In this document: positions 1 through 12,837 of the stretch, piece after piece | How positions within the stretch are numbered: the first letter of the stretch is position 1 | How the letters are laid out: every line of letters starts with the position of its first letter | Virus record (IMG/VR): IMGVR_UViG_643692022_000004 | Length of the DNA stretch: 12,837 bases | Reading direction: 5' to 3' (one strand) | Source: a virus | Taxonomy: Duplodnaviria > Heunggongvirae > Uroviricota > Caudoviricetes | Notes under the pieces: generated by a model | What the model was told of the DNA's origin: nothing | Database searches by the model: none | Seen by the model: only the letters and a program-made list of their open reading frames with translations | Program-made: the position numbers and the translations under genes

Positions 1-243
1 TCACTCACTTACCAGCCAGAATTCCGCTTCTTCGAACATTTCCTGAACGACGGCACTTATCCGCTCTTTCTCATGTTTGCTGGCATCCGTGTTAATCGCT
101 GGCAGTGTCATCATCGGTTTAACCCGGACATCTGCATCCGGGAAGATCCGGTGCACTCTCTTACTCAGTTCATCTAAAATGATCTCTTTTGCACCAGGCA
201 GACCATCAAAATTCCTTTTGTCATAAACGAGTTCCACGAACAT
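1..243 (-). CDS. DinI-family DNA-damage-inducible protein (80 aa)
   Basis: Complete minus-strand ORF: ATG at 243-241, TGA at 3-1, AAGAGG-like RBS about 7 nt upstream. The C-terminal half (ELSKRVHRIFPDADVRV...KERISAVVQEMFEEAEFWLVSE) resembles E. coli DinI as I recall it (…ELSRRIQYAFPD…KQRISEILQETWESADDWFVSE). Two LexA-box-like palindromes lie immediately upstream. Confidence 0.7.
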   Translation of the reverse strand: MFVELVYDKRNFDGLPGAKEIILDELSKRVHRIFPDADVRVKPMMTLPAINTDASKHEKERISAVVQEMFEEAEFWLVSE

Positions 244-260
244 TGCGCATTGCCTCTTAA

Positions 261-300
261 CTGGACGTATATACAGTTTTTATACTGTATTTCTAACCAG
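261..300. promoter_or_regulatory. Tandem LexA (SOS) operator-like boxes upstream of the DinI-like gene
   Basis: CTGgacgtatataCAG (261-276) and CTGTatttctaaCCAG (285-300) both fit CTG-N10-CAG / CTGT-N8-ACAG. The second, in context TACTGTATTTCTAACCAGTA, closely resembles the dinI SOS box as I recall it. They sit 18-57 bp upstream of the ATG at 243. Confidence 0.6.
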
Positions 301-459
301 TATTCAAGATATGGCACTTCGCATCTACTATTCAGATGCACGCCTACATCATCAATGATGTGAGAACGGTAGAGCTTGAGGATTATATTTTTGTACGCAT
401 AAGCAGACTGAATTCGCAATACGCGGGTTCAGATTCTTGATAAATTGCGCATTGTTCCT

Positions 460-557
460 GCCGGATGCGGGGTAAATGTTTTGTTCGTTCTGAAATGTCA
501 ATAAAATACAATGCATTTCAGGAGGTTAGTCGGCCTGATAAGCGTAGCGCATCAGGC
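460..557. repeat. REP-like extragenic palindromic sequences
   Basis: GCCGGATGCGG (460-470) and the imperfect palindrome GGCCTGATAAGCGTAGCGCATCAGGC (532-557) match the enterobacterial REP/PU motif family from memory; no convincing ORF covers them. Confidence 0.45.
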
Positions 558-963
558 AATTTGCATTTGTCATCAGTCGCAATCCGCATTACATGGTTCT
601 TTATTGTCACTACTCAAATTCGCTGTCGCCATTTTGCCGCCACAGCCCAAGAAAAAGGCTACGCTTTCGCGTATCCATTTGATTTATTTTATGAGTGCGA
701 AATATCGTCAGCACACACTTCTATGGCTCTGTCTTTCTTTACATTCCACCTACGCTCGGCAACTAACAGAAAGTGTTGGTATTGGCCTCATGGGAATTTC
801 TCGCTGTTTTTTCTGATGTTCCAGAGGAGCGTCATTGCCATGAGTCGTCTCCATGCTTTTAGACCCAATGAAAACGATGGTTCTTTTCGTTGGGCCTGAC
901 AATGGGCTTAAAAAGTTCAGAATAAATTAGTTTGCTTGAGATTTTGCGAGACAAATTGAAGGC

Positions 964-984
964 ACAAAAAAGCCCGCAGGGCTT
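964..984 (-). terminator. Intrinsic-terminator-like hairpin, probable displaced ancestral ssrA terminator
   Basis: On the minus strand AGCCC-tgc-GGGCT is followed by a 6-T run (966-971). It is a near-identical copy of the hairpin just downstream of the ssrA 3' end at 12368-12386. Confidence 0.4.
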
Positions 985-1044
985 GCGCCATGCAGGCTTT
1001 CAGGACTTCATCGGATGGCTCTGGTAATCACCGATGGAGAATTT

Positions 1045-1066
1045 TGGTGGGCTGGCGGAGTTTGAA
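1045..1066. other. Distal attachment site (attL-like): degenerate direct repeat of the ssrA 3' end
   Basis: tggtgggctggcggagtttgaa versus the ssrA 3' terminus tggtggagctggcgggagttgaacc at 12436-12460 (shared blocks tggtgg / gctggcgg / agtt / gaa), in the same orientation and again adjacent to a copy of the terminator hairpin. Confidence 0.45.
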
Positions 1067-1119
1067 TAAATATTGTATTGCTTTGATTTTTAATGATTTT
1101 ATTTAATTCAGTTTTTATG

Positions 1120-1141
1120 CGTATACCTAATCGTATACCAA
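1120..1141. promoter_or_regulatory. Putative integrase arm-type binding sites (alpha-proximal arm)
   Basis: cgtatacct-aat-cgtataccaa; the same two motifs recur four times, in both orientations, at 12272-12323 next to int and the ssrA core. Confidence 0.35.
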
Positions 1142-1200
1142 TGGCTGTAAGTTAATGTGAAATGAAAGCGTATTTTTATTTGGATTGATGCTATATCGTA

Positions 1201-1500
1201 CAGGAAAAAATTTTTTTTCGAAAGAACTGTTCACACTGTTCACCCTTTGATTTTCTCCTTTTATTTCATAGTGATAGGTGGTGAATAATGGGTGAAGGGT
1301 GAACATTCGATTCTTCACCTCCGGCATTCTGCCGGTGTGACTCATACCGGTGATTAATCCCCCGTACTGAAAATCGCACAGGGAGAAAAAAGTTTTTTTT
1401 GATTTGATTGTTCACACTGTTCACCTTTCATTTTTCTCTTTTAATTTCAGTGTGATAACGGGTGAACATACGGTGAAGGGTGAACAGTGGATTGTTCACC
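1201..1500. repeat. crr-like cis replication region: two ~120-bp direct repeats carrying TGTTCACC-type octamer iterons
   Basis: Unit 1 (~1201-1320) and unit 2 (~1381-1500) each begin with an A-run/T-run and contain tgttcaca, tgttcacc and inverted ggtgaaca copies (e.g. 1228-1244, 1298-1305, 1409-1425, 1461-1468, 1479-1486, 1493-1500). TGTTCACC is the recalled binding octamer of the P4 alpha C-terminal domain. Confidence 0.7.
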
Positions 1501-1518
1501 TTCGGGGAATTCAGGGAT

Positions 1519-1543
1519 AAAAAAAGACCGGCAGATGCCGGTC
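1519..1543 (-). terminator. Rho-independent terminator of the leftward operon, just after alpha
   Basis: On the minus strand a 7-bp stem GACCGGC/GCCGGTC (1526-1532 / 1537-1543) with a 4-nt loop is followed by a 7-T run (1519-1525), 8 nt after the alpha stop codon at 1551-1553. Confidence 0.55.
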
Positions 1544-1550
1544 AGGTGGG

Positions 1551-3884
1551 TCAGGCTGTTGCAGGGTCGTCACATTTTGGCAGCCAGTCGCCGTAGCTTT
1601 CCTCTTTCAGTGTCAGGTTGGTCTGTATCCCCTGTTTGGTATGGCGCTTCTCGTAATTCAGTCCGTATTCCTTCAGCATCACCGGCAGCCCCAGCCCGAA
1701 CATTTTCAGACTGAGTACATTCCGGTAGCCGTTTGCCTCCATGTAGGCCAGATAGGCGTGATAGAGGTATTTACGGTAATTACGCGGGATGATACTGGCG
1801 TTCCCCATATACATGCCGCTGGTCTGCGGCAGGGTTTCCAGATAGCCGATAAAATCAAACGTCGGGTCGGCATCCCGTTTGATGTTCAGTGCCTCGTCTG
1901 AGTTCTGCTGGGACTGAAGCAGTGACCGGGCGAGCATCGGGTCGCTGAACTTCTGCATCAGGTGACGCACGATGACCGCCAGCTCGCGGGTGATTTTGTC
2001 CTTAAGCTGCGGGTCGCGCTCCTGCGGGGCTATCTGTTCCGGGAAGTGAATAATCACCCGCCGGCGTGACACGCCGCCGCTGCGGTCGGTGAAGCGCATC
2101 GGGTTATTGTTCACGGCCAGAATCACCGCCGGGATGTGCGTGGAGTACGCATCCCGGTATTTCGGGTCAACGGACACTGCATCGCCGCCGGTGATGGCCT
2201 TGAGTCCGGCTCCGTCGCCGCTCCATTTTTCCTGGTCCGGCAGGCGTATCAGTGAGAAGCCAGTTAACGCGGCACGTTCACGCGGGGATTCCAGCGTCTC
2301 AATGGTGGCCGACGTGGCGTTATCCTCACCGGCCAGCAGGGTGGCTATTTCGGCCATGATACTTTTGCCGCTGCCGCCGGGACCGGTCACCTCCAGAAAG
2401 AGCTGCCAGTCGTAGCGGTTTGCCAGCACCATAAACAGTGCGGCCAGAATCACGTCGCGTTTTTCCGCACGACCACCGGCAGCACGGTCAAGCCAGCGCC
2501 AGAACGCGGGAGCGTGGGTTTCCAGCGTTTCACCGTCCACCGGCGGGGTGAAATCCACATCACACAGGGTACGCATCCAGTGTGACGGACTGTGCGGGTG
2601 GAACGTACCGTTCTGCGTGTCGAGCACGCCGTTACGAAAGCCAATCAGGCGGCGGGAGGGGGCTTCCTGCTGCGGAATAATCAGCTTCAGGGTGTCCACC
2701 ACGGAGGCCACCTTCCCGGAGGAGAATGGCGCGCGCAGACGCTGAAACAGCCCGGCCACATCCCGGGCAAAGTCCTGTGGCGGCAGCACCTTCCAGACAC
2801 CATTTTCATAGCGGGACAGAAGCTGGCCGTTGGCATCGACCGCGAGCGCCTCGCCGTAATGCTCATAGATACGCATGGCCTTTTCGCTGGTACTCATGGC
2901 GGAAAACTCCGCTTCGCTCATGGTGTCGAACGGGCTTTCAGCCGGTGGCCGGATGGCATCATAAATGGCCTTACGGGTGGCCTCCCCGCCGTACTGCGTG
3001 AAGGCATCATTCCAGTCACCGAAGACCGGCGGCAGGGCAACAACACCTTCACACGCATCTGCGGCTGCGGCGGCTTTTTTCTGGCCGTCACCGCTGAGGT
3101 CACGGTCAGCGGCAAGGACAATCTGACAGGCGGGGTGCTTCTGCCGGGCAAGGCTGGCCAGAGAAAGGAGGTTCACGGAAGAAAGCGCCACCATCACCGT
3201 TTCACCGGTCAGGTGATGCACGGTAAGTGCGGTCGCGTATCCCTCCGCTATCCACAGACGTTTTCCGGCCTGATTCTGTCCTTCAAGGATGTGACAGGTG
3301 CCCCTGACCTGTCCGCCTTTCAGGGTGCGCTTACGGCCGTCAGCACTGATTAACTGAAGGTTAACCAGTTCGCCGCGGTCGTCATACAGTGGCACCACAA
3401 GGTCACCGGCGCGCCAGCTCACGCCACCGGCTCTGTGTGTGCCGGTCAGCATCCGGCATTCCCGGCCGGGAAAGCCCTTGCGGGTCAGGTAGGCGTTACC
3501 GGTTCCGGGACGGGTTTTCGCCATCAGGGTTTGTGCCAGTGCGGCGGCGTTCTTCCGGGCAGCGTCTGTTTCAGCAACAGCGGCGGTCGTCACTGCCGGG
3601 TCAGCCGGGGGCAGGCTGCCGGTCACGGCAGCCACCTTTGCGGCCGCATCGGACGGGGAAACACCAAACACCTTTTCAACCAGTTTCAGGCCGTCACCGG
3701 CACCACACTGATTGCAGTACCAGGTGCCGCGCCCCTCCCTGTCATCAAAACGGAAGCGGTCACTCCCGCCACAGACCGGACAGGGCTGATGACGGTTCTT
3801 CAGCACCTGAATCCCCAGCGCCGGGAGGATACGCGGCCAGTGGCCGAGTGCATGGCTGACGGTGGCGGTTACGTTCATTTTCAT
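1551..3884 (-). CDS. alpha: P4 alpha-type primase-helicase (777 aa)
   Basis: ATG at 3884 with AAGGAG RBS. N-terminal zinc-binding primase motif CPVCGGSDRFRFDDREGRGTWYCNQCG, Walker A VTGPGGSGKS of a D5/SF3-type helicase, and length matching the recalled 777 aa of P4 alpha. Flanked by its cognate octamer iterons. Confidence 0.95.
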   Translation of the reverse strand: MKMNVTATVSHALGHWPRILPALGIQVLKNRHQPCPVCGGSDRFRFDDREGRGTWYCNQCGAGDGLKLVEKVFGVSPSDAAAKVAAVTGSLPPADPAVTTAAVAETDAARKNAAALAQTLMAKTRPGTGNAYLTRKGFPGRECRMLTGTHRAGGVSWRAGDLVVPLYDDRGELVNLQLISADGRKRTLKGGQVRGTCHILEGQNQAGKRLWIAEGYATALTVHHLTGETVMVALSSVNLLSLASLARQKHPACQIVLAADRDLSGDGQKKAAAAADACEGVVALPPVFGDWNDAFTQYGGEATRKAIYDAIRPPAESPFDTMSEAEFSAMSTSEKAMRIYEHYGEALAVDANGQLLSRYENGVWKVLPPQDFARDVAGLFQRLRAPFSSGKVASVVDTLKLIIPQQEAPSRRLIGFRNGVLDTQNGTFHPHSPSHWMRTLCDVDFTPPVDGETLETHAPAFWRWLDRAAGGRAEKRDVILAALFMVLANRYDWQLFLEVTGPGGSGKSIMAEIATLLAGEDNATSATIETLESPRERAALTGFSLIRLPDQEKWSGDGAGLKAITGGDAVSVDPKYRDAYSTHIPAVILAVNNNPMRFTDRSGGVSRRRVIIHFPEQIAPQERDPQLKDKITRELAVIVRHLMQKFSDPMLARSLLQSQQNSDEALNIKRDADPTFDFIGYLETLPQTSGMYMGNASIIPRNYRKYLYHAYLAYMEANGYRNVLSLKMFGLGLPVMLKEYGLNYEKRHTKQGIQTNLTLKEESYGDWLPKCDDPATA

Positions 3885-3898
3885 GGTGTTGTTCTCCT

Positions 3899-4219
3899 TC
3901 AGTGCAGTACCGGCGCTTTTATGTGACGGGCACAGAGTTCATCCATCACAACCAGCCCGAGAAAGGACAGCGACGGCGCGGCCTTCAGGGGGCCGGATTC
4001 CATTAAATCTTCCAGCAGGGCACAGGCTATCTGACGCCCTTTTTCCTCACCGTGCTGGTGCAGATAAAAGCCTTCCAGCTCAGCGGCGATGGCCGCCTCC
4101 AGTGACTCAAGGGTGAGATGCGGGTAGCGGTGCTGACGTTCGCACACGGTCAGCCAGGCACAGGCGACAGCGCGACGGTAAAGGGCAGCGCGTAAGACGG
4201 GCGGTAAGGGGGTTTTCAT
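3899..4219 (-). CDS. P4 orf106-like hypothetical protein (106 aa)
   Basis: ORF of the length and position of P4 orf106, between orf151 and alpha; its stop (3899-3901) overlaps the alpha RBS. Function unknown. Confidence 0.7.
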
Positions 4220-4354
4220 TTGTTTTCCTCCCTGTGACAGATGACTGCATTCCGTGCCGGTTGCATTAACTGATAAGGCATATCTGCGTCTCCTGAAGAC
4301 GTGCGTATCCCTGCGCGAATACGCACATTTAATTTTTCGGGTGTCGTTTTTTAA

Positions 4355-4810
4355 TTACAGATAATTGCGGTAACTGTTATCCGGGGTGATTTCCGGGTCA
4401 GGCTCCGTGCGGGGAATTTCCCGCCATTCCCGCGCCACCGGTGCCGCCCGGCTGACCGGAACAGGGTCCTGCGGGTAAATATCCAGATATTTCTCCCGCC
4501 ATTTCTGTAATTCCGGGTCTCCGGCCATTTCTTTCAGTACCGCATGCCGGTTTACGGGGCTGCGTTTAAACAGGTCAGGACGGTCACAGGTAAATTCCCG
4601 CAGAAAACGCCCCAGCGGGATGTCTGTGGTGCGCCCGTCAGCGAGGATACGCACAAGGATACTGAATTTACGGCGGTACGGGTTCCAGACAATGTCCGGG
4701 CAGCGGTACGGCATTTCCCACGGAATACCGTCTTCCAGAATGCCGACCACGGCCACATCGGGAAAACCGGCAGAACGGTAAATCTCACCAGGCTGGGGAA
4801 AATCAAACAT
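4355..4810 (-). CDS. P4 orf151-like hypothetical protein (151 aa)
   Basis: ORF of the length and position of P4 orf151; its ATG (4810-4808) overlaps the epsilon stop (4803-4805), suggesting translational coupling. Confidence 0.7.
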   Translation of the reverse strand: MFDFPQPGEIYRSAGFPDVAVVGILEDGIPWEMPYRCPDIVWNPYRRKFSILVRILADGRTTDIPLGRFLREFTCDRPDLFKRSPVNRHAVLKEMAGDPELQKWREKYLDIYPQDPVPVSRAAPVAREWREIPRTEPDPEITPDNSYRNYL

Positions 4811-5090
4811 GCGTCCTGTCTCCCCGGTCTTTCTGCTGGGCGAGAAAATCGCGGCACAGGCCTTTGGCTTTCAGCTCATTCAGCACAAAATCAATATCTT
4901 CATTCAGGTAGCTGAAAATATGCGGAATGTAGAGCTGATGCAGGCCGGAGAGTTCACGGTGAATCAAATCACCCCCAACAAACTGGGATACGGCGCTGGC
5001 GCGGTTGAGCTTATGGTAAGCCTCAATGCTGAGGTGTTCACGGGCGTCATGACGCGCTGAGACGGTCTGAGGGGCTTTTTTATTACGCAC
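4803..5090 (-). CDS. epsilon: Epsilon-like protein (95 aa; P4 anti-repressor that derepresses the helper prophage)
   Basis: Position immediately downstream of the immunity region and upstream of orf151/alpha, as in P4. The start appears to be GTG (5090-5088) preceded by a G-rich RBS. Identity rests on synteny and size, not on a recalled sequence. Confidence 0.6.
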
Positions 5091-5283
5091 GGGACACCCC
5101 CATCACTGGCAGACGGGCAGCAAGGGAGAGCACATAGTCACGGACAAGGGAACGGCGGGCGCTGCGTTCATCACCGGCGACGGTGCGAAGCATGCAGATA
5201 CGGGGATGACGGTCTGCGCGACGGACAGCCGCAAACACAAAGACAAATTCAGGGTGTGAAGGGGTAAGGGTTGTAGCCATGAT

Positions 5284-5402
5284 GGCAGCCTCCGTTAGAT
5301 AGCAGGTTACGCTATCGCCGGAGTTTCCACGCTCGATGGCGATAGCCCAGACGGGGGTGGAAATACCGGCTCTAACGGATACCGGCCAGCCCGGAGGCTG
5401 CC
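5284..5402 (-). ncRNA. Candidate CI-like immunity RNA (structured RNA in the P4 immunity region)
   Basis: Perfect 11-bp long-range inverted repeat ggcagcctccg (5284-5294) / cggaggctgcc (5392-5402) enclosing a perfect 9-bp hairpin gctatcgcc (5311-5319) / ggcgatagc (5338-5346). The locus lies between vis and epsilon where P4 encodes the CI RNA. Exact ends are uncertain. Confidence 0.3.
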
Positions 5403-5528
5403 CCGCCTGAGCTACCATTGACTCTGCGGCATAATGAGCGGACGCGGGCAGGATGCACGGAGTGCCATCTGCTCGACTGACCACACACCACACCATAATC
5501 TGGCGCTCTGTGGCGTTGATTGCGACAC

Positions 5529-5550
5529 AAAAAAAGACGCATGGCGCGTC
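5529..5550 (-). terminator. Candidate attenuator/terminator hairpin in the leader between the early promoter and the CI-like RNA
   Basis: On the minus strand the stem GACGC/GCGTC (5546-5550 / 5536-5540) with loop GCCAT is followed by a 7-T run (5529-5535). The stem is short, so the call is weak. Confidence 0.35.
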
Positions 5551-5613
5551 ATATGTCGCCGTTAGATTGCTCGGGTTTCCACGCCCGGCTGCCGATTTTG
5601 CGACAGCGGAAAA

Positions 5614-5643
5614 ACTATATCCGCAAATGCCGGAAAAAGGCAA
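5614..5643 (-). promoter_or_regulatory. Candidate sigma70 promoter (PLE-like) downstream of vis
   Basis: On the minus strand TTGCCT (5643-5638), an 18-bp spacer, then TATAGT (5619-5614), directed toward the immunity region and epsilon. Hexamer match by eye only. Confidence 0.25.
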
Positions 5644-5678
5644 GCCAGAAAAAGGGAGTTTTTGCAGAGCGGGCATCA

Positions 5679-5945
5679 TCATGCGTCGTACCCCCGTTTG
5701 CGTCCGGCAATGCGCCCGGCCATCCATGCGGTGACTTCAGAGTGCAGCCAGGCCACATTTTTACCGCCAAGACTCACCTGCGGCGGAAATTCCCCCTTAC
5801 GGATGAGTTCATAGATGGTCGAGCGTGACAGGCCGCACAGGTGCATCACTTCCGGAAGACGTAAAAAACGCTCCTGTGTGATGTCCGGCAGCGGCATCAG
5901 TGGCGTCACAGGGGCGGGAGACGGGGAAGAAAAAACAGCTTGCAT
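5679..5945 (-). CDS. vis: Vis-like excisionase/transcriptional regulator (88 aa; AlpA/Xis-type helix-turn-helix)
   Basis: 88-aa ORF with a GAGG RBS. Contains the AlpA/Vis-type motif [45 protein letters not shown]. Same size and position as P4 orf88 (vis) between the late promoter region and the immunity region. Confidence 0.8.
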
Positions 5946-6090
5946 CGGGCTACCTCGTTAATGTCCATACAGCACCGGATAAGTCCGTCCGGCTTCGGGT
6001 AGCGCTTTATTTTGTGAATATTTTCAGCAGACGCAACAGGGGGGATTTGTTCCGGCAGCCTTACAATGCTTGTGTATTTTTTGTTCATCT

Positions 6091-6120
6091 CCACTTAAAG
6101 TCATTTAAAGCCACTTAAAG
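6091..6120. promoter_or_regulatory. Three phased 10-bp direct repeats upstream of vis (candidate Vis/PLL operator)
   Basis: ccacttaaag / tcatttaaag / ccacttaaag are exactly contiguous with 10-bp periodicity, about 150 bp upstream of the vis start codon. Confidence 0.3.
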
Positions 6121-6224
6121 CAATTCGTAATTTTTATAGTGAAATACAAATCGTTTTTTCTTATTCATTCCCGGCGAATTAATAAAAACAAACAGTAATA
6201 AACAGCACAAAAAGCCCATCAACG

Positions 6225-6328
6225 GGTGAACAGTGGTGAACAGACGGTGAACAGTCATTACTGCGATTGTTCACCCTTTAACTTACTGTATTACTTATCT
6301 TTTTTCTTATGGTGAACAGAGGTGAACA
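6225..6328. repeat. ori-like replication origin: cluster of six GGTGAACA/TGTTCACC octamer iterons
   Basis: ggtgaaca at 6225-6232, 6235-6242, 6246-6253, 6311-6318, 6321-6328 and tgttcacc at 6268-6275, followed by an A/T-rich stretch (6331-6350). Same octamer as in crr, and located between vis and sid as in P4. Confidence 0.65.
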
Positions 6329-6408
6329 GTAAAATATAAAAAAAATAAACAGTAAGCCGTTTTTTCCAGCGACCTTTTCCTGGCTTGCCGGTGTGAGGAT
6401 GAGTCTCC

Positions 6409-6426
6409 TGTGTCAGGGCTGGCACA
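6409..6426 (+). promoter_or_regulatory. Psid-type late promoter activator site (TGT-N12-ACA dyad for Delta/Ogr-family activators)
   Basis: TGTgtcagggctggcACA, centred roughly 80 bp upstream of the sid ATG, consistent with the recalled P2/P4 late-promoter architecture (dyad centred near -55). Confidence 0.5.
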
Positions 6427-6498
6427 TCTGCAATGCGTCGTGTTGTTGTCCGGTGTACGTCACAATTTTCTCAACCTGAAGTGACGAGGAGCCGGAAA

Positions 6499-7233
6499 AT
6501 GTCTGACAACACCATCCCTGAATATCTGCAACCCGCACTGGCACAACTGGAAAAGGCCAGAGCCGCCCACCTTGAGAACGCCCGACTGATGGATGAGACC
6601 GTCACGGCCATTGAACGGGCAGAGCAGGAAAAAAATGCGCTGGCGCAGGCCGACGGAAACGACGCTGACGACTGGCGCACGGCCTTTCGTGCAGCCGGTG
6701 GTGTCCTGAGCGACGAGCTGAAACAGCGCCACATTGAGCGCGTGGCACGCCGGGAGCTGGTACAGGAATATGACAATCTGGCCGTGGTGCTGAATTTCGA
6801 ACGTGAACGCCTGAAAGGGGCGTGTGACAGCACGGCCACCGCCTACCGGAAGGCACATCATCACCTTCTGAGTCTGTATGCAGAGCATGAGCTGGAACAC
6901 GCCCTGAATGAAACCTGTGAGGCGCTTGTCCGGGCAATGCATCTGAGCATTCTGGTACAGGAAAATCCGCTCGCCAACACCACCGGCCATCAGGGCTACG
7001 TCGCACCGGAAAAGGCTGTCATGCAGCAGGTGAAATCATCGCTGGAACAGAAAATTAAACAGATGCAAATCAGCCTCACCGGCGAGCCGGTTCTCCGGCT
7101 GACCGGACTGTCAGCGGCAACACTTCCTCACATGGATTATGAGGTGGCAGGCACACCGGCACAGCGCAAGGTGTGGCAGGACAAAATAGACCAGCAGGGA
7201 GCAGTGCTTAAGGCCAGAGGACTGCTGTCATGA
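6499..7233 (+). CDS. sid: Sid-like capsid size determination (external scaffold) protein (244 aa)
   Basis: ATG at 6499 preceded by AGGAG (6486-6490); the track ORF begins 66 nt further upstream but lacks an RBS. The product starts MSDNTIPEYL and is 244 aa, the recalled length of P4 Sid. First gene of the sid-delta-psu operon. Confidence 0.85.
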   Translation: MSDNTIPEYLQPALAQLEKARAAHLENARLMDETVTAIERAEQEKNALAQADGNDADDWRTAFRAAGGVLSDELKQRHIERVARRELVQEYDNLAVVLNFERERLKGACDSTATAYRKAHHHLLSLYAEHELEHALNETCEALVRAMHLSILVQENPLANTTGHQGYVAPEKAVMQQVKSSLEQKIKQMQISLTGEPVLRLTGLSAATLPHMDYEVAGTPAQRKVWQDKIDQQGAVLKARGLLS

Positions 7234-7730
7234 TTTACTGCCCGTCGTGTGGACATGTTGCTCACACCCGCCGCGCACATTTCATGGACGATGGCACCAA
7301 GATAATGATTGCACAGTGCCGGAATATTTATTGCTCTGCGACATTTGAAGCGAGTGAAAGCTTTTTCTCTGACAGTAAAGATTCAGGAATGGAATACATT
7401 TCAGGCAAACAGAGATACCGCGATTCACTGACGTCAGCCTCCGGCAGTATGAAACGCCCGAAAAGAATGCTTGTTACCGGATATTGTTGTCGGAGATGTA
7501 AAGGCCTTGCACTGTCAAGAACATCGCGGCGTCTGTCTCAGGAAGTCACCGAGCGTTTTTATGTGTGCACGGATCCGGGCTGTGGTCTGGTGTTTAAAAC
7601 GCTTCAGACCATCAACCGCTTCATTGTCCGCCCGGTCACGCCGGACGAACTGGCAGAAATCCTGCATGAAAAACAGGAACTGCCGCCAGTACGCTTAAAA
7701 ACACAATCATATTCGCTGCGTCTGGAATGA
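7230..7730 (+). CDS. delta: Delta-like late transcriptional activator (166 aa, tandem Ogr-type zinc-finger domains)
   Basis: Start overlaps the sid stop (ATGA at 7230-7233). Two Cys4 modules: CPSCGH...CRNIYC and CRRCKG...CTDPGC. Length equals the recalled 166 aa of P4 Delta. Confidence 0.9.
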   Translation: MIYCPSCGHVAHTRRAHFMDDGTKIMIAQCRNIYCSATFEASESFFSDSKDSGMEYISGKQRYRDSLTSASGSMKRPKRMLVTGYCCRRCKGLALSRTSRRLSQEVTERFYVCTDPGCGLVFKTLQTINRFIVRPVTPDELAEILHEKQELPPVRLKTQSYSLRLE

Positions 7731-7803
7731 GGGCTGCCGGTTAACACCGGCCGTCGCCGCACACCGTATTTTTATTCTTCACCATGATGAGAAAGAGATA
7801 ACG

Positions 7804-8376
7804 ATGGAAAGCACAGCCTTACAGCAGGCCTTTGACACCTGTCAGAATAACAAAGCAGCATGGCTGCAACGCAAAAATGAGCTGGCTGCGGCCGAACAGG
7901 AATATCTGCGGCTTCTGTCCGGGGAAGGCAGAAACGTCAGTCGCCTGGACGAATTACGCAATATTATCGAAGTCAGAAAATGGCAGGTGAATCAGGCTGC
8001 CGGTCGTTATATTCGTTCGCATGAAGCCGTTCAGCACATCAGCATCCGCGACCGGCTGAATGATTTTATGCAGCAGCACGGCACAGCACTGGCGGCCACA
8101 CTGGCACCGGAGCTGATGGGCTACAGTGAGCTGACGGCCATTGCCCGAAACTGTGCCATACAGCGTGCCACAGATGCCCTGCGTGAAGCCCTTCTGTCCT
8201 GGCTTGCGAAGGGGGAAAAAATTAATTATTCCGCACAGGATAGCGACATTTTAACGACCATCGGATTCAGGCCTGACGCGGCTTCGGTGGATGACAGCCG
8301 TGAAAAATTCACTCCTGCGCAGAACATGATTTTTTCGCGTAAAAGTGCGCAACTGGCATCACATCAGTCTGTGTAA
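7804..8376 (+). CDS. psu: Psu-like polarity suppression / capsid decoration protein (190 aa)
   Basis: 190-aa ORF starting MESTALQQAFDTCQNN, matching my recollection of P4 Psu in sequence start and length; last gene before cos. Confidence 0.9.
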   Translation: MESTALQQAFDTCQNNKAAWLQRKNELAAAEQEYLRLLSGEGRNVSRLDELRNIIEVRKWQVNQAAGRYIRSHEAVQHISIRDRLNDFMQQHGTALAATLAPELMGYSELTAIARNCAIQRATDALREALLSWLAKGEKINYSAQDSDILTTIGFRPDAASVDDSREKFTPAQNMIFSRKSAQLASHQSV

Positions 8377-8411
8377 AACTCCCCGAAAATCCGCCCGTTT
8401 TTACTGAAAAA

Positions 8412-8450
8412 AGCCATGCATCGATAAGGTGCATGGCTTTGCATGCGTTT
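8412..8450 (+). terminator. Candidate terminator of the late operon
   Basis: 8-bp stem AGCCATGC/GCATGGCT (8412-8419 / 8431-8438) followed by a T-containing tail (ttgcatgcgtttt), about 35 nt after the psu stop. Confidence 0.4.
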
Positions 8451-8540
8451 TCCTGCCTCATTTTCTGCAAACCGCGCCATTCCCGGCGCGGTCTGAGCGT
8501 GTCAGTGCAACTGCATTAAAACCGCCCCGCAAAGCGGGCG

Positions 8541-8559
8541 GGCGAGGCGGGGAAAGCAC
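8541..8559. other. cos site (P2/P4-type 19-nt cohesive end)
   Basis: GGCGAGGCGGGGAAAGCAC matches the P2/P4 cohesive-end sequence as I recall it; preceded by a GC-rich hairpin CCGCCCCGC-aaa-GCGGGCGG (8522-8543). Confidence 0.65.
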
Positions 8560-8575
8560 TGCGCGCTTAAGTATA

Positions 8576-11026
8576 TTATTGTTTTGCACTTAAAATATTA
8601 TCAACAACTCGTTTCACACTTTCGAAAGATGACTCTCCTGTTTTAAAAGATTCGTTCATGTCAAAATAACTAGGTTTATTTACAAAACTACTCCAAGCAT
8701 TTGACAGGTAATCTTTGAATGCAATGGAGCGTTTATATCGATCCTCAATATTGAATGACTCACATGAAGCTCGCATATTATTGACTACTTCAGGATTAAA
8801 TATAGGAGTGTCAAATACCATTGCATCAAGATAGGCGAAATCACTTATCCATCGCTTGAGATGATACAAACCAATAGATGTGATTCTAAATTTCGTTGGC
8901 ATTTCTCCTATTAAACCTGTTTCGTCCTCTTCAAATGTAAACCTCTGTGAGGTCTCTATTAATTTTTTGTTTGTCGTTCTTCTTAGCGCATTTTCAGTCT
9001 GCTCAGGAATAAAACCAAGGCTTTGCATTTCATCTATAATGGACTTGGTTAGACAGAATCCATCCCGGTCCTGAAGCTCTTTTTTTTCTGATAATAGCGC
9101 CATTATTAATGGTACTAAAAAGTGTTCTGATATATCTGCAAAAGAAACATCAAAAATATTCATGGCAAGAGATGTGTTTGGATCAAAGTGTGAATATTCA
9201 CCAAGTAAAGCTTGTTTAGAAAATTCATGTACAGGAATTATATATCTACCTTCTTCTTCGTAAGTTCGAATTATTTTATCCGCTTCAACATTTGGGCTGC
9301 CTATAAAACCAGTAATAAAGCTAAGCGCTTGTCTTACATTGCCTCCCGTAATGTTTTCAATAAACTCTCCTAGTGATTTATTTTTTCTTAGAGATTGAAG
9401 CAATACTCTGATAAATGAAGAAAGATTGTCTATATGGATTCTAACAAATTCGGCATGTTCAAGAGGTATCTTTCCTTCAGACATTTCGAGAGCAAACTGA
9501 AGTCGTTTATCAAGAACTTGATCTATCCTTGGTGGTGCAATTGTAAAGACCTTGTGGGGATAAGCAGTTAATGCACCTGATGCTTTTGATTTAAAGAATG
9601 TCTGAGGTCTGACAGATATAAATACTAAAGCATTCCAATCTTTTGCTAACTCCTGAGAAATAACAAATGCTCGCTGTTGCGTTTCGAAATCTCGTTGATC
9701 AGCATTATCTAGACAAATAATTACTTGCTTTTTAGTTTGTTTTGATAAATGAGCGATTGAGTTTTTTAAATGTTCATCTTTAGCATCTAATTTTTCCGCC
9801 AACATCTCAAGTTGTTTTTCCTCATATCGTTCTCTATTTGAATCTCGTAAACTCCCCCAGATTCCTTTTGAAAACCTTTGAATATCTCTTGAATATACGC
9901 CTTTAACAAATTTCATTTCGGTTATATCACAGGAGTATTTATTGTCTAGTTGTTGCTCTATCTCATTTAATATAAATTTTTGAAGATTATTAGCTAATGT
10001 TGCTTTAGAGCCTAAATCTATATATAAATAAATTGCCTCTTTAAATTCTTTGAATGCACTTGAATAAATTAAATTTTTTACAAATGACGTTTTACCAACA
10101 CCAACATCACCAATTAATACAATTGGACGCTTTGATAGAGCCTCGGCCATAATACTTGGATCTAAAGTTTGCTCTTTACGATCAGGTTTAACAGAAGTTA
10201 TATGTGGAGATAATTCATTGTCACTAAATAGAGCAGCATATCTGGCTTGAAGCATTTCTTTACTTAGCAAAGCATATTTTGAAAGGGCACCACTTTCGCA
10301 GTAGCATTTTTGGTAAAAAATCTCTTCAATTTCATTGCTTTCAAGAGCATCTTGAATTATTAATTCTGATATTTGTCTTAATGAGGTCTGTATATCACTA
10401 GCATAGCGTATTTTAGGATACATTGATAAATAGGTTGATAATTTATTTGGAATACCACTTATGTCAGAGGTAAGATACTTAATTAAACGTTGTTCTTTCA
10501 CACCGTAATATGAAAGCATATTCCATGCTAAAGAAAAGTTCCGTAATAAAGAATCCAAACTGTCAAAAACTAAAGCTTTTCCCTCTAAAGGCGAACAGCC
10601 ATTTTGAGTGCTTGCAATAAATGATATAAATTGATGTCCATTAGTGGCTATTGCAATTGGTGTTCCTCGTGATGAACAATATTTTTGTACCTGTATAATT
10701 GCGTCTTTTAAATCGTCATTTGATCTTAAGAGAGTTGGTATGTCGATTATGTTCTTATTTGATAAACCTGCTGGTATTTCAAAAGTCCGGCCTTCTCTTT
10801 TCGCTTCAACAATAACTTGCCGTGGCTTTCCTAATTCATAATCTGTAAAAGTATGATCATGATAGTTTTCAACTTCTATTTGATCATCAGGCCAGCTAAG
10901 AACGTCAATAATTATTTTGTTTATTATATGATGCCTAGTCTGGGCTTCATTTCTTATCTTGGCGCTGTCACTATATTCGTTTACTAATTCTCTTAATAAA
11001 TTTTCGGCTTGTATCATTGTAACCAT
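8576..11026 (-). CDS. Candidate anti-phage defence protein: N-terminal PD-(D/E)xK nuclease (HsdR-N/Mrr-like) fused to a P-loop NTPase with a C-terminal domain of unknown function (816 aa)
   Basis: Uninterrupted 816-codon ORF, ATG at 11026 with GGAGAG RBS 7 nt upstream. Residues ~26-76: NEAQTRHHIINKII...IEVE...DYEL...VIVEAKREG, the E/D/ExK pattern of HsdR-N/Mrr-type nucleases. Walker A GDVGVGKTS (~306-314), extended Walker B VIICLDNADQ (~435-444), and GGNVRQAL (~561-568) resembling an AAA+/STAND sensor motif. No SF2 helicase motifs. Sits in the P4 psu/cos-int slot; strongly AT-rich against a GC-rich backbone. Confidence 0.85.
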   Translation of the reverse strand: MVTMIQAENLLRELVNEYSDSAKIRNEAQTRHHIINKIIIDVLSWPDDQIEVENYHDHTFTDYELGKPRQVIVEAKREGRTFEIPAGLSNKNIIDIPTLLRSNDDLKDAIIQVQKYCSSRGTPIAIATNGHQFISFIASTQNGCSPLEGKALVFDSLDSLLRNFSLAWNMLSYYGVKEQRLIKYLTSDISGIPNKLSTYLSMYPKIRYASDIQTSLRQISELIIQDALESNEIEEIFYQKCYCESGALSKYALLSKEMLQARYAALFSDNELSPHITSVKPDRKEQTLDPSIMAEALSKRPIVLIGDVGVGKTSFVKNLIYSSAFKEFKEAIYLYIDLGSKATLANNLQKFILNEIEQQLDNKYSCDITEMKFVKGVYSRDIQRFSKGIWGSLRDSNRERYEEKQLEMLAEKLDAKDEHLKNSIAHLSKQTKKQVIICLDNADQRDFETQQRAFVISQELAKDWNALVFISVRPQTFFKSKASGALTAYPHKVFTIAPPRIDQVLDKRLQFALEMSEGKIPLEHAEFVRIHIDNLSSFIRVLLQSLRKNKSLGEFIENITGGNVRQALSFITGFIGSPNVEADKIIRTYEEEGRYIIPVHEFSKQALLGEYSHFDPNTSLAMNIFDVSFADISEHFLVPLIMALLSEKKELQDRDGFCLTKSIIDEMQSLGFIPEQTENALRRTTNKKLIETSQRFTFEEDETGLIGEMPTKFRITSIGLYHLKRWISDFAYLDAMVFDTPIFNPEVVNNMRASCESFNIEDRYKRSIAFKDYLSNAWSSFVNKPSYFDMNESFKTGESSFESVKRVVDNILSAKQ

Positions 11027-11049
11027 CGAAAACTCTCCAAATGAAAAAA

Positions 11050-12249
11050 TTAAAAGGATAAAGATTTATGAACAAAAGAACTCCACCAGTTCATTAAATT
11101 CTTCCTTTGTTCTAAGTAAGTAGAACGGTTATAAGCTTTTCTGACTTCATTCTTATCGCTATGAGCTAAGGCTGATTCTATTACATCAGCGTTAAATTCG
11201 GCTTCATTCATTGCAGTGCTGGCAATAGAACGTAAACCATGAGCAACGAGTTTTCCACCATATCCTATCCTTTTTAAAGCGGCATTTGCAGTTTGGCTAT
11301 TCATGGGTTTTTGTGGATCATTTCTACTTGGGAAAACATACTCACGATGAGCACTAATAGTTTTCATAACTTCAAGAATATCTAAAGCCTTAGGTGATAA
11401 AGGTACAATATGTTCGCGCTTAGCTTTCATCCTTTCAGCAGGAATTCTCCAGAGTTTTGCATCAAAATCGATCTCCTTCCATTGAGTGCCTGAAGCCTCT
11501 GAAGGGCGCACAAGGGTGAGTAGTTGCCATTCAATCAGACAACGGGTCTGCACAGAAAGATTTGACATAGATAAAGAATACATAAGTTTCGGTAATTCTT
11601 CAGGTCGTAGTGTTGGCATGTTTTTCTTTTTAGGTTTCTCAAATGCCATACCAATACCTGATGCAGGATTAGCGTCAATTAAGCCAGTATTAACGGCATA
11701 AATCATAATTTCATTAATACGTTGTACCAAACGACGAACAGTTTCAAGTGCTCCACGAGCTTTAATTGGTTCTAAGGTTTCAATTAATGTACGAGCTTTT
11801 ATTTTCTGAACAGGAATTTCACCGATAGTAGGGAAAATATCTCTCTCTAAGGAGCGCCATACATCCTTTGCGTAATCAGGTGTTACGTTGTTTCTTTTTA
11901 TGGCAAACCATTTTGAGGCAACGTTTGAAAAAATACTATCTTCCGCAATCTGTTGCTGTACAGTGACTTGCTCACTGTATATCTGTGGATCAATACCTCG
12001 GGCCAGCAAGGAAAGATACTCAGCACGAGTGTTTCTGGCTTCAGCCAGAGAAAGGGCAGGGAAAGACCCTAAACCAATCATGGTTCGTTGTTTTGTTACT
12101 GGTTTCTGGTATCGGAAACGCCACAGCTTCCTACCGTTCGTTTTTACGAGTAGAAAAAGTCCATTACCATCATGTAGCGTTAGATCCTTTGCAGTTGCTT
12201 TAGCCCGTGATAGTTCAGTGTTAGTAAGAGGGCGTGTTGTACGTGACAC
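11050..12249 (-). CDS. int: Tyrosine integrase (P4-family, 399 aa), ssrA-specific
   Basis: N-terminus typical of P4-family integrases (...RPLTNTELSRAKA...LHDGNGLFLLVKTNGRKLWRFRY...), C-terminal catalytic region with HGLR and a tyrosine in KAYNRSTY. Apparent GTG start at 12249 with a GAGGT RBS. Directly adjacent to the ssrA 3' end. Confidence 0.9.
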   Translation of the reverse strand: MSRTTRPLTNTELSRAKATAKDLTLHDGNGLFLLVKTNGRKLWRFRYQKPVTKQRTMIGLGSFPALSLAEARNTRAEYLSLLARGIDPQIYSEQVTVQQQIAEDSIFSNVASKWFAIKRNNVTPDYAKDVWRSLERDIFPTIGEIPVQKIKARTLIETLEPIKARGALETVRRLVQRINEIMIYAVNTGLIDANPASGIGMAFEKPKKKNMPTLRPEELPKLMYSLSMSNLSVQTRCLIEWQLLTLVRPSEASGTQWKEIDFDAKLWRIPAERMKAKREHIVPLSPKALDILEVMKTISAHREYVFPSRNDPQKPMNSQTANAALKRIGYGGKLVAHGLRSIASTAMNEAEFNADVIESALAHSDKNEVRKAYNRSTYLEQRKNLMNWWSSFVHKSLSF

Positions 12250-12271
12250 GATTATCCTACCTCAGAGAGAA

Positions 12272-12323
12272 TTGGTATACGCTTTTAGGTATACATCTTA
12301 CCGTATACCTAAACGTATACCAA
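12272..12323. promoter_or_regulatory. Cluster of four arm-type integrase-binding-like repeats between int and the att core
   Basis: ttggtatacg (12272-12281), aggtatac (12287-12294), cgtatacct (12302-12310), cgtataccaa (12314-12323): two motifs in inverted then direct orientation, and the same pair recurs at 1120-1141. Overlaps the expected int promoter. Confidence 0.4.
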
Positions 12324-12367
12324 TAATCACTGGATTTAGCGGGATATTCTCGGACAACTGCGGACAC

Positions 12368-12386
12368 AAAAAAGCCCACAGGGCTT
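12368..12386 (-). terminator. Rho-independent terminator downstream of ssrA, supplied by the element
   Basis: On the minus strand AGCCC-tgt-GGGCT is followed by a 6-T run (12368-12373), about 50 nt beyond the tmRNA 3' CCA end. Confidence 0.5.
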
Positions 12387-12435
12387 GTGCCATGCGGGCT
12401 TTCAGGATTTTTCCGGACATATCCGGAAGAGCAAG

Positions 12436-12798
12436 TGGTGGAGCTGGCGGGAGTTGAACCCGCGTCCGAAATTCCTACATCCTCGGTACTACATGCTTAG
12501 TCAGTCTTTACATTCGCTTGCCAGCTGCGGACGGACACGCCACTAACAAACTAGCCTGATTAAGTTTTAACGCTTCAACCCCAGGCAGGGCTTCCACGCG
12601 ATCTCTTTTGGGTTTGACCTCTCTTGATCCCCGTCCTAAGAGCGGAGGCTAGGGAGAGAGGGCTCTAAGCAGGTTATTAAGCTGCTAAAGCGTAGTTTTC
12701 GTCGTTTGCGACTATTTTTTGCGGCTTTTTACGAGGCCAACCGCCCCTCGGCATGCACCTTGGGTTTCGCAAATCCCGTCGAATCCAGAATCAGCCCC
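12436..12798 (-). ncRNA. ssrA: tmRNA (transfer-messenger RNA)
   Basis: Reverse complement begins GGGGCTGATTCTGGATTCGACGGG and ends ...GGTTCAACTCCCGCCAGCTCCACCA; contains the tag reading frame GCAAACGACGAAAACTACGCTTTAGCAGCTTAA (ANDENYALAA). 363 nt, matching E. coli ssrA as recalled. Confidence 0.95.
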
Positions 12799-12837
12799 AA
12801 TGTGTAACAGTAAGTATACCAGATTTATGAGCGCCAT

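Follow-up and report, generated by a model that had tools for sequence, protein, structure and literature searches.

What is the roughly 0.5 kb of DNA that lies between a DinI-family gene and a partial copy of the 3′ end of the tmRNA gene, ssrA, at the outer edge of a resident P4-like satellite? The question arises from a preliminary description of the 12,837-nucleotide stretch of DNA analysed here (the window), which placed at positions 440–960 a segment without a convincing gene, containing REP-like palindromes and only two weak, overlapping plus-strand open reading frames (ORFs) of 144 and 101 amino acids. The segment was thought to be either the decayed residue of an element that had once inserted at ssrA or the source of a small RNA. 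Our analysis bore out the description itself: the segment holds no credible gene, both ORFs are present at those sizes, REP-type palindromes occur, and the flanks are the DinI-family gene on one side and the distal partial ssrA copy on the other (Table 1). The GC content over the stretch is 43–45%, making it AT-richer than the genome. With regard to origin, the decayed-insertion proposal proved correct, and in fact two insertions can be recognised, one of a P2/Fels-2-like phage and one of a CP4-57-like island. Our main reading, to which we assign a probability of about 0.9, is that 440–960 consists of functionless scar tissue at the ssrA integration hotspot.

Table 1. Features in and around the segment between the DinI-family gene and the distal ssrA copy, in window coordinates
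Feature	Coordinates	Strand	Details
DinI-family gene	1–243	-	Pfam DinI, 68 bits
BIME-like REP cluster	423–587	.	Perfect REP hairpin and degenerate half-REP with an AT-rich linker between them
Degenerate half-REP	459–473		No convincing fold
Perfect REP hairpin	532–557		GCCTGATGCGCTACGCTTATCAGGCC; -8.6 kcal/mol, z = -3.8
ORF144	465–899	+	144 aa
ORF101	511–816	+	101 aa
ogr-proximal attP arm remnant of a Fels-2/SopEPhi-type P2-family prophage	572–690	+	595–689 supported by BLAST
Small hairpin with T-run	673–660	-	Inside the phage arm
Internal fragment of a CP4-57 IntA-type tyrosine integrase	692–828	-	Codons ~88–133; two single-base deletions, in-frame stops
Junction of a 253-bp internal deletion	829–834		Removed intA codons ~3–87
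intA start and fossil upstream/promoter region	835–965	-	ATG at 841–839; the intA coding sequence of the E. coli reference locus (L001) ends at 3399
ssrA-type intrinsic terminator	966–1000	-	Terminator scan; hairpin -12.6 kcal/mol, z = -3.3
Distal att copy (partial ssrA 3′ end)	1045–1066	-	22 nt, imperfect; TGGTGG-GCTGGCGG-AGTTTGAA, compared with the intact end at 12436
Resident P4-like satellite	1067–12435		
Live tmRNA gene ssrA	12436–12798	-	

When the whole of 440–960 was compared with E. coli by megablast, only REP noise was returned; the integrase and phage-arm matches emerged from REP-free sub-queries searched in sensitive mode. Of the REP-like palindromes reported earlier, one was fully confirmed and the other only in part. 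The former follows the REP consensus (GCCKGATGCG ... CTTATCMGGCC, an imperfect palindrome), forms a perfect hairpin and is an exact match of a kind that arose by chance 0 times in 200 shuffles; the latter is a degenerate half-site. Window positions 442–587 match 19,529 places in 4,907 of the 5,426 complete E. coli genomes, with a median of 3 per genome at megablast stringency, which gives the sequence the many dispersed extragenic copies typical of REP/BIME elements as counted in the sister species E. coli rather than in this organism's own genome. One such place, and the best example, is the rlmC–artJ intergenic region of E. coli, which aligned with the entire cluster at 76.5% identity (local BLAST). 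Like E. coli REP/BIME elements, the block is extragenic, has the canonical palindrome GCCTGATGCG...CTTATCAGGCC and is BIME-like over its full length, but here the second REP is degenerate. The REP part, which forms the edge of the scar towards the chromosome, is thus a BIME of host type and does not derive from an island. Between it and the dinI promoter, about 125 bp (317–441) had no match in either E. coli genomes or phages; a hairpin with a 10-bp stem is present within this interval at 408–432.

The neighbouring sequence resembles the end of a prophage. Fels-2/SopEPhi-type P2 phages integrate at ssrA, and within the last piece without an assignment (565–691), positions 595–689 are 77–79% identical to Fels-2, SopEPhi, RE2010, SEN8 and the P2-like prophage of E. 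coli S1, although the match is short, at 97 nt. In the Fels-2 record the match occupies nucleotides 21–117, between ogr (139–357) and the annotated att core (1–23), and in E. coli S1, in which the P2-like prophage adjoins ssrA, it falls between ogr and the ssrA 3′ end. More weakly, positions 572–594 resemble a decayed ogr terminator. The segment therefore has the ogr-to-att-core arm of the Felsduovirus members of the P2 family (Fels-2, SopEPhi, RE2010 and SEN8), in the same orientation to ssrA as in a Fels-2-type lysogen. In contrast to a Felsduovirus attP, it lacks ogr, the other phage genes and the att core, and is joined to an integrase fragment of a different element. On the left, REP sequence is found in place of any homology to ogr; on the right, the arm homology ends within about 3 nt of the expected start of the att core, where the window continues as an intA fragment instead of the ssrA-identical core TGGTGGAGCTGG. 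We considered whether a degenerate ssrA core persists at this junction (TGAGTGCG versus TGGAGCTGGCG) and rejected the idea, because these bases align better with intA (18/22).

The preliminary description had also advised a check for remnants of a frameshifted integrase, and one was found. With the REP-free query 575–960, the sensitive search returned annotated intA genes beside ssrA in 1,402 E. coli genomes. The internal fragment corresponds to 3001–3139 of L001, with 81.3% nucleotide identity, and a tblastn alignment with intA pairs FLLVAERRWNVKKDRAIEVCADDISHS with FLLVAERWWNVKKASVTEDYADDIWRS. Beyond the fragment, a second, continuous match of 86.5% aligns window 835–1062 with L001 3393–3622. 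Within it are the opening seven bases of intA, the entire intA–ssrA spacer, in which the ssrA terminator lies, and the final 20 nt of ssrA, so that homology to the E. coli ssrA end reaches window position 1062. Between the two BLAST segments there are 6 nt in the window, as against 253 nt in E. coli (L001 3139 to 3393).

These two collinear matches, together with the deletions and in-frame stops, indicate that the minus strand of 692–841 holds a dead integrase of the CP4-57 IntA type, which retains its original ssrA spacer; on sequence grounds, it is an intA pseudogene remnant. Like CP4-57 IntA and the ssrA–intA junction of E. coli K-12, to which it is 81% and 86.5% identical, respectively, it has the same orientation and spacing relative to ssrA, and it directly follows ssrA in strains that carry no island. 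Unlike its K-12 counterpart, it is frameshifted and has neither a catalytic domain nor island cargo. An intact ORF of about 400 amino acids with arm-binding, central and catalytic (R-H-R-Y) domains is not present: everything past codon ~133 is missing, in addition to the sequence lost in the internal deletion. The possibility that the remnant is a copy of the resident integrase (11050–12249) was rejected, because the two do not match at the nucleotide level and resident Int shares only 60% identity with E. coli IntA. Taken together, the BIME, arm and intA homologies make the stretch a mosaic of 423–587, approximately 572–690, 692–828, 829–834, and 835–960 and beyond, in which both the homologies and the junctions were observed directly.

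The terminator upstream of the dead integrase directly follows ssrA in three island-free loci (L005–L007). It is functional in such strains and orphaned in this one. A further copy of an ssrA-type terminator is carried by the resident island itself, at 12356–12417, and is 82% identical to 954–1015 over 62 nt and 91% identical over a core of 46 nt. Because the P4-like element integrated with its own terminator copy, the live ssrA gene is terminated by island DNA, which leaves the older terminator orphaned. That older terminator may be native or island-borne, its assignment to a CP4-57-like element resting only on its contiguity with the intA upstream region; in other genera, an ssrA-type terminator is native beside ssrA. 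The terminator used by island-free strains is contiguous with island-derived DNA.

The preliminary description had proposed a nucleotide search against related genomes, and we compared ten chromosomal loci (L003–L012); the identical DinI protein sequence occurs on many assemblies. Positions 244–1062 are 98.4–99.8% identical in nine of the ten. Among these nine, three have no island (L005–L007), three have P4-like satellites (L004, L009 and L010) and three have unrelated islands (L003, L011 and L012), as directly observed. The exact 26-mer that spans the arm/intA junction is present in all nine and was not found in a collection with one genome per species. The stretch is the same whatever island is present, and it abuts an intact ssrA in L005–L007; the scar therefore predates the resident P4-like element and does not depend on it. 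Its identity of about 99% is no greater than that of the neighbouring DNA, and such within-species identity is too high to measure selection on non-coding sequence.

The tenth locus, L008, differs. Positions 244–683 are retained in all ten genomes, but in place of 684–1062 L008 carries a different integrase, itself intact, together with a CAP12/Pycsar-type TIR gene and an IS200 element, and the common sequence resumes at 683. We rejected the view of L008 as the undeleted ancestral island, because its integrase is a much more divergent homologue and its arm junction is the IS200 end.

With regard to the host lineage, L003 is CP079884, a chromosome published as Escherichia fergusonii 6S41-1 (PMC9204285). 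The recN gene of L005 is 95–99% identical to that of E. coli, and the stretch was found in none of the 5,426 complete E. coli genomes. From the species name of CP079884, the recN identity and the absence from E. coli, the window is most likely E. fergusonii chromosome. Several small cargos that differ between genomes and resemble defence genes were seen at ssrA in this lineage: the integrase, CAP12/Pycsar-type TIR protein and IS200 of L008 (4398–7560), a DarT and NADAR protein pair in L011 (5726–7042), and SIR2/AbiH-like and ankyrin-like genes in L012 (3446–6679). In this lineage, the ssrA site is a defence-island hotspot.

At the outer edge of the resident island, the distal ssrA copy lacks the T corresponding to U357 of tmRNA and one C (CGCCAGC-CCACCA, compared with 12436–12460). 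T357 is missing from the distal copy in every island-bearing related genome, and the ssrA end is intact in island-free strains. In E. coli K-12, excision of CP4-57 has been reported to create ssrA ΔT357, which inactivates trans-translation (PMC10107115). By analogy, a ΔT357 switch on island excision may apply here too.

Several other features of the resident island were recorded. The motif CGTATACCTAA(T/A)CGTATACCAAT occurs near both ends (1120–1142 and 12302–12324), with an inverted partial copy at 12271–12284, and these repeated end motifs may be arm-type integrase binding sites. Beside the primase gene, two direct repeats of 121 nt (1204–1505), which share 79% identity and are spaced 181 nt apart, contain many TGTTCACC motifs, with further copies near 6218–6287; the repeats at 1204–1505 look like a P4-type ori/crr iteron arrangement. 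Matches above the Rfam gathering score to C4 antisense RNA (5335–5422, minus strand, 76 bits) and isrK (5530–5607, minus strand, 72.5 bits) fit with a P4-type RNA immunity region. The interval between psu and the integrase is a variable cargo position in P4-like elements. Here, between psu (7804–8376) and the integrase, lies an 816-aa ORF on the minus strand (8576–11026) with a weak P-loop match (AAA_22, 28.5 bits) and a marginal PADLOC match to mad8 (E = 2.5e-4); it may be an uncharacterised defence ATPase, and we regard it as a candidate only.

On the other side of the segment, the dinI-like gene is found near ssrA in several genera. In Silvania hatchlandensis, 175 bp separate ssrA from dinI, with the same terminator type, a LexA-box promoter and a dinI-like gene; in Trabulsiella, the distance is 270 bp; and in Kluyvera, Leclercia and Mangrovibacter, a dinI-like gene lies beside partial ssrA copies. 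This repeated adjacency makes the dinI-like gene look like an ancestral neighbour of ssrA, rather than recent prophage cargo. The interval of about 800 bp in this lineage has been swollen by scars. In the window, a LexA-box-like site, TACTGTATTTCTAACCAGTA (CTG-N10-CAG), is present at 284–303 upstream of the DinI-like gene, and a lexA binding site is annotated in the homologous region of gp22 in phage phiKO2. An independent ssrA–dinI scar was seen in Kluyvera sp. STS39-E (L044 5150–6000), in which two ssrA-type terminator copies flank about 600 bp; this scar contains a small ORF that begins MKKLLMVALIAAAVSGCAQQ and looks, by eye, like a lipoprotein signal peptide.

From these observations a history of the scar can be proposed. 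Its sequence of steps and the amount of DNA deleted are inferred solely from how the site is arranged today, and that the scar has no function is likewise inferred. The ancestral order, which Silvania retains, would have been ssrA, terminator and a LexA-controlled dinI-like gene. Into the 3′ end of ssrA a Fels-2-like P2 prophage would then have inserted, its ogr end adjacent to that gene, followed at the same site by a CP4-57-like island, which would have placed its intA next to ssrA and pushed the phage away. Deletions would subsequently have removed nearly all of both elements. What was left over would be some 100–120 bp of the phage att arm fused to intA codon ~133, the intA start codon with codons ~88–133, and the upstream spacer with the ssrA-type terminator (842–1044). 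Last, in this strain, the P4-like satellite would have arrived, so that the old scar now lies between its distal att copy and dinI. No intermediate state between the insertions and the present scar was found, and both old scars lack a partial ssrA core at their distal edge.

Three other explanations of the segment were weighed. It might not be older DNA but belong to the resident P4-like island and form its distal end, a reading that its position against the distal att copy of the island and its AT-richness relative to the genome could suggest. However, the stretch lies outside the att repeats (1045–1066 and 12436 onwards) and has no nucleotide similarity to the island except in the terminator copy. 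The reading is refuted by the island-free loci, in which the stretch, at 99–99.8% identity, sits directly beside ssrA, as well as by its presence in strains with unrelated islands, and we regard its probability as negligible. Nor do we give much credence to an orphan protein-coding gene, a highly improbable reading for either ORF144 or ORF101. Both ORFs have ATG starts and are open in the window and in most of the related genomes, but they run through the REP palindrome, the phage att arm and the antisense of the integrase fragment. Neither they nor the minus-strand ORFs matched a family in Pfam, PHROGs or NCBIfam, and the corresponding interval is free of gene calls in all ten related genomes. 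Moreover, coding constraint is observably lacking: ORF144 is disrupted in two of the ten (a frameshift in L003 and a truncation in L008) and ORF101 in three (a nonsense mutation in L004, a frameshift in L003 and a truncation in L008). A conserved, intact protein gene in the interval, which would have spoken against the preliminary description, was looked for in this comparison and is absent. ORF144 and ORF101 are chance frames across the REP, the phage arm and the antisense of the integrase fragment.

The small-RNA alternative, also raised in the preliminary description, gained no positive support, and we consider it improbable. Two forms of it can be envisaged: a minus-strand transcript that would start at the fossil intA promoter and end at the hairpin and T-run in the phage arm, or an RNA that would end at the orphan ssrA-type terminator, in the manner of Salmonella IsrM. 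In favour of a small RNA are minus-strand terminator-like hairpins at 984–970 and 673–660, an intA upstream region kept at 86.5% identity to E. coli, the retention of 244–683 in all ten genomes and a match of the IsrM model (RF02763) to the terminator at 966–1041. That match, the only notable one in the relaxed search, scores 28–31 bits against a gathering score of 376, covers the terminator hairpin only and falls outside 440–960; other relaxed matches had E > 0.05, and at gathering thresholds Rfam 15 gave no match in 1–1110. The locus has an ssrA-type terminator hairpin in common with IsrM, but the match extends over only about 50 of the model's 329 nt and the IsrM body is absent. The remaining evidence also goes against a small RNA: the minus strand of 560–700 folds no better than shuffled sequence (z = -0.44), a promoter scan returned hits at chance level (3 versus 2.0 ± 1.4) with none on the minus strand, L008 is entirely without 684–1062, and retention at about 99% is no more than that of the surrounding DNA. 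One version, in which the fossil intA promoter (~842–960) would fire a non-coding minus-strand transcript of about 200–300 nt ending at the arm hairpin, is marginally less probable still. If true, it would be a lineage-specific small RNA built from two unrelated scars, loosely comparable to Salmonella island small RNAs such as IsrM.

Scar tissue left by successive insertions thus accounts for the segment, and an integration-site scar is of an ordinary, well-known kind that would not surprise a specialist. As at the known ssrA-site hotspot, integration at the 3′ end is repeated, and the older elements, pushed distally, decay to leave partial copies of the ssrA 3′ end and integrase pseudogenes. 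There is no difference in kind; the Fels-2-like arm/intA mosaic in the E. fergusonii lineage is a specific instance, and it provides a small, clean record of successive ssrA integrations by a P2-like phage, a CP4-57-like island and a P4-like satellite. Its main relevance is to annotation. The remnant of the dead integrase (692–841) is best annotated as a fragment of an intA pseudogene, neither ORF144 nor ORF101 should be called as a gene, and the resident island properly ends, on its outer side, at the partial ssrA copy (1045–1066) rather than at the dinI-like gene.

What the first reader, a model, noticed from the sequence alone, without database searches (positions are those of the whole stretch)
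964..1066. Degenerate ssrA 3'-end copy plus a duplicated terminator hairpin mark the distal attachment site
The ssrA 3' terminus tggtggagctggcgggagttgaacc (12436-12460) has an imperfect copy tggtgggctggcggagtttgaa at 1045-1066 in the same orientation. In both places a near-identical AGCCC-N3-GGGCT hairpin with a T-run lies on the same side of the core (966-984 and 12368-12386). This is the arrangement expected if the element's attP carried an ssrA-3'-end mimic with its own terminator, and it defines the element as about 11.4 kb. The divergence of the distal copy suggests an old or poorly reversible insertion.
Basis: seen in the sequence. Interest (0 to 1): 0.5.

Follow-up and report, generated by a model that had tools for sequence, protein, structure and literature searches.

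The report
Far end of ssrA-inserted P4-like prophage
This is the far attachment site of an 11.4-kb P4-type satellite prophage inserted in the tmRNA gene of Escherichia fergusonii, lying next to a leftover terminator from an older island; the layout is a known pattern, including a one-base loss that would probably cripple tmRNA if the prophage left.

Summary
1045-1066 is an indel-bearing copy of the ssrA 3' end, and 962-1008 is 91% identical to 12365-12410, which includes a terminator hairpin. The window is E. fergusonii ATCC 35469 (CU928158.2).

Three other E. fergusonii genomes lack the element. In them an intact ssrA joins window 1044->244 directly. The boundaries are therefore right and the insert is 11,392 bp.

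The interpretation needs correcting in two places.
- The distal terminator was not brought in by this element. It is the pre-existing ssrA terminator, itself a relic of a CP4-57-type island (P' arm plus the integrase ATG).
- The divergence does not measure age. Two of the three indels are constant features of the element's P-arm core. The third is the missing T encoding tmRNA U357. It lies on the host side and is polymorphic even within one clone: CP066085.1 equals the window over 22 kb except for that T.

The same lesion is published for CP4-57 and CP4So, where excision leaves an inactive tmRNA lacking U357. This is a new member of a known kind. The only moderately novel point is that T loss and nested deletions recur exactly beside the crossover.

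The parts
12436..12798 (-). ssrA (tmRNA), intact, tag ANDENYALAA
   Evidence: ARAGORN; Rfam RF00023, 295.8 bits
12436..12458 (-). attL core, equal to the true ssrA 3' end. The A at 12442 encodes U357. The exact 8-mer GCTGGCGG at 12443-12450 is shared with attR and is the inferred crossover.
   Evidence: The position of the crossover is inferred from published excision products of CP4-57 and CP4So (PMC10107115 Table 1, PMC5148205).
12250..12435 (-). P' arm of the satellite. It holds a hairpin at 12411-12428 and a terminator stem at 12370-12403 with a U-run at 12364-12369; this terminator now serves ssrA. Arm-type CGTATACC sites lie at 12274-12281 (-), 12302-12309 and 12314-12321.
   Evidence: The arm-site-to-core distance is 112 nt, against 113 nt in P4.
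11050..12249 (-). Tyrosine integrase of the P4 family, in the IntA (ssrA-specific) clade
   Evidence: Pfam Arm-DNA-bind_3 + Phage_int_M + Phage_integrase. Identity is 59% to K-12 IntA, 36% to P4 Int and 82% to the E. coli MY504 ssrA satellite Int.
1045..1066 (-). attR core: TGGTGG (host side; the A that encodes U357 is missing between 1050 and 1051), then GCTGGCGG at 1051-1058 (crossover 8-mer), then AGTTTGAA at 1059-1066 (element-side P-arm mimic of the T-loop region, carrying 2 indels)
1067..1142 (.). P arm of the satellite, with two direct arm-type CGTATACC sites at 1120-1127 and 1132-1139. They lie 54 nt from the core, as in P4.
   Evidence: The sequence is constant in all loci that carry the 22-mer.
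835..1044 (-). Host-side relic of an older CP4-57-type island P' arm. It holds a hairpin at 1009-1036, a terminator stem at 968-1001 with a U-run at 962-967, GGGCC-type arm repeats, and the integrase start codon at 841-839 followed by loss of homology. In strains without the satellite this is the normal ssrA downstream region.
1051..12442 (.). The inserted P4-like satellite prophage, 11,392 bp. It carries crr at 1204-1505, alpha primase at 1551-3884, AlpA/Vis at 5679-5945, C4 RNA at 5335-5422, delta at 7230-7730, psu at 7804-8376, cos at 8541-8559, an 816-aa ATPase cargo gene at 8576-11026, and int.
   Evidence: Its absence from L029-L031 is shown.

Best explanation
1045-1066 is attR of an intact, probably mobile P4-type satellite prophage (11,392 bp). 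Its IntA-clade tyrosine integrase targets the 3' end of ssrA.

How the sites relate:
- The element's attP has the P4 layout: int, arm sites, ~112 nt, core, 54 nt, arm sites, crr.
- The core's P side (AGTTTGAA plus the 8-mer) is an imperfect mimic of the tmRNA T-loop/stem.
- Its P' side carries the last 7 nt of ssrA plus a two-hairpin terminator module.
- Strand exchange occurs inside the block shared by attL and attR. By analogy with CP4-57 and CP4So, it occurs in GCTGGCGG.
- After integration, ssrA is therefore finished and terminated by element DNA (12364-12442). The former ssrA tail, TGGTGG(A), and its former terminator are pushed 11.4 kb away, to 962-1050.

Origin of the distal terminator: that former terminator is itself the P' arm of an older CP4-57-type island, of which only about 210 bp and the int ATG remain. 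That is why the two hairpins look duplicated.

The missing base: after integration, the displaced tail lost the T that encodes U357, the G3.U357 alanine identity pair. Excision of this copy is therefore predicted to leave ssrA-deltaU357, an inactive tmRNA, with the relic terminator behind it. This is what has been shown experimentally for CP4-57 and CP4So.

Shown here: the boundaries, the empty site, the relic homology, the arm-site geometry, and the T/deltaT polymorphism.
Inferred: the exact crossover for this integrase, the outcome of excision, and the cause of the T loss.
For: Identity of the window: it is an exact substring of CU928158.2, which is E. fergusonii ATCC 35469.

Empty sites: L029, L030 and L031 read ...CCGCCAGC T CCACCA aaattctccatcgg..., which equals window 1044->244. 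L031 aligns to window 1-1066 with no mismatches and only the 3 indels.

Left flank of the 22-mer: it falls in at least four classes (the native E. coli flank, the CP4-57 P' arm, and two others), while the right side is constant. An E. coli empty site built from the class A flank plus ssrA is found at 100% identity and coverage in many genomes.

P4 geometry and arm sites. The crr is 95% identical to P4.

Relic: collinear with K-12 ssrA->intA.

attR variants that keep the T:
- E. fergusonii L034 differs from the window by that single base in 22,334 nt.
- E. coli MCJCHV-1 versus MY504: 14,283 nt with 1 gap.
- A class C flank with T is seen in L045.

Published work: excision of CP4-57 and CP4So leaves CGCCAGC-CCACCA and an inactive tmRNA (PMC10107115 Table 1; PMC5148205). 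The K-12 attR has the same ACTCCGCCAGC-CCACCA.
Against: - No free or circular attP of this element was found in phage, plasmid, viral-contig or metagenome collections. attP is therefore reconstructed, not observed.
- The crossover position for this particular integrase (59% identical to IntA) is taken by analogy. The comparative data alone confine it only to the 15-nt block TGGTGGAGCTGGCGG.
- The deltaT form of the 22-mer is by far the commoner one in every flank class. That would also fit a deltaT carried on the element.
Confidence: 0.85

Rival explanations
1. The element's attP carried both the ssrA-end mimic and the terminator now seen at the distal end. The distal copy has since diverged because the insertion is old.
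For: The two terminator regions are 91% identical over 46 nt and lie on the same side of the cores.
Against: - The distal terminator is present, adjacent to an intact ssrA, in E. fergusonii strains that lack the element.
- In E. coli the same element's attR abuts unrelated flanks that lack this hairpin.
- Two of the indels are invariant in all copies. The third varies within a clone.
- All element genes are intact, and crr is 95% identical to P4.
Confidence: 0.03
2. All three indels, including the missing T, are carried by the element. Its integrase crosses over 3' of U357, in CCACCA. Excision would then restore an intact ssrA, and the deltaT would travel with the satellite to new sites.
For: - The identical deltaT 22-mer is found next to four unrelated flank classes and in Kosakonia.
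- deltaT is the majority form.
- Natural E. coli empty sites almost never carry the deltaT357 scar.
Against: - attR copies with T exist for the same element in the same site, in otherwise identical genomes.
- Larger deletions (4-5 nt) remove most of CCACCA yet start at the same point.
- Only 6 bp (CCACCA) would be shared between this attP and attB.
- The related IntA and CP4So integrases leave deltaU357 in the chromosome (PMC10107115, PMC5148205).
- Lab strain DTU-1 shows that scar.
Confidence: 0.1
3. The 22-nt similarity is a chance match, and the true element boundary lies elsewhere.
For: The 25-mer alone scores only about 4 sd above shuffles.
Against: - The empty-site junction falls exactly here.
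- The arm-site geometry is conserved with P4.
- The same junction is seen in dozens of genomes.
Confidence: 0.01

Closest known systems
CP4-57 cryptic prophage of E. coli K-12 (IntA/AlpA; attR annotated as pseudogene psaA)
   Same: - Same target, the ssrA 3' end.
- The integrase is 59% identical.
- An AlpA-family excisionase gene is present.
- attR reads ACTCCGCCAGC-CCACCA, with the same lost T.
- The P' arm carries a homologous two-hairpin terminator.
- Published excision gives tmRNA deltaU357 and a switch to ArfA (PMC10107115).
   Different: - The element here has a P4 satellite backbone (alpha, crr, psu, delta, cos, C4 RNA) instead of the 22-kb CP4-57 cargo.
- The arm-type sites differ (CGTATACC versus GGGCC-type).
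- Here a CP4-57-type P' arm survives only as a 210-bp relic on the host side of attR.
Bacteriophage P4 attP (leuX tRNA-Leu 3' end, 20-bp core)
   Same: - Same order: int, arm repeats, core, arm repeats, crr, alpha.
- Nearly identical spacings: 113/54 nt in P4 versus 112/54 nt here.
- crr is 95% identical.
- In both, the core runs from the CCA end toward the T-loop, and the P side mimics the T-loop imperfectly.
   Different: - The target gene differs (ssrA, not leuX).
- The integrase is only 36% identical.
- The P' arm carries a terminator module for the target gene.
CP4So of Shewanella oneidensis, and the P4-integrase ssrA islands listed from Williams 2003 (Stit11X, Ype11X, VPI, Stm27X)
   Same: The displaced ssrA ends read CGCCAGC-CCACCA, ----CCA or -----CA (PMC10107115 Table 1). 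Excision of CP4So was shown by sequencing to delete that U and abolish tmRNA function (PMC5148205). The same deletion series is seen here among relatives.
   Different: The hosts and cargo differ. I could not read Williams 2003 (not held), so I do not know whether the E. fergusonii element or the tandem-relic layout is listed there.

Membership tests
Tyrosine-integrase element integrated at the 3' end of a t(m)RNA gene (attL/attR pair) | Integrase gene next to the regenerated target gene | tested here: met
   int at 11050-12249 lies 186 nt from the ssrA 3' end.
Tyrosine-integrase element integrated at the 3' end of a t(m)RNA gene (attL/attR pair) | Displaced fragment of the target gene's 3' end at the far boundary, in the same orientation | tested here: met
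   1045-1066 versus 12436-12458.
Tyrosine-integrase element integrated at the 3' end of a t(m)RNA gene (attL/attR pair) | An empty site in related genomes joins the flanks exactly at the repeat | tested here: met
   L029-L031 in E. fergusonii. The E. coli class A empty site is.
Tyrosine-integrase element integrated at the 3' end of a t(m)RNA gene (attL/attR pair) | Arm-type integrase-binding repeats in both arms | tested here: met
   CGTATACC occurs 5 times against 0.15 expected, at P4-like distances. Binding itself was not tested.
Tyrosine-integrase element integrated at the 3' end of a t(m)RNA gene (attL/attR pair) | Excision to a circle with attP, and regeneration of attB | not testable with these tools
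   No free attP was found in four collections. This needs PCR or read-level data.
P4-like satellite phage | Alpha primase-helicase with crr/ori TGTTCACC repeats | tested here: met
   A 777-aa alpha. crr at 1204-1505 is 95% identical to P4.
P4-like satellite phage | psu, delta, C4 immunity RNA and a P2-type cos site | tested here: met
   Psu and Ogr_Delta by Pfam. Rfam C4 at 76 bits. cos is exact at 8541-8559; the cos sequence was recalled from memory.
ssrA 'phage regulatory switch' (CP4-57 / CP4So type) | attR copy lacks the T encoding U357 while attL keeps it | tested here: met
   It is polymorphic in the same clone.
ssrA 'phage regulatory switch' (CP4-57 / CP4So type) | Excision transfers the deletion into ssrA and inactivates tmRNA | not testable with these tools
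   Inferred from PMC10107115 and PMC5148205. Lab E. coli strain DTU-1 carries the scar.
ssrA 'phage regulatory switch' (CP4-57 / CP4So type) | AlpA-family excisionase encoded by the element | tested here: met
   5679-5945, Pfam Phage_AlpA, E = 7e-21. Its function was not tested.
ssrA 'phage regulatory switch' (CP4-57 / CP4So type) | Host has the ArfA back-up ribosome-rescue system | not tested
   arfA lies outside the window and was not looked for.

The most novel reading that the evidence does not exclude
Loss of the U357-encoding T, and the nested 4-5-nt deletions that start at the same point, may not be random decay of an unused gene fragment. They may be a recurrent lesion made at the integrase's strand-exchange point in attR.

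The lesion arises fast enough to differ between sublines of one strain. It converts a freely reversible insertion into one whose loss costs the host its tmRNA. That would be a recombinase-generated, addiction-like lock for ssrA islands and satellites.
Probability: 0.3. Interest if true: 0.6.

Novelty: new member of a known kind. Interest (0 to 1): 0.3.

Why it matters
For annotation, the finding fixes three things:
- the exact ends of a complete P4-type satellite in the E. fergusonii type strain;
- that the segment next to it (835-1044) is a relic of an earlier island, not part of the satellite;
- that the ssrA terminator in this species is island-derived.

Biologically, it adds a satellite phage to the set of ssrA elements whose excision is predicted to switch off trans-translation.

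The one point that goes beyond textbook knowledge is the comparative pattern. The same single base beside the crossover is present or absent in otherwise identical genomes of two species, and larger deletions are anchored at the same spot. This makes the origin of these 'regulatory switches' testable as a recombinase-linked hot spot rather than slow decay.

Tried and rejected
- Early model, later dropped. I first thought all three indels were element-borne, with the crossover in TGGTGG, because the 22-mer is identical beside four flank classes. I dropped this after finding attR copies that keep the T in E. coli, in E. fergusonii and beside a class C flank, and after reading the published excision products.
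- Overlap spanning the T. A model in which the overlap spans the T and heteroduplex segregation toggles T/deltaT was considered. It cannot be excluded, but it does not explain the 4-5-nt deletions.
- Free attP. Searches of phages, plasmids, IMG/VR and metagenome contigs found none.
- Genome-contig scan for the 22-mer. It gave only 5 hits. One was useful (Kosakonia). One was a stray enterobacterial contig filed under Streptomyces. The rest were unrelated coding sequence.
- E. coli complete genomes contain no copy of the window's left flank. This was explained once the source proved to be E. fergusonii.
- Papers not held. Williams 2003, Kirby 1994 and Wang 2009 could not be read. Their content is cited only through PMC10107115 and PMC5148205.
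- LexA box. An exact search upstream of dinI found nothing.

Full report
**What the window is.** The window is an exact substring of CU928158.2, the complete genome of Escherichia fergusonii ATCC 35469. It holds ssrA (tmRNA) at 12436-12798 on the minus strand. Immediately downstream of the ssrA 3' end lies a complete P4-type satellite prophage. Its parts are:
- an integrase at 11050-12249;
- an 816-aa ATPase cargo gene;
- an exact P2/P4-type cos site at 8541-8559;
- psu, delta, an AlpA/Vis-family gene and the C4 immunity RNA;
- a 777-aa alpha primase;
- a crr region that is 95% identical to phage P4.

**Checking the observation.** The distal copy tggtgggctggcggagtttgaa is at 1045-1066, in the orientation of the ssrA 3' end. 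It differs from that end by three single-base indels. On its own this is only modestly above chance: score 27, against a shuffle maximum of 25. The neighbouring similarity is unambiguous. 962-1008 matches 12365-12410 at 42/46 identical, with score 72 against 23 +/- 2 in shuffles. Both copies contain a minus-strand terminator-like hairpin with a T-run. Each is preceded by a second hairpin, and the two terminators differ by wobble-compatible changes.

**Empty-site comparison.** A look-up of the DinI-like protein at the left edge of the window returned other E. fergusonii genomes. In three of them (L029-L031) an intact ssrA ending ...CCGCCAGC-T-CCACCA is followed directly by aaattctccatcgg..., which is window 1044 running down to 244. 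L031 aligns to window 1-1066 with no mismatches and only the three indels of the 22-mer. The inserted DNA is 11,392 bp (1051 to 12442, counting from the shared 8-mer GCTGGCGG). In E. coli the same satellite family sits at ssrA with a different, native flank. An empty site built from that flank plus ssrA occurs at 100% identity in many genomes.

**Anatomy of the attachment sites.** CGTATACC arm-type repeats occur five times against 0.15 expected. Two are direct copies at 1120-1139. Two direct copies and one inverted copy lie at 12274-12321. Their distances to the core are 54 nt and 112 nt. These match the 54 and 113 nt between the annotated arm repeats and the 20-bp leuX core of phage P4. The 22-mer thus occupies exactly the position of the P4 attP core. 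The integrase is 36% identical to P4 Int, 59% to K-12 IntA (CP4-57) and 82% to the integrase of the E. coli ssrA satellite. The element is a P4 backbone carrying an IntA-type, ssrA-specific int/att module.

**Which differences belong to whom.** The sequence to the right of the 22-mer (the element's P arm) is constant in every locus that carries it. The left flank falls into at least four unrelated classes:
- the native E. coli flank;
- the CP4-57-type P' arm, as in this window;
- two others.

The extra T and the missing G in ...GCTGGCGG-AGTTTGAA are present in all copies. The missing G also occurs in the attR of K-12 CP4-57 itself. Both are therefore fixed features of the attP core, not decay.

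The missing A between 1050 and 1051 is the complement of the T that encodes U357, and it behaves differently. A second assembly, CP066085.1 (L034), is identical to the window's genome over 22,334 nt except that this base is present. Independent short-read assemblies of the same clone split between the two forms: T in L035, L039, L041 and L042; deltaT in L036, L037, L038 and L040. In E. coli, strains MCJCHV-1 (T) and MY504 (deltaT) are identical over 14,283 nt except for the same base. In a 60-record spread of 259 E. coli matches, the class A flank shows T, deltaT, delta4 and delta5 forms. A class C flank shows T (L045), deltaT and a larger deletion. In E. fergusonii L027, another element beside the same relic has CGCCAGC----CCA. 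All deletions start immediately on the host side of GCTGGCGG.

**Where the crossover is.** With the T present, attL and attR share TGGTGGAGCTGGCGG, so comparative data confine the exchange to these 15 nt. Published work narrows it. Excision of CP4-57 in K-12 and of CP4So in Shewanella leaves CGCCAGC-CCACCA in the chromosome. That is, only the U357 deletion is transferred and not the element-side indels, and the resulting tmRNA is inactive (PMC10107115 Table 1 and text; PMC5148205). This places the exchange in CCGCCAGC/GCTGGCGG. Consistent with this, the full-length scar (ssrA-deltaT357 joined to the empty class A flank) is found in a single complete E. coli genome, the laboratory strain DTU-1. 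About 2,880 genomes match the empty-site query over at least 80% of its length, and the next-ranked full-length matches differ from the scar by one gap, i.e. they retain the T. For the integrase in this window, the crossover position is an inference by homology.

**The distal terminator.** Window 1066->835 is collinear with the K-12 ssrA 3' end -> intA region. The shared features are the first hairpin, the terminator, the GGGCC-type arm repeats and the integrase ATG (841-839 on the minus strand). Homology stops about three codons into the gene. In E. coli Z1323PEC0014 the same junction is followed by a full-length (pseudo)integrase, which makes it a tandem array. In E. fergusonii this relic is what follows ssrA when the satellite is absent. 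The hairpin at 968-1001 is therefore the former ssrA terminator, inherited from an earlier island of the same integrase family. The two hairpins resemble each other because both are P' arms of related elements, not because the satellite duplicated anything.

**How it most likely works.** Integration exchanged strands in the 8-mer. ssrA is now completed by the element's TCCACCA and terminated by the element's hairpin module. The old tail and old terminator sit at 962-1050. The element encodes Int and an AlpA/Vis-type excisionase, has cos, and looks fully mobile with a P2-type helper. In the CU928158 subline the displaced tail has lost the T. Excision should therefore rebuild ssrA without U357, the G.U alanine identity pair, and should put the relic terminator back behind it. 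By analogy, this would switch ribosome rescue to ArfA. In the CP066085-type subline, excision should be scar-free.

**The cause of the recurrent T loss is unknown.** In two species it is the only difference across 14-22 kb, and larger deletions are anchored at the same bond. This argues for a site-specific process at the integrase cleavage point, or a strong bias, rather than slow neutral decay. This is an inference, at about 0.3 probability.

**Comparison and novelty.** The arrangement is the known one for P4-family islands at ssrA: CP4-57, CP4So, and the 11-kb islands Stit11X and Ype11X cited from Williams 2003 in PMC10107115. I found no description of the E. fergusonii element itself. I therefore file it as a new member of a known kind, of low to moderate interest.

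**Limits.**
- No free attP was found.
- Williams 2003, Kirby 1994 and Wang 2009 were not readable.
- No experiment on this integrase exists in what I could read.

Noticed in passing
window 1050/1051; L034, L035, L039, L041, L042 versus L033, L036-L038, L040; L023 versus L001: The single base encoding tmRNA U357 in attR is present or absent in otherwise identical genomes. In E. fergusonii the comparison covers 22,334 nt with 0 mismatches; in E. coli it covers 14,283 nt with 0 mismatches. Relatives show nested 4-5-nt deletions that start at the same bond (L024, L025, L026, L027).
   Followed up: partly
window 620-705: There is a third minus-strand terminator-like hairpin at 660-673. The flank at about 620-688 is homologous to a sequence that directly abuts an ssrA 3'-end copy in L004, L005 and L009. 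In E. fergusonii L032 another island ends at window ~684. Window 689-705 (tttcgcactcataa in the ssrA sense) may be a third, badly decayed ssrA end, which would make the locus a stack of three island scars.
   Followed up: partly
window 689-834: This segment lies between the CP4-57-type relic and the older flank. It has no match in complete E. coli genomes at megablast sensitivity. It includes a 21-nt stretch at 726-746 that is 81% like ssrA 12495-12515. Its origin is unknown.
   Followed up: no
window 8576-11026 (-): An 816-aa P-loop/STAND-like ATPase sits between cos/psu and int, the usual cargo hotspot of P4-like satellites. It has only weak Pfam AAA hits and a marginal PADLOC mad8 hit. It may be an uncharacterised anti-phage gene.
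   Followed up: partly
window 5335-5422 and 5530-5607 (-): Rfam C4 antisense RNA (76 bits) and isrK (72 bits) both match. This is the P4 immunity region.
   Followed up: no
window 1-243 (-) and 283-302: A DinI-family gene lies at the window edge. Upstream, TACTGTATTTCTAACCAGTA is one mismatch from a LexA box; an exact CTGT-N8-ACAG search found none. REP-like palindromes lie at about 455-575.
   Followed up: partly
E. coli DTU-1, NZ_CP026612.1 4278394-4278475: This is the only complete E. coli genome with a full-length perfect match to ssrA-deltaT357 joined to the empty native flank. It is a laboratory strain, which is consistent with the published CP4-57 excision scar.
   Followed up: no
L021 (NZ_JBEYYR010000100.1, filed as Streptomyces sp.) and L018 (Akkermansia MAG contig): L021 is a 1.1-kb contig carrying the enterobacterial 22-mer with a CP4-57-like P arm. 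It looks like contamination in a Streptomyces assembly. The L018, L019 and L020 matches are unrelated coding sequence.
   Followed up: no

Follow-up and report, generated by a model that had tools for sequence, protein, structure and literature searches.

An apparently complete P4-type satellite prophage at the ssrA 3' end of Escherichia fergusonii, with an exchanged integrase and a putative anti-phage payload

The window analysed here (the whole stretch of DNA, 12,837 nucleotides) is 100% identical to Escherichia fergusonii ATCC 35469 (CU928158.2) and holds what, taken as a whole, is very probably a complete P4-type satellite prophage at the 3' end of ssrA, with swapped integrase and attachment sites and a putative 816-aa anti-phage payload. 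The prophage of this strain is apparently complete, and none of the sequence matches to P4, to tmRNA or at the att ends is at chance level. Counting one att core, the element measures 11,391 bp, 98% of the size of P4, and it is bracketed by the terminal ~15-22 nt of ssrA (attL, 12436-12458; attR, 1045-1066). The homology of nine related prophages, whose outer flanks differ, stops at window positions 1044-1048; the ends proposed in the first-pass annotation (1045-12460) coincide with these breaks and with the att repeats. A 144-aa ORF at 465-899 was set aside as spurious: it belongs to no family, no gene is called there in the source genome, and it has no homologs in the fetched loci apart from the source genome itself.

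The P4 backbone

Window positions 1205-8540 align in a single piece with bases 4291-11624 of P4 (NC_001609) at 98.1% nucleotide identity, and all the backbone proteins are full length, with 92.8-99.4% amino-acid identity to P4 (98.2-99.4% for alpha, sid, delta, psu, epsilon, vis, orf106 and orf151). Judged by its sequence, the backbone is P4 proper, beyond merely P4-like. The first-pass annotation had proposed a close match to P4 in gene order and in gene sizes (alpha 777, sid 244, delta 166, psu 190 and vis 88 aa); order and sizes are as claimed, and the whole-backbone alignment contradicts an only distant relationship. The features are the following.

1204-1505, plus strand: crr (cis-required replication region), two ~120-bp direct repeats (family D1), homologous to the annotated P4 crr (4291-4590)
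1551-3884, minus strand: alpha primase-helicase, 777 aa, 99.4% amino-acid identity to P4 alpha
3899-4219, minus strand: orf106 (DUF5375), 99.1% identity to P4 ORF106
4355-4810, minus strand: orf151, 98.7% identity to P4 ORF151; we take it to be cnr, the copy-number control gene
4803-5090, minus strand: epsilon (helper derepression), 95 aa, 98.9% identity to P4 epsilon
5083-5727, minus strand: immunity-region ORF (P4 'orf137'/ash), 92.8% identity to the P4 137-aa product over 5086-5499
5335-5422, minus strand: CI immunity RNA (C4 antisense RNA), Rfam RF01695, 76.2 bits, full length
5530-5607, minus strand: isrK-type sRNA, P4 immunity leader, Rfam RF01394, 72.5 bits
5679-5945, minus strand: vis/orf88 (AlpA-type excisionase/regulator), 88 aa, 98.9% identity to P4 ORF88
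6000-6432, unstranded: ori region (approximate), colinear with the P4 rep_origin start at 9086; repeat families D3 and D5; GC 0.40
6499-7233, plus strand: sid capsid-size scaffold, 244 aa, 99.2% identity to P4 Sid
7230-7730, plus strand: delta late-gene activator, 166 aa, 98.2% identity to P4 Delta
7804-8376, plus strand: psu polarity suppression/capsid decoration, 190 aa, 98.4% identity to P4 Psu

The ori region carries TGTTCACC/GGTGAACA-type repeats, which it has in common with crr. A mechanical ORF call for sid starts at an upstream ATG and gives 266 aa, versus the 244 aa listed. In the annotation of relatives, the immunity-region ORF at 5083-5727 (minus strand) is described as Icd-like.

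Among the features by which a P4-like satellite is recognised, alpha, ori and crr are all present, as are the full-length sid, delta, psu and epsilon (98.2-99.2% identity to P4) and the CI RNA together with vis/AlpA; a 399-aa Int adjoins att, the 11,391 bp lie within the size range of about 10-12 kb, and the predicted cos site would be compatible with a P2-type terminase. Canonical P4 (NC_001609) is also characterised by its own int/attP and by gop-beta-cII, which the element lacks.

The exchanged segment and its junctions

P4 bases 27-4290, which hold gop, beta, cII, int and attP, have given way to some 4 kb of low-GC DNA (GC 0.33 in the cargo and 0.40 in int, against 0.55 in the backbone), comprising a P4-family integrase with its own arm repeats, an ssrA-derived core, a substitute terminator for ssrA and a single 816-aa gene.

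1045-1066, unstranded: attR core, a degenerate copy of the ssrA 3' end, TGGTGG-GCTGGCGG-AGTTTGAA; compared directly with attL over 9 related prophages
1113-1142, plus strand: candidate arm-type Int-binding repeats on the attR side, CGTATACC twice, from a repeat search; putative function
8512-8567, unstranded: cos core common to P2 and P4, 56 bp, from a base-by-base comparison with the P4 and P2 ends
8576-11026, minus strand: cargo gene, 816 aa, nuclease, ATPase, winged helix and helical C-terminus
11050-12249, minus strand: ssrA-specific P4-family tyrosine integrase, 399 aa, Pfam Arm-DNA-bind_3, Phage_int_M and Phage_integrase, NCBIfam PRK09692 (583 bits)
12274-12321, unstranded: candidate arm-type Int-binding repeats on the attL side, CGTATACC, from a repeat search; putative function
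12356-12417, minus strand: terminator-like hairpin supplied by the element, immediately after the reconstituted 3' end of ssrA (site 12386-12372, then a T run)
12436-12458, unstranded: attL core (3'-terminal ssrA nucleotides), 15 nt exactly matching the attR of relatives, with partial similarity on to 12458
12436-12798, minus strand: ssrA (tmRNA), the integration target, ARAGORN and Rfam (295.8 bits), full length and intact

The first-pass annotation had the cos-int module replaced, which holds for int, attP and gop-beta-cII; cos itself is retained, and the junction of the swap falls at 8567/8568, immediately past the cos core. The 19-nt cohesive end GGCGAGGCGGGGAAAGCAC is found exactly at 8541-8559, and P4 bases 1-26, which hold it, correspond to window positions 8541-8566. 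To the left of the nick cos is identical to P4, and to its right 27 nt are identical to P2; the core differs from that of P2 by 2 nt in the hairpin loop, where the window agrees with P4. The cargo stop codon lies 9 nt from the end of the cos homology.

At the other end, the 36% identity between the element's Int and P4 Int bears out the claim that this is not the canonical P4 integrase, and the full-length tmRNA, which encodes the tag ANDENYALAA, together with the ssrA-derived att core confirms integration at ssrA. TGGTGG(A)GCTGGCGG is common to attL and attR, and attR is without the base matching tmRNA U357; because two 1-nt indels distinguish the attR core from that of attL, we can only infer the exact crossover point. 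All five exact copies of CGTATACC in the window lie within the two att arms, while with one mismatch allowed there are 15 matches against 5.3 expected. The terminator-like region at 12356-12417 is an 82% repeat of the flank at 954-1015. Integration would proceed by recombination, catalysed by Int, of attP with the terminal ~15-22 nt of ssrA; the displaced 3' end would be supplied by the element, and the tmRNA would therefore stay functional. For capsid, tail and terminase the element would draw on a P2-like helper, whose capsid Sid would reduce to suit a genome that has kept the size of P4.

The same attR arm is found in P4-like satellites at ssrA, with other cargos, in 306 of 5426 complete E. 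coli genomes (about 5.6%), and it is 95-99% identical in 291 E. coli genomes. One such satellite, that of E. coli ES5 (NZ_CM184343.1), is arranged as ssrA-int-SIR2/ATPase-cos-psu...alpha; its alpha is 99.1% identical to that of the element and its Int 84.6%, and the nucleotide identity of int runs in a gradient from 84-95% in the 5' half and the arm to 56-79% in the 3' half. The cargo and the int allele, each at at least 99%, occur in only two of the 5426 complete E. coli genomes, and these are the same two. In Pectobacterium, a region colinear with window 8598-12823 at 73% is followed, after the cargo, by a diverged cos-like site, and homology to the backbone is absent. Such comparisons suggest that the 3' half of int and the cargo behave as a linked block, which is also present at ssrA in Pectobacterium, on a different P4-like backbone.

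Two other readings of the element as a whole were weighed. That int and cargo form a separate small ssrA island abutting an int-less P4 fragment, in a tandem array, is scarcely credible: ssrA does host such arrays, as shown by a second integrase just outside attR in SC467 and by one E. coli genome in which a prophage and a DarTG island separate ssrA from the element, and Klebsiella has the int-cargo block without a P4 backbone; nevertheless, no internal att copy separates cargo from cos, the cargo stop nearly touches the cos core, exactly 11.39 kb are bracketed by the att repeats, the arm recurs across the E. coli genomes counted above, and the order ssrA-int-cargo-cos-psu is constant in 10 of 10 inspected loci with the exact cargo protein (from nine assemblies, three of the copies being truncated). 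A cryptic remnant like CP4-57, no longer mobilisable and kept only for its cargo, is also quite improbable. Decayed forms do occur at this site: the version in E. coli CH4799 and in two draft genomes is reduced to ssrA-int-cargo-cos-psu and a truncated delta, and Klebsiella retains a truncated int with the cargo; moreover, attR is imperfect here. Against this, every P4 gene here has its full length (93-99% identity), the element retains crr, ori, cos and the CI RNA, and in size it is close to P4.

The 816-aa cargo gene

The cargo is unrelated to gop-beta-cII, and gop, beta and cII gave no match anywhere in the window, in agreement with the first-pass annotation. Its N-terminus is a PD-(D/E)xK nuclease (residues D62, E74 and K76), which provides the N-terminal effector domain expected of Avs/bNACHT proteins, and it is followed by a Cdc6/STAND-like P-loop ATPase (Walker A 306-314, Walker B 439-443). 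In the structure model the nuclease is BpuSI/HsdR-like and the ATPase Cdc6/STAND-like, and a winged helix is present; its structural matches to AAA+ proteins of replication initiation and transposition equal those to NLRs in score. The C-terminal region is short, modelled as the winged helix plus short helical bundles, and no repeat family that could form a C-terminal sensor (TPR, LRR, WD40) was found with Pfam even at E<=10. PADLOC v2 returned only mad8 (E 2.5e-4, over the P-loop), Pfam searches with the separate N- and C-terminal parts yielded nothing beyond a sub-threshold HSDR_N_2 match, no NCBIfam family was assigned, and a sequence-profile search of the PDB gave nothing usable.

The family is single-gene and widespread, with over a thousand homologs across many phyla (Proteobacteria, Bacteroidota, Actinomycetota, Planctomycetota and others). 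No conserved partner gene was found, the best neighbour cluster being a histidine kinase in 7 of 80 loci. Distant homologs have mainly housekeeping genes and few defence genes as immediate neighbours, and a scan of 135 neighbours turned up no more than isolated integrases, resolvases, Mrr and type I S subunits; a 'mad2' signal of 6 matches was dropped, as the matches could not be traced to one cluster. An integrase is linked to the cargo gene in Pectobacterium, Klebsiella and Congregibacter, but such linkage as a family-wide rule was rejected, since an Int homolog lies just upstream in none of the 64 distant loci with enough upstream DNA; the Congregibacter integrase beside a cargo homolog is unrelated to the element's Int (26%).

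With somewhat less than even probability, the cargo is a functional, unusually compact NLR-like nuclease without a repeat sensor, belonging to a candidate single-gene, multi-phylum antiviral family and travelling in Enterobacterales, from one P4-like backbone to another, as a block with the catalytic half of int. In the main reading of the element, the 816-aa protein would be the satellite's anti-phage payload, in which the NLR-like/STAND ATPase would sense infection, oligomerise and unleash the N-terminal PD-(D/E)xK nuclease. An NTP-dependent restriction-type endonuclease (fused McrBC/type IV-like) acting directly on foreign or modified DNA, or a function in maintenance or addiction of the element, seems unlikely, although the N-terminal domain resembles BpuSI and HsdR nucleases, with the weak HSDR_N_2 match, and a homolog is annotated in one source as a predicted type IV restriction endonuclease/GTPase. 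The modelled winged helix and the Cdc6/ORC-, TnsC- and MuB-like ATPases may likewise suggest DNA binding, and in Enterobacterales the cargo is tightly linked to int. On the other hand, no conserved methyltransferase or partner gene adjoins the cargo, the linkage to int is gone outside Enterobacterales (no upstream integrase in the 64 loci), and the HHpred assignment given in Rousset 2022 is NB-ARC/NACHT. We found no tests of the 816-aa protein's function in the literature, and Rousset et al. 2022 does not include the protein among the systems evaluated for defence. If the cargo protects against phage, a compact NLR-like nuclease would be added to the known defence repertoire.

Relation to known systems

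The modular exchange of int and payload on a conserved chassis, put forward in the first-pass annotation, is supported; it is not novel, because ssrA P4-like satellites with many cargos are common and because the hotspot, the integrase exchange and the cargo have been published. The psu/cos-int defence hotspot, with more than 300 arrangements, was described by Rousset 2022, and the exchange of integrases among P4-like satellites by de Sousa and Rocha 2021; both the int-plus-payload swap and the exact cargo protein are already known from published work. System 64 of Table S1 in Rousset 2022 ('BpuSI_N/NB-ARC/NACHT', 12 loci), under which accession WP_000258270 is listed, is the same protein as the cargo, matching it in the N-terminal ~180 residues and in residues ~255-400; no difference appears at the protein level, and the system is a catalogue entry only. 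The element illustrates an established pattern, in which the P4 chassis is near-invariant and recombination at the cos-proximal hotspot swaps payload and integrase sequence. It places two junctions precisely, at the cos core end and inside int, and is itself a clean, intact host element for a nuclease-ATPase gene already catalogued from the hotspot.

The cargo resembles Avs/AVAST and bNACHT proteins in its tripartite build (N-terminal effector nuclease, central P-loop NTPase with helical/winged-helix modules, C-terminal region) and in being a single gene of patchy distribution on mobile elements; it differs from characterised Avs in its short C-terminus with no recognisable repeat sensor.

With CP4-57 of E. 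coli K-12 the element shares a P4-family integrase aimed at the ssrA 3' end and an outer att copy without tmRNA U357, so that the tmRNA can be defective after excision. As an island CP4-57 is large, decayed and devoid of the P4 hijack genes; the element, by contrast, carries a complete P4 backbone. P4 itself (NC_001609 / X51522) integrates at the leuX tRNA-Leu gene; from crr to the cos core the two are 98% identical in nucleotides, with a shared gene order and near-equal genome size, but here bases 27-4290 are replaced, the payload is one 816-aa gene, Int is divergent and the att core derives from ssrA. The E. coli ssrA satellites, as in ES5, share the site, the attR arm, the gene order and a 98% backbone, and differ in their cargo, which in ES5 is SIR2 plus an ATPase, and in the 3' half of int.

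P4-like backbone and the limits of the replaced block

A search of phage records with megablast aligned P4 (NC_001609/X51522) 4291-11624 with window 1205-8540 in a single unbroken alignment of 98.1% identity, and sensitive blastn matched window 8541-8566 to P4 1-26. The P4-architecture satellite described in the first-pass annotation is thus confirmed in full: the backbone is that of P4 proper, not a distant relative, all its proteins are full length, and the ORF sizes to the left of ssrA are as that annotation listed them. The element measures 11,391 bp with one core counted, versus 11,624 bp for P4.

Features of the element (window positions)
1045-1066: attR core, TGGTGG-GCTGGCGG-AGTTTGAA, from comparison of the two ends
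1059-1204: attR arm, GC 0.31
1205-8566: P4-like backbone, GC 0.55
5335-5422: P4 immunity RNA (C4 family), Rfam
5530-5607: isrK-type RNA, Rfam
8576-11026, minus strand: cargo, 816-aa nuclease-ATPase, GC 0.33
11050-12249, minus strand: int, 399-aa ssrA-type P4-family integrase, GC 0.40
12436-12458: attL core, TGGTGGAGCTGGCGGGAGTTGAA, the last nucleotides of ssrA, from comparison of the two ends
12436-12798, minus strand: ssrA, full-length tmRNA gene (ARAGORN, tag ANDENYALAA; Rfam, 295.8 bits)

Identity of backbone proteins to P4 (tblastn with the annotated P4 proteins; every match full length and gap-free)
Alpha: 99.4%
Orf106: 99.1%
Orf151: 98.7%
Epsilon: 98.9%
137-aa immunity-region ORF: 92.8%
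Vis/Orf88: 98.9%
Sid: 99.2%
Delta: 98.2%
Psu: 98.4%

The least conserved of these is the immunity-region ORF, whose frame (5083-5727, minus strand) encodes 214 aa from the first ATG, whereas the P4 reference gives the product as 137 aa; in relatives it is annotated as 184-199-aa "Icd-like"/Phage_ASH products.

The P4 proteins Gop, Beta and cII had no tblastn match in the window, where, as previously proposed, an unrelated cargo takes their place, and the integrase is not the canonical one, being only 36% identical to P4 Int. On the cos side the window equals P4 up to the nick, with an exact 19-nt cohesive end, and equals P2 for 27 nt beyond the cohesive-end start; it diverges from both at 8567/8568, 9 nt from the cargo stop codon, so the 56-bp core common to P2 and P4 (8512-8567) has been retained. 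The replacement of a "cos-int module" therefore applies to the whole stretch between attP and a point just past cos, but not to the cos core itself. At the opposite junction P4 homology starts exactly at the first repeat of crr, the cis-required replication region (window 1205, P4 4291). The imported block is marked by its GC content. Within the cos core there is a GC-rich inverted repeat (8522-8541, minus strand) followed by TTTTAATGCA, terminator-like by scan score, which could end the cargo transcript 35 nt past the stop codon.

Origin of the int-cargo block and nature of the cargo

The 146-bp attR arm, which is absent from P4, was found in 306 of 5426 complete E. coli genomes, nearly always at 95-99% identity, and in a whole-window search these genomes match the backbone and ssrA but not the cargo. 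Strain ES5, for instance, has the order smpB-ssrA-int-SIR2-ATPase-cos-psu-delta-sid-...-alpha-ypjA, with alpha 99.1% and Int 84.6% identical to those of the window. Other annotations under the whole-window match include NACHT and hypothetical proteins. The window's cargo is present in only two of the 5426 genomes, the same two, and no others, that carry the int allele at 99% identity or more, while about 390 other E. coli genomes have int at about 77% nucleotide identity. Compared with other E. coli ssrA-type P4-like satellites, int (window 11027-12426) is a mosaic: its 3' (catalytic) half, on the cargo side, shows 56-79% nucleotide identity, and its 5' half with the attL arm 84-95%, a gradient that suggests a hotspot-exchange breakpoint inside the gene.

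A Pectobacterium locus is colinear with window 8598-12823 (cargo, int and ssrA) at 73% and shows no homology to the window backbone, which argues that the int-cargo block predates its joining with the P4-proper backbone. After the cargo homolog it has a diverged cos-like sequence and an Ogr/Delta remnant. The cos-like sequence (L016, 10446-10540; GCGCGCAGTTCTCCCCGCCTGCCCGCTT...GGTTTTGATGCAT) follows directly with the spacing of the window, and the exact E. coli cos 19-mer was not found in this locus even at 3 mismatches. From these comparisons the block appears to have entered whole, one breakpoint lying at cos and the second within int or past it. In Klebsiella quasipneumoniae (L014, 1-10448) a truncated int (259 aa) and a cargo homolog (84% identical) adjoin a Hachiman-like pair (HamA and DEAD helicase) and another helicase, with the P4 backbone absent; this looks like a decayed block within a defence island.

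The cargo has a borderline AAA_22 Pfam match and sub-threshold NACHT, nSTAND3 and AAA_16 matches around residues 298-450, no NCBIfam match, and no PADLOC match except a weak P-loop one, to mad8. In 24 homologs, down to 51% identity, D62...E74-A-K76 (the PD-(D/E)xK signature), GDVGVGKTS (306-314, Walker A) and LDNAD (439-443, Walker B) are invariant. The structure model matches Cdc6/ORC (up to 11.4), TnsC (10.9), CED-4 (9.5), plant and animal NLRs (8.4-9.2), MarR-type winged helices (8.9), and BrxC and RdrA (8.7), and its N-terminus the nuclease domains of BpuSI and HsdR (9.3, 9.2); Foldseek returned Cdc6, NRC3, RdrA, MalT and Avs4.

More than 1100 homologs exist, all unnamed or generically named, and a genome scan found relatives of 36-59% identity in Gamma-, Beta-, Alpha- and Deltaproteobacteria, Bacteroidota, Streptomyces, Planctomycetota, Nitrospirota and Acidobacteriota. 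Across 80 loci homologs have no conserved neighbour, and none of 64 loci outside Enterobacterales has an integrase upstream; the genes directly beside the homologs are chiefly housekeeping ones, plus a few integrases, resolvases and restriction genes. PADLOC mad2 was matched by 6 of 135 neighbouring proteins (L018-L097; best E 2e-45), which could not be assigned to a single sequence cluster, and mad5 by 2. Judging from its architecture, its patchy distribution and where it sits in the P4 hotspot, the cargo is most likely an NLR-like sensor-nuclease that acts against phage as a single protein.

The ssrA target and published precedents

Integration at ssrA, as first annotated, is borne out by the att core, which is the 3' end of the full-length tmRNA gene. 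Exact look-up of the cargo protein gave 10 loci in 9 assemblies, one of which (CU928158.2, Escherichia fergusonii ATCC 35469) is 100% identical over the whole window. In all 9 related E. coli prophages homology ends at 1044-1048, and their outer flanks differ (second integrase, ypjA autotransporter, EcoRII system, csiD, others). The inner part of attR (AGTTTGAATAAAT...) is invariant among elements and the outer part (TGGTGG[A]) follows the host flank, so that we place the crossover, probably, in or near GCTGGCGG. All five exact window copies of CGTATACC lie in the two arms (1120-1139 and 12274-12321) and are good candidates for arm-type Int sites. The ssrA-side arm carries a terminator-like hairpin followed by a T run (12386-12372, minus strand), so the element restores the predicted terminator of ssrA as well as its 3' end.

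Outside attR, window 1-1044 resembles what an earlier ssrA occupant would leave behind: a terminator-like stretch (954-1015) shares 82% identity with positions 12356-12417 in the arm of the element itself, 870-1058 shares 85% with the att region of Klebsiella phages that integrate at ssrA (ST437-OXA245phi4.1), and a DinI-like gene lies at 1-243 (minus strand). No integrase is present in 1-1044, and a 144-aa ORF (465-899) is probably spurious. In 4935 of 5426 E. coli genomes, parts of the left flank (1-1100) occur at several places per genome (median 3, maximum 12) with 60-90% identity, which points to short repeats that are dispersed or to phage-end sequences that are conserved.

The tmRNA base U357 forms the G-U wobble of the acceptor stem. 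The attR copy of the ssrA 3' end (1045-1058 versus 12436-12450) has no equivalent base; E. coli relatives SC467 and L013 keep it, and L004 and L012 show further deletions. A crossover in GCTGGCGG would mean that ssrA loses U357 on excision (delta-U357), the same lesion as that reported on excision of CP4-57 in E. coli K-12 (PMC10107115) and of CP4So in Shewanella (PMC5148205). P4-family integrases that use ssrA go back to the description of CP4-57 (Kirby et al. 1994), CP4So being another case.

Rousset et al. 2022 (PMC9122126) described, for P4-like satellites, a hotspot that lies between psu/cos and int and abuts cos, with more than 300 arrangements among 5,251 loci; the cargo protein, WP_000258270, is in their Table S1 and not in their Table S2 of evaluated systems. 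NAR 2026 gkag898 reports new single-gene systems, one of them an ATPase/KAP P-loop named Reve. P4-like integrases are often exchanged, their tree being discordant with other core genes (De Sousa and Rocha 2021, PMC8628076). Both the initial observation and its interpretation as modular exchange of integration specificity and payload are right, and the element, which has already been catalogued, is an ordinary case within a class that is well described.

Follow-up and report, generated by a model that had tools for sequence, protein, structure and literature searches.

Two genes in one stretch of viral DNA, epsilon for a helper derepression protein and int for an integrase, open with GTG, which raises the question of whether these codons are the true starts of translation and what they would mean for expression. 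The stretch, hereafter the window, is 12,837 nucleotides (12.8 kb) long (IMG/VR record IMGVR_UViG_643692022_000004) and, judging from its gene order and flanks, carries a P4-like satellite prophage whose integration site is the tmRNA gene, ssrA. Its left-operon region (4300-5800) matches P4 with 97.3% identity over 1.5 kb, and the gene order is that of P4 (alpha, orf106/cnr, orf151, epsilon, an Ash/Icd-like ORF and vis/alpA, followed by sid, delta and psu), with epsilon in the slot between the Ash/Icd-like ORF and orf151-cnr-alpha, as in the P4 left operon.

Two GTG codons in start position

A sequence-only reading of the window had proposed that epsilon and int each start with GTG behind a plausible ribosome-binding sequence and that such starts keep their expression low. 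The sequence and the ORF list place both codons exactly where that reading had put them on the minus strand (5090-5088 and 12249-12247), and the Shine-Dalgarno-like sequences that it had noticed are present upstream. Their predicted pairing with the 16S rRNA 3′ end, -9.7 kcal/mol for GGGGG of epsilon and -8.3 kcal/mol for GAGGTAGGA of int, lies in the normal range of the window, where the nine ATG genes span -0.5 to -11.1 kcal/mol; GGGGG is a weaker variant of the motif than GGAGG. The gene names also hold: epsilon matches its Pfam family over its full length and the P4 gene at 99% DNA identity, and int encodes a tyrosine integrase, though one of the IntA/CP4-57 type that targets ssrA and is not close to P4 Int. 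The features around epsilon are as follows.

5088-5090, minus strand: GTG start codon of epsilon, followed by CGT AAT AAA AAA GCC (M R N K K A...)
4803-5090, minus strand: epsilon, 95 aa, helper derepression protein (ORF list; Pfam PF25738; PGAP WP_001244665.1)
5097-5101, minus strand: Shine-Dalgarno-like GGGGG, 6 nt ahead of the GTG; GGAGG in P4 and most relatives
5103-5105, minus strand: in-frame TGA five codons upstream of the GTG, created by a GTGATGG variant
5083-5727, minus strand: Ash/Icd-like (eta/kil-type) ORF upstream of epsilon, 214 aa (Pfam Phage_ASH, PF10554; NCBIfam Icd-like)
5083-5085, minus strand: TAA stop of the Ash/Icd-like ORF, within epsilon codons 2-3 (8-nt overlap, GTGCGTAA)
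4803-4810, minus strand: second 8-nt overlap, ATGTTTGA, the orf151 ATG (4810-4808) lying over the epsilon TGA (4805-4803)
5335-5422, minus strand: C4 antisense RNA of the P4 CI immunity RNA type (Rfam, 76 bits), within the Ash/Icd-like ORF region upstream of epsilon
5530-5607, minus strand: isrK Hfq-binding RNA (Rfam, 72.5 bits), also within that region

The Pfam family 'Derepression' (PF25738) aligned with epsilon from end to end (profile positions 1-95 with residues 1-95; E 7.7e-51; 170.3 bits, cut-off 27). In two E. coli genomes, PGAP likewise opens the gene at this GTG (288-nt CDS, WP_001244665.1), and the epsilon region occurs in 976 of 5,426 complete E. coli genomes; database starts of this kind come from gene callers and do not count as independent evidence for either GTG. 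The 101-nt region around the epsilon start folded no better than shuffled sequence (z = +0.72), which leaves a structural switch unsupported. The epsilon product was reportedly identified by Liu et al. in 1997; the general P4 papers that our searches turned up do not mention the start codon, and we found no solved epsilon structure. An anti-repressor role against the C repressor of the helper P2 is described from work on P4 (PMC8628076) and would extend to the window by analogy.

The Icd-like cell-division-inhibitor domain (NCBIfam) occupies the C-terminal approximately 50 residues of the ORF at 5083-5727, which we take to be eta/kil of the P4 literature. Phage_ASH (PF10554) matches this 214-aa upstream ORF and not epsilon, the epsilon family being PF25738. 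A survey of P4-like satellites (PMC8628076) gives PF10554 as the epsilon profile, and its 'epsilon' matches may therefore mark the neighbouring gene.

The integrase gene and the ends of the element

For int and its surroundings, we recorded the following features.

12247-12249, minus strand: GTG start codon of int, followed by TCA CGT ACA ACA CGC CCT (M S R T T R P...)
11050-12249, minus strand: int, 399 aa, IntA/PRK09692 type, ssrA-specific (ORF list; Pfam; NCBIfam; PGAP WP_012599910.1)
12255-12263, minus strand: Shine-Dalgarno-like GAGGTAGGA, 5 nt ahead of the GTG; AAGGAG at this place in the sister lineage
12262-12264, minus strand: in-frame TGA five codons upstream of the GTG, with no start codon in between
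12274-12321, no strand assigned: four GGTATAC repeats, two per orientation, 25-72 nt upstream of the int start
12436-12798, minus strand: ssrA (tmRNA), the integration target adjoining int (ARAGORN; Rfam RF00023, 295.8 bits)

The integrase carries, in order, Arm-DNA-bind_3 (PF13356, residues 8-90), Phage_int_M (PF22022, residues 107-198) and Phage_integrase (PF00589, residues 213-378), and NCBIfam NF007246 (PRK09692) aligns residues 1-395 with profile positions 1-395 (583 bits, cut-off 434). The next start codon after the GTG is the ATG at codon 57, inside the arm DNA-binding domain, and initiation there would destroy that domain because it spans residues 8-90. By this domain layout, the GTG is the only int start that would keep the arm-binding domain. 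Residues 2-56 include the tryptic peptide TTRPLTNTELSR.

ssrA lies upstream of int at a distance of 187 nt. As is typical of this integrase family, the gene sits next to its tmRNA target, and part of the target 3′ end recurs, displaced, at the opposite end of the element: the ssrA 3′ end, GTTCAACTCCCGCCAGCTCCACCA (12436-12459), has an imperfect copy, TTCAAACTCCGCCAGC-CCACCA, at 1045-1066, approximately 11.4 kb away. Next to this copy comes another ssrA terminator, 82% identical to the first (954-1015 compared with 12356-12417). As read from these copies, 1045-1066 and 12436-12459 are the ends of the element. For CP4-57, a one-base-deleted ssrA allele (CGCCAGC-CCACCA) has been tabulated (PMC10107115), and excision here could likewise leave such an allele.

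The heptamer GGTATAC occurs seven times in the window (0.67 expected); six of them are grouped directly inside the ends of the element, four ahead of int and a matching pair at the other end (1121-1139), and the repeats are conserved in related ssrA integrase loci. The grouped repeats are probably arm-type sites bound by Int, those at 12274-12321 lying in the leader or promoter region of int. The ssrA terminator copy at 12386-12372 separates ssrA from int, and a simple scan, which is weak evidence, found no sigma-70 consensus promoter on the coding strand between the two genes. The terminator copy, the lack of a recognizable promoter and the putative arm sites fit low expression of int.

Three further observations concern other parts of the window. 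An 816-aa ORF (8576-11026, minus strand) occupies the int-psu hotspot, where P4 carries gop, beta and cII. Its matches are all weak (AAA_22, E 2e-6; HSDR_N_2, E 0.023; PADLOC mad8, E 2.5e-4), with none in NCBIfam and no meaningful one in the PDB; we regard the gene as candidate anti-phage cargo and its product as an uncharacterised P-loop ATPase. The sid entry of the ORF list (6433-7233, plus strand) has 266 aa, compared with 244 aa in the P4 annotation; the ATG at 6499 (MSDNTIPEYL...), with GAGGAG upstream, is the likely sid start, and the first ATG is thus probably unused. Finally, a DinI-like ORF (1-243, minus strand; Pfam PF06183, E 8e-19) falls outside the satellite, past the displaced ssrA end, a position that suggests another mobile element or prophage remnant alongside it.

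GTG replaces ATG in one clade of each gene

Alignment of homologous N-termini, which the sequence-only reading had named as a check, brought the N-termini into register at the GTG in both genes and so speaks for both starts. Epsilon homologues of 55-82% identity share the N-terminus M-x-N-K-N-x-P-Q-T-V-S-A-R, and residues 1-41 are conserved across genera, with S21, E23, K27, L28, N29 and R30 invariant. Outside the P4 clade, 24 loci have ATG at the homologous codon: 13 genome loci (Serratia, Buttiauxella, Rahnella, Scandinavium, Tenebrionibacter, Intestinirhabdus, Kluyvera, Citrobacter and more distant ones), 8 further loci encoding five homologues (Salmonella, Edwardsiella, Klebsiella and metagenomes) and 3 IMG/VR contigs of the 99-aa type. 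Among the 20 closer loci, GGAGG stands 6 nt upstream in 19 and GGGGG in the remaining one, and in all 20 the upstream stop overlaps the start, the overlap being 11 nt in three loci and 8 nt (RTGNNTAA) in the others. The four most distant loci (L022-L025) match only partially, from residue 19-20 onwards (residues 19-92), and have neither GGAGG nor a stop overlap; their start position is less certain. By contrast with the ATG loci, all 74 viral contigs with a 95-aa epsilon of the P4 type have GTG, and 10 of the 74 share the GTGATGG variant. The homologous DNA, with ATG in the sister loci and GTG in 74/74, indicates that the GTG is a derived character fixed in the P4-proper clade; by the same alignments, the position of the epsilon start is conserved across Enterobacterales.

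A corresponding pattern was found for int. The GTG is invariant in the 23 clade loci examined, which represent 13 distinct start-region sequences from E. coli genomes (72-99.9% DNA identity) and viral contigs, and PGAP places the int start at this codon in an E. coli genome with 99.9% identity (WP_012599910.1) and gives four relatives GTG starts as well. Within P4-like viral contigs, members of the int clade have GTG in 13/13 cases and integrases of other clades have ATG at the homologous position in 27/28. ATG also stands at this position in a 67%-identical E. coli relative (L028), K-12 IntA and the HUSEC2011 integrase (M-A-R-x-T-K/R-P-L). Codons 2-8 retain A/S-R-T-T-R-P-L through synonymous changes (CGT/AGA/CGG; ACA/ACG/ACT; CCT/CCC; CTT/CTG/CTA), and over codons 2-41 of the 13 sequences the variable sites fall 9/7/34 on codon positions 1/2/3. 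As far as these alignments reach, GTG has replaced ATG at a conserved int start and is fixed throughout this clade. One match stands apart: the second integrase match of contig L046 (IMGVR_UViG_648276671_000013), of the P4 family, has Ile (…KTIIALTD…) in place of the ATG start of its relatives (…KTIMALTD…), and this copy may have lost its start codon or may be a pseudogene.

The strongest competing explanation accepts both starts and holds that each GTG is a neutral A-to-G change fixed in its lineage, the epsilon change perhaps having hitch-hiked with a substitution in the upstream ORF. In that ORF, the same base is a codon position: the change that makes the epsilon GTG also converts His to Arg (CAT GCA TAA to CGT GCG TAA). 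Neutrality agrees with the restriction of GTG to one close-knit clade per gene, with sister clades keeping ATG, and with a frequency of GTG starts in the window in line with the genome-wide value of 14%. Against it, GUG generally initiates less well than AUG, and the int GTG has stayed invariant over 72-99.9% DNA identity despite many other changes. We consider neutrality a serious contender, at somewhat less than even odds; fixation of the epsilon change could reflect selection on either gene, or on neither.

Overlap of epsilon with its neighbours

The epsilon start lies within the last codons of the Ash/Icd-like ORF, a context absent from the sequence-only reading. In the window, P4 and most relatives, the upstream stop lies a few nucleotides from the epsilon start, with an 8-nt overlap, and the ATGTTTGA junction between epsilon and orf151 is kept in 8 further loci. 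Epsilon would be read from the GTG at 5090, 6 nt past a GGAGG-type motif that lies inside the upstream coding sequence. With the TAA only 5 nt after the first base of the epsilon start, ribosomes that finish the Ash/Icd-like ORF would be able to restart on epsilon, and at the second overlap those that finish epsilon would be able to reinitiate on orf151, the three genes forming a chain. It is because the overlap geometry is conserved that we infer such a chain, and with it translational coupling of epsilon. Coupling to the upstream ORF would be a more specific reading of the epsilon start than low expression through GTG. The integrase, by comparison, would be read from the GTG at 12249 behind its own Shine-Dalgarno motif.

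Expression from the GTG starts

GTG starts are found in approximately 14% of E. coli genes (bioRxiv 10.1101/063800), and at this rate at least two GTG starts among the approximately 11 genes of the window are expected with P = 0.47, so that their co-occurrence is statistically unremarkable. In E. coli reporters, canonical non-AUG starts give 10-100% of the expression of AUG (bioRxiv 10.1101/063800), which makes some reduction by GTG likely in both epsilon and int. On general grounds, the drop in translation relative to ATG would be modest in both genes. By analogy with these reporters, the earlier suggestion that GTG keeps expression of epsilon and the integrase low is plausible.

The joint best explanation, to which we assign a probability of roughly 0.88 on comparative evidence, is that both GTG codons are true starts, each a lineage-specific swap of an ancestral ATG, with epsilon coupled to the upstream ORF and with modest down-tuning of both genes. 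A more ambitious, adaptive version would give each GTG a dedicated role: at epsilon, a weak GTG would tie synthesis almost entirely to ribosomes that finish the eta/kil-type ORF, and at int, a GTG behind arm-site repeats would keep the ssrA integrase very scarce. We judge this version improbable. If it were true, helper derepression would be linked to the immunity-controlled translation of the eta/kil-type ORF, and excision would rarely damage ssrA.

Both GTG starts are already known, epsilon in P4 records since the original sequencing and int in NCBI pipeline annotation; the additions made here, by comparison of loci, are the conserved geometry of epsilon coupling and the clade-specific replacement of ATG by GTG. 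The GTG starts matter little beyond annotation quality. Both starts are now backed comparatively, beyond the gene caller, by ATG in sister lineages, conserved Shine-Dalgarno motifs and codon-position periodicity. Since the upstream gene runs on past the epsilon start, those who clone epsilon or int should retain the GTG context or replace it deliberately.

Other start sites

Besides codon 1, the epsilon frame contains only two start-type codons, a TTG (codon 42) and a GTG (codon 69), and none of its 95 codons is an in-frame ATG. A start at a downstream ATG, which the sequence-only reading had named as evidence that would speak against the GTG codons, is thus impossible in epsilon and is rejected in int, whose first ATG, codon 57, lies within the arm domain. 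Initiation of epsilon at TTG 42 or GTG 69, with the annotated GTG being just the first permissible codon, has in its favour that these two codons exist. It is very hard to reconcile with a Pfam match that begins at residue 1, with conservation of residues 1-41 across genera and with the 24 loci whose homologous codon 1 is ATG, mostly preceded by GGAGG, and we give it very little credence.

Initiation of int at codon 57 is about equally improbable. That codon is the first ATG of the ORF, and a start there would lose most of the arm DNA-binding domain, while the third-position bias across codons 2-41 and homologues that align from residue 1 mark the preceding stretch as coding; we rejected this start on grounds of domain content and conservation.

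The least probable alternative is a longer epsilon, made from an upstream start or by frameshift from the Ash/Icd-like ORF, in which the GTG would be an internal codon: in P4 and many relatives no stop interrupts the epsilon frame for tens of codons ahead of the GTG, and some database gene calls run to 102-156 aa, but a conserved start codon with GGAGG is hard to explain at an internal position, and the in-frame TGA five codons upstream, shared by the 10 of 74 P4-clade contigs, excludes an N-terminal extension in this window.

Comparison with known systems

Epsilon of the window is close to its P4 counterpart (NC_001609 P4p09; X02534 CAA26379), with which it shares the GTG, the overlap of 8 nt with the upstream stop and the ATGTTTGA junction to orf151. 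The P4 records give a 95-aa epsilon from this GTG (X02534 2896-3183; NC_001609 7888-8175). The two differ in the Shine-Dalgarno motif, GGGGG in the window and GGAGG in P4, and in the GTGATGG variant, which creates the in-frame TGA. In P4, by contrast, the open frame of epsilon continues upstream and includes an ATG 15 codons ahead of the GTG, and a longer epsilon is therefore formally possible in P4 and not in this window.

The integration site of P4 int is a tRNA-Leu gene, unlike the ssrA site of the element described here. According to Piazzolla et al. in 2006, P4 int is reportedly controlled by binding of its own product, Int, and two start codons may be in use. P4 Int (NC_001609 P4p04, 440 aa) belongs to the same arm-type tyrosine integrase family and its gene lies in the same place beside the cargo hotspot, but it is only 36% identical to the integrase of the window, and the P4 record shows two ATG codons, at codons 1 and 5. 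K-12 IntA, the CP4-57 integrase, is closer: it aligns residue 1 to residue 1 with 59% identity, is also encoded beside ssrA and has the same three-domain architecture. It begins with ATG, whereas the int clade described here begins with GTG, and the host element here is a P4-type satellite and not CP4-57.

The proposed coupling of epsilon resembles the known coupling of overlapping stop and start codons in bacterial and phage operons, in which the stop likewise lies near the start and the Shine-Dalgarno motif within the upstream coding sequence; the classic arrangements overlap by 4 nt (ATGA) or 1 nt (TAATG), whereas the epsilon overlap is 8 nt (RTGNNTAA).

Follow-up and report, generated by a model that had tools for sequence, protein, structure and literature searches.

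The window, i.e. the whole analyzed stretch of 12,837 nucleotides, holds an element that adjoins ssrA and encodes a 399-aa integrase, whereas P4 integrates elsewhere. Both elements share the flanking genes vis, epsilon, orf151, and alpha, and the region studied here lies between vis (ORF88) and epsilon, the former AlpA/Vis-like and the latter a member of the Pfam Derepression (epsilon) family. In the nucleotide alignment with P4, the comparison proposed in an initial annotation made from the raw sequence, positions 8165–9045 of P4 are colinear with the window and 95.5% identical over 881 bases, covering the P4 immunity region. The order and spacing of every immunity element in the aligned leader equal those of P4, and the two do not differ in the promoter, the terminator, the CI scaffold, the start of kil, or the frame of eta. 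The following features, all on the minus strand, were recognized:

5614–5643, minus strand: predicted PLE-like constitutive promoter (-35 TTGCCT at 5643 to 5638, 18-nt spacer, -10 TATAGT at 5619 to 5614)
5530–5607, minus strand: leader RNA with seqA (IsrK-like or a1b1 element), matching Rfam isrK
5576–5582, minus strand: box a1 of seqA, RNA GUGGAAA, complementary to a'
5559–5566, minus strand: box b1 of seqA, RNA UCUAACGG, complementary to b'
5529–5550, minus strand: predicted intrinsic terminator t1, stem GACGCGCCAUGCGUC followed by U7
5335–5422, minus strand: CI RNA gene, by the Rfam C4 covariance model (RF01695)
5371–5379, minus strand: seqB box b', RNA UCCGUUAGA, located in the hairpin II loop of CI, covarying with b1 and b2
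5357–5363, minus strand: box a' of seqB, RNA UUUCCAC, in a single-stranded CI linker, covarying with a1 and a2
5311–5346, minus strand: seqC hairpin with a 9-bp stem, supported by covariation
5324–5330, minus strand: box a2 of seqC, RNA GUGGAAA, in the loop of this hairpin
5291–5299, minus strand: box b2 of seqC, RNA UCUAACGGA, complementary to b'
5284–5294, minus strand: kil ribosome-binding region, RNA CGGAGGCUGCC, 3' arm of a proposed 11-bp stem with 5392–5402 as partner
5278–5293, minus strand: kil translation-initiation region (Shine-Dalgarno GGAGG at 5293 to 5289, 8-nt spacer, ATG at 5280 to 5278)
5083–5280, minus strand: kil, 65 aa, Icd-like cell-division inhibitor by family match
5083–5727, minus strand: eta open reading frame (ORF), 214 aa, Pfam Phage_ASH

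The initial annotation had seen no credible protein gene between vis and epsilon. This view has to be abandoned, because kil and eta, named as in the P4 literature, overlap the region according to their Pfam and NCBIfam matches. The eta ORF (Phage_ASH, 99.8 bits) runs through seqA, t1, CI, and seqC in the same frame as kil. Among 119 unique loci, this frame remains open beyond the leader in 118 and the spacing is a multiple of three in 116; in RefSeq, a 199-aa version is annotated as a CDS named “Icd-like.” The last 65 codons of the ORF constitute kil, the first gene to be translated downstream of PLE (NCBIfam phage_ICD_like, 76.1 bits; cut-off 25), and P4 kil has the same length of 65 aa. The kil initiation region is conserved in the P4-like loci as well as in the phages D6, RCS47, and phiP27. 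Box b2 overlaps the Shine-Dalgarno sequence of this directly downstream Icd-like gene, the last three bases of b2 (GGA) being the first three of the Shine-Dalgarno.

The predicted promoter is the only sigma-70-like site between 5000 and 6200; P4 has the identical sequence at this place, labeled “consensus -10 sequence” in record X02534. Downstream of it the leader RNA contains, in this order, hairpin 1, hairpin 2 (whose loop holds box a1), box b1, and the terminator, named t1 as in P4. The leader matches the full isrK model of Rfam (RF01394) at 5530–5607 on the minus strand with 72.5 bits (gathering score 50), and t1 forms the 3' end of this match. The overlapping c4-a1b1 model (RF03163) reaches 45.8 bits at 5568–5620 (E = 2e-10), 0.9 bit below its gathering threshold of 46.7. 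A hairpin followed by a run of seven T at 5529–5550, already listed in the initial annotation, is this leader terminator: a stem from 5550 to 5536 and then T7, the only terminator-like site in 5000–6200. Its stem covaries (G-C replaced by C-G in 17 of 121 loci) and its U-run is conserved; promoter and t1 are identical or nearly identical to their P4 counterparts.

Further downstream, the C4 model was matched over its full length with 76.2 bits (gathering score 45). The predicted fold of this CI RNA is a cloverleaf composed of a 16–17-bp outer stem plus two hairpins, I (CAGCC-UCCG-GGCUG) and II, with a minimum free energy of -48.1 kcal/mol (z = -4.4). Among 121 unique loci, pairing in the outer stem reaches 100%, and 6 of its 17 positions show compensatory changes. 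By homology with the 79-nt CI RNA of P4 and its ends, the mature molecule probably spans approximately 5416 to 5338. The initial annotation had instead read the region as a nested stem, an 11-bp helix enclosing a 9-bp hairpin. As an RNA structure this nesting is superseded by the cloverleaf at 5335–5422, although the underlying coordinates and sequences were all exact and were recovered independently by a repeat search. Thus, GGCAGCCTCCG at 5284–5294 is the perfect reverse complement of 5392–5402, as is GCTATCGCC at 5311–5319 of 5338–5346. The latter repeat forms a genuine helix, the seqC hairpin, with 99.1% pairing and compensatory changes at four of nine positions. The CI outer stem uses the 5' arm of this hairpin (5346 to 5338) as its own 3' arm, and because this arm is common to both, the two structures are mutually exclusive.

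The short repeats are more frequent than expected by chance. The motif TTTCCACGC occurs only twice in the window, at 5324 and 5576 (0.17 copies expected by chance; two matches reached in 3 of 200 shuffles), and its minus-strand copies are the a-boxes of seqC and seqA, so that the initial annotation had assigned these boxes correctly. Each copy is preceded by CGTTAGAT, again in line with the initial annotation, and the 9-mer CCGTTAGAT is found at 5292 and 5559 (0.04 expected), a count of two being reached in none of 200 shuffles. The partially complementary GGTGGAAA at 5356–5363 was confirmed and corresponds to seqB on the minus strand. Overlooked in the initial annotation was TCTAACGG(A) at 5371–5379, which lies in a hairpin loop and is complementary to the CGTTAGAT boxes. 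CI carries internal boxes with exact complements of 7 and of 8–9 nt both upstream in seqA and downstream in seqC.

These pairings are maintained across relatives. Among 42 unique loci, seqA and seqB are paired in 98.7% of cells, with double compensatory changes in 9 of 15 pairs (146 cells), compared with 41–53% pairing in slid controls; for seqB and seqC the values are 99.5% and 8 of 15 pairs. The set of 121 unique loci displays the same box covariation: a1:a' is paired in 99.9% of cells (compensatory at three of seven positions), b1:b' in 98.9% (six of eight), a':a2 in 100% (three of seven), and b':b2 in 97–99% (five of eight). A scan of contigs with the CI pattern gave 27 matches, mostly chance hits in GC-rich genomes; filtering for the leader core left five true loci, two in Erwinia, one in Pantoea, and two on MAG contigs.

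Since the minus-strand layout matches the P4 immunity region, it supports a mechanism based on an antisense CI RNA and its seq sites. Colinearity with P4, the matches to C4 and isrK, the near-threshold one to c4-a1b1, the promoter and terminator consensus, and the covarying base pairing together make it very probable that the element is a P4-like satellite prophage of E. coli beside ssrA whose immunity region works as that of P4; RNA processing, termination, and the immunity phenotype are here transferred from P4 genetics. The prophage may be defective. In P4, CI is processed by RNase P and PNPase to a stable RNA of approximately 79 nt, and downstream termination occurs at the Rho-dependent timm. 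By analogy, the constitutive PLE (5643 to 5614, minus strand) would transcribe a leader comprising seqA (a1 in a hairpin loop, then b1), t1, the CI gene, seqC (a2 and b2), and the kil ribosome-binding site. CI would be excised from it as a stable RNA of about 80 nt whose cloverleaf fold exposes b' in the hairpin II loop and a' in the single-stranded linker, and would pair in antiparallel orientation with a1/b1 and a2/b2 on nascent PLE transcripts. Pairing at seqA would promote termination at t1, whereas at seqC the b2 duplex would cover the start of the kil Shine-Dalgarno; kil would consequently not be translated, and the untranslated RNA would be terminated before it reaches epsilon and the alpha replication genes. 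Transcripts arriving from an upstream late promoter would be translated straight through the region as eta and could therefore escape termination. For P4 itself, CI-dependent termination via seqA and seqC has been described (PMC3632133, PMC4825925).

Of the other explanations, a purely structural one follows directly from the 11-bp repeat. In an unprocessed leader the CI segment could fold back onto seqC and the kil ribosome-binding site, with an outer helix 5402–5392:5294–5284 and an inner helix a':a2, and hide the latter without any trans-acting RNA. Such a cis hairpin is indeed the minimum-free-energy fold of 5607 to 5270 and of 5422 to 5270 (-76.3 kcal/mol versus -71.1 kcal/mol for the cloverleaf alternative), its 11-bp complement is perfect in the window, and most P4-like loci retain 9–11 of the 11 pairs if G-U is counted. 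However, no compensatory change was detected in this stem in either 42 or 121 loci. Among the listed forms of hairpin I, CCGAC/GUCGG and CUGAC/GUCAG show covariation inside the hairpin, to which 5392–5402 contributes the 5' arm and loop, but are unmatched at the ribosome-binding site, where paired runs drop to 3–5 bp; D6, RCS47, and phiP27 even combine the same ribosome-binding sequence with a different hairpin I. Further helices of this fold, e.g., GCCGG:CCGGC, are broken without compensation, the covarying b':b2 pairing would remain unused, and the cloverleaf with its fully paired, covarying outer stem is transcribed earlier. We therefore regard the cis fold-back as unlikely. The 11-bp stem of the initial annotation stands as a perfect complement in the window, but no covariation supports it, and relatives with a different hairpin I do not retain it. 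Considered as a third pairing module, it was rejected as a conserved helix on the basis of the 42 and the 121 loci, the hairpin I variants, and five distant phages; it may have a role specific to the P4 lineage.

A different division of labor is suggested by the strength of the isrK match, which lies far above its gathering score. The short leader RNA (5607 to 5530) could be the main regulator: acting in trans, it would open the structure of the long form made by read-through and activate translation of the downstream small ORF, and the region would serve as an activating switch instead of a repressor for immunity. Gifsy-1 has the same arrangement of isrK, the processed STnc1160 RNA of ~80 nt, a small ORF, and an antirepressor, and the action of IsrK on the long isoform was demonstrated experimentally there (PMC4825925). 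Both this trans-activation by the short form and its binding of Hfq are known from Gifsy-1 only (PMC4825925). Furthermore, the IsrK-like element of P4-like prophages was required in S. Typhi in a transposon screen (PMC3632133). Against this speaks that the leader boxes covary with the CI boxes and not with another site on the long mRNA, and that P4, which is 95.5% identical in this region, reportedly employs CI as its immunity factor in trans and seqA as a target (PMC3632133, PMC4825925). IsrK-type activation as the main function thus appears improbable, but it would be compatible with CI immunity, as the short leader RNA could also titrate CI. Finally, the region might merely encode protein (eta, “Ash,” or the old “cI protein” ORF), its repeats being due to coding or chance without any regulatory RNA. 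The Phage_ASH match of an ORF spanning the region, the almost invariably open frame, and the 137-aa “cI gene product / transcriptional repressor” annotated there in the GenBank and RefSeq records of P4 are consistent with this reading. Coding constraints, however, do not produce boxes that covary as reverse complements, two independent Rfam covariance models score above threshold, the CI stems contain compensatory changes, and the immunity factor of P4 is an RNA according to the literature (PMC3632133, PMC4825925), so that a coding-only region is extremely improbable. Evidently, eta coding and RNA functions coexist, and with its RNA elements embedded in the conserved eta frame the region is a compact case of bases that are constrained by coding and by RNA pairing at once.

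As a kind of system, CI-mediated immunity is textbook P4 and P1 biology, and for this reason our finding mainly confirms what the initial annotation had recognized from the raw sequence. P1 and P7 are the classical pair of phages that differ in immunity through such boxes. Their immI region encodes the antisense RNA C4, which according to the covariance model belongs to the same RNA family as the CI RNA of the window; with a' and b' boxes and the targets a1/b1 and a2/b2 it controls icd-ant. The two systems share a two-box logic and the element order a1b1, terminator, C4, and a2b2 over the ribosome-binding site of an Icd-like gene, an order that was also confirmed in the P1-like phages D6 and RCS47. 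More generally, an isrK-like element, C4, and icd succeed one another in P1-like and N15-like phages and in phiP27, followed by ant where annotated (D6, RCS47, phiKO2). The systems differ in the downstream effector, which is epsilon (Pfam Derepression) with the replication operon in P4-like elements but Ant in P1 and P7, and in the gap between t1 and CI, which measures approximately 108 nt in P4-like elements versus 25–45 nt in the phages. Unlike in P1 and P7, the whole region is additionally read as the eta ORF in P4-like elements. The Salmonella prophage locus Gifsy-1 (IsrK – STnc1160 – orf45 – anrP) resembles the window, whose leader matches Rfam isrK. Its authors called IsrK a structural homolog of P4 seqA and reported that an RNA of ~80 nt is processed from read-through of the isrK terminator; in their mechanism, short IsrK activates translation of the long isoform, and the role of the C4-like RNA was left open (PMC4825925). 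The IsrK-like and C4-like RNAs have been equated with P4 seqA and the P4 CI RNA, respectively (PMC3632133, PMC4825925).

What is new is a coordinated exchange of boxes relative to P4, together with the combinatorial occurrence of a- and b-types in approximately 160 loci. Of 29 differences between the window and P4, 18 fall inside the six boxes and all of these are compensatory; differing positions amount to 18 of 45 within the boxes versus 11 of 395 outside (Fisher p = 7e-13). All six boxes are affected, each a-box by two bases (GUGAGAA in P4, GUGGAAA in the window) and each b-box by four (UUCACAGG in P4, UCUAACGG in the window), which amounts to a clean specificity switch of 18 coordinated substitutions on an almost identical scaffold. 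Since the box changes compensate each other, a specificity orthogonal to that of P4 is predicted, and since all six boxes differ, mutual recognition of P4 and the window allele is predicted to be lost. Consistent with this, cognate box duplexes have calculated energies of -20 to -23 kcal/mol, in contrast to -6 to -9 kcal/mol in crosses with P4; these are box-level values, chosen because a whole-molecule duplex of CI with seqA or seqC melts all internal structure. As judged from its boxes, the window allele should represent a distinct immunity specificity, immune to itself and heteroimmune to P4, but a residual cross-reaction might arise from the a-box, in which the cross pairing contains just one mismatch and one G-U pair. 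A natural P4 relative of this kind is the retronphage phiR73, which reportedly has its own CI/seq specificity (Sabbattini et al., Virology 1996) and in which, as in the window, immunity specificity is set by the seqA, seqB, and seqC sequences.

In the ~160 P4-like loci, three a-types occur in combinatorial assortment with 14 or more b-types, and pairing is maintained at 97–100%. A few natural loci (L028, L068, and L156) carry non-cognate seqA boxes, and therefore a perfect match at both sites is not obligatory. On balance we lean toward the view that P4-like satellites possess a modular, combinatorial RNA immunity code, in which an a-box with three alleles and a b-box with at least 14, each present in three co-evolving copies, reassort freely to give dozens of orthogonal specificities. 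The window would then represent the combination UUUCCAC plus CCGUUAGA, heteroimmune to P4, and the hybrids of a cognate seqC with a foreign seqA in L028 and L068 would be recombination intermediates of specificity switching. Such a two-box code would offer ready-made predicted orthogonal pairs of antisense RNA and target, and a testable account of the coexistence or mutual exclusion of P4-like satellites in one host. The CI RNA is unmentioned in the searchable genomic surveys of these satellites, and databases give the stretch protein labels only: the P4 records have a “cI gene product / transcriptional repressor,” Pfam lists “Ash,” and RefSeq names an “Icd-like protein.” Dozens of complete E. 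coli genomes carry the exact allele of the window with no RNA gene annotated; E. coli SC467 and O145:H28 RM12761, for instance, share an identical stretch of 386 nt with it. Matches to P4-like loci were obtained in 1,253 of 5,426 complete E. coli genomes, at up to four places in a genome. Isolate genomes with two loci numbered only two in our sample; one contains a pair of differing types and the other a pair of the same type.

Phage P4 positions 8165-9045 align colinearly with 5080-5960 of the window at 95.5% identity, which is the comparison that the initial annotation had suggested for its proposal of a P4-type immunity in which a CI RNA pairs with seq sites. On the minus strand of this segment, two Rfam families exceed their gathering scores, C4 antisense RNA (76.2 bits, 5335-5422) and isrK (72.5 bits, 5530-5607). 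With relaxed settings, the Rfam search also returned c4-a1b1, the entry for 'a1, b1 targets of C4 antisense RNA' (5568-5620; 45.8 bits, 0.9 below threshold). The IsrK-like and C4-like RNAs are the seqA and CI RNA of the P4 literature, in which CI is processed from the leader and pairs with the upstream seqA and the downstream seqC to cause premature termination (PMC3632133, PMC4825925). P4 homology, Rfam matches, and the box covariation presented below support the interpretation as an immunity region, with some corrections; this type of system is known, and the window carries an uncharacterised allele of it. Its elements are arranged as follows:

PLE, constitutive promoter with consensus hexamers: -35 TTGCCT 5643→5638, -10 TATAGT 5619→5614, minus strand; sole promoter-like site in 5000-6200
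Leader hairpin 1, then hairpin 2 with box a1 in its loop: minus strand, upstream of b1
Box a1 of seqA (GUGGAAA): 5582→5576, minus strand, hairpin 2 loop
Box b1 of seqA (UCUAACGG): 5566→5559, minus strand, 3' of hairpin 2
Intrinsic terminator t1: 5550→5536, then U7, minus strand
Spacer between t1 and CI: ~108 nt, minus strand
CI cloverleaf: 5422→5335, minus strand
Box b' of seqB (UCCGUUAGA): 5379→5371, minus strand, loop of CI hairpin II
Box a' of seqB (UUUCCAC): 5363→5357, minus strand, single-stranded linker of CI
Box a2 of seqC: 5330→5324, minus strand, in a hairpin loop
Box b2 of seqC (UCUAACGGA): 5299→5291, minus strand, overlapping the kil SD
Initiation region of kil: SD GGAGG 5293→5289, ATG 5280→5278, minus strand

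Since the targets read 5'-a-b-3' and CI reads 5'-b'-a'-3', this order is consistent with a single antiparallel bipartite duplex. All coordinates of the initial annotation were exact, and an independent search recovered every repeat. GGCAGCCTCCG at 5284-5294 is the perfect reverse complement of 5392-5402, as is 5311-5319 of 5338-5346; TTTCCACGC has only two copies in the window (5324 and 5576; 0.17 per window expected by chance), as does CCGTTAGAT (5292 and 5559; 0.04 expected); GGTGGAAA lies at 5356, and within 5000-6200 a terminator-like site occurs only once, as the hairpin with T7 at 5529-5550. Overlooked had been the complementary partner of the CGTTAGAT boxes, TCTAACGG(A) at 5371-5379. 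A 12-nt direct repeat conserved in P4 (GCCGGAAAAAGG / GCCAGAAAAAGG, 5629-5640 and 5644-5655) flanks the PLE -35 hexamer and may be a protein-binding site, and TTGCGACA is repeated on either side of the leader (5520-5527 and 5598-5605). In the predicted fold of the full leader, GGCGACAU (5560→5553) pairs with GUGUCGC just 3' of the U-run, enclosing t1; this may constitute an alternative fold that matters in read-through transcripts.

Covariation, as a sign that the pairings are under selection, was assessed in P4-like loci collected from IMG/VR via two anchors, the CI scaffold and the leader core (~160 with the leader core, 121 unique). In a set of 42 unique loci, pairing over the 15 seqA:seqB pairs amounts to 98.7%, compared to 41–53% in controls with one partner slid by 1–3 columns, and nine of these pairs show double compensatory changes (146 cells); the 15 seqB:seqC pairs are 99.5% paired, eight with compensatory changes. 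Across the 121 unique loci, pairing reaches 99.9% for a1:a', 98.9% for b1:b', 100% for a':a2, and 97% for b':b2. In the same set, pairing in the CI outer stem is complete (100%; compensatory changes at 6 of 17 positions), and in 17 loci a G-C pair of the t1 stem has switched to C-G.

The initial annotation had drawn a nested stem, an 11-bp helix enclosing a 9-bp hairpin; the predicted stable RNA, however, is the CI cloverleaf. The 9-bp hairpin is real and covaries (99.1% paired, compensatory changes at four of nine positions); its 5' arm (5346→5338), however, doubles as the 3' arm of the CI outer stem, which makes the seqC hairpin and the CI outer stem mutually exclusive. The 11-bp stem, in which the kil RBS region pairs with the loop and 5' arm of CI hairpin I, is a perfect complement and forms the outer helix of the MFE fold of the unprocessed leader (-76.3 kcal/mol vs. 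-71.1 for the cloverleaf alternative), but it had to be rejected as a conserved helix: no compensatory change was found in it among either 42 or 121 unique loci, the hairpin I variants CCGAC/GUCGG and CUGAC/GUCAG covary within the hairpin and are unmatched at the RBS, and in phages D6, RCS47, and phiP27 the RBS sequence GGAGGCUGCCAUNAUGGCUAC is retained alongside a very different hairpin I. A P4-lineage-specific role of this stem is possible.

The further statement that no credible protein gene lies between vis and epsilon did not hold. A minus-strand ORF at 5083-5727 matches Pfam Phage_ASH (99.8 bits), and its last 65 codons, preceded by a strong SD, match NCBIfam Icd-like (76 bits). This nested pair corresponds to P4 kil within eta, for which Forti et al. 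1999 reportedly gave these names and a kil length of 65 aa. Upstream of kil, its frame remains free of stops to beyond the leader in 118 of 119 unique loci, and in 116 of 119 the leader-to-kil distance is divisible by three, which places the RNA elements within a reading frame under coding constraint. Indels in the t1-to-CI spacer of P4-like loci (columns 171-260 of their alignment A2, window ~5430-5525) are likewise all multiples of three (6, 9, 12, and 39 nt), in keeping with translation across the leader in the eta frame. The Pfam 'Ash protein family' is built on the 5083-5727 ORF, and the GenBank and RefSeq entries for P4 (X51522 / NC_001609) continue to carry, at 8168-8584 and thus across the CI RNA gene, a CDS for a 137-aa 'cI gene product / transcriptional repressor'. 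Many complete E. coli genomes carry the 386-nt immunity region of the window at 100% identity (48 records at ≥99%), and RefSeq annotates an 'Icd-like protein' CDS only and no RNA gene at this site; no mention of the CI RNA was found in the genomic surveys of P4-like satellites that were searched.

The mechanism would follow that of P4, as summarized in PMC3632133 and PMC4825925 and as reportedly described in Briani 2000 and Forti 1999. CI would be processed to ~79 nt; its pairing at seqA would enhance termination at t1, and pairing at seqC would block kil translation, permitting Rho-dependent termination (timm) before epsilon and alpha. Translation of eta across the region would allow transcripts from the upstream late promoter PLL to escape.

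The window and P4 differ at 29 of 440 aligned bases, and these differences are concentrated in the boxes (18/45 box positions vs. 11/395 elsewhere; Fisher p = 7e-13), where all 18 are mutually compensating. In place of the P4 boxes GUGAGAA (a1, a2) and UUCUCAC (a'), the window has GUGGAAA and UUUCCAC, respectively; the P4 boxes UUCACAGG (b1, b2) and CCUGUGAA (b') are replaced by UCUAACGG and CCGUUAGA. Calculated at the level of the boxes, cognate duplexes have energies of -20 to -23 kcal/mol, compared with -6 to -9 for window x P4 pairs; therefore, the allele probably has a specificity distinct from P4 and would be heteroimmune to it. Within the family, a' occurs as UUCUCAC, UUUCCAC, or UUCCUAC, whereas at least 14 different loop cores were seen for b'; the two are variously combined (36 raw combinations), and the combination of the window occurs in 13 of 160 loci. 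A few of the collected loci are mismatched: L028 (8573-8958) has foreign a1 and b1 with a cognate seqC, L068 (3689-4074) a foreign b1 with CI and seqC of another specificity, L156 a b' loop complementary to neither target, and L027 and L035 degenerate b boxes. Such immunity regions are natural hybrids or in decay, and may represent intermediates in the switching of specificity by recombination.

Five other phages, the P1-like D6 and RCS47, the N15-like PY54 and phiKO2, and phiP27, share the order of an isrK-like a1b1 element with terminator, C4, a2b2, and an Icd-like gene. In all five (loci L195-L199) the isrK-like element lies 25–45 nt upstream of the C4 RNA, with icd following; thus, Rfam 'isrK' in practice denotes the a1b1-plus-terminator leader of C4 immunity modules generally. 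D6, RCS47, and phiKO2 have an annotated antirepressor gene downstream, whereas in P4-likes kil is followed by epsilon (Pfam Derepression family). The C4-like product of Gifsy-1 is the processed STnc1160 RNA of ~80 nt.

The window comes from an E. coli P4-like island adjoining ssrA; over 1045-12837 it matches strain SC467 at 99% identity. A 399-aa tyrosine integrase (11050-12249, minus strand; NCBIfam PRK09692, 583 bits) lies directly beside a full-length tmRNA gene (12436-12798, minus strand; 295.8 bits), indicating integration of the satellite at ssrA; smpB and ratA come next in the closest genome. Positions 1-1044 are unmatched in the SC467 island, which has a second integrase gene upstream, and the left junction thus differs between strains. 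Between psu and the integrase gene, the position of the P4 defence hotspot, lies an 816-aa ORF (8576-11026, minus strand). It has weak P-loop matches (AAA_22, 28.5 bits; NACHT and AAA_16 below threshold), no NCBIfam match, and one weak PADLOC match (mad8, E = 2.5e-4), and is a candidate for an uncharacterised anti-phage cargo gene.

Follow-up and report, generated by a model that had tools for sequence, protein, structure and literature searches.

A small, ordinary hairpin in the delta–psu spacer of a P4-type satellite prophage

The hairpin between delta and psu in the P4-type satellite prophage studied here is real and ordinary, and its sequence is the same in P4 itself, in which dyad symmetry at this place was marked in 1984. 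We analysed it within a stretch of viral DNA of 12,837 nt (the window), on which an earlier, sequence-only reading had placed the hairpin slightly wrongly and had suggested that it could be a partial attenuator, or an RNA-processing or stability element that sets psu expression relative to sid and delta. The explanation that we favour, at somewhat less than even confidence, is that it is a stem-loop through which RNA polymerase reads and which has little or no regulatory role.

A perfect hairpin in the delta–psu spacer

Positions 6300–8600 of the window are 98.4% identical to P4 over 97% of their length, and Rfam places C4 and isrK, the immunity RNAs of P4, at 5335–5607. The genes of the late operon, sid (to 7233), delta and psu, lie next to one another on one strand, the plus strand, to which the junction features described below also belong. 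The delta gene (7230–7730) is an open reading frame for a protein of 166 aa with two fused Ogr/Delta zinc-finger domains; it ends in a TGA at 7728–7730 and is 98–99% identical to P4 delta. The psu gene (7804–8376) encodes a protein of 190 aa that matches the Pfam family Psu (PF07455, 1.5e-88) and is 98% identical to that of P4. Together with the identity to P4, the PF07455 match and two Pfam Ogr_Delta matches bear out the earlier naming of the flanking genes as delta and psu.

An exact match and folding both locate the core hairpin, GCCGGT-TAAC-ACCGGC, at 7736–7751, where the 16-mer GCCGGTTAACACCGGC occurs as a single copy in the window. As had been described, the stem is a perfect one of 6 bp, with a 4-nt loop; five of its six pairs are G-C. 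It had been assigned to 7737–7752, 7 nt from the delta stop; it actually lies one base further left, 5 nt (7731–7735) past the TGA, and is 52 nt ahead of the psu ATG at 7804, close to the earlier estimate of about 50 nt. Beyond a 1x1 U/C mismatch, three additional pairs (G7732-C7755, G7733-U7754 and C7734-G7753) lengthen the stem, giving an extended stem-loop of nine pairs at 7732–7755 whose 5′ arm starts 1 nt past the delta stop and whose folding energy is −14.2 kcal/mol, as compared with −9.1 kcal/mol for the 16-mer. Compared with shuffled versions of itself, the 26-nt hairpin segment is more stable (z = −3.0), and the predicted probabilities of the core pairs are 0.5–0.99 in contexts of 321 and 621 nt.

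Comparison with the P4 junction, which the sequence-only reading had proposed, showed the whole hairpin to be identical in both P4 records (X51522, at about 10820–10835, and X02534); the P4 and window spacers differ at one of 73 positions, 7782. The 1984 record, X02534, annotates two ‘imperfect regions of dyad symmetry’ over the junction, equivalent to 7696–7774 and 7743–7770 of the window, whereas the perfect 6-bp stem itself carries no annotation in either record.

Transcription probably continues past the hairpin

We scanned positions 6000–9000 for intrinsic terminators, which we defined as a G+C-rich stem of at least five pairs with a U-tract (at least five T in eight) 0–2 nt past the stem. 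The delta–psu hairpin has such a stem, with six perfect pairs that can be extended to nine, but the scan called no site there, as no U-tract lies within that distance. The nearest T-run, TATTTTTATT, begins at 7767, 15 nt past the 6-bp stem and 11 nt past the extended stem, in agreement with the earlier observation that no clean T-run follows. Between the extended stem and the T-run lies a C-rich linker of 11 nt, GCCGCACACCG (7756–7766), which is polymorphic at 7759 and 7760. The canonical intrinsic mechanism does not tolerate 11–15 nt between stem and U-tract; the linker therefore rules it out, and we rejected an intrinsic terminator at this place. A 52-aa open reading frame lies on the minus strand at 7604–7762; a terminator reading on that strand was set aside, as no T-run follows there.

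Since no U-tract abuts the stem, RNA polymerase would be expected to read through the delta–psu stem-loop, and the most likely end of late-operon transcription is a hairpin with a T-rich tail beyond psu. That terminator-like hairpin, AGCCATGCA-N9-TGCATGGCT followed by TTTGCATGCGTTTT (8412–8438; −18.2 kcal/mol in a hairpin scan), lies 36 nt past the psu stop and about 70 nt ahead of cos (8506–8567), and is flanked by an A-run and the T-rich tail (8412–8452). It is likely to be the real end of the late operon, and the simple terminator scan missed it because of its 9-nt loop and interrupted T-run.

Other known kinds of element were also considered for the delta–psu hairpin. At the gathering threshold, Rfam matched only the tmRNA, C4 and isrK in the window, all of them elsewhere, and a permissive Rfam scan of 7600–7900 returned only a chance match (E = 5.9); with no covariance-model match, a known RNA family was rejected. 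A late promoter dependent on Delta or Ogr has a TGT-N12-ACA operator about 55 bp upstream of the start site. Eight such sequences occur in the window, the nearest at 6409–6426 and 6447–6464, near the start of sid, and none lies near 7700–7800. Given the lack of an operator, and of a plus-strand promoter-like site nearby, we rejected an internal Delta/Ogr-dependent or sigma-70 promoter for psu. The sequence TTAACA at the loop and TATTTT at 7767 do not constitute a promoter, because they are 20 nt apart, which is too far.

CCGG sites and the chance occurrence of small hairpins

The hairpin exceeds chance expectation only weakly. Perfect 6-bp hairpins number 49 in the window, against 20.9 in dinucleotide shuffles, and those with at least five G-C pairs number 16, against 1.9. 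Eight 26-nt segments on the plus strand of the window fold at −14.2 kcal/mol or below, about one per 1.6 kb, so a spacer of 73 nt would hold one by chance in about 6% of cases. The surplus of small G-C hairpins arises from an enrichment of CCGG in the P4 core (1300–8600; 7.3 kb, 55.5% G+C): because CCGG is self-complementary, nearby copies always form a G-C stem. The core contains 101 CCGG sites, 2.3 times the mononucleotide expectation, and the enrichment covers all three codon phases; neighbouring CCGG sites are 7–14 nt apart in 23 cases, and GCCGGT or ACCGGC occurs in 32 copies, where 5.8 +/- 2.3 are expected. The accessory part of the window (8601–12837; 37% G+C) has four CCGG sites and no enrichment. 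The delta–psu hairpin consists of two CCGG sites 10 nt apart, each one pair longer per side, and its origin in the CCGG-crowded P4 core would most simply be compositional.

The two hexamers of the hairpin also occur in reverse order at 1526–1543, as GACCGGC-AGAT-GCCGGTC with AAAAAAA before it. This second hairpin lies just downstream of the alpha gene, which is on the minus strand, and is probably the alpha terminator, read on that strand.

Natural variation in the hairpin

A scan of IMG/VR with anchors placed outside the spacer yielded 71 independent P4-type junctions, comprising nine haplotypes. The perfect stem (−14.2 kcal/mol) is present in 46 of these. A further 21 have lost the closing T-A pair through A7746C (20 junctions; −13.1 kcal/mol) or A7746T (one junction), which leaves a 5-bp stem and a 6-nt loop; two have C7737T, giving a G.U pair (−11.5 kcal/mol), and two have G7749A, giving a strongly destabilising C.A mismatch (−8.0 kcal/mol). 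A stem pair is thus broken or turned into a wobble in 25 of the 71 junctions, and the change is compensated in none. When the extended stem was compared across ten haplotypes, six of its nine pairs were invariant, two were broken in some haplotypes and one had become G.U; none of the nine had changed on both sides, at a divergence that is low (at least 95% identity). Missing covariation says little here, because the sample represents one young clade.

Three of the 16 positions of the core hairpin are variable, as are about five of 50 other spacer positions; in a similar sample, delta and psu vary at 58 of 358 third codon positions. The segment 7766–7796 is nearly invariant across the 71 junctions. 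Stability is largely kept, with 67 junctions at −13.1 kcal/mol or better and 69 at −11.5 kcal/mol or better. The same variants are common in E. coli: a scan with 60-mers found the junction in 930 of 5,426 complete genomes, and exact 60-mer matches show the perfect stem in 633 genomes and A7746C in 231, about a quarter of the carriers. Judged from these alignments, the full stem shows no sign of purifying selection and appears to vary at about the rate of synonymous sites; weak selection for stability would give the same pattern of variants.

These data bear directly on the possibility that the hairpin is a functional element of mRNA stability or processing that sets the ratio of Psu to Sid and Delta, which we consider unlikely. 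The AU-rich tract at 7767–7780 might be cleaved, with the stem guarding the 3′ end of the sid–delta message, or cleavage might occur upstream, with the stem guarding the 5′ end of the psu mRNA. Such a role would suit a stable stem that begins 1 nt past a stop codon and is followed by an AU-rich tract prone to be single-stranded, that has predicted pair probabilities of up to 0.99, and whose common variants keep at least −11.5 kcal/mol, with no indel in the stem in any of the 71 junctions. Intercistronic stem-loops such as the REP hairpins of malEFG act as barriers to 3′-exonucleases in polycistronic mRNAs, and the P4 hairpin resembles them in being stable, in lying between cistrons that are probably needed in unequal amounts and in having an AU-rich tract next to it. 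Unlike REP hairpins, it is single and small, and is found only at the delta–psu junction. The 60-mer occurs at 1,074 places in the 930 E. coli genomes, with a median of one per genome, which is not the pattern of a REP or BIME; among the 12 matches listed, 11 lie beneath an ogr/Delta-like gene and one is in a truncated element. The stem positions are conserved no better than third codon positions and show no compensated change, and elements with near-identical sid and psu genes lack the hairpin, as described below. The hairpin may still have a modest effect on the stability of the mRNA.

The spacer is part of an exchangeable delta cassette

We searched for Psu in one genome per species and obtained 39 loci. 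A delta of 166 aa with a 73-nt spacer was found only in the P4-type locus (L007). Nearly all loci from other genera that have a recognisable delta-like reading frame upstream combine a delta of 72–81 aa with a spacer of 14–28 nt, and the spacers of the approximately 35 other psu-bearing species, also 14–28 nt, hold only a Shine-Dalgarno sequence and are too short for the hairpin. These other P4-like satellites share the gene order sid–delta–psu with the P4 type, but have a tight junction of the form TAA-TCAGGAGA-N6-10-GTG/ATG, with a strong Shine-Dalgarno sequence and no hairpin, whereas the P4-type junction has 73 nt and the hairpin, and combines a weak Shine-Dalgarno sequence with a U-rich leader. 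The tight junctions and their strong Shine-Dalgarno sequences suggest translational coupling. The hairpin was not found at the same position in diverged relatives, where a conserved structured RNA would be sought. A diverged two-domain Delta was found neither among 5.8 billion proteins (word-indexed search) nor among 1.84 billion representatives (exhaustive HMMER search).

E. coli XH992 (locus L003) carries an element whose Sid and Psu are 98% and about 97% identical to those of the window, yet whose delta encodes 81 aa and is followed by a 23-nt spacer without the hairpin. At the DNA level, identity to the window is lost exactly where sid stops and delta starts, and returns around position 7819, close to psu codon 5. 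Delta and the spacer can therefore be exchanged as a cassette, in which the hairpin accompanies the fused delta. This cassette spans about 7233–7818 in the window and 1729–2009 in L003; the version with the short delta and 23-nt spacer occurs in 154 E. coli genomes. We conclude that the 73-nt untranslated spacer is restricted to the P4 clade, as part of a swappable fused-delta cassette.

Two possible derivations of coding sequence in the spacer were tried. That it descends from the 3′ end of a short delta gene that has decayed (a ‘YSSP’ read-through frame; ACCGGCCGTCGCC aligned with ACCGGCTGTTGTC by MAFFT) was unsupported: local alignments of the spacer with 12 short-delta tails did not score above shuffles (z −0.7 to 2.0, p 0.05–0.84). 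Extension of Delta by stop-codon read-through (GLPVNTGRRRTPYFYSSP*) was rejected, because the polymorphisms in that extension are mostly non-synonymous.

Deletion variants were also seen at the junction. In one element (L132, 1501–2352; protein P0020), delta codon 70 is fused in frame, by way of the spacer, to psu, and the two parts meet at about 7735/7736. In another (L131, 2495–2505), a fragment of the alpha (primase) gene is joined at 7741|7742, so that the 5′ arm of the hairpin is lost. The two deletions, which are independent, each have an endpoint within the hairpin, and may have involved CCGG microhomology or an instability of the palindrome. Such endpoints, and the nearness of a cassette boundary, could be taken to mean that the hairpin acts at the DNA level, as a protein-binding inverted repeat or as a recombination or deletion hot spot at the edge of the cassette. 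We find this very improbable. The right boundary of the cassette, at about 7819, lies within psu and not at the hairpin; the half-site GCCGGT is so frequent in the core (32 copies) that it is not a specific operator; TGT-N12-ACA is absent there; and two deletions can be coincidence or the product of CCGG microhomology.

The psu leader

Downstream of the hairpin, folding predicts that the U-rich tract TATTTTTATTCTTC (7767–7780) pairs with the psu Shine-Dalgarno region. The latter is a purine-rich, Shine-Dalgarno-like sequence, GAAAGAGA (7791–7798), 5 nt ahead of the ATG; it is invariant in the 71 junctions and has an unpaired probability of 0.01–0.29 in two contexts. The U-rich tract is invariant in 70 of the 71, the exception being a variant in the length of the T-run, and its unpaired probability is also low. 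The predicted pairing joins 7767–7780 with 7790–7800, and the isolated structure (7762–7806) is weak, at −7.4 kcal/mol with z = −1.2. As far as such folding predictions go, this pairing is a better candidate than the hairpin for control of psu translation. The only spacer position at which the window departs from P4, the C at 7782, falls in the predicted loop between the two paired segments; it is private to the window, as P4 and all 71 IMG/VR junctions have G. A mini-ORF at 7784–7801, ATG ATG AGA AAG AGA TAA (MMRKR*), overlaps the psu Shine-Dalgarno region and ends 2 nt before the psu ATG; this five-codon frame has no Shine-Dalgarno sequence of its own and may be coincidental.

Psu is an established inhibitor of Rho (PMC3737525, PMC11718236), and the spacer might accordingly be a control point at which Rho acts on C-rich untranslated RNA, with the hairpin as a pause. 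Because Psu inhibits Rho, psu expression would then be self-reinforcing. The segment 7745–7783 contains approximately 17 C and 7 G, and it is only in the P4-type lineage that delta and psu are translationally uncoupled. However, the C-rich stretch of about 40 nt is far below the length of typical rut regions, and predicted structures would tie up half of the spacer; we regard a Rho-related role as scarcely probable.

Hairpins after delta in relatives that lack psu

Four single-domain Deltas (P0032, P0037, P0040 and P0046) align with domain 2 of P4 Delta through its ...RLE* tail, at 36–45% identity. They are encoded, as the last late gene, in P4-like elements that have no psu and in which they are preceded by a Sid-like protein (28–32% identity to the Sid of P4) and by one or two further Ogr_Delta genes. 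In one such element (L120, 2278–2767), two adjacent genes are colinear with residues 1–70 (41%) and 84–166 (45%) of P4 Delta. Because its domains align colinearly with two separate adjacent genes, P4 Delta looks like a fusion of two neighbouring genes and not a recent internal duplication. Separate adjacent or overlapping Ogr_Delta genes also occur at L123 (2093–2755) and L126 (2099–2755), and some relatives have three. Scans of IMG/VR with P0032 and P0037 gave no match.

The psu-less relatives have hairpins of −17 to −22 kcal/mol located 4–10 nt past the stop of the delta gene that encodes the RLE tail. These are followed by immediate T-runs, and were called as terminators by the scan, in L123–125, L128–129 and L130, that is, in three of five lineages; cos lies 190–300 nt beyond the hairpin. 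The hairpin of P4 therefore occupies the position of a terminator in the nearest delta lineage, a hint that its past may have been a transcriptional one. Like the psu-less terminators (L120–L130), it is a G+C-rich stem-loop a few nt past an ...RLE delta stop. It differs from them in being weaker (−14 as against −17 to −22 kcal/mol), in having no U-tract within 0–2 nt, and in what lies downstream, which in P4 is another gene and in the psu-less elements is cos and the defence hotspot. Sequence homology of the two was rejected: we found no sequence similarity between the P4 spacer and the terminator regions after the psu-less delta2 genes, with alignment limited to cos.

The earlier suggestion of a partial attenuator thus fares unevenly, in that the location of the hairpin matches that of a terminator in the nearest delta lineage whereas its U-tract is not within 2 nt of the stem. 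In its fuller form, the suggestion would be that the hairpin is a disarmed or residual attenuator, derived from or replacing the intrinsic terminator that psu-less relatives have behind their RLE-tail delta, and that the 11-nt gap makes it leaky, so that less psu is transcribed. The tail shared by domain 2 of P4 Delta and the last-gene, single-domain Deltas fits this, as do the strong hairpins with immediate T-runs in some psu-less elements and the fact that a T-run does occur in P4, at 7767. Yet the P4 spacer resembles none of the psu-less terminator regions, a gap of 11–15 nt is unfit for the canonical mechanism, the terminator scan was negative, and the predicted partner of the U-tract is the psu Shine-Dalgarno region. 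Moreover, the psu-less clade, known from Serratia and Yersinia, is said on the basis of a published phylogeny to have lost psu (PMC8628076), and its terminators may for that reason be secondary. We consider a residual attenuator improbable.

A more elaborate scheme is also conceivable, as a long shot. The spacer would be an evolutionary seam, at which the terminator of a psu-less ‘sid-delta1-delta2’ late operon was disarmed, its U-tract having shifted by 11 nt, when the delta genes fused and psu was joined; the leftover stem and the pairing of the U-tract with the Shine-Dalgarno region would together be a tunable attenuator or translational gate that doses Psu, possibly with feedback through Rho.

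Discussion

We return to the reading that we favour, that of a stem-loop which polymerase passes and which has little or no regulatory role. The 5′ arm of the stem starts 1 nt past the TGA, so on late mRNA the stem would form once the ribosome leaves the delta stop and not before, the arm presumably being occluded until then. The present role of the stem is probably small or nil; at most, it would be a passive barrier to 3′-exonucleases or structural punctuation between the delta and psu cistrons, while psu, having an AU-rich leader and a Shine-Dalgarno sequence of its own, would be translated independently.

On its own, the hairpin matters little. Should the stem modulate psu expression after all, it would add to the examples of phage operons that are tuned between cistrons, and would have a bearing on the dosing by P4 of Psu, which is both a Rho inhibitor and a capsid-decoration protein. 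Two other findings are more useful: that the hairpin-bearing spacer belongs to a delta cassette exchanged between near-identical sid and psu genes, and that psu-less relatives have, as the counterpart of the two-domain Delta of P4, a pair of separate neighbouring genes. E. coli holds two natural alternatives, the short delta with a tight junction and the fused delta with the 73-nt spacer and hairpin, which lend themselves to a direct comparison of Psu:Delta output.

The accessory region of the window

The integration site of P4 itself is a leucine tRNA gene. The element in the window instead adjoins ssrA, the tmRNA gene (12436–12798; 295.8 bits), which lies beside a gene for a tyrosine integrase of 399 aa. 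Because this site contrasts with a late region that is 98% identical to P4, the integrase/att module (11050–12798) is probably mosaic relative to P4. An open reading frame of 816 aa (8576–11026, minus strand; 33% G+C) lies in the interval from cos to the integrase, which is known as a hotspot for defence genes in P4-like satellites (PMC9122126). It gives only a weak match to the P-loop ATPase family AAA_22 (2e-6) and a marginal PADLOC match to mad8 (2.5e-4), and is possibly an uncharacterised defence gene.

What the first reader, a model, noticed from the sequence alone, without database searches (positions are those of the whole stretch)
8560..12250. Abrupt GC-rich to AT-rich switch exactly at cos: the integrase plus cargo look like an exchanged foreign module
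From alpha through psu and cos the backbone is visibly GC-rich (well above half G+C by eye, with the GC-rich antisense ORF artefacts that implies). From 8566 onward, through the 816-aa gene and int up to the arm sites, the sequence is strongly AT-rich (roughly one-third G+C by eye). The boundary falls within a few bases of the cos core and of the cargo gene stop codon. This suggests the int-plus-cargo block was acquired as a unit from a lower-GC source, changing both integration specificity and defence content.
Basis: seen in the sequence. Interest (0 to 1): 0.55.

Follow-up and report, generated by a model that had tools for sequence, protein, structure and literature searches.

The report
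P4 satellite's swappable integrase-plus-defence arc
The sharp GC drop at cos is real: it marks where a backbone nearly identical to phage satellite P4 meets an AT-rich arc holding the known defence hotspot and the integrase, an arc with its own history that is usually inherited as one block.

Summary
Observation confirmed. G+C falls from about 0.53-0.61 (alpha to cos) to 0.333 (816-aa gene) and 0.399 (int). The maximum-likelihood change point is base 8566, 7 nt after the cos core (8541-8559) and 10 nt before the cargo stop codon.

The window is a P4-type satellite prophage at ssrA. Bases 1205-8540 are 98% identical to canonical P4 from crr to cos. P4's own cos-to-attP arc (gop/beta/cII, a leuX-type int 36% identical in protein, attP) is replaced here, and P4 shows the same GC architecture.

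Among E. coli ssrA siblings with 98-99% identical backbones, int alleles differ by 13-26% (dS about 0.9-2.6, against 0.05 for alpha). Nearly every int allele goes with one cargo. Elements sharing a module are 99.8-100% identical from cos to att, yet differ by 1.3-6% in the backbone and up to 2% in the host flank.

Cargo orthologues in Klebsiella, Enterobacter, Pectobacterium and Serratia always lie in the order ssrA-int-cargo.

Three qualifications:
- Specificity changed relative to P4, not relative to the siblings.
- The cargo is AT-rich in every host, so no low-GC donor is implied.
- int is mosaic, and cargo-only swaps exist.

The hotspot and the discordant int history are published; the tight int-cargo linkage is a modest refinement.

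The parts
1044..1066 (.). attR core: imperfect copy of the 3' end of ssrA, forming the left end of the satellite
   Evidence: Sibling homology starts at 1043-1050. The sequence TGGTGG-GCTGGCGGAGTTTGAA matches TGGTGGAGCTGGCGGGAGTTGAA at 12436.
1067..1204 (.). P' arm of att with arm-type repeats (CGTATACCTAATCGTATACCAAT at 1120-1142). It is shared with the ssrA siblings but absent from P4.
   Evidence: Homology to P4 begins only at 1205.
1204..1505 (.). crr (cis-required replication region): two 121-nt direct repeats. This is the first base of homology to canonical P4.
   Evidence: Repeat family D1. P4 annotation of crr at 4291-4590. blastn 1205-8540 = P4 4291-11624 at 98.0%.
1551..3884 (-). alpha primase-helicase (777 aa), GC 0.61, part of the backbone
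   Evidence: Pfam Zn_Ribbon_Prim, Toprim_3, D5_N, DUF5906, Pox_D5. 98-99% nt identity to siblings.
6433..8376 (+). sid-delta-psu helper-exploitation operon, part of the backbone
   Evidence: Pfam Psu and Ogr_Delta. 98% identity to P4.
8541..8559 (.). cos core (19-nt cohesive end shared with P2 and P4). It is the left junction of the variable arc.
   Evidence: Identical to the ends of the P4 record. Sibling homology ends at 8565-8575. The GC change point is 8566. In same-module pairs the last backbone SNP lies 12-34 nt before cos in 6 of the 9 counted pairs (this count excludes the pairs with L005 and those with an internal insertion).
8576..11026 (-). Hotspot cargo: an 816-aa single gene, GC 0.333. 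The predicted domains are an N-terminal HsdR-N-like PD-(D/E)xK nuclease, an ORC/Cdc6/TnsC-like AAA+ ATPase and a winged helix.
11050..12249 (-). Tyrosine integrase (399 aa), GC 0.399, ssrA-specific lineage. It is an old allele co-inherited with the cargo.
   Evidence: Pfam Arm-DNA-bind_3, Phage_int_M and Phage_integrase. NCBIfam PRK09692 at 583 bits. Identity matrices, dS and tree.
12250..12435 (.). P arm of att (arm-type repeats 12273-12324), on the module side of the att core
   Evidence: 85-96% identity among siblings. 100% identity in same-module pairs.
12436..12798 (-). ssrA (tmRNA), the integration target. Its 3' end carries the attL core.
   Evidence: ARAGORN. RefSeq annotation in relatives.

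Best explanation
The window holds an 11.4-kb P4-type satellite prophage (about 1044-12435) integrated at the 3' end of ssrA. The circular genome consists of two arcs that meet at cos and at the att core.

Arc 1 runs att core, P' arm, crr, alpha, sid-delta-psu, cos. It is GC-rich and is essentially canonical P4 (98% nt identity from crr onward).

Arc 2 runs cos, cargo, int, P arm, att core (8567 to about 12435). It is AT-rich and holds the published cos-adjacent defence hotspot plus the integrase gene.

Arc 2 has its own history. Relative to P4 the whole cos-to-crr stretch was replaced: gop/beta/cII plus a leuX-type int and attP gave way to a nuclease-ATPase gene plus an ssrA-type int and attP. 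Among ssrA-type siblings the int alleles are anciently diverged, under purifying selection, and almost always co-inherited with one particular cargo, while backbones are shuffled among them.

Shown: the boundaries, the discordant divergence, the linkage, and the conservation of the ssrA-int-cargo order across genera.

Inferred (mechanism): exchange needs one crossover at or next to cos and one at or next to att. int lies between the non-homologous cargo and att, and is itself too diverged for efficient homologous recombination, so it travels with the cargo. Two routes fit the junctions. One is homologous recombination confined to the shared backbone, running to the edges of homology. The other is joining of co-resident genomes at the shared cos ends or at attP (Int-mediated), followed by resolution or cos-to-cos packaging. 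The second route would give exactly backbone-A plus module-B reassortants.

The AT-richness is a property of the cargo family and of this int lineage. It is not a fingerprint of a particular donor.
For: - GC step at 8566.
- P4 comparison: window 1205-8540 matches P4 4291-11624 at 98.0%. P4 1-4290 has no nucleotide match. The two int proteins are 36% identical. P4 arc GC is 0.395 against 0.554.
- Siblings at ssrA with SIR2+ATPase, NACHT, DUF262+HEPN+Dcm and other cargos have backbones 98-99% identical and int 74-87% identical.
- Divergence spans all of int. attL is 85-96% and ssrA 100% identical.
- int dS is 0.9-2.6 with dN/dS 0.05-0.11. alpha dS is 0.05-0.06.
- Census of five int alleles in 5426 genomes: 2/2, 12/12, 25/25, 5 of 8 and 18 of 20 carry the cognate complete cargo. 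No cargo was found intact away from its int.
- Nine same-module pairs: module 99.78-100% identical, adjacent backbone 93.6-98.7%, Fisher p from 4e-12 to 9e-61.
- Backbone differences are spread over all 7.3 kb and continue up to 12-34 nt from cos.
- Host flanks differ by 0-2.1% in the same pairs.
- Cross-genus: cargo 80-84% aa identical, always smpB-ssrA-int-cargo, in one colinear 3.9-kb alignment at 71-73% nt. Backbones there are only 59-85% aa identical (alpha) or decayed.
Against: - The unit is leaky. LD39-1 and two other genomes carry an int 97.7-98.7% identical to the L003 allele next to an unrelated cargo, with the junction about 36 nt inside the int 3' end.
- The int of the window is mosaic. 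Its 5' half is 83-94% identical to L002 and L009 int, which are linked to unrelated cargos. Its 3' half is about equidistant from all alleles.
- In the int tree, W groups with E. coli alleles rather than with the Pectobacterium and Serratia int genes that neighbour the cargo orthologues. Strict co-phylogeny therefore fails at depth.
- A diverged SIR2 module (76% nt) sits next to an int of the other clade.
- The W-type module itself is seen in only one lineage in E. coli complete genomes: two genomes, one of them a decayed remnant.
- A published global analysis reports Spearman correlations of at most 0.2 between defence-gene similarity and the similarity of each core gene (PMC13586616).
- The mechanism was not tested; the two routes predict the same junctions.
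Confidence: 0.8

Rival explanations
1. Conventional hotspot reading: only the cargo between cos and the int stop codon was exchanged. On this view int belongs to the vertically inherited core, and its lower GC is incidental.
For: The literature defines the hotspot as lying between psu/cos and int (PMC9122126; PMC13586616). One clear cargo-only swap exists among relatives: L003 against L034, with int 97.7-98.7% identical, unrelated cargos and the junction 36 nt inside int. Homology to siblings resumes at 11072-11083, just inside the int 3' end.
Against: What resumes there is only 74-82% identity, against 98% in the backbone. int dS is 15-50 times that of alpha. P4 shares the backbone but has a 36%-identical int. 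Same-module pairs are near-identical across int and cargo while their backbones differ. No genome carries this int allele with another cargo.
Confidence: 0.08
2. The module is the resident part and the backbone is what moves. On this view int and cargo persist at ssrA in a host lineage, and incoming P4 genomes replace the arc from att to cos. The same two junctions apply, but the direction of transfer is reversed.
For: In Klebsiella, Enterobacter and Pectobacterium the int-cargo pair remains at ssrA while the backbone is partial or gone. E. coli CH4799 keeps only a partial delta, psu, cos, cargo and int. Backbones are far more uniform than modules, as after a recent spread. One search reported a median of 4 matching places per genome for the whole window; if these include other P4-type backbones (not checked) they would supply donors.
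Against: The same module is found with host flanks that differ by up to 2.1% and with different ratA alleles, so modules also move between hosts. The data do not give a direction of transfer.
Confidence: 0.1
3. The step is purely compositional with no exchange. On this view AT-richness is selected in defence genes and in int (for example for silencing or regulation), so a GC step does not by itself indicate foreign origin.
For: Cargo orthologues have GC 0.33-0.41 in every host examined and form local AT-rich islands in marine gammaproteobacteria. All sibling cargos have GC 0.31-0.35 whatever their identity. P4 shows the same pattern.
Against: Sequence comparison shows directly that the block was exchanged. 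This reading undermines the 'lower-GC donor' inference, not the exchange itself.
Confidence: 0.02

Closest known systems
Satellite phage P4 (NC_001609 / X51522)
   Same: crr, alpha, orf106, orf151, epsilon, cI/ash region, alpA, ori, sid, delta, psu and cos are colinear and 98.0% identical in nucleotides (window 1205-8540 = P4 4291-11624). The 19-nt cos core is the same. The two-arc GC architecture is the same: 0.554 against 0.395 in P4.
   Different: The whole cos-to-crr arc differs. P4 has gop, beta, cII, a 440-aa int that targets leuX, and its own attP arms. The window has one 816-aa gene, a 399-aa int (36% aa identity) and att sites matching ssrA.
P4-like cos-adjacent defence hotspot (Rousset et al. 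2022, PMC9122126; Moura de Sousa et al. 2026, PMC13586616)
   Same: A variable locus directly next to cos, between psu and int, holding unrelated AT-rich systems in otherwise near-identical satellites. Here those systems are SIR2+ATPase, NACHT, DUF262+HEPN+Dcm and others.
   Different: Those papers treat int as a flanking core gene, or exclude it from the core phylogeny. They report little linkage between defence genes and any core gene. In this ssrA family the int allele is, at short range, almost completely linked to the cargo.
Discordant integrase phylogeny in P4-like satellites (Moura de Sousa & Rocha 2021, PMC8628076)
   Same: int has a history unrelated to psu, sid and delta (published rho 0.01-0.16). 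The authors suggest that integrases are often exchanged and connect this to diversification at cos. My int tree and dS values agree.
   Different: That work does not describe int and the hotspot cargo as one co-inherited arc bounded by cos and the att core.
ORC/Cdc6-type AAA+ and STAND-like single-protein defence ATPases with nuclease effectors (for example Avs); 'Reve' of the 2026 paper
   Different: There is no significant PADLOC or NCBIfam family (mad8 at E 2.5e-4 only). There is no TPR-like sensor as in Avs, and the protein is much shorter. Identity with 'Reve' could not be checked because no sequences are held. No phenotype is known for this protein.

Membership tests
P4-like phage satellite | Core gene set int, psu, delta, sid, alpA, ash/epsilon and alpha in the P4 order | tested here: met
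   Pfam hits for alpha domains, Psu, Ogr_Delta, Phage_ASH and integrase. Colinear at 98% nt identity to P4 across crr to cos. RefSeq annotation of the near-identical L001.
P4-like phage satellite | P2-type cos site and a genome of about 10-12 kb between att sites | tested here: met
   The 19-nt core at 8541-8559 is identical to the P4 ends. attR core at about 1044 and attL core at 12436 give 11.4 kb.
P4-like phage satellite | Mobilisation by a P2-like helper (capsid redirection, packaging) | not testable with these tools
   Needs induction or a helper-infection experiment.
P4 cos-adjacent defence hotspot | Locus between cos/psu and int whose content differs between otherwise near-identical satellites | tested here: met
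   Homology breaks at 8565-8575. At least eight unrelated cargos sit on 98-99% identical backbones.
P4 cos-adjacent defence hotspot | Cargo confers anti-phage protection | not testable with these tools
   Only the domain architecture suggests it. A similarly described P4 gene gave protection in PMC13586616, but identity with it is unverified.
Tyrosine recombinase, P4-type integrase architecture | Arm-binding N-terminal domain, central (SAM-like) domain and catalytic domain with R...HxxR...Y | tested here: met
   Pfam PF13356, PF22022 and PF00589. The translation shows VRPSE, HGLRS and RKAYNRS, which I read as the R, HxxR and Y motifs (assigned by eye, not aligned to a reference). dN/dS 0.05-0.11.
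ssrA-targeting integrase lineage (as opposed to the P4 leuX int) | Element abuts the 3' end of ssrA, with a duplicated core at the far end | tested here: met
   tmRNA at 12436-12798. Imperfect core repeat at 1044-1066. All siblings and the cross-genus orthologue loci lie at smpB-ssrA.
Avs / STAND antiviral NTPases (considered for the cargo) | STAND NTPase module (NACHT or NB-ARC type) recognised by family profiles | tested here: not met
   There is no PADLOC Avs hit and no NACHT or NB-ARC Pfam hit, only AAA_22 at threshold. The best fold matches are ORC/Cdc6/TnsC; STAND proteins rank lower.
Avs / STAND antiviral NTPases (considered for the cargo) | C-terminal repeat (TPR-like) sensor domain | tested here: not met
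   The C-terminal region is predicted as winged-helix plus short helical domains.
KAP-family P-loop NTPase (considered for the cargo) | Match to PF07693 | tested here: inconclusive
   The query does not hit PF07693. One homologue (P0103) has it precomputed, and some sources name relatives 'KAP NTPase'.

The most novel reading that the evidence does not exclude
The P4 genome is built as two reassorting arcs delimited by its two site-specific DNA-processing sites: cos (terminase) and attP (integrase). Hotspot turnover would then occur mainly by whole-arc reassortment (cargo, int and P arm together) between co-resident satellites, through cos-end joining or cos-to-cos packaging combined with Int-mediated or edge-of-homology crossover at att. 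Insertion of genes into a fixed locus would be the minor route. This would supply the recombination mechanism that the 2022 and 2026 papers leave open. It would also make int alleles long-lived 'haplotype tags' of defence cargos, analogous to housekeeping genes that hitch-hike with polymorphic antigen loci.
Probability: 0.35. Interest if true: 0.6.

Novelty: new member of a known kind. Interest (0 to 1): 0.4.

Why it matters
P4-like satellites are among the main carriers of anti-phage systems in enterobacteria. How their hotspots turn over so fast is explicitly unresolved in the literature. This element gives a clean example of the exchanged unit: it runs from within a few bases of cos to the att core and usually includes the integrase. 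That constrains the mechanism to one junction at cos and one at att.

It also carries two practical points. int alleles can serve as markers for cargo types. Analyses that use int as a fixed flank, or drop it from the core, may miss this linkage.

For annotation, the low GC should not be read as evidence of a particular donor. The cargo itself is an uncharacterised nuclease-AAA+ protein conserved next to ssrA-type integrases in at least five genera, and is a reasonable candidate for testing.

Tried and rejected
- Low-GC donor. I checked cargo orthologues in marine gammaproteobacteria, Klebsiella, Enterobacter, Pectobacterium and Serratia. The gene is AT-rich everywhere and forms local AT-rich islands, so I rejected donor inference from GC.
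- Strict int-cargo co-phylogeny. An NJ tree of int proteins and a sliding-window comparison do not place W's int with the int genes that neighbour the cargo orthologues. Only the last ~130 nt hint at it (72% to Klebsiella against 60-68% to L002 and L009). I rejected this as a strong claim.
- Diversifying selection as the cause of int divergence. Rejected: dN/dS is 0.05-0.11 and dS is near saturation.
- Patchy gene conversion leaving a backbone tract linked to the module. The longest SNP-free backbone run is only 389-1148 nt, and divergence does not fall near cos in 3 of 4 module types. The SIR2 pairs do show 178-795 nt of linkage.
- Apparent exceptions to the linkage. H238 proved to be an IS5-truncated int, not a different int. 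H239 was not inspected.
- Identifying the cargo by sequence. PADLOC gave only mad8 at E 2.5e-4, NCBIfam gave nothing, and the PDB sequence search gave nothing meaningful.
- Linking the cargo to the published 'Reve' system. The PMC supplement is not held, and the bioRxiv supplement holds no sequences or accessions that match.
- The genome-contig scan with the cargo returned only four distant marine loci, because the peptide patterns were too specific. The enterobacterial orthologues came from the protein search plus contig look-ups instead.


Full report
**1. The observation**

A sliding GC profile shows 0.53-0.65 over most of 1500-8550, and 0.29-0.37 over 8551-11250. It then rises to 0.41-0.45 across the 5' half of int and to 0.51 beyond 12300.

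Per feature:

| Feature | G+C | GC3 |
|---|---|---|
| alpha | 0.608 | 0.704 |
| sid | 0.571 | |
| delta | 0.491 | |
| psu | 0.527 | |
| cargo | 0.333 | 0.219 |
| int | 0.399 | 0.285 |

A two-segment likelihood scan of 6450-12250 places the change point at 8566, with a log-likelihood gain of 95.3. The largest value in 1000 shuffles of 50-nt blocks was 21.9. The P2/P4 cohesive-end core GGCGAGGCGGGGAAAGCAC lies at 8541-8559 and the cargo stop codon at 8576-8578. The only overstatement is that delta and psu are near, not well above, 50% G+C.

**2. What the element is**

Pfam identifies the following:
- the alpha primase-helicase (1551-3884, minus strand);
- an Ash-family protein (5083-5727, minus strand);
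- Delta (7230-7730) and Psu (7804-8376);
- a three-domain tyrosine integrase (11050-12249, minus strand).

ARAGORN finds ssrA at 12436-12798 on the minus strand. The 3' end of ssrA is repeated imperfectly at 1044-1066. Arm-type repeats (CGTATACC...) lie on both sides, at 1120-1142 and 12273-12324. The element is thus an 11.4-kb P4-type satellite prophage at ssrA.

Against canonical P4 (NC_001609), window 1205-8540 aligns to P4 4291-11624 at 98.0%. That stretch runs from the first base of crr to the cos end. P4 1-4290 (gop, beta, cII, int, attP) has no nucleotide match, and the two integrases share 36% of residues. P4 shows the same compositional split: 0.395 for cos to attP, against 0.554 for crr to cos.

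**3. Does the AT-rich block have a separate history?**

*Divergence between siblings.* In 5426 complete E. coli genomes many elements at ssrA share the backbone. Homology to the window runs from 1043-1050 to 8565-8575 at 98.0-98.4%. It stops there and resumes at 11072-11083. What resumes is not backbone-like: int alleles are 74-82% identical to the window's and 78-87% identical to each other, while alpha and psu are 98-99%. The divergence covers the whole of int. attL is 85-96% identical and ssrA 100%.

*Age of the alleles.* Synonymous divergence of int is 0.9-2.6 with dN/dS 0.05-0.11. For alpha dS is 0.05-0.06. These are old, functional alleles and not fast-evolving ones.

*Other backbones.* A second backbone subtype (alpha 71% nt identical; L006, L018) carries int alleles of one of the two E. 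coli int clades. int and backbone trees therefore disagree. This matches the published finding that int phylogeny is uncorrelated with psu, sid and delta (PMC8628076).

**4. Do int and cargo travel together?**

*Short range: yes, almost always.*

| int allele (module) | Genomes with int >=99% | Of these, with complete cognate cargo |
|---|---|---|
| Window | 2 | 2 |
| SIR2+ATPase | 12 | 12 (no allele at 90-99%) |
| NACHT | 25 | 25 (327 others at 80-90% match int only) |
| L013 | 20 | 18 |
| L003 | 5, plus 3 at 98.7% with another cargo | 5 |

For the L013 module, one of the two partial matches is an IS5 truncation of int. The other was not inspected.

For nine pairs of elements sharing a module (five module types), the segment from cos to int is 99.78-100% identical. 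The adjacent 5 kb of backbone is 93.6-98.7% identical (Fisher p from 4e-12 to 9e-61). For the window against L001 the figures are 3 differences in 3689 nt against 118 in 7522 nt.

Backbone differences are spread over the whole 7.3 kb, with the longest SNP-free run 389-1148 nt. In 6 of the 9 counted pairs they continue to 12-34 nt before the cos core. Host flanks beyond ssrA differ by 0-2.1% in the same pairs. The module is thus an island of identity bounded by cos and att.

*Long range: the gene order is conserved.* The closest non-E. coli cargo homologues are 80-84% identical in protein. They come from Klebsiella quasipneumoniae, the Enterobacter cloacae complex, Pectobacterium atrosepticum and Serratia marcescens. 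All lie in the order smpB-ssrA-int-cargo with the same short spacer. Each aligns to the window in one colinear 3.9-kb segment at 71-73% nt. Their backbones are distant (alpha 59% aa identical in Serratia, 84-85% in Enterobacter) or decayed.

*Limits.*
- The int of the window is mosaic. Its 5' half is 83-94% identical to L002 and L009, which carry unrelated cargos. Its 3' half is about 70-80% identical to all alleles.
- In the int tree it groups with E. coli alleles, not with the Pectobacterium and Serratia int genes.
- A 76%-diverged SIR2 module sits next to an int of the other clade.
- LD39-1 and two other genomes have an int 97.7-98.7% identical to the L003 allele but an unrelated cargo. The junction lies about 36 nt inside the int 3' end. 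This is a genuine cargo-only swap.

**5.

*Integration specificity.* It did change relative to P4 (leuX to ssrA). In that comparison the replaced stretch includes both att arms: the boundary is at crr, window base 1205. It did not change among the close siblings. All sit at ssrA and share the core and arm-type sites.

*A lower-GC source.* This is not supported:
- every sibling cargo has GC 0.31-0.35;
- the orthologues have GC 0.35-0.41 in hosts ranging from marine gammaproteobacteria to Serratia, and are local AT-rich islands there;
- int GC varies from 0.40 to 0.50 across lineages.

**6. Mechanism (inferred)**

The circular genome is divided by cos and the att core into two arcs with separate histories. 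Two processes fit, and I cannot separate them here.

(a) Homologous recombination among P4 backbones. It can extend only to the edges of homology: cos on one side, att on the other. The cargo has no homologue in the partner, and int is too diverged to recombine efficiently. Both therefore remain clonal and linked. One search reported a median of 4 matching places per genome for the whole window; I did not check how many of these are other P4-type backbones, which would be the partners for such recombination.

(b) Site-directed reassortment. Two genomes join through their identical cos ends, or through Int-mediated attP x attP recombination. Resolution at the other site, or cos-to-cos packaging, then gives backbone-A plus module-B products with junctions exactly at cos and the att core. 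Rousset et al. already speculated that cos ends are recombination substrates. The 2026 paper states that the recombination processes 'still need to be elucidated'.

The absence of residual linkage next to cos in several independent module types is the expectation under (b). Repeated events under (a) would give the same result.

**7. The cargo**

The 816-aa protein has homologues with invariant D62, E64, E74-x-K76, a Walker A motif G306-D-V-G-V-G-K-T313 and D440-x-x-D443. An AlphaFold2 model built from 40 sequences has mean pLDDT 77.5.

Structure comparisons:
- Foldseek gives ORC4, Cdc6 and Orc1 as best matches (E about 3e-5), with weaker hits to STAND proteins NRC4, Dark, ZAR1 and EfAvs5.

PADLOC, NCBIfam and the PDB sequence search give nothing significant. 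The likely function is a single-protein nuclease coupled to a DNA-binding AAA+ switch. That is inference from fold only. The description of the P4 system later named 'Reve' matches these features: a single gene, PF13401, KAP P-loop by HHpred, and ORC motor module as top Foldseek hit. The sequences could not be compared.

**8. Novelty and verdict**

The cos-adjacent hotspot (2022), the discordant integrase history (2021) and rapid defence swapping (2026) are all published. This locus is a new member of that known kind.

Two points go somewhat beyond the papers I could read. First, the exchanged unit is delimited base by base from cos to the att core. Second, the near-complete short-range linkage of int allele and cargo sits uneasily with the reported weak global correlations; those were computed over all pairs, and int was excluded from the core tree.

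Interest is moderate. The specific mechanism remains open.

Noticed in passing
[not shown]
   Followed up: partly
L001 106-1335; L007 1378-2562; L022 583-1812; L023 584-1813: Several genomes carry a second integrase gene immediately beyond attR of the satellite. It is 49-50% identical in protein to the satellite int (87% between two of these neighbours). The elements are therefore stacked in tandem at ssrA.
   Followed up: partly
L020 1-6900 (E. coli ST2747): There is a partial tandem duplication of the P4 backbone: two alpha genes and two sets of DUF5375...alpA, several of them frameshifted. They lie upstream of a single sid-delta-psu-cos-NACHT-int set. This is a visible product of recombination between satellite backbones.
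   Followed up: no
L008 3069-5371; L013 3181-5483; also hits H24-H28: An IS21-family ISEc12 is inserted in alpha in several otherwise intact-looking satellites. These elements probably cannot replicate but retain cargo and int.
   Followed up: no
L005 9913-14683 (E. coli CH4799): The only other E. coli lineage with this cargo and int allele is a remnant. A partial delta, psu, cos, cargo and int survive, while the rest of the backbone is replaced by unrelated genes and an IS3.
   Followed up: partly
L024-L029 (Klebsiella quasipneumoniae, Enterobacter cloacae complex): The cargo orthologue is intact but the neighbouring int is truncated or split, and the P4 backbone is absent or partial. In some Enterobacter loci a different, complete P4-like element lies beside it. 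These look like stranded int-cargo remnants retained at ssrA.
   Followed up: partly
L034 3225-6106 (E. coli LD39-1) compared with L003 9033-11872: The int alleles are nearly the same (97.7-98.7%), yet the neighbouring proteins (561 and 545 aa) are unrelated. Each cargo gene overlaps the int stop codon by 4 nt, and the junction is about 36 nt inside int. This is a clean cargo-only replacement.
   Followed up: yes
window 11050-12249: int is mosaic. Codon positions 1 to about 530 nt are 83-94% identical to two alleles linked to unrelated cargos. The 3' 670 nt are about 70-80% identical to every allele examined, which points to past recombination inside int.
   Followed up: partly
window 5900-6450: There is an AT-rich dip (GC 0.36-0.41) inside the GC-rich backbone. 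It aligns with the P4 segment between alpA and sid that carries the annotated replication origin. Low GC alone therefore does not mark foreign DNA in this element.
   Followed up: partly
window 6433-7233: The mechanical ORF for sid is 266 aa, whereas P4 sid and the RefSeq models in relatives are 244 aa (735 nt). The true start is probably the internal ATG near 6499.
   Followed up: no

Follow-up and report, generated by a model that had tools for sequence, protein, structure and literature searches.

We examined an 816-codon gene that stands alone in the slot between cos and int of a P4-like satellite, and that probably encodes a stand-alone anti-phage protein with an NLR-like organisation. 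In this reading, a sensor, a STAND/ORC-clade AAA+ switch and a nuclease effector are joined in one polypeptide that the satellite carries as hotspot cargo. We favour it because the slot is a defence hotspot, because the domain layout and the invariant catalytic centres are those expected of such a protein, because relatives lie on mobile elements and in defence islands, and because no partner gene accompanies it. The window, the whole stretch of DNA that was analysed, is 12,837 nucleotides long.

A lone gene in the cos–int slot

The earlier note had described an open reading frame of 816 codons, which is confirmed on the minus strand by the list of reading frames and its translation. The following features frame it.

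7804..8376, plus strand: psu (polarity suppression), the P4 backbone gene across cos from the 816-codon gene (Pfam Psu, E 1.5e-88)
8541-8522, minus strand: terminator-like hairpin overlapping cos
8541..8559, plus strand: P2/P4 cos cohesive-end sequence, the left edge of the hotspot (exact 19-nt match; 0 expected by chance)
8576..11026, minus strand: the 816-codon gene, the sole gene of the P4 cos–int hotspot
11033..11038, minus strand: ribosome-binding site GGAGAG, read directly from the sequence, separated from the ATG by 6 nt and from the preceding int stop codon by 11 nt
11050..12249, minus strand: P4-type tyrosine integrase gene int, the right edge of the hotspot (Pfam Arm-DNA-bind_3, Phage_int_M and Phage_integrase)
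12436-12798: tmRNA gene

The gene starts with ATG and its product is WP_000258270.1 (CAQ88009.1), which is annotated in E. coli as 'P-loop NTPase family protein' and is present in identical form on 151 contigs. Because G+C is ~33% across 8576-11026, stops are expected at ~7.5% of codons, and by our own arithmetic a run of 816 open codons would arise by chance with p ~1e-27. More than 1,100 homologues share its length and the mean column identity in a set of 33 sequences is 65%; the reading frame is therefore a real gene under selection.

The host element is a P4-like satellite of 11.4 kb at ssrA that appears to be complete, with att repeats, the alpha primase-helicase and an intact ori and crr iterons. 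With psu, int, the tmRNA gene and an exact cos all located, the genomic context proposed in the earlier note, a lone gene between cos and int, holds. With cos/psu on one side and int on the other, the gene occupies the position of P4 satellite hotspot cargo, and the contrast in G+C between the gene (~33%) and the P4 core (55–62%) indicates that it was swapped in. Experiments have established the slot as a defence hotspot (PMC9122126), and 6 of 8 randomly picked P4 loci that held only unknown genes gave phage protection in a 2026 preprint (10.64898/2026.02.27.708500).

A gene so near to cos (15 nt) and immediately 3' of int, which has the same orientation, lies 23 nt upstream and may be co-transcribed with it, could instead serve the life cycle of the satellite, by attacking or manipulating the genome of a P2-like helper or by taking part in replication of the satellite or in its packaging beside cos. 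The ORC/Cdc6-like folds described below, which are those of replication initiators, would fit such a role. We consider it quite improbable, given that the element brings an alpha primase-helicase, ori and crr iterons of its own, that most P4-like elements have quite different genes in this slot (PMC9122126), and that relatives, near as well as remote, are also present away from satellites: on plasmids, within a defence island of Vibrio and as a moron of a prophage.

Domains of the 816-residue protein

Every motif that had been read by eye from the translation could be placed (NEAQTR at residues 26-31, DYEL at 62-65, VIVEAKREG at 71-79, GDVGVGKTS at 306-314, VIICLDNADQ at 435-444 and GGNVRQAL at 561-568), and the effector–NTPase–sensor layout that had been inferred from them is supported by the succession of a nuclease, an AAA+ nucleotide-binding domain, a lid, a winged helix and a helical end.

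10547..10951, minus strand: PD-(D/E)xK nuclease of the HsdR-N/BpuSI-N type, residues 26-160, with key residues E27, D62, E74-x-K76 and Q112-xxx-Y116
10136..10546, minus strand: residues 161-297, a helical region (161-245) followed by a conserved low-confidence segment (246-297), with C241-Y242-C243 just before the segment
9527..10135, minus strand: AAA+/STAND-like NTPase base, residues 298-500
10088-10111, minus strand: Walker A, G306-T313
9698-9721, minus strand: Walker B, residues 436-443, with D440-N441-A-D443
9197..9526, minus strand: helical lid (helices in the predicted structure), residues 501-610, with the sensor-2-like T560-G-G-N-V-R565
8879..9133, minus strand: winged helix-turn-helix domain, residues 632-716
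8579..8878, minus strand: small helical bundle, residues 717-816, the least conserved domain

The N-terminal domain has the alpha-beta-beta-beta-alpha-beta core of a PD-(D/E)xK nuclease. Its catalytic triad and QxxxY motif (D62, E74, K76, Q112 and Y116) are unchanged across 56 relatives, down to 23% identity; QxxxY is typical of RecB/HsdR-type members of this superfamily. Pfam HSDR_N and HSDR_N_2 match the query weakly (E 0.034, 14.7 bits; cut-off 25) and reach E <= 1e-3 in five of the 56 relatives, at best 1.6e-5. Fold and invariant D62/E74/K76 together bear out the HsdR-N-type nuclease that the earlier note had placed at this end. Segment 246-297 has pLDDT <50 in the predicted structure and is as conserved as the folded domains (mean top-residue frequency 0.67).

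The NTPase carries K312, D440 and D443, all invariant among the 56 relatives, again down to 23% identity; N441, which follows the Walker B aspartate, is invariant too, and R473, at the sensor-1 position, is nearly so, as are G562, N563 and R565 in the lid. The lid motif T560-G-G-N-V-R565 resembles the 'GDxR' sensor-2 motif of Cdc6. By predicted structure and fold searches, the nucleotide-binding domain, helical domain and winged helix together form a STAND module. The winged helix belongs to the PadR/MarR type, which binds DNA, and the bundle after it is possibly a sensor or an oligomerisation element. A large C-terminal repeat or sensor region (TPR, LRR or WD40) is absent: no Pfam repeat family matches, and the chain ends ~100 helical residues beyond the winged helix.

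The earlier note had called the NTPase STAND/NACHT-like; its Walker A and lid motifs and the STAND module stand, whereas the NACHT Walker B signature D[GAS]hDE, as defined in the Kibby preprint, does not, as the protein reads D440-N441-A442-D443-Q444. The Pfam NACHT model scores 16.3 bits on the query, below its cut-off of 26.7 and in the Walker A region only, and matches 13 of the 56 relatives at E <= 1e-3. The best structural matches to the NTPase, lid and winged helix are ORC/Cdc6, TnsC and MuB, with which the protein shares the fold of AAA+ base, lid and winged helix, a sensor-2-like motif (GGNxR) and, between its strands 2 and 3, a helical insertion (here ~85 residues, 345-432) that sits where the initiator-specific motif of those proteins lies. 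It has neither their classical Walker B hhhhDE, with DN in place of DE, nor a family-level sequence match (Pfam ORC-CDC6-like, 1 of 56 relatives, E 8.8e-4). In classical AAA+ proteins the Walker B aspartate is followed by glutamate; ORC/Cdc6, TnsC and MuB have this DE and no nuclease, and they differ further in acting in replication and transposition rather than occupying cargo slots of mobile elements. As judged from the predicted fold, the NTPase resembles ORC/Cdc6/TnsC no less than NLRs, and the likeness to NLRs is an analogy of fold and layout, not of membership.

The structural matches Cdc6/ORC, TnsC and MuB are DNA-loading AAA+ proteins and not protein sensors, which counts against the defence reading. 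Because the winged helix is of a DNA-binding type, direct recognition of DNA is as plausible as protein sensing. The protein might then be an ATP-dependent, DNA-sensing restriction-like enzyme, a single chain of type IV-like or McrBC-like kind, which would load onto DNA as a ring or filament through its winged helix and helical insertion, as ORC/Cdc6, TnsC and MuB do, and would cut DNA marked by something that the host lacks, for instance a modification, free ends or a replication intermediate. We rate this as unlikely, albeit with appreciable weight, because an invariant asparagine (D440-N441) replaces the glutamate of the classical AAA+ Walker B, a second acidic residue (D443) is positioned as in STAND proteins, the NACHT model matches the 13 relatives mentioned above, and a winged helix is integral to every STAND module, where it does not bind DNA. 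More doubtful again is the idea that the family forms an unrecognised class of single-chain immune nuclease, in which a DNA-loading switch of ORC/Cdc6 type, in place of a protein-sensing NLR, would use the winged helix and the insertion resembling an initiator motif to assemble on a feature of phage DNA and would direct HsdR-type cutting.

Relatives, known systems and earlier record

The protein falls in no named family, as the earlier note had maintained. In PADLOC-DB 2.0.0 the only match of the query is to mad8 (E 2.5e-4, 18.6 bits), in the ATPase region only; the 56 relatives give weak mad8 matches in ten cases and five stray single-member matches near E 1e-3, and neither they nor the query match the AVAST models. 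NCBIfam gave no family match, and the PDB yielded no solved relative by sequence, with either the single sequence or a profile. PHROG 14719, whose function is not known, spans the full length of the protein; five IMG/VR contigs carry relatives, and the cultured-phage genomes of INPHARED gave no match.

Several named systems were considered and rejected. MADS, of which mad8 is a component, is set aside on the 18.6-bit ATPase-only match and the absence of any other gene from the slot. Reve aligns by BLASTP, phmmer and hhalign at the P-loop only (hhalign probability 11%), and the Mrr_cat/AAA_35 NLR-like protein of P4 (row 13 of Rousset et al.) is likewise unrelated beyond the P-loop. Hailibu is DUF4297-HerA and Upx is 143 kDa (both Kranzusch-lab preprint); the other nuclease–NTPase systems in that preprint are helicase-based or already excluded by PADLOC.

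The nuclease is of the same structural type as the N-terminal nuclease of HsdR and of the type IIG/IIL enzymes BpuSI and DrdV, with D...ExK and QxxxY. Unlike them, the protein has no SF2 helicase or methyltransferase domain: ResIII and Helicase_C gave no match, and methyltransferase or specificity genes (hsdM, hsdS) were not found nearby, where the neighbours are psu and int. The gene is therefore not a remnant of a type I or III restriction–modification system, in agreement with the earlier note.

The family comprises 1,865 clusters at 50% identity and keeps a length of ~800 residues throughout. Relatives occur on satellites, prophages, plasmids and in defence islands, with the gene standing alone. 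A Vibrio relative adjoins SMODS+S_4TM and NERD genes, a Shewanella plasmid relative adjoins a type II restriction–modification system, a Desulfobulbus relative has a reverse transcriptase nearby, a prophage relative is a moron flanked by tape-measure and head genes, and relatives in other islands lie near an integrase and adjoin MmeI, SNF2 and methyltransferase genes. No conserved partner was found in 12 loci, where integrase (6 of 12) and AlpA (4 of 12) alone recur as neighbours.

The gene is present in 2 of 5,426 complete E. coli genomes, and the P4 element around it is degraded in one E. coli genome. Such rarity and decay are what a decaying or inactive remnant of a former restriction–modification or NLR gene might show. 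That explanation is highly improbable, and conservation already speaks against it: no catalytic residue varies in more than 50 distant relatives and length is conserved across all clusters, while the frame of 816 codons is intact behind a good ribosome-binding site, and the P4 element in the window is complete.

Rarity in E. coli also counts against the anti-phage reading, as do the absence of a PADLOC model beyond weak mad8, the departure from the NACHT signature and the lack of a repeat-type sensor.

The candidate had been sighted before. Row 64 of the P4 Table S1B of Rousset et al. 2022 (BpuSI_N/NB-ARC/NACHT, 12 occurrences), a catalogue entry, is identical to the protein over ~400 printed residues, and row 23 of the P2 hotspot table (HSDR_N_2/KAP_NTPase/NB-ARC, 140 occurrences, E. 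coli), likewise a catalogue entry, is a distant homologue over nuclease and NTPase (hhalign probability 98%, E 5.7e-14). The main text of that paper describes tests of the TIR-NLR and, in the passages concerned, mentions none of the row-64 family (PMC9122126). The accessions WP_000258270, B7LUV1 and CAQ88009 were not found in the main texts of the literature, where we also found no published experiment on the protein or its family. It can thus still be called uncharacterised, as the earlier note had it: a sound defence candidate, the idea of which is already in Rousset et al. 2022.

Among characterised systems, bNACHT25 and bNACHT32, clade 6 bacterial NLR-related proteins, are alike in their described layout, with a single gene, an N-terminal DNase of restriction-endonuclease fold, a STAND-type NTPase and its winged helix in the centre and, in place of repeats, a short helical C-terminal domain. 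In them, this REase–NACHT–short helical arrangement depends on DNase activity for defence, and in bNACHT25 the nuclease active site includes D48 and the winged helix S508 (Kibby et al., PMC12169576). They differ in having D[GAS]hDE where the present family has invariant DNADQ, and here ~300 residues, among them an additional helical region and the low-confidence conserved segment, precede the NTPase. Avs/AVAST proteins share the effector–NTPase–sensor logic, often with nuclease effectors, and are single-gene systems, often on prophages, that are activated by oligomerisation (Gao et al.; PMC12803255); their C-terminal sensors are large, mostly TPR-like and at least 400 residues long, compared with ~100 residues past the winged helix here. 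Reve is a single gene of the same P4 hotspot with a described ORC-like fold and AAA_22/KAP P-loop matches, and protects strongly against Drexlerviridae (10.64898/2026.02.27.708500), but it has 586 residues, carries Walker A at residue 27 and lacks a nuclease domain (synthesised sequence, Dataset E1).

Proposed mechanism and significance

We hypothesize that, in keeping with the favoured anti-phage reading, the protein would rest in the uninfected cell as a nucleotide-bound, inactive monomer. A cue of infection, perhaps a protein of the phage or a structure formed by its DNA or its replication, would be sensed by the winged helix together with the small C-terminal helical bundle, possibly aided by residues 246-297. 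The cue would then drive ATP-dependent oligomerisation of the AAA+ module, which would pair the N-terminal HsdR-type PD-(D/E)xK domains and switch on DNA cleavage. Cutting of phage DNA, and probably of host DNA too, would stop the infection.

If the family proved instead to be an ORC/Cdc6-type immune nuclease, it would represent a methylation-independent restriction machine in one polypeptide, spread across satellites, prophages and plasmids. With its unusually small sensor end and ORC-like switch in ~93 kDa, the protein would be a tractable model for how sensing is coupled to a nuclease in a minimal STAND/AAA+ module, and could reveal whether such modules sense DNA directly. Should it be protective, a large and compact family (~1,900 clusters at 50% identity), which is represented in P4 and P2 hotspots, on plasmids and in prophages and to which PADLOC 2.0.0 is blind, would join the nuclease-armed NLR-like defences, and some P4 satellites now taken to be 'defence-less' would become carriers of defence.

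The P4-like satellite and the occupant of its cos–int slot

In the window, a P4-like satellite has ssrA as its integration site. The slot between cos and int, which Rousset et al. established in P4 as an anti-phage hotspot (PMC9122126), has only one occupant here, the gene for an 816-aa protein.

Features of the satellite and its integration site
954–1015 and 12356–12417, imperfect direct repeat (62 nt, 82% identity)
1551–3884, alpha primase-helicase
3899–4219, DUF5375
4803–5090, derepression protein
5083–5727, Ash
5679–5945, AlpA
6433–7233, sid-like gene
7230–7730, delta
7804–8376, psu
8541–8559, P2/P4 cos sequence (exact 19-nt match)
8576–11026 (−), 816-codon ORF from the ORF list of the window
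11050–12249, int
12436–12798, tmRNA gene

One copy of the 62-nt repeat closely follows the 3′ end of ssrA and the other lies beyond the alpha gene; the two are probably the att sites bounding a P4-like element of about 11.4 kb. Twelve copies of the iteron TGTTCACC (0.35 expected) form two clusters of six, at 1237–1500 and 6225–6328, positioned where crr and ori of P4 would lie. The first cluster is overlapped by a 121-nt repeat pair (1204–1324 and 1385–1505), and a listed ORF at 1127–1345 is therefore probably not a gene. Given the gene set, the bounding repeats, the iterons and the exact cos, the element looks complete. A terminator-like G+C hairpin 3′ of the 816-aa gene overlaps the cos cohesive-end sequence (8522–8559), and this backbone sequence flanks every P4 hotspot fragment synthesized in a 2026 preprint. 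Outside the satellite lie a DinI-like ORF at 1–243 (−; E 8e-19) and a 144-aa ORF at 465–899 (+) in DNA of about 43% G+C, the latter without a Pfam or PHROG match; positions 1–950 may belong to the margin of another mobile element.

The earlier note had described one large gene in this slot with nuclease and NTPase motifs, and the ORF list and translation confirm both the gene and each quoted motif: NEAQTR (residues 26–31), DYEL (62–65), VIVEAKREG (71–79), GDVGVGKTS (306–314), VIICLDNADQ (435–444) and GGNVRQAL (561–568). The gene region has a G+C content of about 33%, against 55–62% in neighbouring genes; by our own estimate for AT-rich DNA, an open frame of 816 codons has a chance probability of about 1e-27, and it is thus no chance event. 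Six nucleotides separate the ATG from an upstream GGAGAG, read as a ribosome-binding site, and the stop codon of int is 23 nt upstream.

Domain organization and conservation

In Pfam, AAA_22 matches the protein just above threshold, and NACHT, nSTAND and others match the P-loop only. PHROG 14719 (unknown function) matches over the whole length. The structure model adds the following to the N-terminal PD-(D/E)xK nuclease and the AAA+/STAND-like NTPase.

Regions of the 816-aa protein in the structure model
Residues 161–245, helical region
Residues 246–297 (nt 10136–10291), low-confidence segment (pLDDT below 50)
Residues 501–610, lid
Residues 717–816, helical bundle, beyond the winged helix at which structural matching stops; the structural search returned no match for it

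The low-confidence segment is conserved to the same degree as the folded domains, and an invariant C241-Y242-C243 closely precedes it; the segment may act in regulation or at an interface and not be a passive linker.

A word-indexed search returned more than 1,100 relatives of 810–825 aa, annotated exclusively as hypothetical, ‘GTPase SAR1 family’ or ‘predicted type IV restriction endonuclease’. An exhaustive search of 1.84 billion representatives gave 1,865 clusters at E ≤ 1e-3, of which 531 reached E ≤ 1e-30, with the architecture of about 800 aa retained down to 27% identity. Across 56 diverse relatives (23–51% identical to the query), invariant positions include nuclease residues E27, R31, E53, D62, Y63, E74, K76, Q112, Y116 and N129, NTPase residues G306, G311, K312, D440, N441 and D443, and also Q450, R508, N623, R714 and Y773; R473 and G562-N563-x-R565 are nearly so. 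Invariance of both residue sets indicates that the predicted nuclease and NTPase activities are both under purifying selection. Pfam matches among these relatives were to AAA_16 (43), AAA_22 (34), NACHT (13), KAP_NTPase (8), ATPase_2 (6), HSDR_N or HSDR_N_2 (5) and ORC-CDC6-like (1), and the sole recurrent PADLOC match was a weak one to mad8 (10 of 56).

Distribution across mobile elements

The exact protein (CAQ88009.1, B7LUV1_ESCF3, WP_000258270.1) was found on 151 contigs and in 2 of 5,426 complete E. coli genomes. In one of these two, E. coli CH4799 (locus L001), the P4 element is degraded, with delta truncated and alpha absent; the 816-aa gene and int are still intact.

Relatives occupy varied contexts. 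The Pectobacterium gene lies at ssrA downstream of the same integrase type, and that of Congregibacter lies downstream of an integrase and adjoins MmeI, SNF2 and methyltransferase genes. In Vibrio the gene stands alone with SMODS+S_4TM and NERD genes close by, and in Desulfobulbus a reverse transcriptase is close by. Relatives also occur on 31 plasmids, adjoining a type II restriction–modification system on one from Shewanella, and in prophages, integrase-proximal in one. In a siphovirus-like prophage (L013, 8001–10382), a 38%-identical relative is carried as a moron, encoded on the opposite strand and flanked by the tape-measure gene on one side and the head–tail connector and capsid genes on the other, an unusual site inside a structural module.

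When flanking ORFs of 12 loci were compared all-against-all, the only recurrent neighbours were integrase (6 of 12) and AlpA (4 of 12), so the family is stand-alone cargo of mobile elements and defence islands. Six of the 12 genes (those of the window and of L003, L005, L009, L010 and L012) immediately follow the gene for a P4-type tyrosine integrase, including relatives with only 41–56% identity, and this cargo position seems to travel with the family across different islands. Distribution and conservation together make a role specific to the satellite improbable, and decay of the gene highly improbable.

A candidate single-gene defence protein

The most likely reading, which we favour with some reserve, is that of a single-gene anti-phage protein of the sensor–switch–effector kind: in response to an infection cue, the AAA+/STAND-like module would oligomerize in an ATP-dependent manner and so activate the HsdR-type nuclease. 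The interpretation of the earlier note is upheld in substance. That no named defence family would claim the protein was also borne out, for PADLOC 2.0.0 (a weak mad8 match to the ATPase part only) and NCBIfam (no match); no AVAST model matched. It was not, however, a first sighting: WP_000258270 is listed in Table S1A of Rousset et al. 2022 (PMC9122126); in the main-text passage following the tested TIR-NLR such nuclease variants are named only in passing (PMC9122126). In the literature searched, no main text cites an accession of the protein. Row 23 of the P2 hotspot table in the same study (HSDR_N_2/KAP_NTPase/NB-ARC, 140 occurrences; PMC9122126) is confirmed by profile alignment as a distant homologue (hhalign probability 98%, E 5.7e-14, over nuclease and NTPase).

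Nuclease-armed, NLR-like single-gene defence is a known kind. The closest characterized analogues are bNACHT25/32, which have a REase–NACHT–NCH1 layout, require their DNase activity for defence and sense through DnaJ (PMC12169576). The 816-aa family, with its invariant DNADQ, departs from D[GAS]hDE, the Walker B signature of NACHT proteins. Whereas Avs families bear large sensors, the putative sensor here is unusually compact. In the 2026 preprint, eight P4 loci with no genes but unknown ones were tested, and six were protective (10.64898/2026.02.27.708500). The published description of one of these, Reve, fits the 816-aa protein (10.64898/2026.02.27.708500); we rejected identity, as the synthesized Reve has 586 aa and no nuclease, and the P-loop alone aligns.

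The best structural matches of the switch are ORC/Cdc6, TnsC and MuB, and the main rival reading, which we consider rather unlikely, is that the switch loads directly on DNA as these do, which would make the protein a one-chain restriction-like enzyme. In favour of this rival are the winged helix, which is of PadR/MarR type, and the small size of the C-terminal end; the DN...D form of Walker B, and the matches of a quarter of relatives to NACHT, lean to the STAND side.

The 816-aa family is a large candidate defence family beyond the coverage of PADLOC 2.0.0, distinguished, as modelled, by an ORC-like switch and by a putative sensor that is unusually compact.

What the first reader, a model, noticed from the sequence alone, without database searches (positions are those of the whole stretch)
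11026..12330. Candidate defence gene lies 23 bp downstream of int on the same strand: probable int-defence operon controlled from the arm-site region
The int stop (11050-11052) and the cargo ATG (11026) are separated by only 23 bp with no hairpin/T-run terminator between them, and the cargo gene has its own RBS. Co-transcription from the int promoter, which overlaps the arm-type repeats at 12272-12323, would couple defence expression to integrase regulation. This placement is not what a free-standing defence cassette with its own promoter would look like.
Basis: inference. Interest (0 to 1): 0.5.

Follow-up and report, generated by a model that had tools for sequence, protein, structure and literature searches.

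The report
Promoterless cargo gene docked behind integrase
In a P4-like phage satellite inserted at the E. coli tmRNA gene, a candidate anti-phage gene sits 23 bases behind the integrase gene with no promoter or terminator of its own, an arrangement kept in seven genera, so the two are probably transcribed together; this is a plausible but untested refinement of a known defence hotspot.

Summary
The int stop codon (11050-11052) and the cargo ATG (11026) are 23 bp apart on the minus strand. The spacer has a GGAGAG ribosome-binding site and no hairpin.

The window is a complete P4-like satellite integrated at ssrA. The 816-aa cargo occupies the known psu/cos-int defence hotspot, and this exact protein is listed as "hypothetical" in Rousset 2022.

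- **Tandem conserved.** int-cargo recurs in 11 lineages of seven enterobacterial genera, with 9-33 bp spacers whose sequence is not conserved.
- **Elsewhere free-standing.** Cargo homologues not next to an integrase have a median of about 241 bp upstream.
- **Other cargos.** Other E. coli ssrA islands dock different cargos -4 to +27 bp behind int.
- **Best promoter.** TTGGTA-17-TAAGAT (12323-12295) lies inside four GGTATAC arm-type repeats and is positionally conserved. No conserved promoter signal was found in the int 3' end.

An int-cargo operon under Int autoregulation is therefore the best reading (about 0.57). No transcript data exist, an internal promoter is not excluded, and the cargo's defence role is unproven. 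Interest is modest: a new member of a known kind.

The parts
12436..12798 (-). ssrA (tmRNA), integration target; its 3' end is the att core
   Evidence: ARAGORN, tag ANDENYALAA; Rfam RF00023, 295.8 bits
12364..12403 (-). Island-borne replacement terminator for ssrA: hairpin plus U6. It insulates int from ssrA transcription.
   Evidence: Terminator scan. Fold -22.6 kcal/mol, z -5.08. Conserved in 8 lineages. Its 82%-identical host copy is at 954-1015.
12274..12321 (.). Four arm-type GGTATAC repeats (P arm): two on each strand
   Evidence: 7 matches in the window against 0.67 expected; inverted and direct repeat families; conserved across genera
12295..12323 (-). Candidate int promoter: -35 TTGGTA (12323-12318), 17-nt spacer, -10 TAAGAT (12300-12295), interleaved with the arm repeats
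   Evidence: Read. Conserved as TTGGTA-17-TAnnnT in 7 of 8 aligned lineages. Highest-scoring promoter-like site in the 1.5 kb upstream of the cargo in 8 of 10 lineages scanned and conserved in position in 9 (10.5-12.7 bits; 8.4 in L097, absent in L071).
11050..12249 (-). int, P4-type tyrosine integrase with an arm-binding domain; a mosaic gene
   Evidence: Pfam Arm-DNA-bind_3, Phage_int_M, Phage_integrase. NCBIfam PRK09692, 583 bits. The 5' ~60% (alignment columns 101-800) is 84-95% identical to L077, the 3' ~40% only 68-78%.
11027..11049 (-). 23-bp int-cargo spacer with RBS GGAGAG (11038-11033); no hairpin
   Evidence: Spacers of 9-33 bp in 11 lineages.
8576..11026 (-). Cargo gene, 816 aa: N-terminal PD-ExK-like motif (D62, E74, K76), ORC/Cdc6-like AAA+ ATPase (Walker A GDVGVGKT 306-313) and a C-terminal helical region. 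Candidate defence gene.
   Evidence: Pfam AAA_22 only; invariant residues; Foldseek top hits ORC4/Cdc6; listed in Rousset 2022 Table S1 as a hypothetical P4-hotspot locus; dN/dS about 0.03
8522..8541 (-). Terminator-like hairpin with a T-run, the likely end of the int-cargo transcription unit
   Evidence: Terminator scan. Fold -17 kcal/mol but z only -0.94.
8541..8559 (+). cos cohesive-end 19-mer, identical to P4, 16 bp beyond the cargo stop codon
   Evidence: Exact match to GGCGAGGCGGGGAAAGCAC, 0.01 expected
1120..1142 (-). Two arm-type repeats of the P' arm near attR
   Evidence: 96% identical to 12302-12324
954..1065 (-). attR: duplicated ssrA 3' end plus the original host terminator
   Evidence: Direct repeat D2, 954-1015 against 12356-12417, 82%; sequence read
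7804..8376 (+). psu, the other boundary of the hotspot; convergent with the cargo
   Evidence: Pfam Psu, 1.5e-88

Best explanation
The 816-aa gene is the variable cargo of a P4-like satellite integrated at ssrA. It is docked as a promoterless passenger directly behind int.

Most likely int and the cargo form one transcription unit of about 3.75 kb. It would start at a sigma-70 promoter (TTGGTA-17-TAAGAT, 12323-12295) interleaved with four Int arm-binding repeats. It would end at the hairpin beside cos (8541-8522). The cargo would be translated independently from its own GGAGAG site.

Because the promoter sits inside the arm sites, Int binding would throttle transcription of both genes. The cargo would then be held at a low, self-limited level in the integrated state. 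The strong island-borne terminator after ssrA shields the unit from ssrA transcription.

The 3' half of int and the cargo appear to travel together as an exchange module.

**Shown:** the anatomy, its conservation and the lack of alternative signals.

**Inferred:** the transcript, the autoregulation and the defence role.
For: 1. Same strand, 23-bp gap, RBS, no terminator and an unstructured junction.
2. The tandem is conserved in 11 lineages from Escherichia, Pectobacterium, Dickeya, Klebsiella, Enterobacter, Yersinia and Serratia, with spacers of 9-33 bp. Apart from the RBS the spacer sequence is unconserved. Cargo dS between the lineage pairs computed is 1.9 or more, or saturated (the two Yersinia loci are close, dS 0.02), and dN/dS is about 0.03.
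3. In 51 loci where homologues are not behind an integrase, the median upstream gap is about 241 bp and only one has a same-strand ORF within 40 bp. Xenorhabdus has 605 bp and Leminorella 359 bp of AT-rich upstream DNA.
4. Other E. coli ssrA-P4 islands place unrelated cargos (NACHT, SIR2+ATPase and others) at -4, 3, 4, 10, 11 and 27 bp behind int. Cargos on the opposite strand have 270-530 bp upstream.
5. TTGGTA-17-TAnnnT is the top-scoring site in 8 of 10 lineages scanned and is conserved in position in 9, at 10.5-12.7 bits (8.4 bits in Enterobacter L097). In the window, sites in the last 420 nt of int score 8.1 bits or less.
6. There is no synonymous-site conservation peak in the int 3' end: 0.41-0.49 against 0.41 overall. 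The junction alignment shows no conserved -10/-35 pair beyond what the amino acids dictate.
7. Arm-type repeats sit on both island arms.
8. Negative autoregulation of P4-like integrases through promoters that overlap attL is documented for PAI I536 IntI and is cited for P4 Int and other prophage integrases (PMC7286903).
9. PARIS-1, a P4-hotspot system whose cloned sequence begins in coding-like sequence that I read as the int 3' end (about 90 nt), was inactive from that native fragment. It became active from Ptet.
Against: - No transcript data exist, so everything about transcription is inference.
- The int 3' half is 33-40% GC, where weak promoters arise easily. Seven of ten lineages have TTGAAC-18-CATGGT about 58 nt before the cargo ATG, although the window does not.
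- From my own recollection of Piazzolla et al. 2006 (not retrievable here), P4 lysogens show only short 5' int transcripts. That would leave a downstream gene poorly expressed in the prophage state, which is awkward for a defence gene.
- In Klebsiella, Enterobacter and Yersinia rohdei int is a pseudogene yet the cargo is intact. In Y. rohdei the -10 and three repeats are deleted. That damage is recent, with dS 0.02 to an intact relative, so it weighs little.
- Rousset 2022 states that hotspot systems occur in either orientation, and several co-oriented ones work from short native fragments.
Confidence: 0.57

Rival explanations
1. The cargo is transcribed mainly from its own weak promoter embedded in the AT-rich 3' coding part of int. 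The two genes would be neighbours but separately controlled, and the tight spacing would reflect only compaction of a packaging-limited 11-kb satellite.
For: - The int 3' half is 33-40% GC.
- Promoter-like hits of 7-10 bits occur in the last 420 nt of int in every lineage. TTGAAC-18-CATGGT at about -58 recurs in 7 of 10.
- The cargo stays intact where int is a pseudogene.
- A P4-hotspot system (hydrolase+3TM) was active when cloned with a sequence that, as I read it, begins with about 90 nt of int 3' coding sequence followed by a 57-nt spacer.
Against: - In the window the -58 site is degraded, and the best internal hit scores 8.1 bits against 10.5 for the arm-site promoter.
- The recurrent internal motifs coincide with conserved codons (YLEQR, MxWW), so coding constraint explains them.
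- No synonymous-site conservation peak.
- Promoter-like sites in 8300-12837 are no more frequent than in shuffles: 10 against 13.8.
Confidence: 0.25
2. Expression of int and the cargo in the integrated state is driven mainly by read-through from the very strongly transcribed ssrA gene directly upstream. The cargo would then be on only when the island is integrated.
For: ssrA, int and the cargo are all co-oriented, with only 186 bp between ssrA and int. This holds in every ssrA-integrated lineage examined.
Against: The island supplies a strong, conserved intrinsic terminator immediately after ssrA: -22.6 kcal/mol, z -5.08, U6 tail, invariant stem in 8 lineages. Its conservation suggests that insulation is selected for.
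Confidence: 0.07
3. The adjacency has no regulatory meaning. The int stop codon is simply the recombination boundary of the hotspot, and the cargo is silent or expressed only after induction or infection.
For: - Mosaic int, with a breakpoint-like change of identity inside the gene.
- The literature documents rapid swapping at this hotspot.
- The cargo is rare in E. coli: 2 of 5426 genomes.
Against: - Strong purifying selection on the cargo (dN/dS about 0.03) and retention of the tandem over saturating divergence.
- Every lineage keeps an RBS at the right distance.
Confidence: 0.08

Closest known systems
P4 psu/cos-int defence hotspot (Rousset et al. 2022, PMC9122126; Moura de Sousa et al. 2026, PMC13586616)
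   Same: Same position: between psu/cos and int of a P4-like satellite. The exact protein, WP_000258270, is in their Table S1A as a one-gene 'hypothetical' locus. cos is identical to P4.
   Different: - Those papers treat int only as a boundary marker, and state that systems occur in either orientation.
- They clone candidates behind their own upstream fragment or behind Ptet.
- They do not describe co-transcription with int, the near-zero spacing, or co-exchange of the int 3' half.
- This cargo was not tested.
Phage P4 int-cII arrangement (NC_001609)
   Same: int is followed on the same strand by a non-essential hotspot gene (cII), with a terminator after it and cos beyond.
   Different: The P4 gap is 66 bp, not 23. 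P4 Int targets a leucine tRNA gene, not ssrA, and cII is unrelated to this cargo. I could not retrieve Ghisotti et al. 1990 to see how cII is transcribed.
Negatively autoregulated P4-like and prophage integrase promoters that overlap attL (P4 Int/Vis, PAI I536 IntI, KplE1 IntS)
   Same: The integrase promoter is embedded among integrase-binding sites next to attL. The literature reports self-repression.
   Different: Those studies concern the integrase alone. Here a second, unrelated gene would ride on the same feedback loop. Binding and repression were not tested.
Small serine recombinase-defence bicistrons (E. faecalis EF_B0058/EF_B0059; RADS pipeline, PMC13552941)
   Same: A recombinase gene is followed within 100 bp, on the same strand, by a defence gene, and in the founding case the two were shown to share an mRNA.
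   Different: That recombinase is a small serine recombinase in Bacillota, on plasmids. Here it is a P4-type tyrosine integrase of a phage satellite in Enterobacterales.
Integron platform (Pc promoter within intI expressing promoterless cassettes), from my own knowledge
   Same: Functional analogy only: exchangeable promoterless cargo depends on a promoter belonging to the recombinase platform.
   Different: In integrons Pc points away from intI, and cassettes are exchanged at attI/attC sites. Here the cargo is downstream and co-oriented, and exchange looks like homologous recombination inside int and at cos.
STAND/ORC-Cdc6-like AAA+ defence proteins with nuclease effectors (Avs-type, RdrA-type)
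   Same: One large protein with an N-terminal nuclease-like motif, a central AAA+ NTPase and a C-terminal helical region. Foldseek hits ORC4/Cdc6, and more distantly RdrA.
   Different: No PADLOC family matches beyond a weak mad8 hit, E 2.5e-4. No NCBIfam match. No solved relative by sequence.

Membership tests
P4-like phage satellite | Core genes int, psu, delta, sid, alpA, ash/epsilon and alpha in P4 order | tested here: met
   Pfam finds Psu, Ogr_Delta, the primase/D5 domains and the integrase domains, and AlpA, Derepression (epsilon), Phage_ASH and DUF5375. sid has no Pfam hit, but the 266-aa listed ORF (244 aa as annotated in RefSeq) sits in the P4 sid position.
P4-like phage satellite | P2/P4 cos site and C4-type immunity RNA | tested here: met
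   Exact cos 19-mer at 8541-8559. Rfam C4 at 5335-5422 and isrK at 5530-5607.
P4 psu-int defence hotspot occupant | Variable gene(s) between psu/cos and int | tested here: met
   The cargo at 8576-11026 lies between cos (8541-8559) and int (11050-12249). Different genes occupy this slot in 11 other E. coli islands. It is listed in Rousset Table S1A.
P4 psu-int defence hotspot occupant | Demonstrated anti-phage activity | not testable with these tools
   No experiment is available. The evidence is association only: hotspot position, domain make-up, and Mrr, type I RM S-subunit and Schlafen-like helicase neighbours of distant homologues.
Operon (single transcription unit int-cargo) | Same strand, short intergenic distance, no intervening terminator | tested here: met
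   23 bp, no hairpin
Operon (single transcription unit int-cargo) | Adjacency conserved across divergent genomes | tested here: met
   11 lineages in 7 genera, spacers of 9-33 bp, dS saturated or about 1.9 in the lineage pairs computed, apart from the two Yersinia loci
Operon (single transcription unit int-cargo) | No promoter between or within the upstream gene serving the downstream gene | tested here: inconclusive
   No conserved signal and no synonymous constraint. Weak promoter-like matches nevertheless exist in the AT-rich int 3' end.
Operon (single transcription unit int-cargo) | A bicistronic mRNA spanning the junction | not testable with these tools
   No transcriptome data are accessible
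P4-type tyrosine integrase with autoregulated promoter | Arm-binding, core-binding and catalytic domains | tested here: met
   Pfam PF13356, PF22022 and PF00589; NCBIfam PRK09692
P4-type tyrosine integrase with autoregulated promoter | Arm-type repeats on both att arms that overlap the int promoter | tested here: met
   Four copies at 12274-12321 and two at 1121-1139. TTGGTA-17-TAAGAT is interleaved with them and conserved.
P4-type tyrosine integrase with autoregulated promoter | Int represses its own promoter | not testable with these tools
   Only precedent from relatives
Known defence-system families (PADLOC-DB v2.0.0) | Significant match to a system HMM | tested here: not met
   Only mad8, E 2.5e-4, 18.6 bits, over the P-loop region
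AAA+ ORC/Cdc6-like (STAND-like) NTPase | Walker A/B motifs and the AAA+ fold | tested here: met
   Invariant G306-D-V-G-V-G-K-T313 and D440-N-A-D443. Foldseek hits ORC4/Cdc6 at E 4e-6 to 1e-4 on a model of pLDDT 74.7.
PD-(D/E)xK nuclease (HsdR N-terminal type) | Catalytic D...ExK motif and the nuclease fold | tested here: inconclusive
Serine-recombinase-defence bicistron (RADS) | Small serine recombinase upstream | tested here: not met
   The upstream gene is a tyrosine recombinase
'Reve' single-gene P4 defence system (PMC13586616) | Sequence identity with the published Reve protein (ATPase + KAP P-loop) | not testable with these tools
   The paper's supplementary files are not held. Some homologues carry KAP NTPase labels, so identity is possible but unknown.

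The most novel reading that the evidence does not exclude
The ssrA-type P4 hotspot may work as a one-slot expression platform. Promoterless defence genes would be swapped in together with the 3' half of int and expressed from the Int-autoregulated arm-site promoter. Defence dosage would then be set by the recombinase's own feedback loop. It would change when the island excises, or when int decays and repression is lost, which would give a route to domesticated int-remnant-plus-defence islands such as those seen in Klebsiella and Enterobacter.
Probability: 0.2. Interest if true: 0.6.

Novelty: new member of a known kind. Interest (0 to 1): 0.35.

Why it matters
P4-like satellites are a major reservoir of anti-phage genes, but nobody has asked how hotspot cargos are expressed in their native setting. 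Candidates are usually cloned behind short 'native' fragments or behind Ptet.

If co-oriented cargos with near-zero spacing depend on transcription through int, three things follow:
- Cloning them without int and its promoter could give false negatives.
- Their dosage would be tied to integrase autoregulation and to the integration state of the island.
- The unit of exchange would include part of int.

This would refine a known system rather than reveal a new one. It is cheap to test.

Tried and rejected
**Naming the cargo.** PADLOC, NCBIfam and a profile search of PDB sequences gave no family.

**Folding the N-terminal domain alone.**

**Looking for an embedded cargo promoter.** I used synonymous-codon conservation along int, a junction alignment and a position-weight scan. 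No convincing signal appeared. The recurrent TTGAAC-18-CATGGT is explained by conserved codons and is absent from the window.

**Yersinia rohdei.** I first took its damaged promoter and int, alongside an intact cargo, as evidence against dependence on Pint. I dropped this because its cargo differs from an intact-int relative by dS of only 0.02, so the damage is recent.

**Literature not available.**
- Ghisotti 1990 is not held, and I did not attempt to retrieve Piazzolla 2006. What I say about P4 int transcripts in lysogens comes from memory.
- The supplements of the 2026 NAR paper are not held, so whether 'Reve' is this family is unknown.

**Collection scans.** The viral-contig and metagenome scans added only five close loci.

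Full report
**What is in the window**

The window is a complete P4-like satellite integrated at the tmRNA gene.
- ssrA lies at 12436-12798 on the minus strand.
- Reading downstream on that strand come int (11050-12249) and an 816-aa ORF (8576-11026).
- On the plus strand are psu (7804-8376), delta (7230-7730) and a sid-sized ORF (6433-7233).
- Back on the minus strand are alpA/vis, ash, epsilon, orf151, DUF5375 and the alpha primase (1551-3884).
- Rfam finds the P4 immunity RNAs C4 and isrK.
- The 19-nt P4 cos sequence is present without mismatch at 8541-8559.
- attR, with a second copy of the ssrA 3' end and terminator, is at 954-1065.
- RefSeq annotates the same genes in E. coli SC467 and CH4799. 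They are the only 2 of 5426 complete E. coli genomes with this int-cargo pair.

**Checking the observation**

The coordinates are right.
- The int TAA is at 11052-11050.
- The spacer runs 11049-11027 (23 bp) and holds GGAGAG at 11038-11033.
- The cargo ATG is at 11026.
- The ORF cannot start further upstream, because the ORF listing begins at the first start codon after a stop.
- The terminator scan finds nothing between the genes.
- The junction folds no better than shuffles: z -0.10 over 171 nt, and -2.8 kcal/mol over 56 nt.

The arm-type repeats are real.
- GGTATAC occurs four times at 12274-12321, two copies on each strand.
- It occurs twice more at 1121-1139 beside attR.
- That is 7 matches in the window against 0.67 expected.

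**Promoter and terminators**

On the minus strand, TTGGTA (12323-12318) is followed after 17 nt by TAAGAT (12300-12295). The -35 lies in repeat 1, the spacer holds repeat 2, and the predicted start falls in repeat 3.
- In an alignment of eight lineages from different genera this persists as TTGGTA-17-TAnnnT. The variants are TAAGAT, TAAAAT, TACGAT, TATACT, TATAGT and TAGGAT, so the A2 and T6 positions are kept while inner positions vary.
- A position-weight scan ranks it the best promoter-like site in the 1.5 kb upstream of the cargo in 8 of 10 lineages, and it is conserved in position in 9. It scores 10.5-12.7 bits, or 8.4 in Enterobacter L097 where the -35 reads TCGGTA.
- In the window, the best site within the last 420 nt of int scores 8.1 bits.

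Upstream, the island supplies a strong replacement terminator for ssrA (-22.6 kcal/mol, z -5.08, U6), and it is conserved in all lineages. Downstream, a hairpin with a T-run at 8541-8522 abuts cos.

**Comparative evidence for a linked int-cargo unit**

Close orthologues of the cargo (80-84% amino-acid identity) lie directly behind an orthologous integrase at ssrA in:
- Pectobacterium, Klebsiella, Yersinia (two species), Serratia, Enterobacter and Dickeya;
- four metagenomic or viral contigs.

The spacers are 23, 28, 33, 14, 28, 25, 32, 33, 14, 9 and 25 bp. Apart from an RBS, the spacer sequence is not conserved. Cargo dN/dS is about 0.03. Synonymous sites are saturated, or dS is about 1.9, in the lineage pairs computed, apart from the two Yersinia loci (dS 0.02). 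The arrangement is therefore old.

The family itself is widespread, with more than 1000 homologues from Gammaproteobacteria to Actinomycetota.
- In 51 loci where it is not behind an integrase, the nearest upstream ORF is a median of about 241 bp away.
- Only one of these has a same-strand ORF within 40 bp.
- The two enterobacterial copies that are not behind int, in Xenorhabdus and Leminorella, have 605 and 359 bp of AT-rich upstream DNA with -10-like elements.

So the gene is normally free-standing, and it lost its upstream region where it is docked behind int.

**The pattern extends to other cargos**

In other E. coli islands with the same integrase family, the first gene after int lies on the same strand at:
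- -4 bp (545-aa hypothetical);
- 3 bp (NACHT);
- 4, 10 and 11 bp (SIR2 + ATPase);
- 27 bp (57-aa ORF);
- 72 bp (Dcm methylase);
- 98 bp (two hypotheticals).

In three islands the cargo is on the opposite strand, with 270-530 bp upstream. P4 itself has int followed by cII at 66 bp. Two docking modes therefore appear: tight and co-oriented behind int, or cos-proximal with room for a promoter.

**Mosaic integrase**

- The 5' ~60% of the window's int (alignment columns 101-800) is 84-95% identical to that of an E. coli island carrying SIR2+ATPase. Its 3' ~40% is only 68-78% identical.
- Against cross-genus same-cargo orthologues the reverse holds. For the closest orthologue (L082) the 5' part is 59-72% identical and the 3' half about 76-83%, matching the divergence of the cargo itself.
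- GC falls from about 46% at the int 5' end to about 33% at its 3' end and through the cargo. The P4 core is 55-63% GC.

The likely unit of import was the int 3' half plus the cargo.

**What the cargo is**

- Pfam gives only AAA_22 just above its cut-off.
- PADLOC gives only a weak mad8 hit, NCBIfam nothing, and PDB sequences nothing useful.
- The alignment shows an invariant Walker A (306-313), a Walker B-like DNAD (440-443) and an N-terminal D62...E74-x-K76.
- A full-length AlphaFold model (pLDDT 74.7) matches ORC4/Cdc6-type AAA+ proteins, and more distantly RdrA.
- The nuclease assignment stays tentative.
- Distant homologues sit next to Mrr, a type I RM specificity subunit and a Schlafen-like helicase.
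- The exact protein is listed as a one-gene hypothetical locus in the P4 hotspot catalogue.
- It is a reasonable defence candidate, but it has not been tested. It may or may not be the 'Reve' system of the 2026 study.

**Mechanism and rivals**

The best-supported reading is a single int-cargo transcription unit driven from the arm-site promoter and subject to Int self-repression, as reported for relatives.

Main rival: a weak promoter within the AT-rich int 3' end.
- I found no conserved signal and no synonymous constraint there.
- Such promoters need not be conserved. A TTGAAC-18-CATGGT motif recurs in seven lineages at codons that are conserved anyway, and the window lacks it.

Second rival: read-through from ssrA. 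It is possible but is opposed by the strong, conserved terminator.

Two points weigh against simple Pint dependence.
- As I recall from Piazzolla et al. 2006, which is not retrievable here, P4 lysogens show only truncated int transcripts.
- The cargo persists intact behind decayed int genes in Klebsiella, Enterobacter and Yersinia rohdei. The Yersinia damage is recent. Loss of Int would, if anything, derepress the promoter.

One hint in favour: PARIS-1 was cloned with a fragment that, as I read the sequence, starts about 90 nt inside the int 3' end. It was inactive from that fragment and became active from Ptet.

**Comparison with what is known, and verdict**

- The locus is a member of the published P4 psu-int hotspot.
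- The integrase and its arm-site promoter look like other autoregulated P4-type integrases.
- A recombinase-defence bicistron has been shown for small serine recombinases in Bacillota, not for tyrosine integrases of satellites.
- In the papers I could search, nothing describes co-transcription of hotspot cargo with int.

The finding is real and the operon inference is reasonable, but it is incremental and unproven. Interest is 0.35.

Noticed in passing
window 8541-8559 (+) and 8522-8541 (-): The P4 cos 19-mer is present without mismatch only 16 bp beyond the cargo stop codon. The terminator-like hairpin that would end the int-cargo transcript lies on the other side of the cos cut. In packaged linear DNA the cargo would therefore sit at the very end, without its terminator.
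   Followed up: partly
window 11050-12249: int is a mosaic. Its 5' ~60% is 84-95% identical to the int of an E. coli island carrying a SIR2+ATPase cargo, and its 3' ~40% only 68-78%. The 3' half and the cargo track cross-genus orthologues instead, and GC falls from about 46% to about 33% along the gene.
   Followed up: partly
window 1-878 (-): A second integrase gene (RefSeq WP_001341819, running off the window start) lies just beyond attR. At least two islands therefore sit in tandem at ssrA, each behind a copy of the ssrA 3' end and terminator.
   Followed up: no
window 1204-1324 and 1385-1505: A 121-nt direct repeat (79% identical) carries TGTTCACC-type boxes, in the position of the P4 crr replication region. 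A further box lies at 6268-6287, near the ori region.
   Followed up: no
L009/L008 (Klebsiella), L097/L098 (Enterobacter), L071 (Yersinia rohdei): The integrase upstream of the cargo is a pseudogene (frameshift, multiple frameshifts and a nonsense codon respectively), while the cargo ORF is full length. In Klebsiella the P4 core is gone altogether. In Y. rohdei three of the four arm repeats and the -10 are deleted.
   Followed up: partly
L046, L048, L064 (Embleya sp. NBC_00896, NZ_CP108776): Three copies of a cargo homologue lie 8.26 kb apart on one chromosome, which suggests a tandemly repeated unit of about 8.3 kb.
   Followed up: no
L012:3828-4904, L014:3921-4904, L024:3487-4929, L086:413-2857: Distant cargo homologues are preceded on the same strand by an Mrr-type restriction enzyme (96 bp upstream), a type I RM specificity subunit (20 bp) or a Schlafen-like helicase with an S24 peptidase domain (116 bp). 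These are defence-island-like neighbourhoods.
   Followed up: partly
window 12057-12071 (-): A weak hairpin with a T-rich tail sits about 180 nt into int (-11.9 kcal/mol, z -1.97). By recollection it is reminiscent of the premature int transcript ends reported for P4. It was one of five terminator-like matches in the region, against 3.4 expected by chance.
   Followed up: no
L074 (Xenorhabdus sp. TH1): An 82%-identical cargo copy lies 605 bp downstream of a P4-type alpha primase gene rather than behind int. This corresponds to the minor primase-att hotspot mentioned in the 2026 NAR paper.
   Followed up: no

Follow-up and report, generated by a model that had tools for sequence, protein, structure and literature searches.

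The integrase of phage lambda is heterobivalent, with a separate N-terminal domain that reads the arm sites P1, P2 and P'1 to P'3 of attP, and the lambda int gene is not transcribed from a promoter inside attL. The integrases of lambda and HK022 have the same arm-site specificity and differ in their core specificity. The arm repeats in the attP of satellite phage P4 were reportedly first described by Pierson and Kahn in 1987. The P4 record (NC_001609 / X51522) annotates six 12-mers as 'attP arm sequence repeat', among them an inverted copy at the start of int (3915-3926) and two direct pairs (3942-3965 and 4151-4174); one arm repeat lies inside int, the core occupies 4078-4097, and crr is found at 4291. 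According to two articles (PMC2951348, PMC7286903), P4 Int binds DNA directly and thereby represses the promoter of its own gene (for which Piazzolla et al. 2006 is cited), and P4 Vis is reported to down-regulate int as well. A further system is KplE1 (CPS-53), in which the target RNA gene, argW, is directly followed by int on the same strand, attL and the int promoter overlap, and the arm-type P' sites of the integrase IntS are placed at the -10/start region of PintS, which IntS represses; the directionality factor of this element is TorI, and TorI sites overlap PintS as well (Panis et al. 2010, PMC2951348).

We analyzed a window of 12,837 nucleotides (the whole stretch of viral DNA under study, IMG/VR record IMGVR_UViG_643692022_000004, to which all coordinates refer unless P4 is named). 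It carries an integrated element in which six repeats of the form T(T/A)GGTATACG are, judging from comparative sequence evidence, very probably the arm-type sites of the element's own tyrosine integrase, the int-proximal cluster of them lying on the predicted int promoter (Pint). Features of this kind are already known from P4, KplE1 and lambda, and the understanding of such integrases is unchanged.

A P4-type satellite with an exchanged recombination module

Between positions 1205 and 8540 the window is 98% identical to phage P4 (4291-11624), and the homology to P4 extends through the cohesive end as far as position 8566. The gene alpha is 99.5% identical to its P4 counterpart, and the immunity-region RNAs C4 and isrK of P4 are found in the window. 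The block that differs from P4 consists of 8567-12436 and 1045-1204, which are contiguous in the circular form; it begins just after cos and holds, in this order, a cargo gene for an ATPase of 816 aa, int and the complete attachment region, stopping where crr begins. On these comparisons the element is a phage-satellite P4 in which the module of cargo, int and attP has been swapped for one targeting the 3' end of ssrA. Many E. coli genomes harbor close relatives at ssrA; these usually carry different cargo, and a second island often follows them.

The int gene (11050..12249, minus strand) encodes a tyrosine integrase of 399 aa that begins with an N-terminal arm-DNA-binding domain (PF13356, Arm-DNA-bind_3, residues 8-90, E = 1.4e-22), followed by PF22022 (107-198) and PF00589 (213-378). 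The structures 3ju0 and 3jtz in the PDB match the N-domain at residues 8-98, and the central domain of the CPS-53 integrase (2kj8) also matches this Int, the KplE1 integrase belonging to a related family. P4 has an integrase of the same PF13356-type family, yet the two Int proteins share only 36% identity, and P4 targets leuX rather than the ssrA 3' end; outside the swapped module the backbones are, as stated above, nearly the same. The tmRNA gene ssrA lies at 12436-12798 on the minus strand, and its end at 12436 is 186 nt from the start of int at 12249, so that int lies directly downstream of its target gene on the same strand, as in KplE1.

The core or crossover region (12436..12450, minus strand) comprises the 15 nt at the 3' end of ssrA (CCGCCAGCTCCACCA in ssrA sense), which are regenerated by the element. 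At the other end, the distal junction (1045..1066, minus strand) consists of a core-type half site, TTCAAACTCCGCCAGC, followed by a remnant of the displaced ssrA end that lacks one T (CCACCA), and sequence homologous to the element begins at 1043-1050 in the E. coli relatives. The sequence of this distal end, TGGTGG-GCTGGCGG, is that of the ssrA end TGGTGGAGCTGGCGG (12436-12450) minus one base. The remnant GCCAGC-CCACCA is thus one T short, whereas some attR sites and an intact attP carry GCCAGCTCCACCA; the form without the T recurs at distal junctions. The intact attP comes from an IMG/VR contig (L207) that is circularly permuted within alpha and whose Int is 81% identical to that of the window. 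A regular-expression search for intact attP in a first batch of IMG/VR had returned only a tandem junction (L164), and a pattern specific to the junction then gave L207. Its attP has the order distal pair, 55 nt, TTCAGACTCCGCCAGCTCCACCA, terminator copy, four-site cluster and int, and contains the same 15 nt of the ssrA end. Because both arms are contiguous in this contig, the comparison confirms that the ends of the prophage would join into one attachment region of ~265 bp, with a core that contains the last 15 nt of ssrA.

Two further elements of the attachment region lie between the core and the repeats described below. In the proximal arm, a copy of the ssrA terminator borne by the element (12362..12402, minus strand; a hairpin and a T run) separates core and arm sites, and shows 82% identity with the displaced copy at 954-1015. 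In the distal arm, an AT-rich spacer (1067..1119, no strand assigned) contains, beside the repeat pair, a block resembling AAAGTTGAAT that is conserved in the alignment. The spacer is a candidate site for DNA bending or for an accessory factor; the IHF consensus WATCAANNNNTTR was not convincingly seen in it on inspection by eye.

Six repeats on the two arms of the attachment site

The six copies of GTATACC in the element form a cluster of four on the int-proximal arm (12272-12323) and a pair on the int-distal arm (1120-1141). Sites 1 (12314..12323; CGTATACCAA on the plus strand, TTGGTATACG in int sense) and 2 (12302..12311; CGTATACCTA and TAGGTATACG, respectively) are both oriented on the minus strand and make up a direct pair with a spacing of 12 bp (12302-12323). 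Sites 3 and 4, on the plus strand, are a direct pair in the opposite orientation to sites 1 and 2. Site 3 (12286..12295) reads TAGGTATACA, which departs at one base from the reverse complement of CGTATACCTA, and site 4 (12272..12281) reads TTGGTATACG, the exact reverse complement of CGTATACCAA, and lies 23 nt 5' of the GTG of int within the predicted 5' untranslated region. Together the four proximal sites form an imperfect palindrome. On the distal arm, the outer member (1132..1141; CGTATACCAA on the plus strand, TTGGTATACG in int sense) and its neighbor (1120..1129; CGTATACCTA and TAGGTATACG) are again a direct pair on the minus strand spaced by 12 bp (1120-1141), the inner one separated from the core remnant by 61 nt. 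When the 23-mers at 1120-1142 and 12302-12324 are compared, their identity is 96%. The preliminary description, which had listed direct pairs at 12302-12323 and 1120-1141 and an inverted pair at 12272-12294, was therefore accurate as to the motif and its positions.

On both strands of the window GTATACC occurs seven times. In 200 dinucleotide-preserving shuffles the average is 0.60 copies, and no shuffle has more than 4. Searching the window with the 10-mers at 0-1 mismatch returned the six arm sites only, with no copy of the arm repeat inside int. Across the whole element, GTATACC is restricted to the att arms; the seventh copy (12814-12820) falls beyond the element, within TGgTATACT upstream of ssrA, and can be read as the -10 region of the host ssrA gene. 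Nor is the motif common in the loci of such elements, which would have spoken against a specific role: in 1.48 Mb of related Enterobacterales loci, it is found 180 times within arm clusters, and outside the att arms at 0.075 per kb versus a uniform expectation of 0.122 per kb.

The arrangement of the repeats is that of P4. In both elements there is a direct pair on each arm with a spacing of 12 bp within the pair, an inverted copy beside the start of int (27 bp from the pair in P4, 28 bp here), 113 bp from the end of the proximal pair to the start of the core, and 73 bp from the core start to the distal pair, so that all distances are equal to within 1 bp. In a MAFFT alignment the P4 repeats fall into the same columns as those of the window, site 1 being equivalent to P4 3954-3965, site 2 to 3942-3953 and site 4 to 3915-3926; the positional equivalents of the distal sites at 1132-1141 and 1120-1129 are P4 4163-4174 and 4151-4162. 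As geometry and alignment columns coincide, we consider the repeats positional homologs of the P4 arm repeats. What differs is their sequence, TTGGGGGCA in P4 versus TTGGTATAC here: when the P4 repeat TTGGGGGCAYA is set against TTGGTATACG, only the 5'-TTGG start is common to the two, a mismatch that is expected from integrases of different specificity. The window also differs from P4 in having an extra, weakly conserved fourth proximal copy (site 3, which corresponds to no repeat in the P4 annotation) and the ssrA terminator copy within the proximal arm. As in lambda, then, repeats with no relation to the core flank the crossover on both arms within ~150 bp (here at 113 bp and 73 bp), even if the sequence, number and orientation of the sites are different from those of lambda.

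Two repeat types in related elements

We compared 79 loci from many Enterobacterales genera that carry relatives of the window Int (56-84% identity). In almost all of them the end of ssrA lies ~180-195 nt upstream of int, and the repeats occupy fixed offsets from the int start, at about -70, -58, -43 and -29. The loci show two main types, A with GGTATAC and B with GGTACAC, all copies within a locus being of one type; for more distant integrases, the sequence found at these positions is GGCATA (L079) or GGTACC (L080). Within a type, there is almost no variation in sites 1, 2 and 4: site 1 is found as an exact GGTATAC at about -70 in nearly all type-A relatives and as GGTACAC in type B, and site 4 is kept at about -29 in nearly all relatives, as GTGTACC in type B. 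Site 3 (12286-12295) is the least conserved, being exact in ~1/3 of the type-A and ~1/4 of the type-B loci and otherwise reading GTATGCC, GTATCCT or GTGGGCC; it is probably a weak or optional site, and may be non-functional.

On the distal side, the relatives have a pair with the same 12-bp spacing at ~55 nt from TTCAGACTCCGCCAGC, and this pair marks the outer limit of the alignable attP sequence. Proximal and distal types agree in 21 of 24 elements (14 A-A and 7 B-B). The three exceptions, one of them rearranged with psu next to alpha (L048) and two with a truncated int (L071, a B/A chimera, and L072), look like decayed A/B hybrids. The int gene and attP are contiguous in the circular form, and this linkage may partly account for the agreement between arms and int; it leaves unexplained that the same base change is present in every copy.

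The two types share their core, consisting of TTCAGACTCCGCCAGC and the ssrA end, and their catalytic halves are 81% identical; TTCAGACTCCGCCAGC is kept at the distal junction in both, and the flanks beyond it vary. Types A and B thus resemble lambda and HK022 in being a natural pair of close integrases that have diverged in one of their two modes of DNA recognition, although they do so in reverse: the core is shared here, and the differences lie in arm sites and N-domains. Elements of both types also meet at single target sites, in tandem arrays of A followed by B (L007, L164); in the small sample of tandem junctions among our loci, two are A-to-B and one is A-to-A, the latter being the circular attP.

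A predicted int promoter within the proximal cluster

Read in int sense, the terminator copy extends to near 12362, and the ribosome-binding site follows at ~12260. Since these two bracket the stretch in between, the int promoter must lie within ~100-110 nt that are mostly filled by the repeats. The candidate that we propose as Pint (12295..12323, minus strand) has a -35 element TTGGTA (12323-12318), a spacer of 17 nt and a -10 element TAAGAT (12300-12295), with a predicted transcription start near 12288. In the window it matches 8 of 12 consensus positions, and a consensus promoter scan of 12150-12837 did not call it, giving one weak match on the plus strand only. We nevertheless kept the candidate because it is conserved across loci: almost all loci in which sites 1 and 2 are retained have TTGGTA-17 nt-TAnnnT in the same register, with T1, A2 and T6 of the -10 element fixed and its inner bases variable (TATAAT in type B), the sole exception to TAnnnT being CACGAT in one locus (L062).

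The predicted -35 element falls within site 1, site 2 lies in the spacer, the -10 element is placed between sites 2 and 3, the predicted start is covered by site 3, and site 4 lies in the leader. The overlap of the cluster with the int promoter that had been proposed in the preliminary description is therefore probable, given a conserved candidate promoter embedded in the four sites. Such an arrangement parallels the overlap of arm-type sites with PintS in KplE1, from which the present locus differs in its target gene, its site sequences and its directionality factor, and stands in contrast to lambda, assuming that the prediction of Pint is correct. Position and precedent together suggest that Int may regulate its own gene negatively at this cluster.

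The reader of the repeats and alternative explanations

In 36 elements with int, vis and alpha all in view (22 of type A and 14 of type B), 16 columns of the Int alignment separate the two types perfectly, and 14 of these 16 lie within the first 102 aa (Fisher p = 1.8e-7), a co-variation that is partly tied to phylogeny, as the types are also clades. Residues 1-100 of Int are 83% identical within types and 66% between them, versus 84% and 81% for residues 101 to the end. The types differ by a single base in every copy of the repeat, and the N-domain differences include positions 4, 11, 13, 23 and 57. No type-segregating column was found in Vis or alpha among the same 36 elements. Since the type tracks the N-domain of Int and not Vis, we propose the former as the reader of the repeats. 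The arm-type interpretation of the preliminary description is in this way borne out from two sides, by repeats that flank the crossover core at the positions of the P4 'attP arm sequence repeats', and by copies on both arms that vary together with residues of the PF13356 domain of Int.

The same description had considered binding by an excisionase as an alternative, in which the repeats would be sites of Vis, a recombination directionality factor of the AlpA family that would direct excision and repress int. The element does encode Vis (5679..5945, minus strand), its P4 counterpart has the reported effect on int cited above, and the cluster lies on the int-proximal arm, the usual location of sites for directionality factors. 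This reading is nonetheless very improbable: the Vis of the window is identical to P4 Vis at 87 of 88 positions, yet the repeats of the two elements are entirely different (TTGGGGGCA versus TTGGTATAC), the Vis protein of L043, which is of type B, is 100% identical to those of L014 and L026, which are of type A, so that one and the same Vis accompanies both repeat variants, and Vis identity within a single type can be as low as 47%. Repeats on the distal arm would also be unusual for a directionality factor. A better candidate for Vis binding are four (A/G)TCCnG boxes (12332..12364, minus strand) with an exact phasing of 10 bp between the terminator copy and site 1, a stretch between proximal pair and core in which P4 has phased TCC boxes as well. 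The boxes TCCGAG, ATCC and AAATCC share columns in P4 and types A and B, and AAATCC is invariant in all eight rows of the alignment, including the two loci with differing arm repeats (L079 and L080). If these boxes are indeed bound by Vis, the locus would also resemble lambda in having accessory-factor sites between arm sites and core. No more probable than Vis sites are operators for a transcription factor, of the element or the host, that would control int only and have no part in recombination. Such operators would explain why the repeats overlap the predicted promoter, but not the distal pair, which is far from any int promoter in the prophage and lies at the same distance from the core as in P4, nor the co-variation of the sites with the Int N-domain and with nothing else tested; a host factor, moreover, would not switch specificity between elements residing in the same genera.

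The palindromic arrangement of the proximal cluster raises the further idea that its role is mainly structural, as a DNA cruciform or as an RNA hairpin in the int leader controlling transcription or translation, rather than as a set of protein sites. Its arms (12263-12284 and 12311-12332) are 82% complementary, and where site 1 has C in place of T, site 4 has G in place of A, which maintains the complementarity between types. Inverted copies of one protein site, however, stay complementary automatically; site 2 varies in concert with the others although its partner, site 3, is degenerate in most loci, and so does the distal pair, which is purely direct and has no inverted partner. The predicted transcription start lies inside the palindrome, so that a transcript would hold only one arm, and no Rfam family matched at the cluster. 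We thus regard a structural role as very improbable. As for a compositional coincidence, GTATAC is an AT-rich, short palindromic hexamer that might recur in intergenic DNA, and one extra coincidental copy does occur in the ssrA promoter (12814-12820). The shuffles, the low background rate and the positions fixed across ~80 loci of many genera exclude a chance origin of the repeats, to which we assign practically no weight. We therefore return to the integrase of the element as the protein for which the repeats are, in all likelihood, the arm-type sites.

Implications for P4-type integrases

With the integrase as the reader, its N-terminal domain (approximately residues 1-100) would bind the arm repeats while the C-terminal domains bind the core, and by linking the arms to the core Int would build the intasome that carries out integration. 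This division of labor would be that of lambda, which likewise has a separate N-terminal reader domain, albeit of another fold family. Excision would additionally need Vis, bound at another place on the proximal arm. The proximal cluster of the prophage stays directly upstream of int and would enclose the only plausible int promoter, and Int bound to it should repress int transcription; such self-repression is to be expected, as the -35 element, spacer, -10 element, start and leader are all predicted to lie within or among the sites. For KplE1 both binding and repression were demonstrated experimentally (PMC2951348); for the present element we infer them from sequence, as we do the identity of the promoter and a requirement for the repeats in recombination. 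In the literature that we searched there was no report of this site sequence for the ssrA-targeting integrase lineage, the motif strings matching only unrelated primers, and a search on arm-type sites at the tmRNA gene returned nothing specific.

The tandem arrays raise the question of why two arm specificities exist at one target. It is conceivable, if rather unlikely, that the divergence of types A and B is selected, keeping satellites that compete in tandem at one att site mutually orthogonal. In that case, the Int of one element could not assemble on the arms of its neighbor and excise or delete it.

Collectively, these comparisons delimit the whole attachment site of ~265 bp, with the proximal arm and core at 12272-12450 and the distal arm at 1059-1141, and they indicate that the recombination module of P4 (cargo, int and both arms) is exchanged as a single block between cos and crr. 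To our knowledge, no DNA complex has been solved for the PF13356 arm-binding domain. For this poorly characterized domain, the two types provide a recognition pair that can be tested cheaply, GGTATAC with T4, T11, L/I/M23 and M57 versus GGTACAC with I/M/V4, N11, F23 and N57, and the pair could aid the design of orthogonal integrases that share one target site.

A P4 backbone with one exchanged block

Judged from its sequence, the element is phage P4 itself in which one contiguous block has been exchanged. From crr to cos (1205-8566), P4 and the window share 98% identity, while the exchanged block comprises 8567-12436 plus 1045-1204 and carries the cargo, the integrase gene and both att arms. 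Both breakpoints are sharp: one coincides with the first base of crr, the other lies immediately past the cohesive end. The TGTTCACC iterons (1204-1505 and 6218-6346), which occur both within crr, a pair of 120-nt direct repeats, and in the ori region, match the repeats annotated in P4 as 'ori type 1 repeats' and are a feature already known.

The cargo, which occupies the variable 'hotspot' of P4 in the cos-int interval, is a P-loop ATPase of 816 aa encoded on the minus strand (8576-11026). It has only weak matches to Pfam AAA families and a weak match in PADLOC (mad8, E = 2.5e-4). Of the listed E. coli matches, SC467 alone covers this gene, the remaining relatives on that list carrying SIR2, NACHT or other cargo. 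This ATPase is possibly an uncharacterised anti-phage gene.

Flanks and attachment sites

The left flank (835-1066) is 85% identical to the K-12 intergenic region between ssrA and intA (CP4-57), yet it is not followed by an integrase. Within it, the ssrA terminator is present a second time (954-1015). By its sequence, this flank appears to be what is left of an att arm that belonged to a previous island in a tandem array and has since decayed. Farther left, positions 1-315 and 423-593 match DinI-like and S24-peptidase genes (86% to Nissle 1917), as well as repetitive intergenic sequence from many E. coli sites; this far-left flank adjoined ssrA in none of the E. coli genomes of the collection searched. 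At the distal junction, the displaced remnant of the ssrA end (1045-1058) reads GCCAGC-CCACCA, with one T fewer than the functional end. The same T-less form occurs in related loci from several genera (L007, L031, L048, L064, L067, L129, L156 and L164), whereas the T is retained in some attR sites and in the intact attP of L207.

The latter, a P4-like contig of 10,182 nt (IMGVR_UViG_2600255186_000010), is circularly permuted with its break within alpha. It derives from an isolate genome and its attP is intact, which suggests that the element was excised or in a plasmid state, or that the contig was assembled from such a form.

Apart from the arm-site repeats, a seventh GTATACC is found at 12814-12820, within TGgTATACT directly upstream of ssrA, and many relatives have the same match ~570 nt upstream of int. 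TGgTATACT is probably the extended -10 of the host promoter, and its likeness to the arm-site sequence is a coincidence.

The minus-strand stretch that separates arm site 1 from the terminator copy carries four (A/G)TCCnG boxes with exact 10-bp phasing (12332-12364), which we propose as candidate boxes for Vis, the AlpA-family excisionase. Three of the four are conserved, occupying identical alignment columns in P4 and in elements with type A (GGTATAC) or type B (GGTACAC) arm repeats, and one of these three, AAATCC, is present in all eight aligned elements.

Integrase lineages at ssrA

The truncated int of L071 (Pantoea sp. R13S299; about 10001-10350) encodes an N-terminus with type-B residues to approximately aa 40 and type-A residues beyond, and the ends of this element are mismatched, the proximal being B and the distal A. 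L071 looks like a recombination product of tandem A and B elements. In L129, L156 and L192, a different integrase (MAKIAKKLTDTEIK...) lies in tandem, ~170-260 nt past the type-A distal junction, with its own repeated motif, GGGTCC / GGGACCC, directly upstream of its start codon. Therefore, every integrase lineage at ssrA seems to carry an arm code of its own, at the same position.
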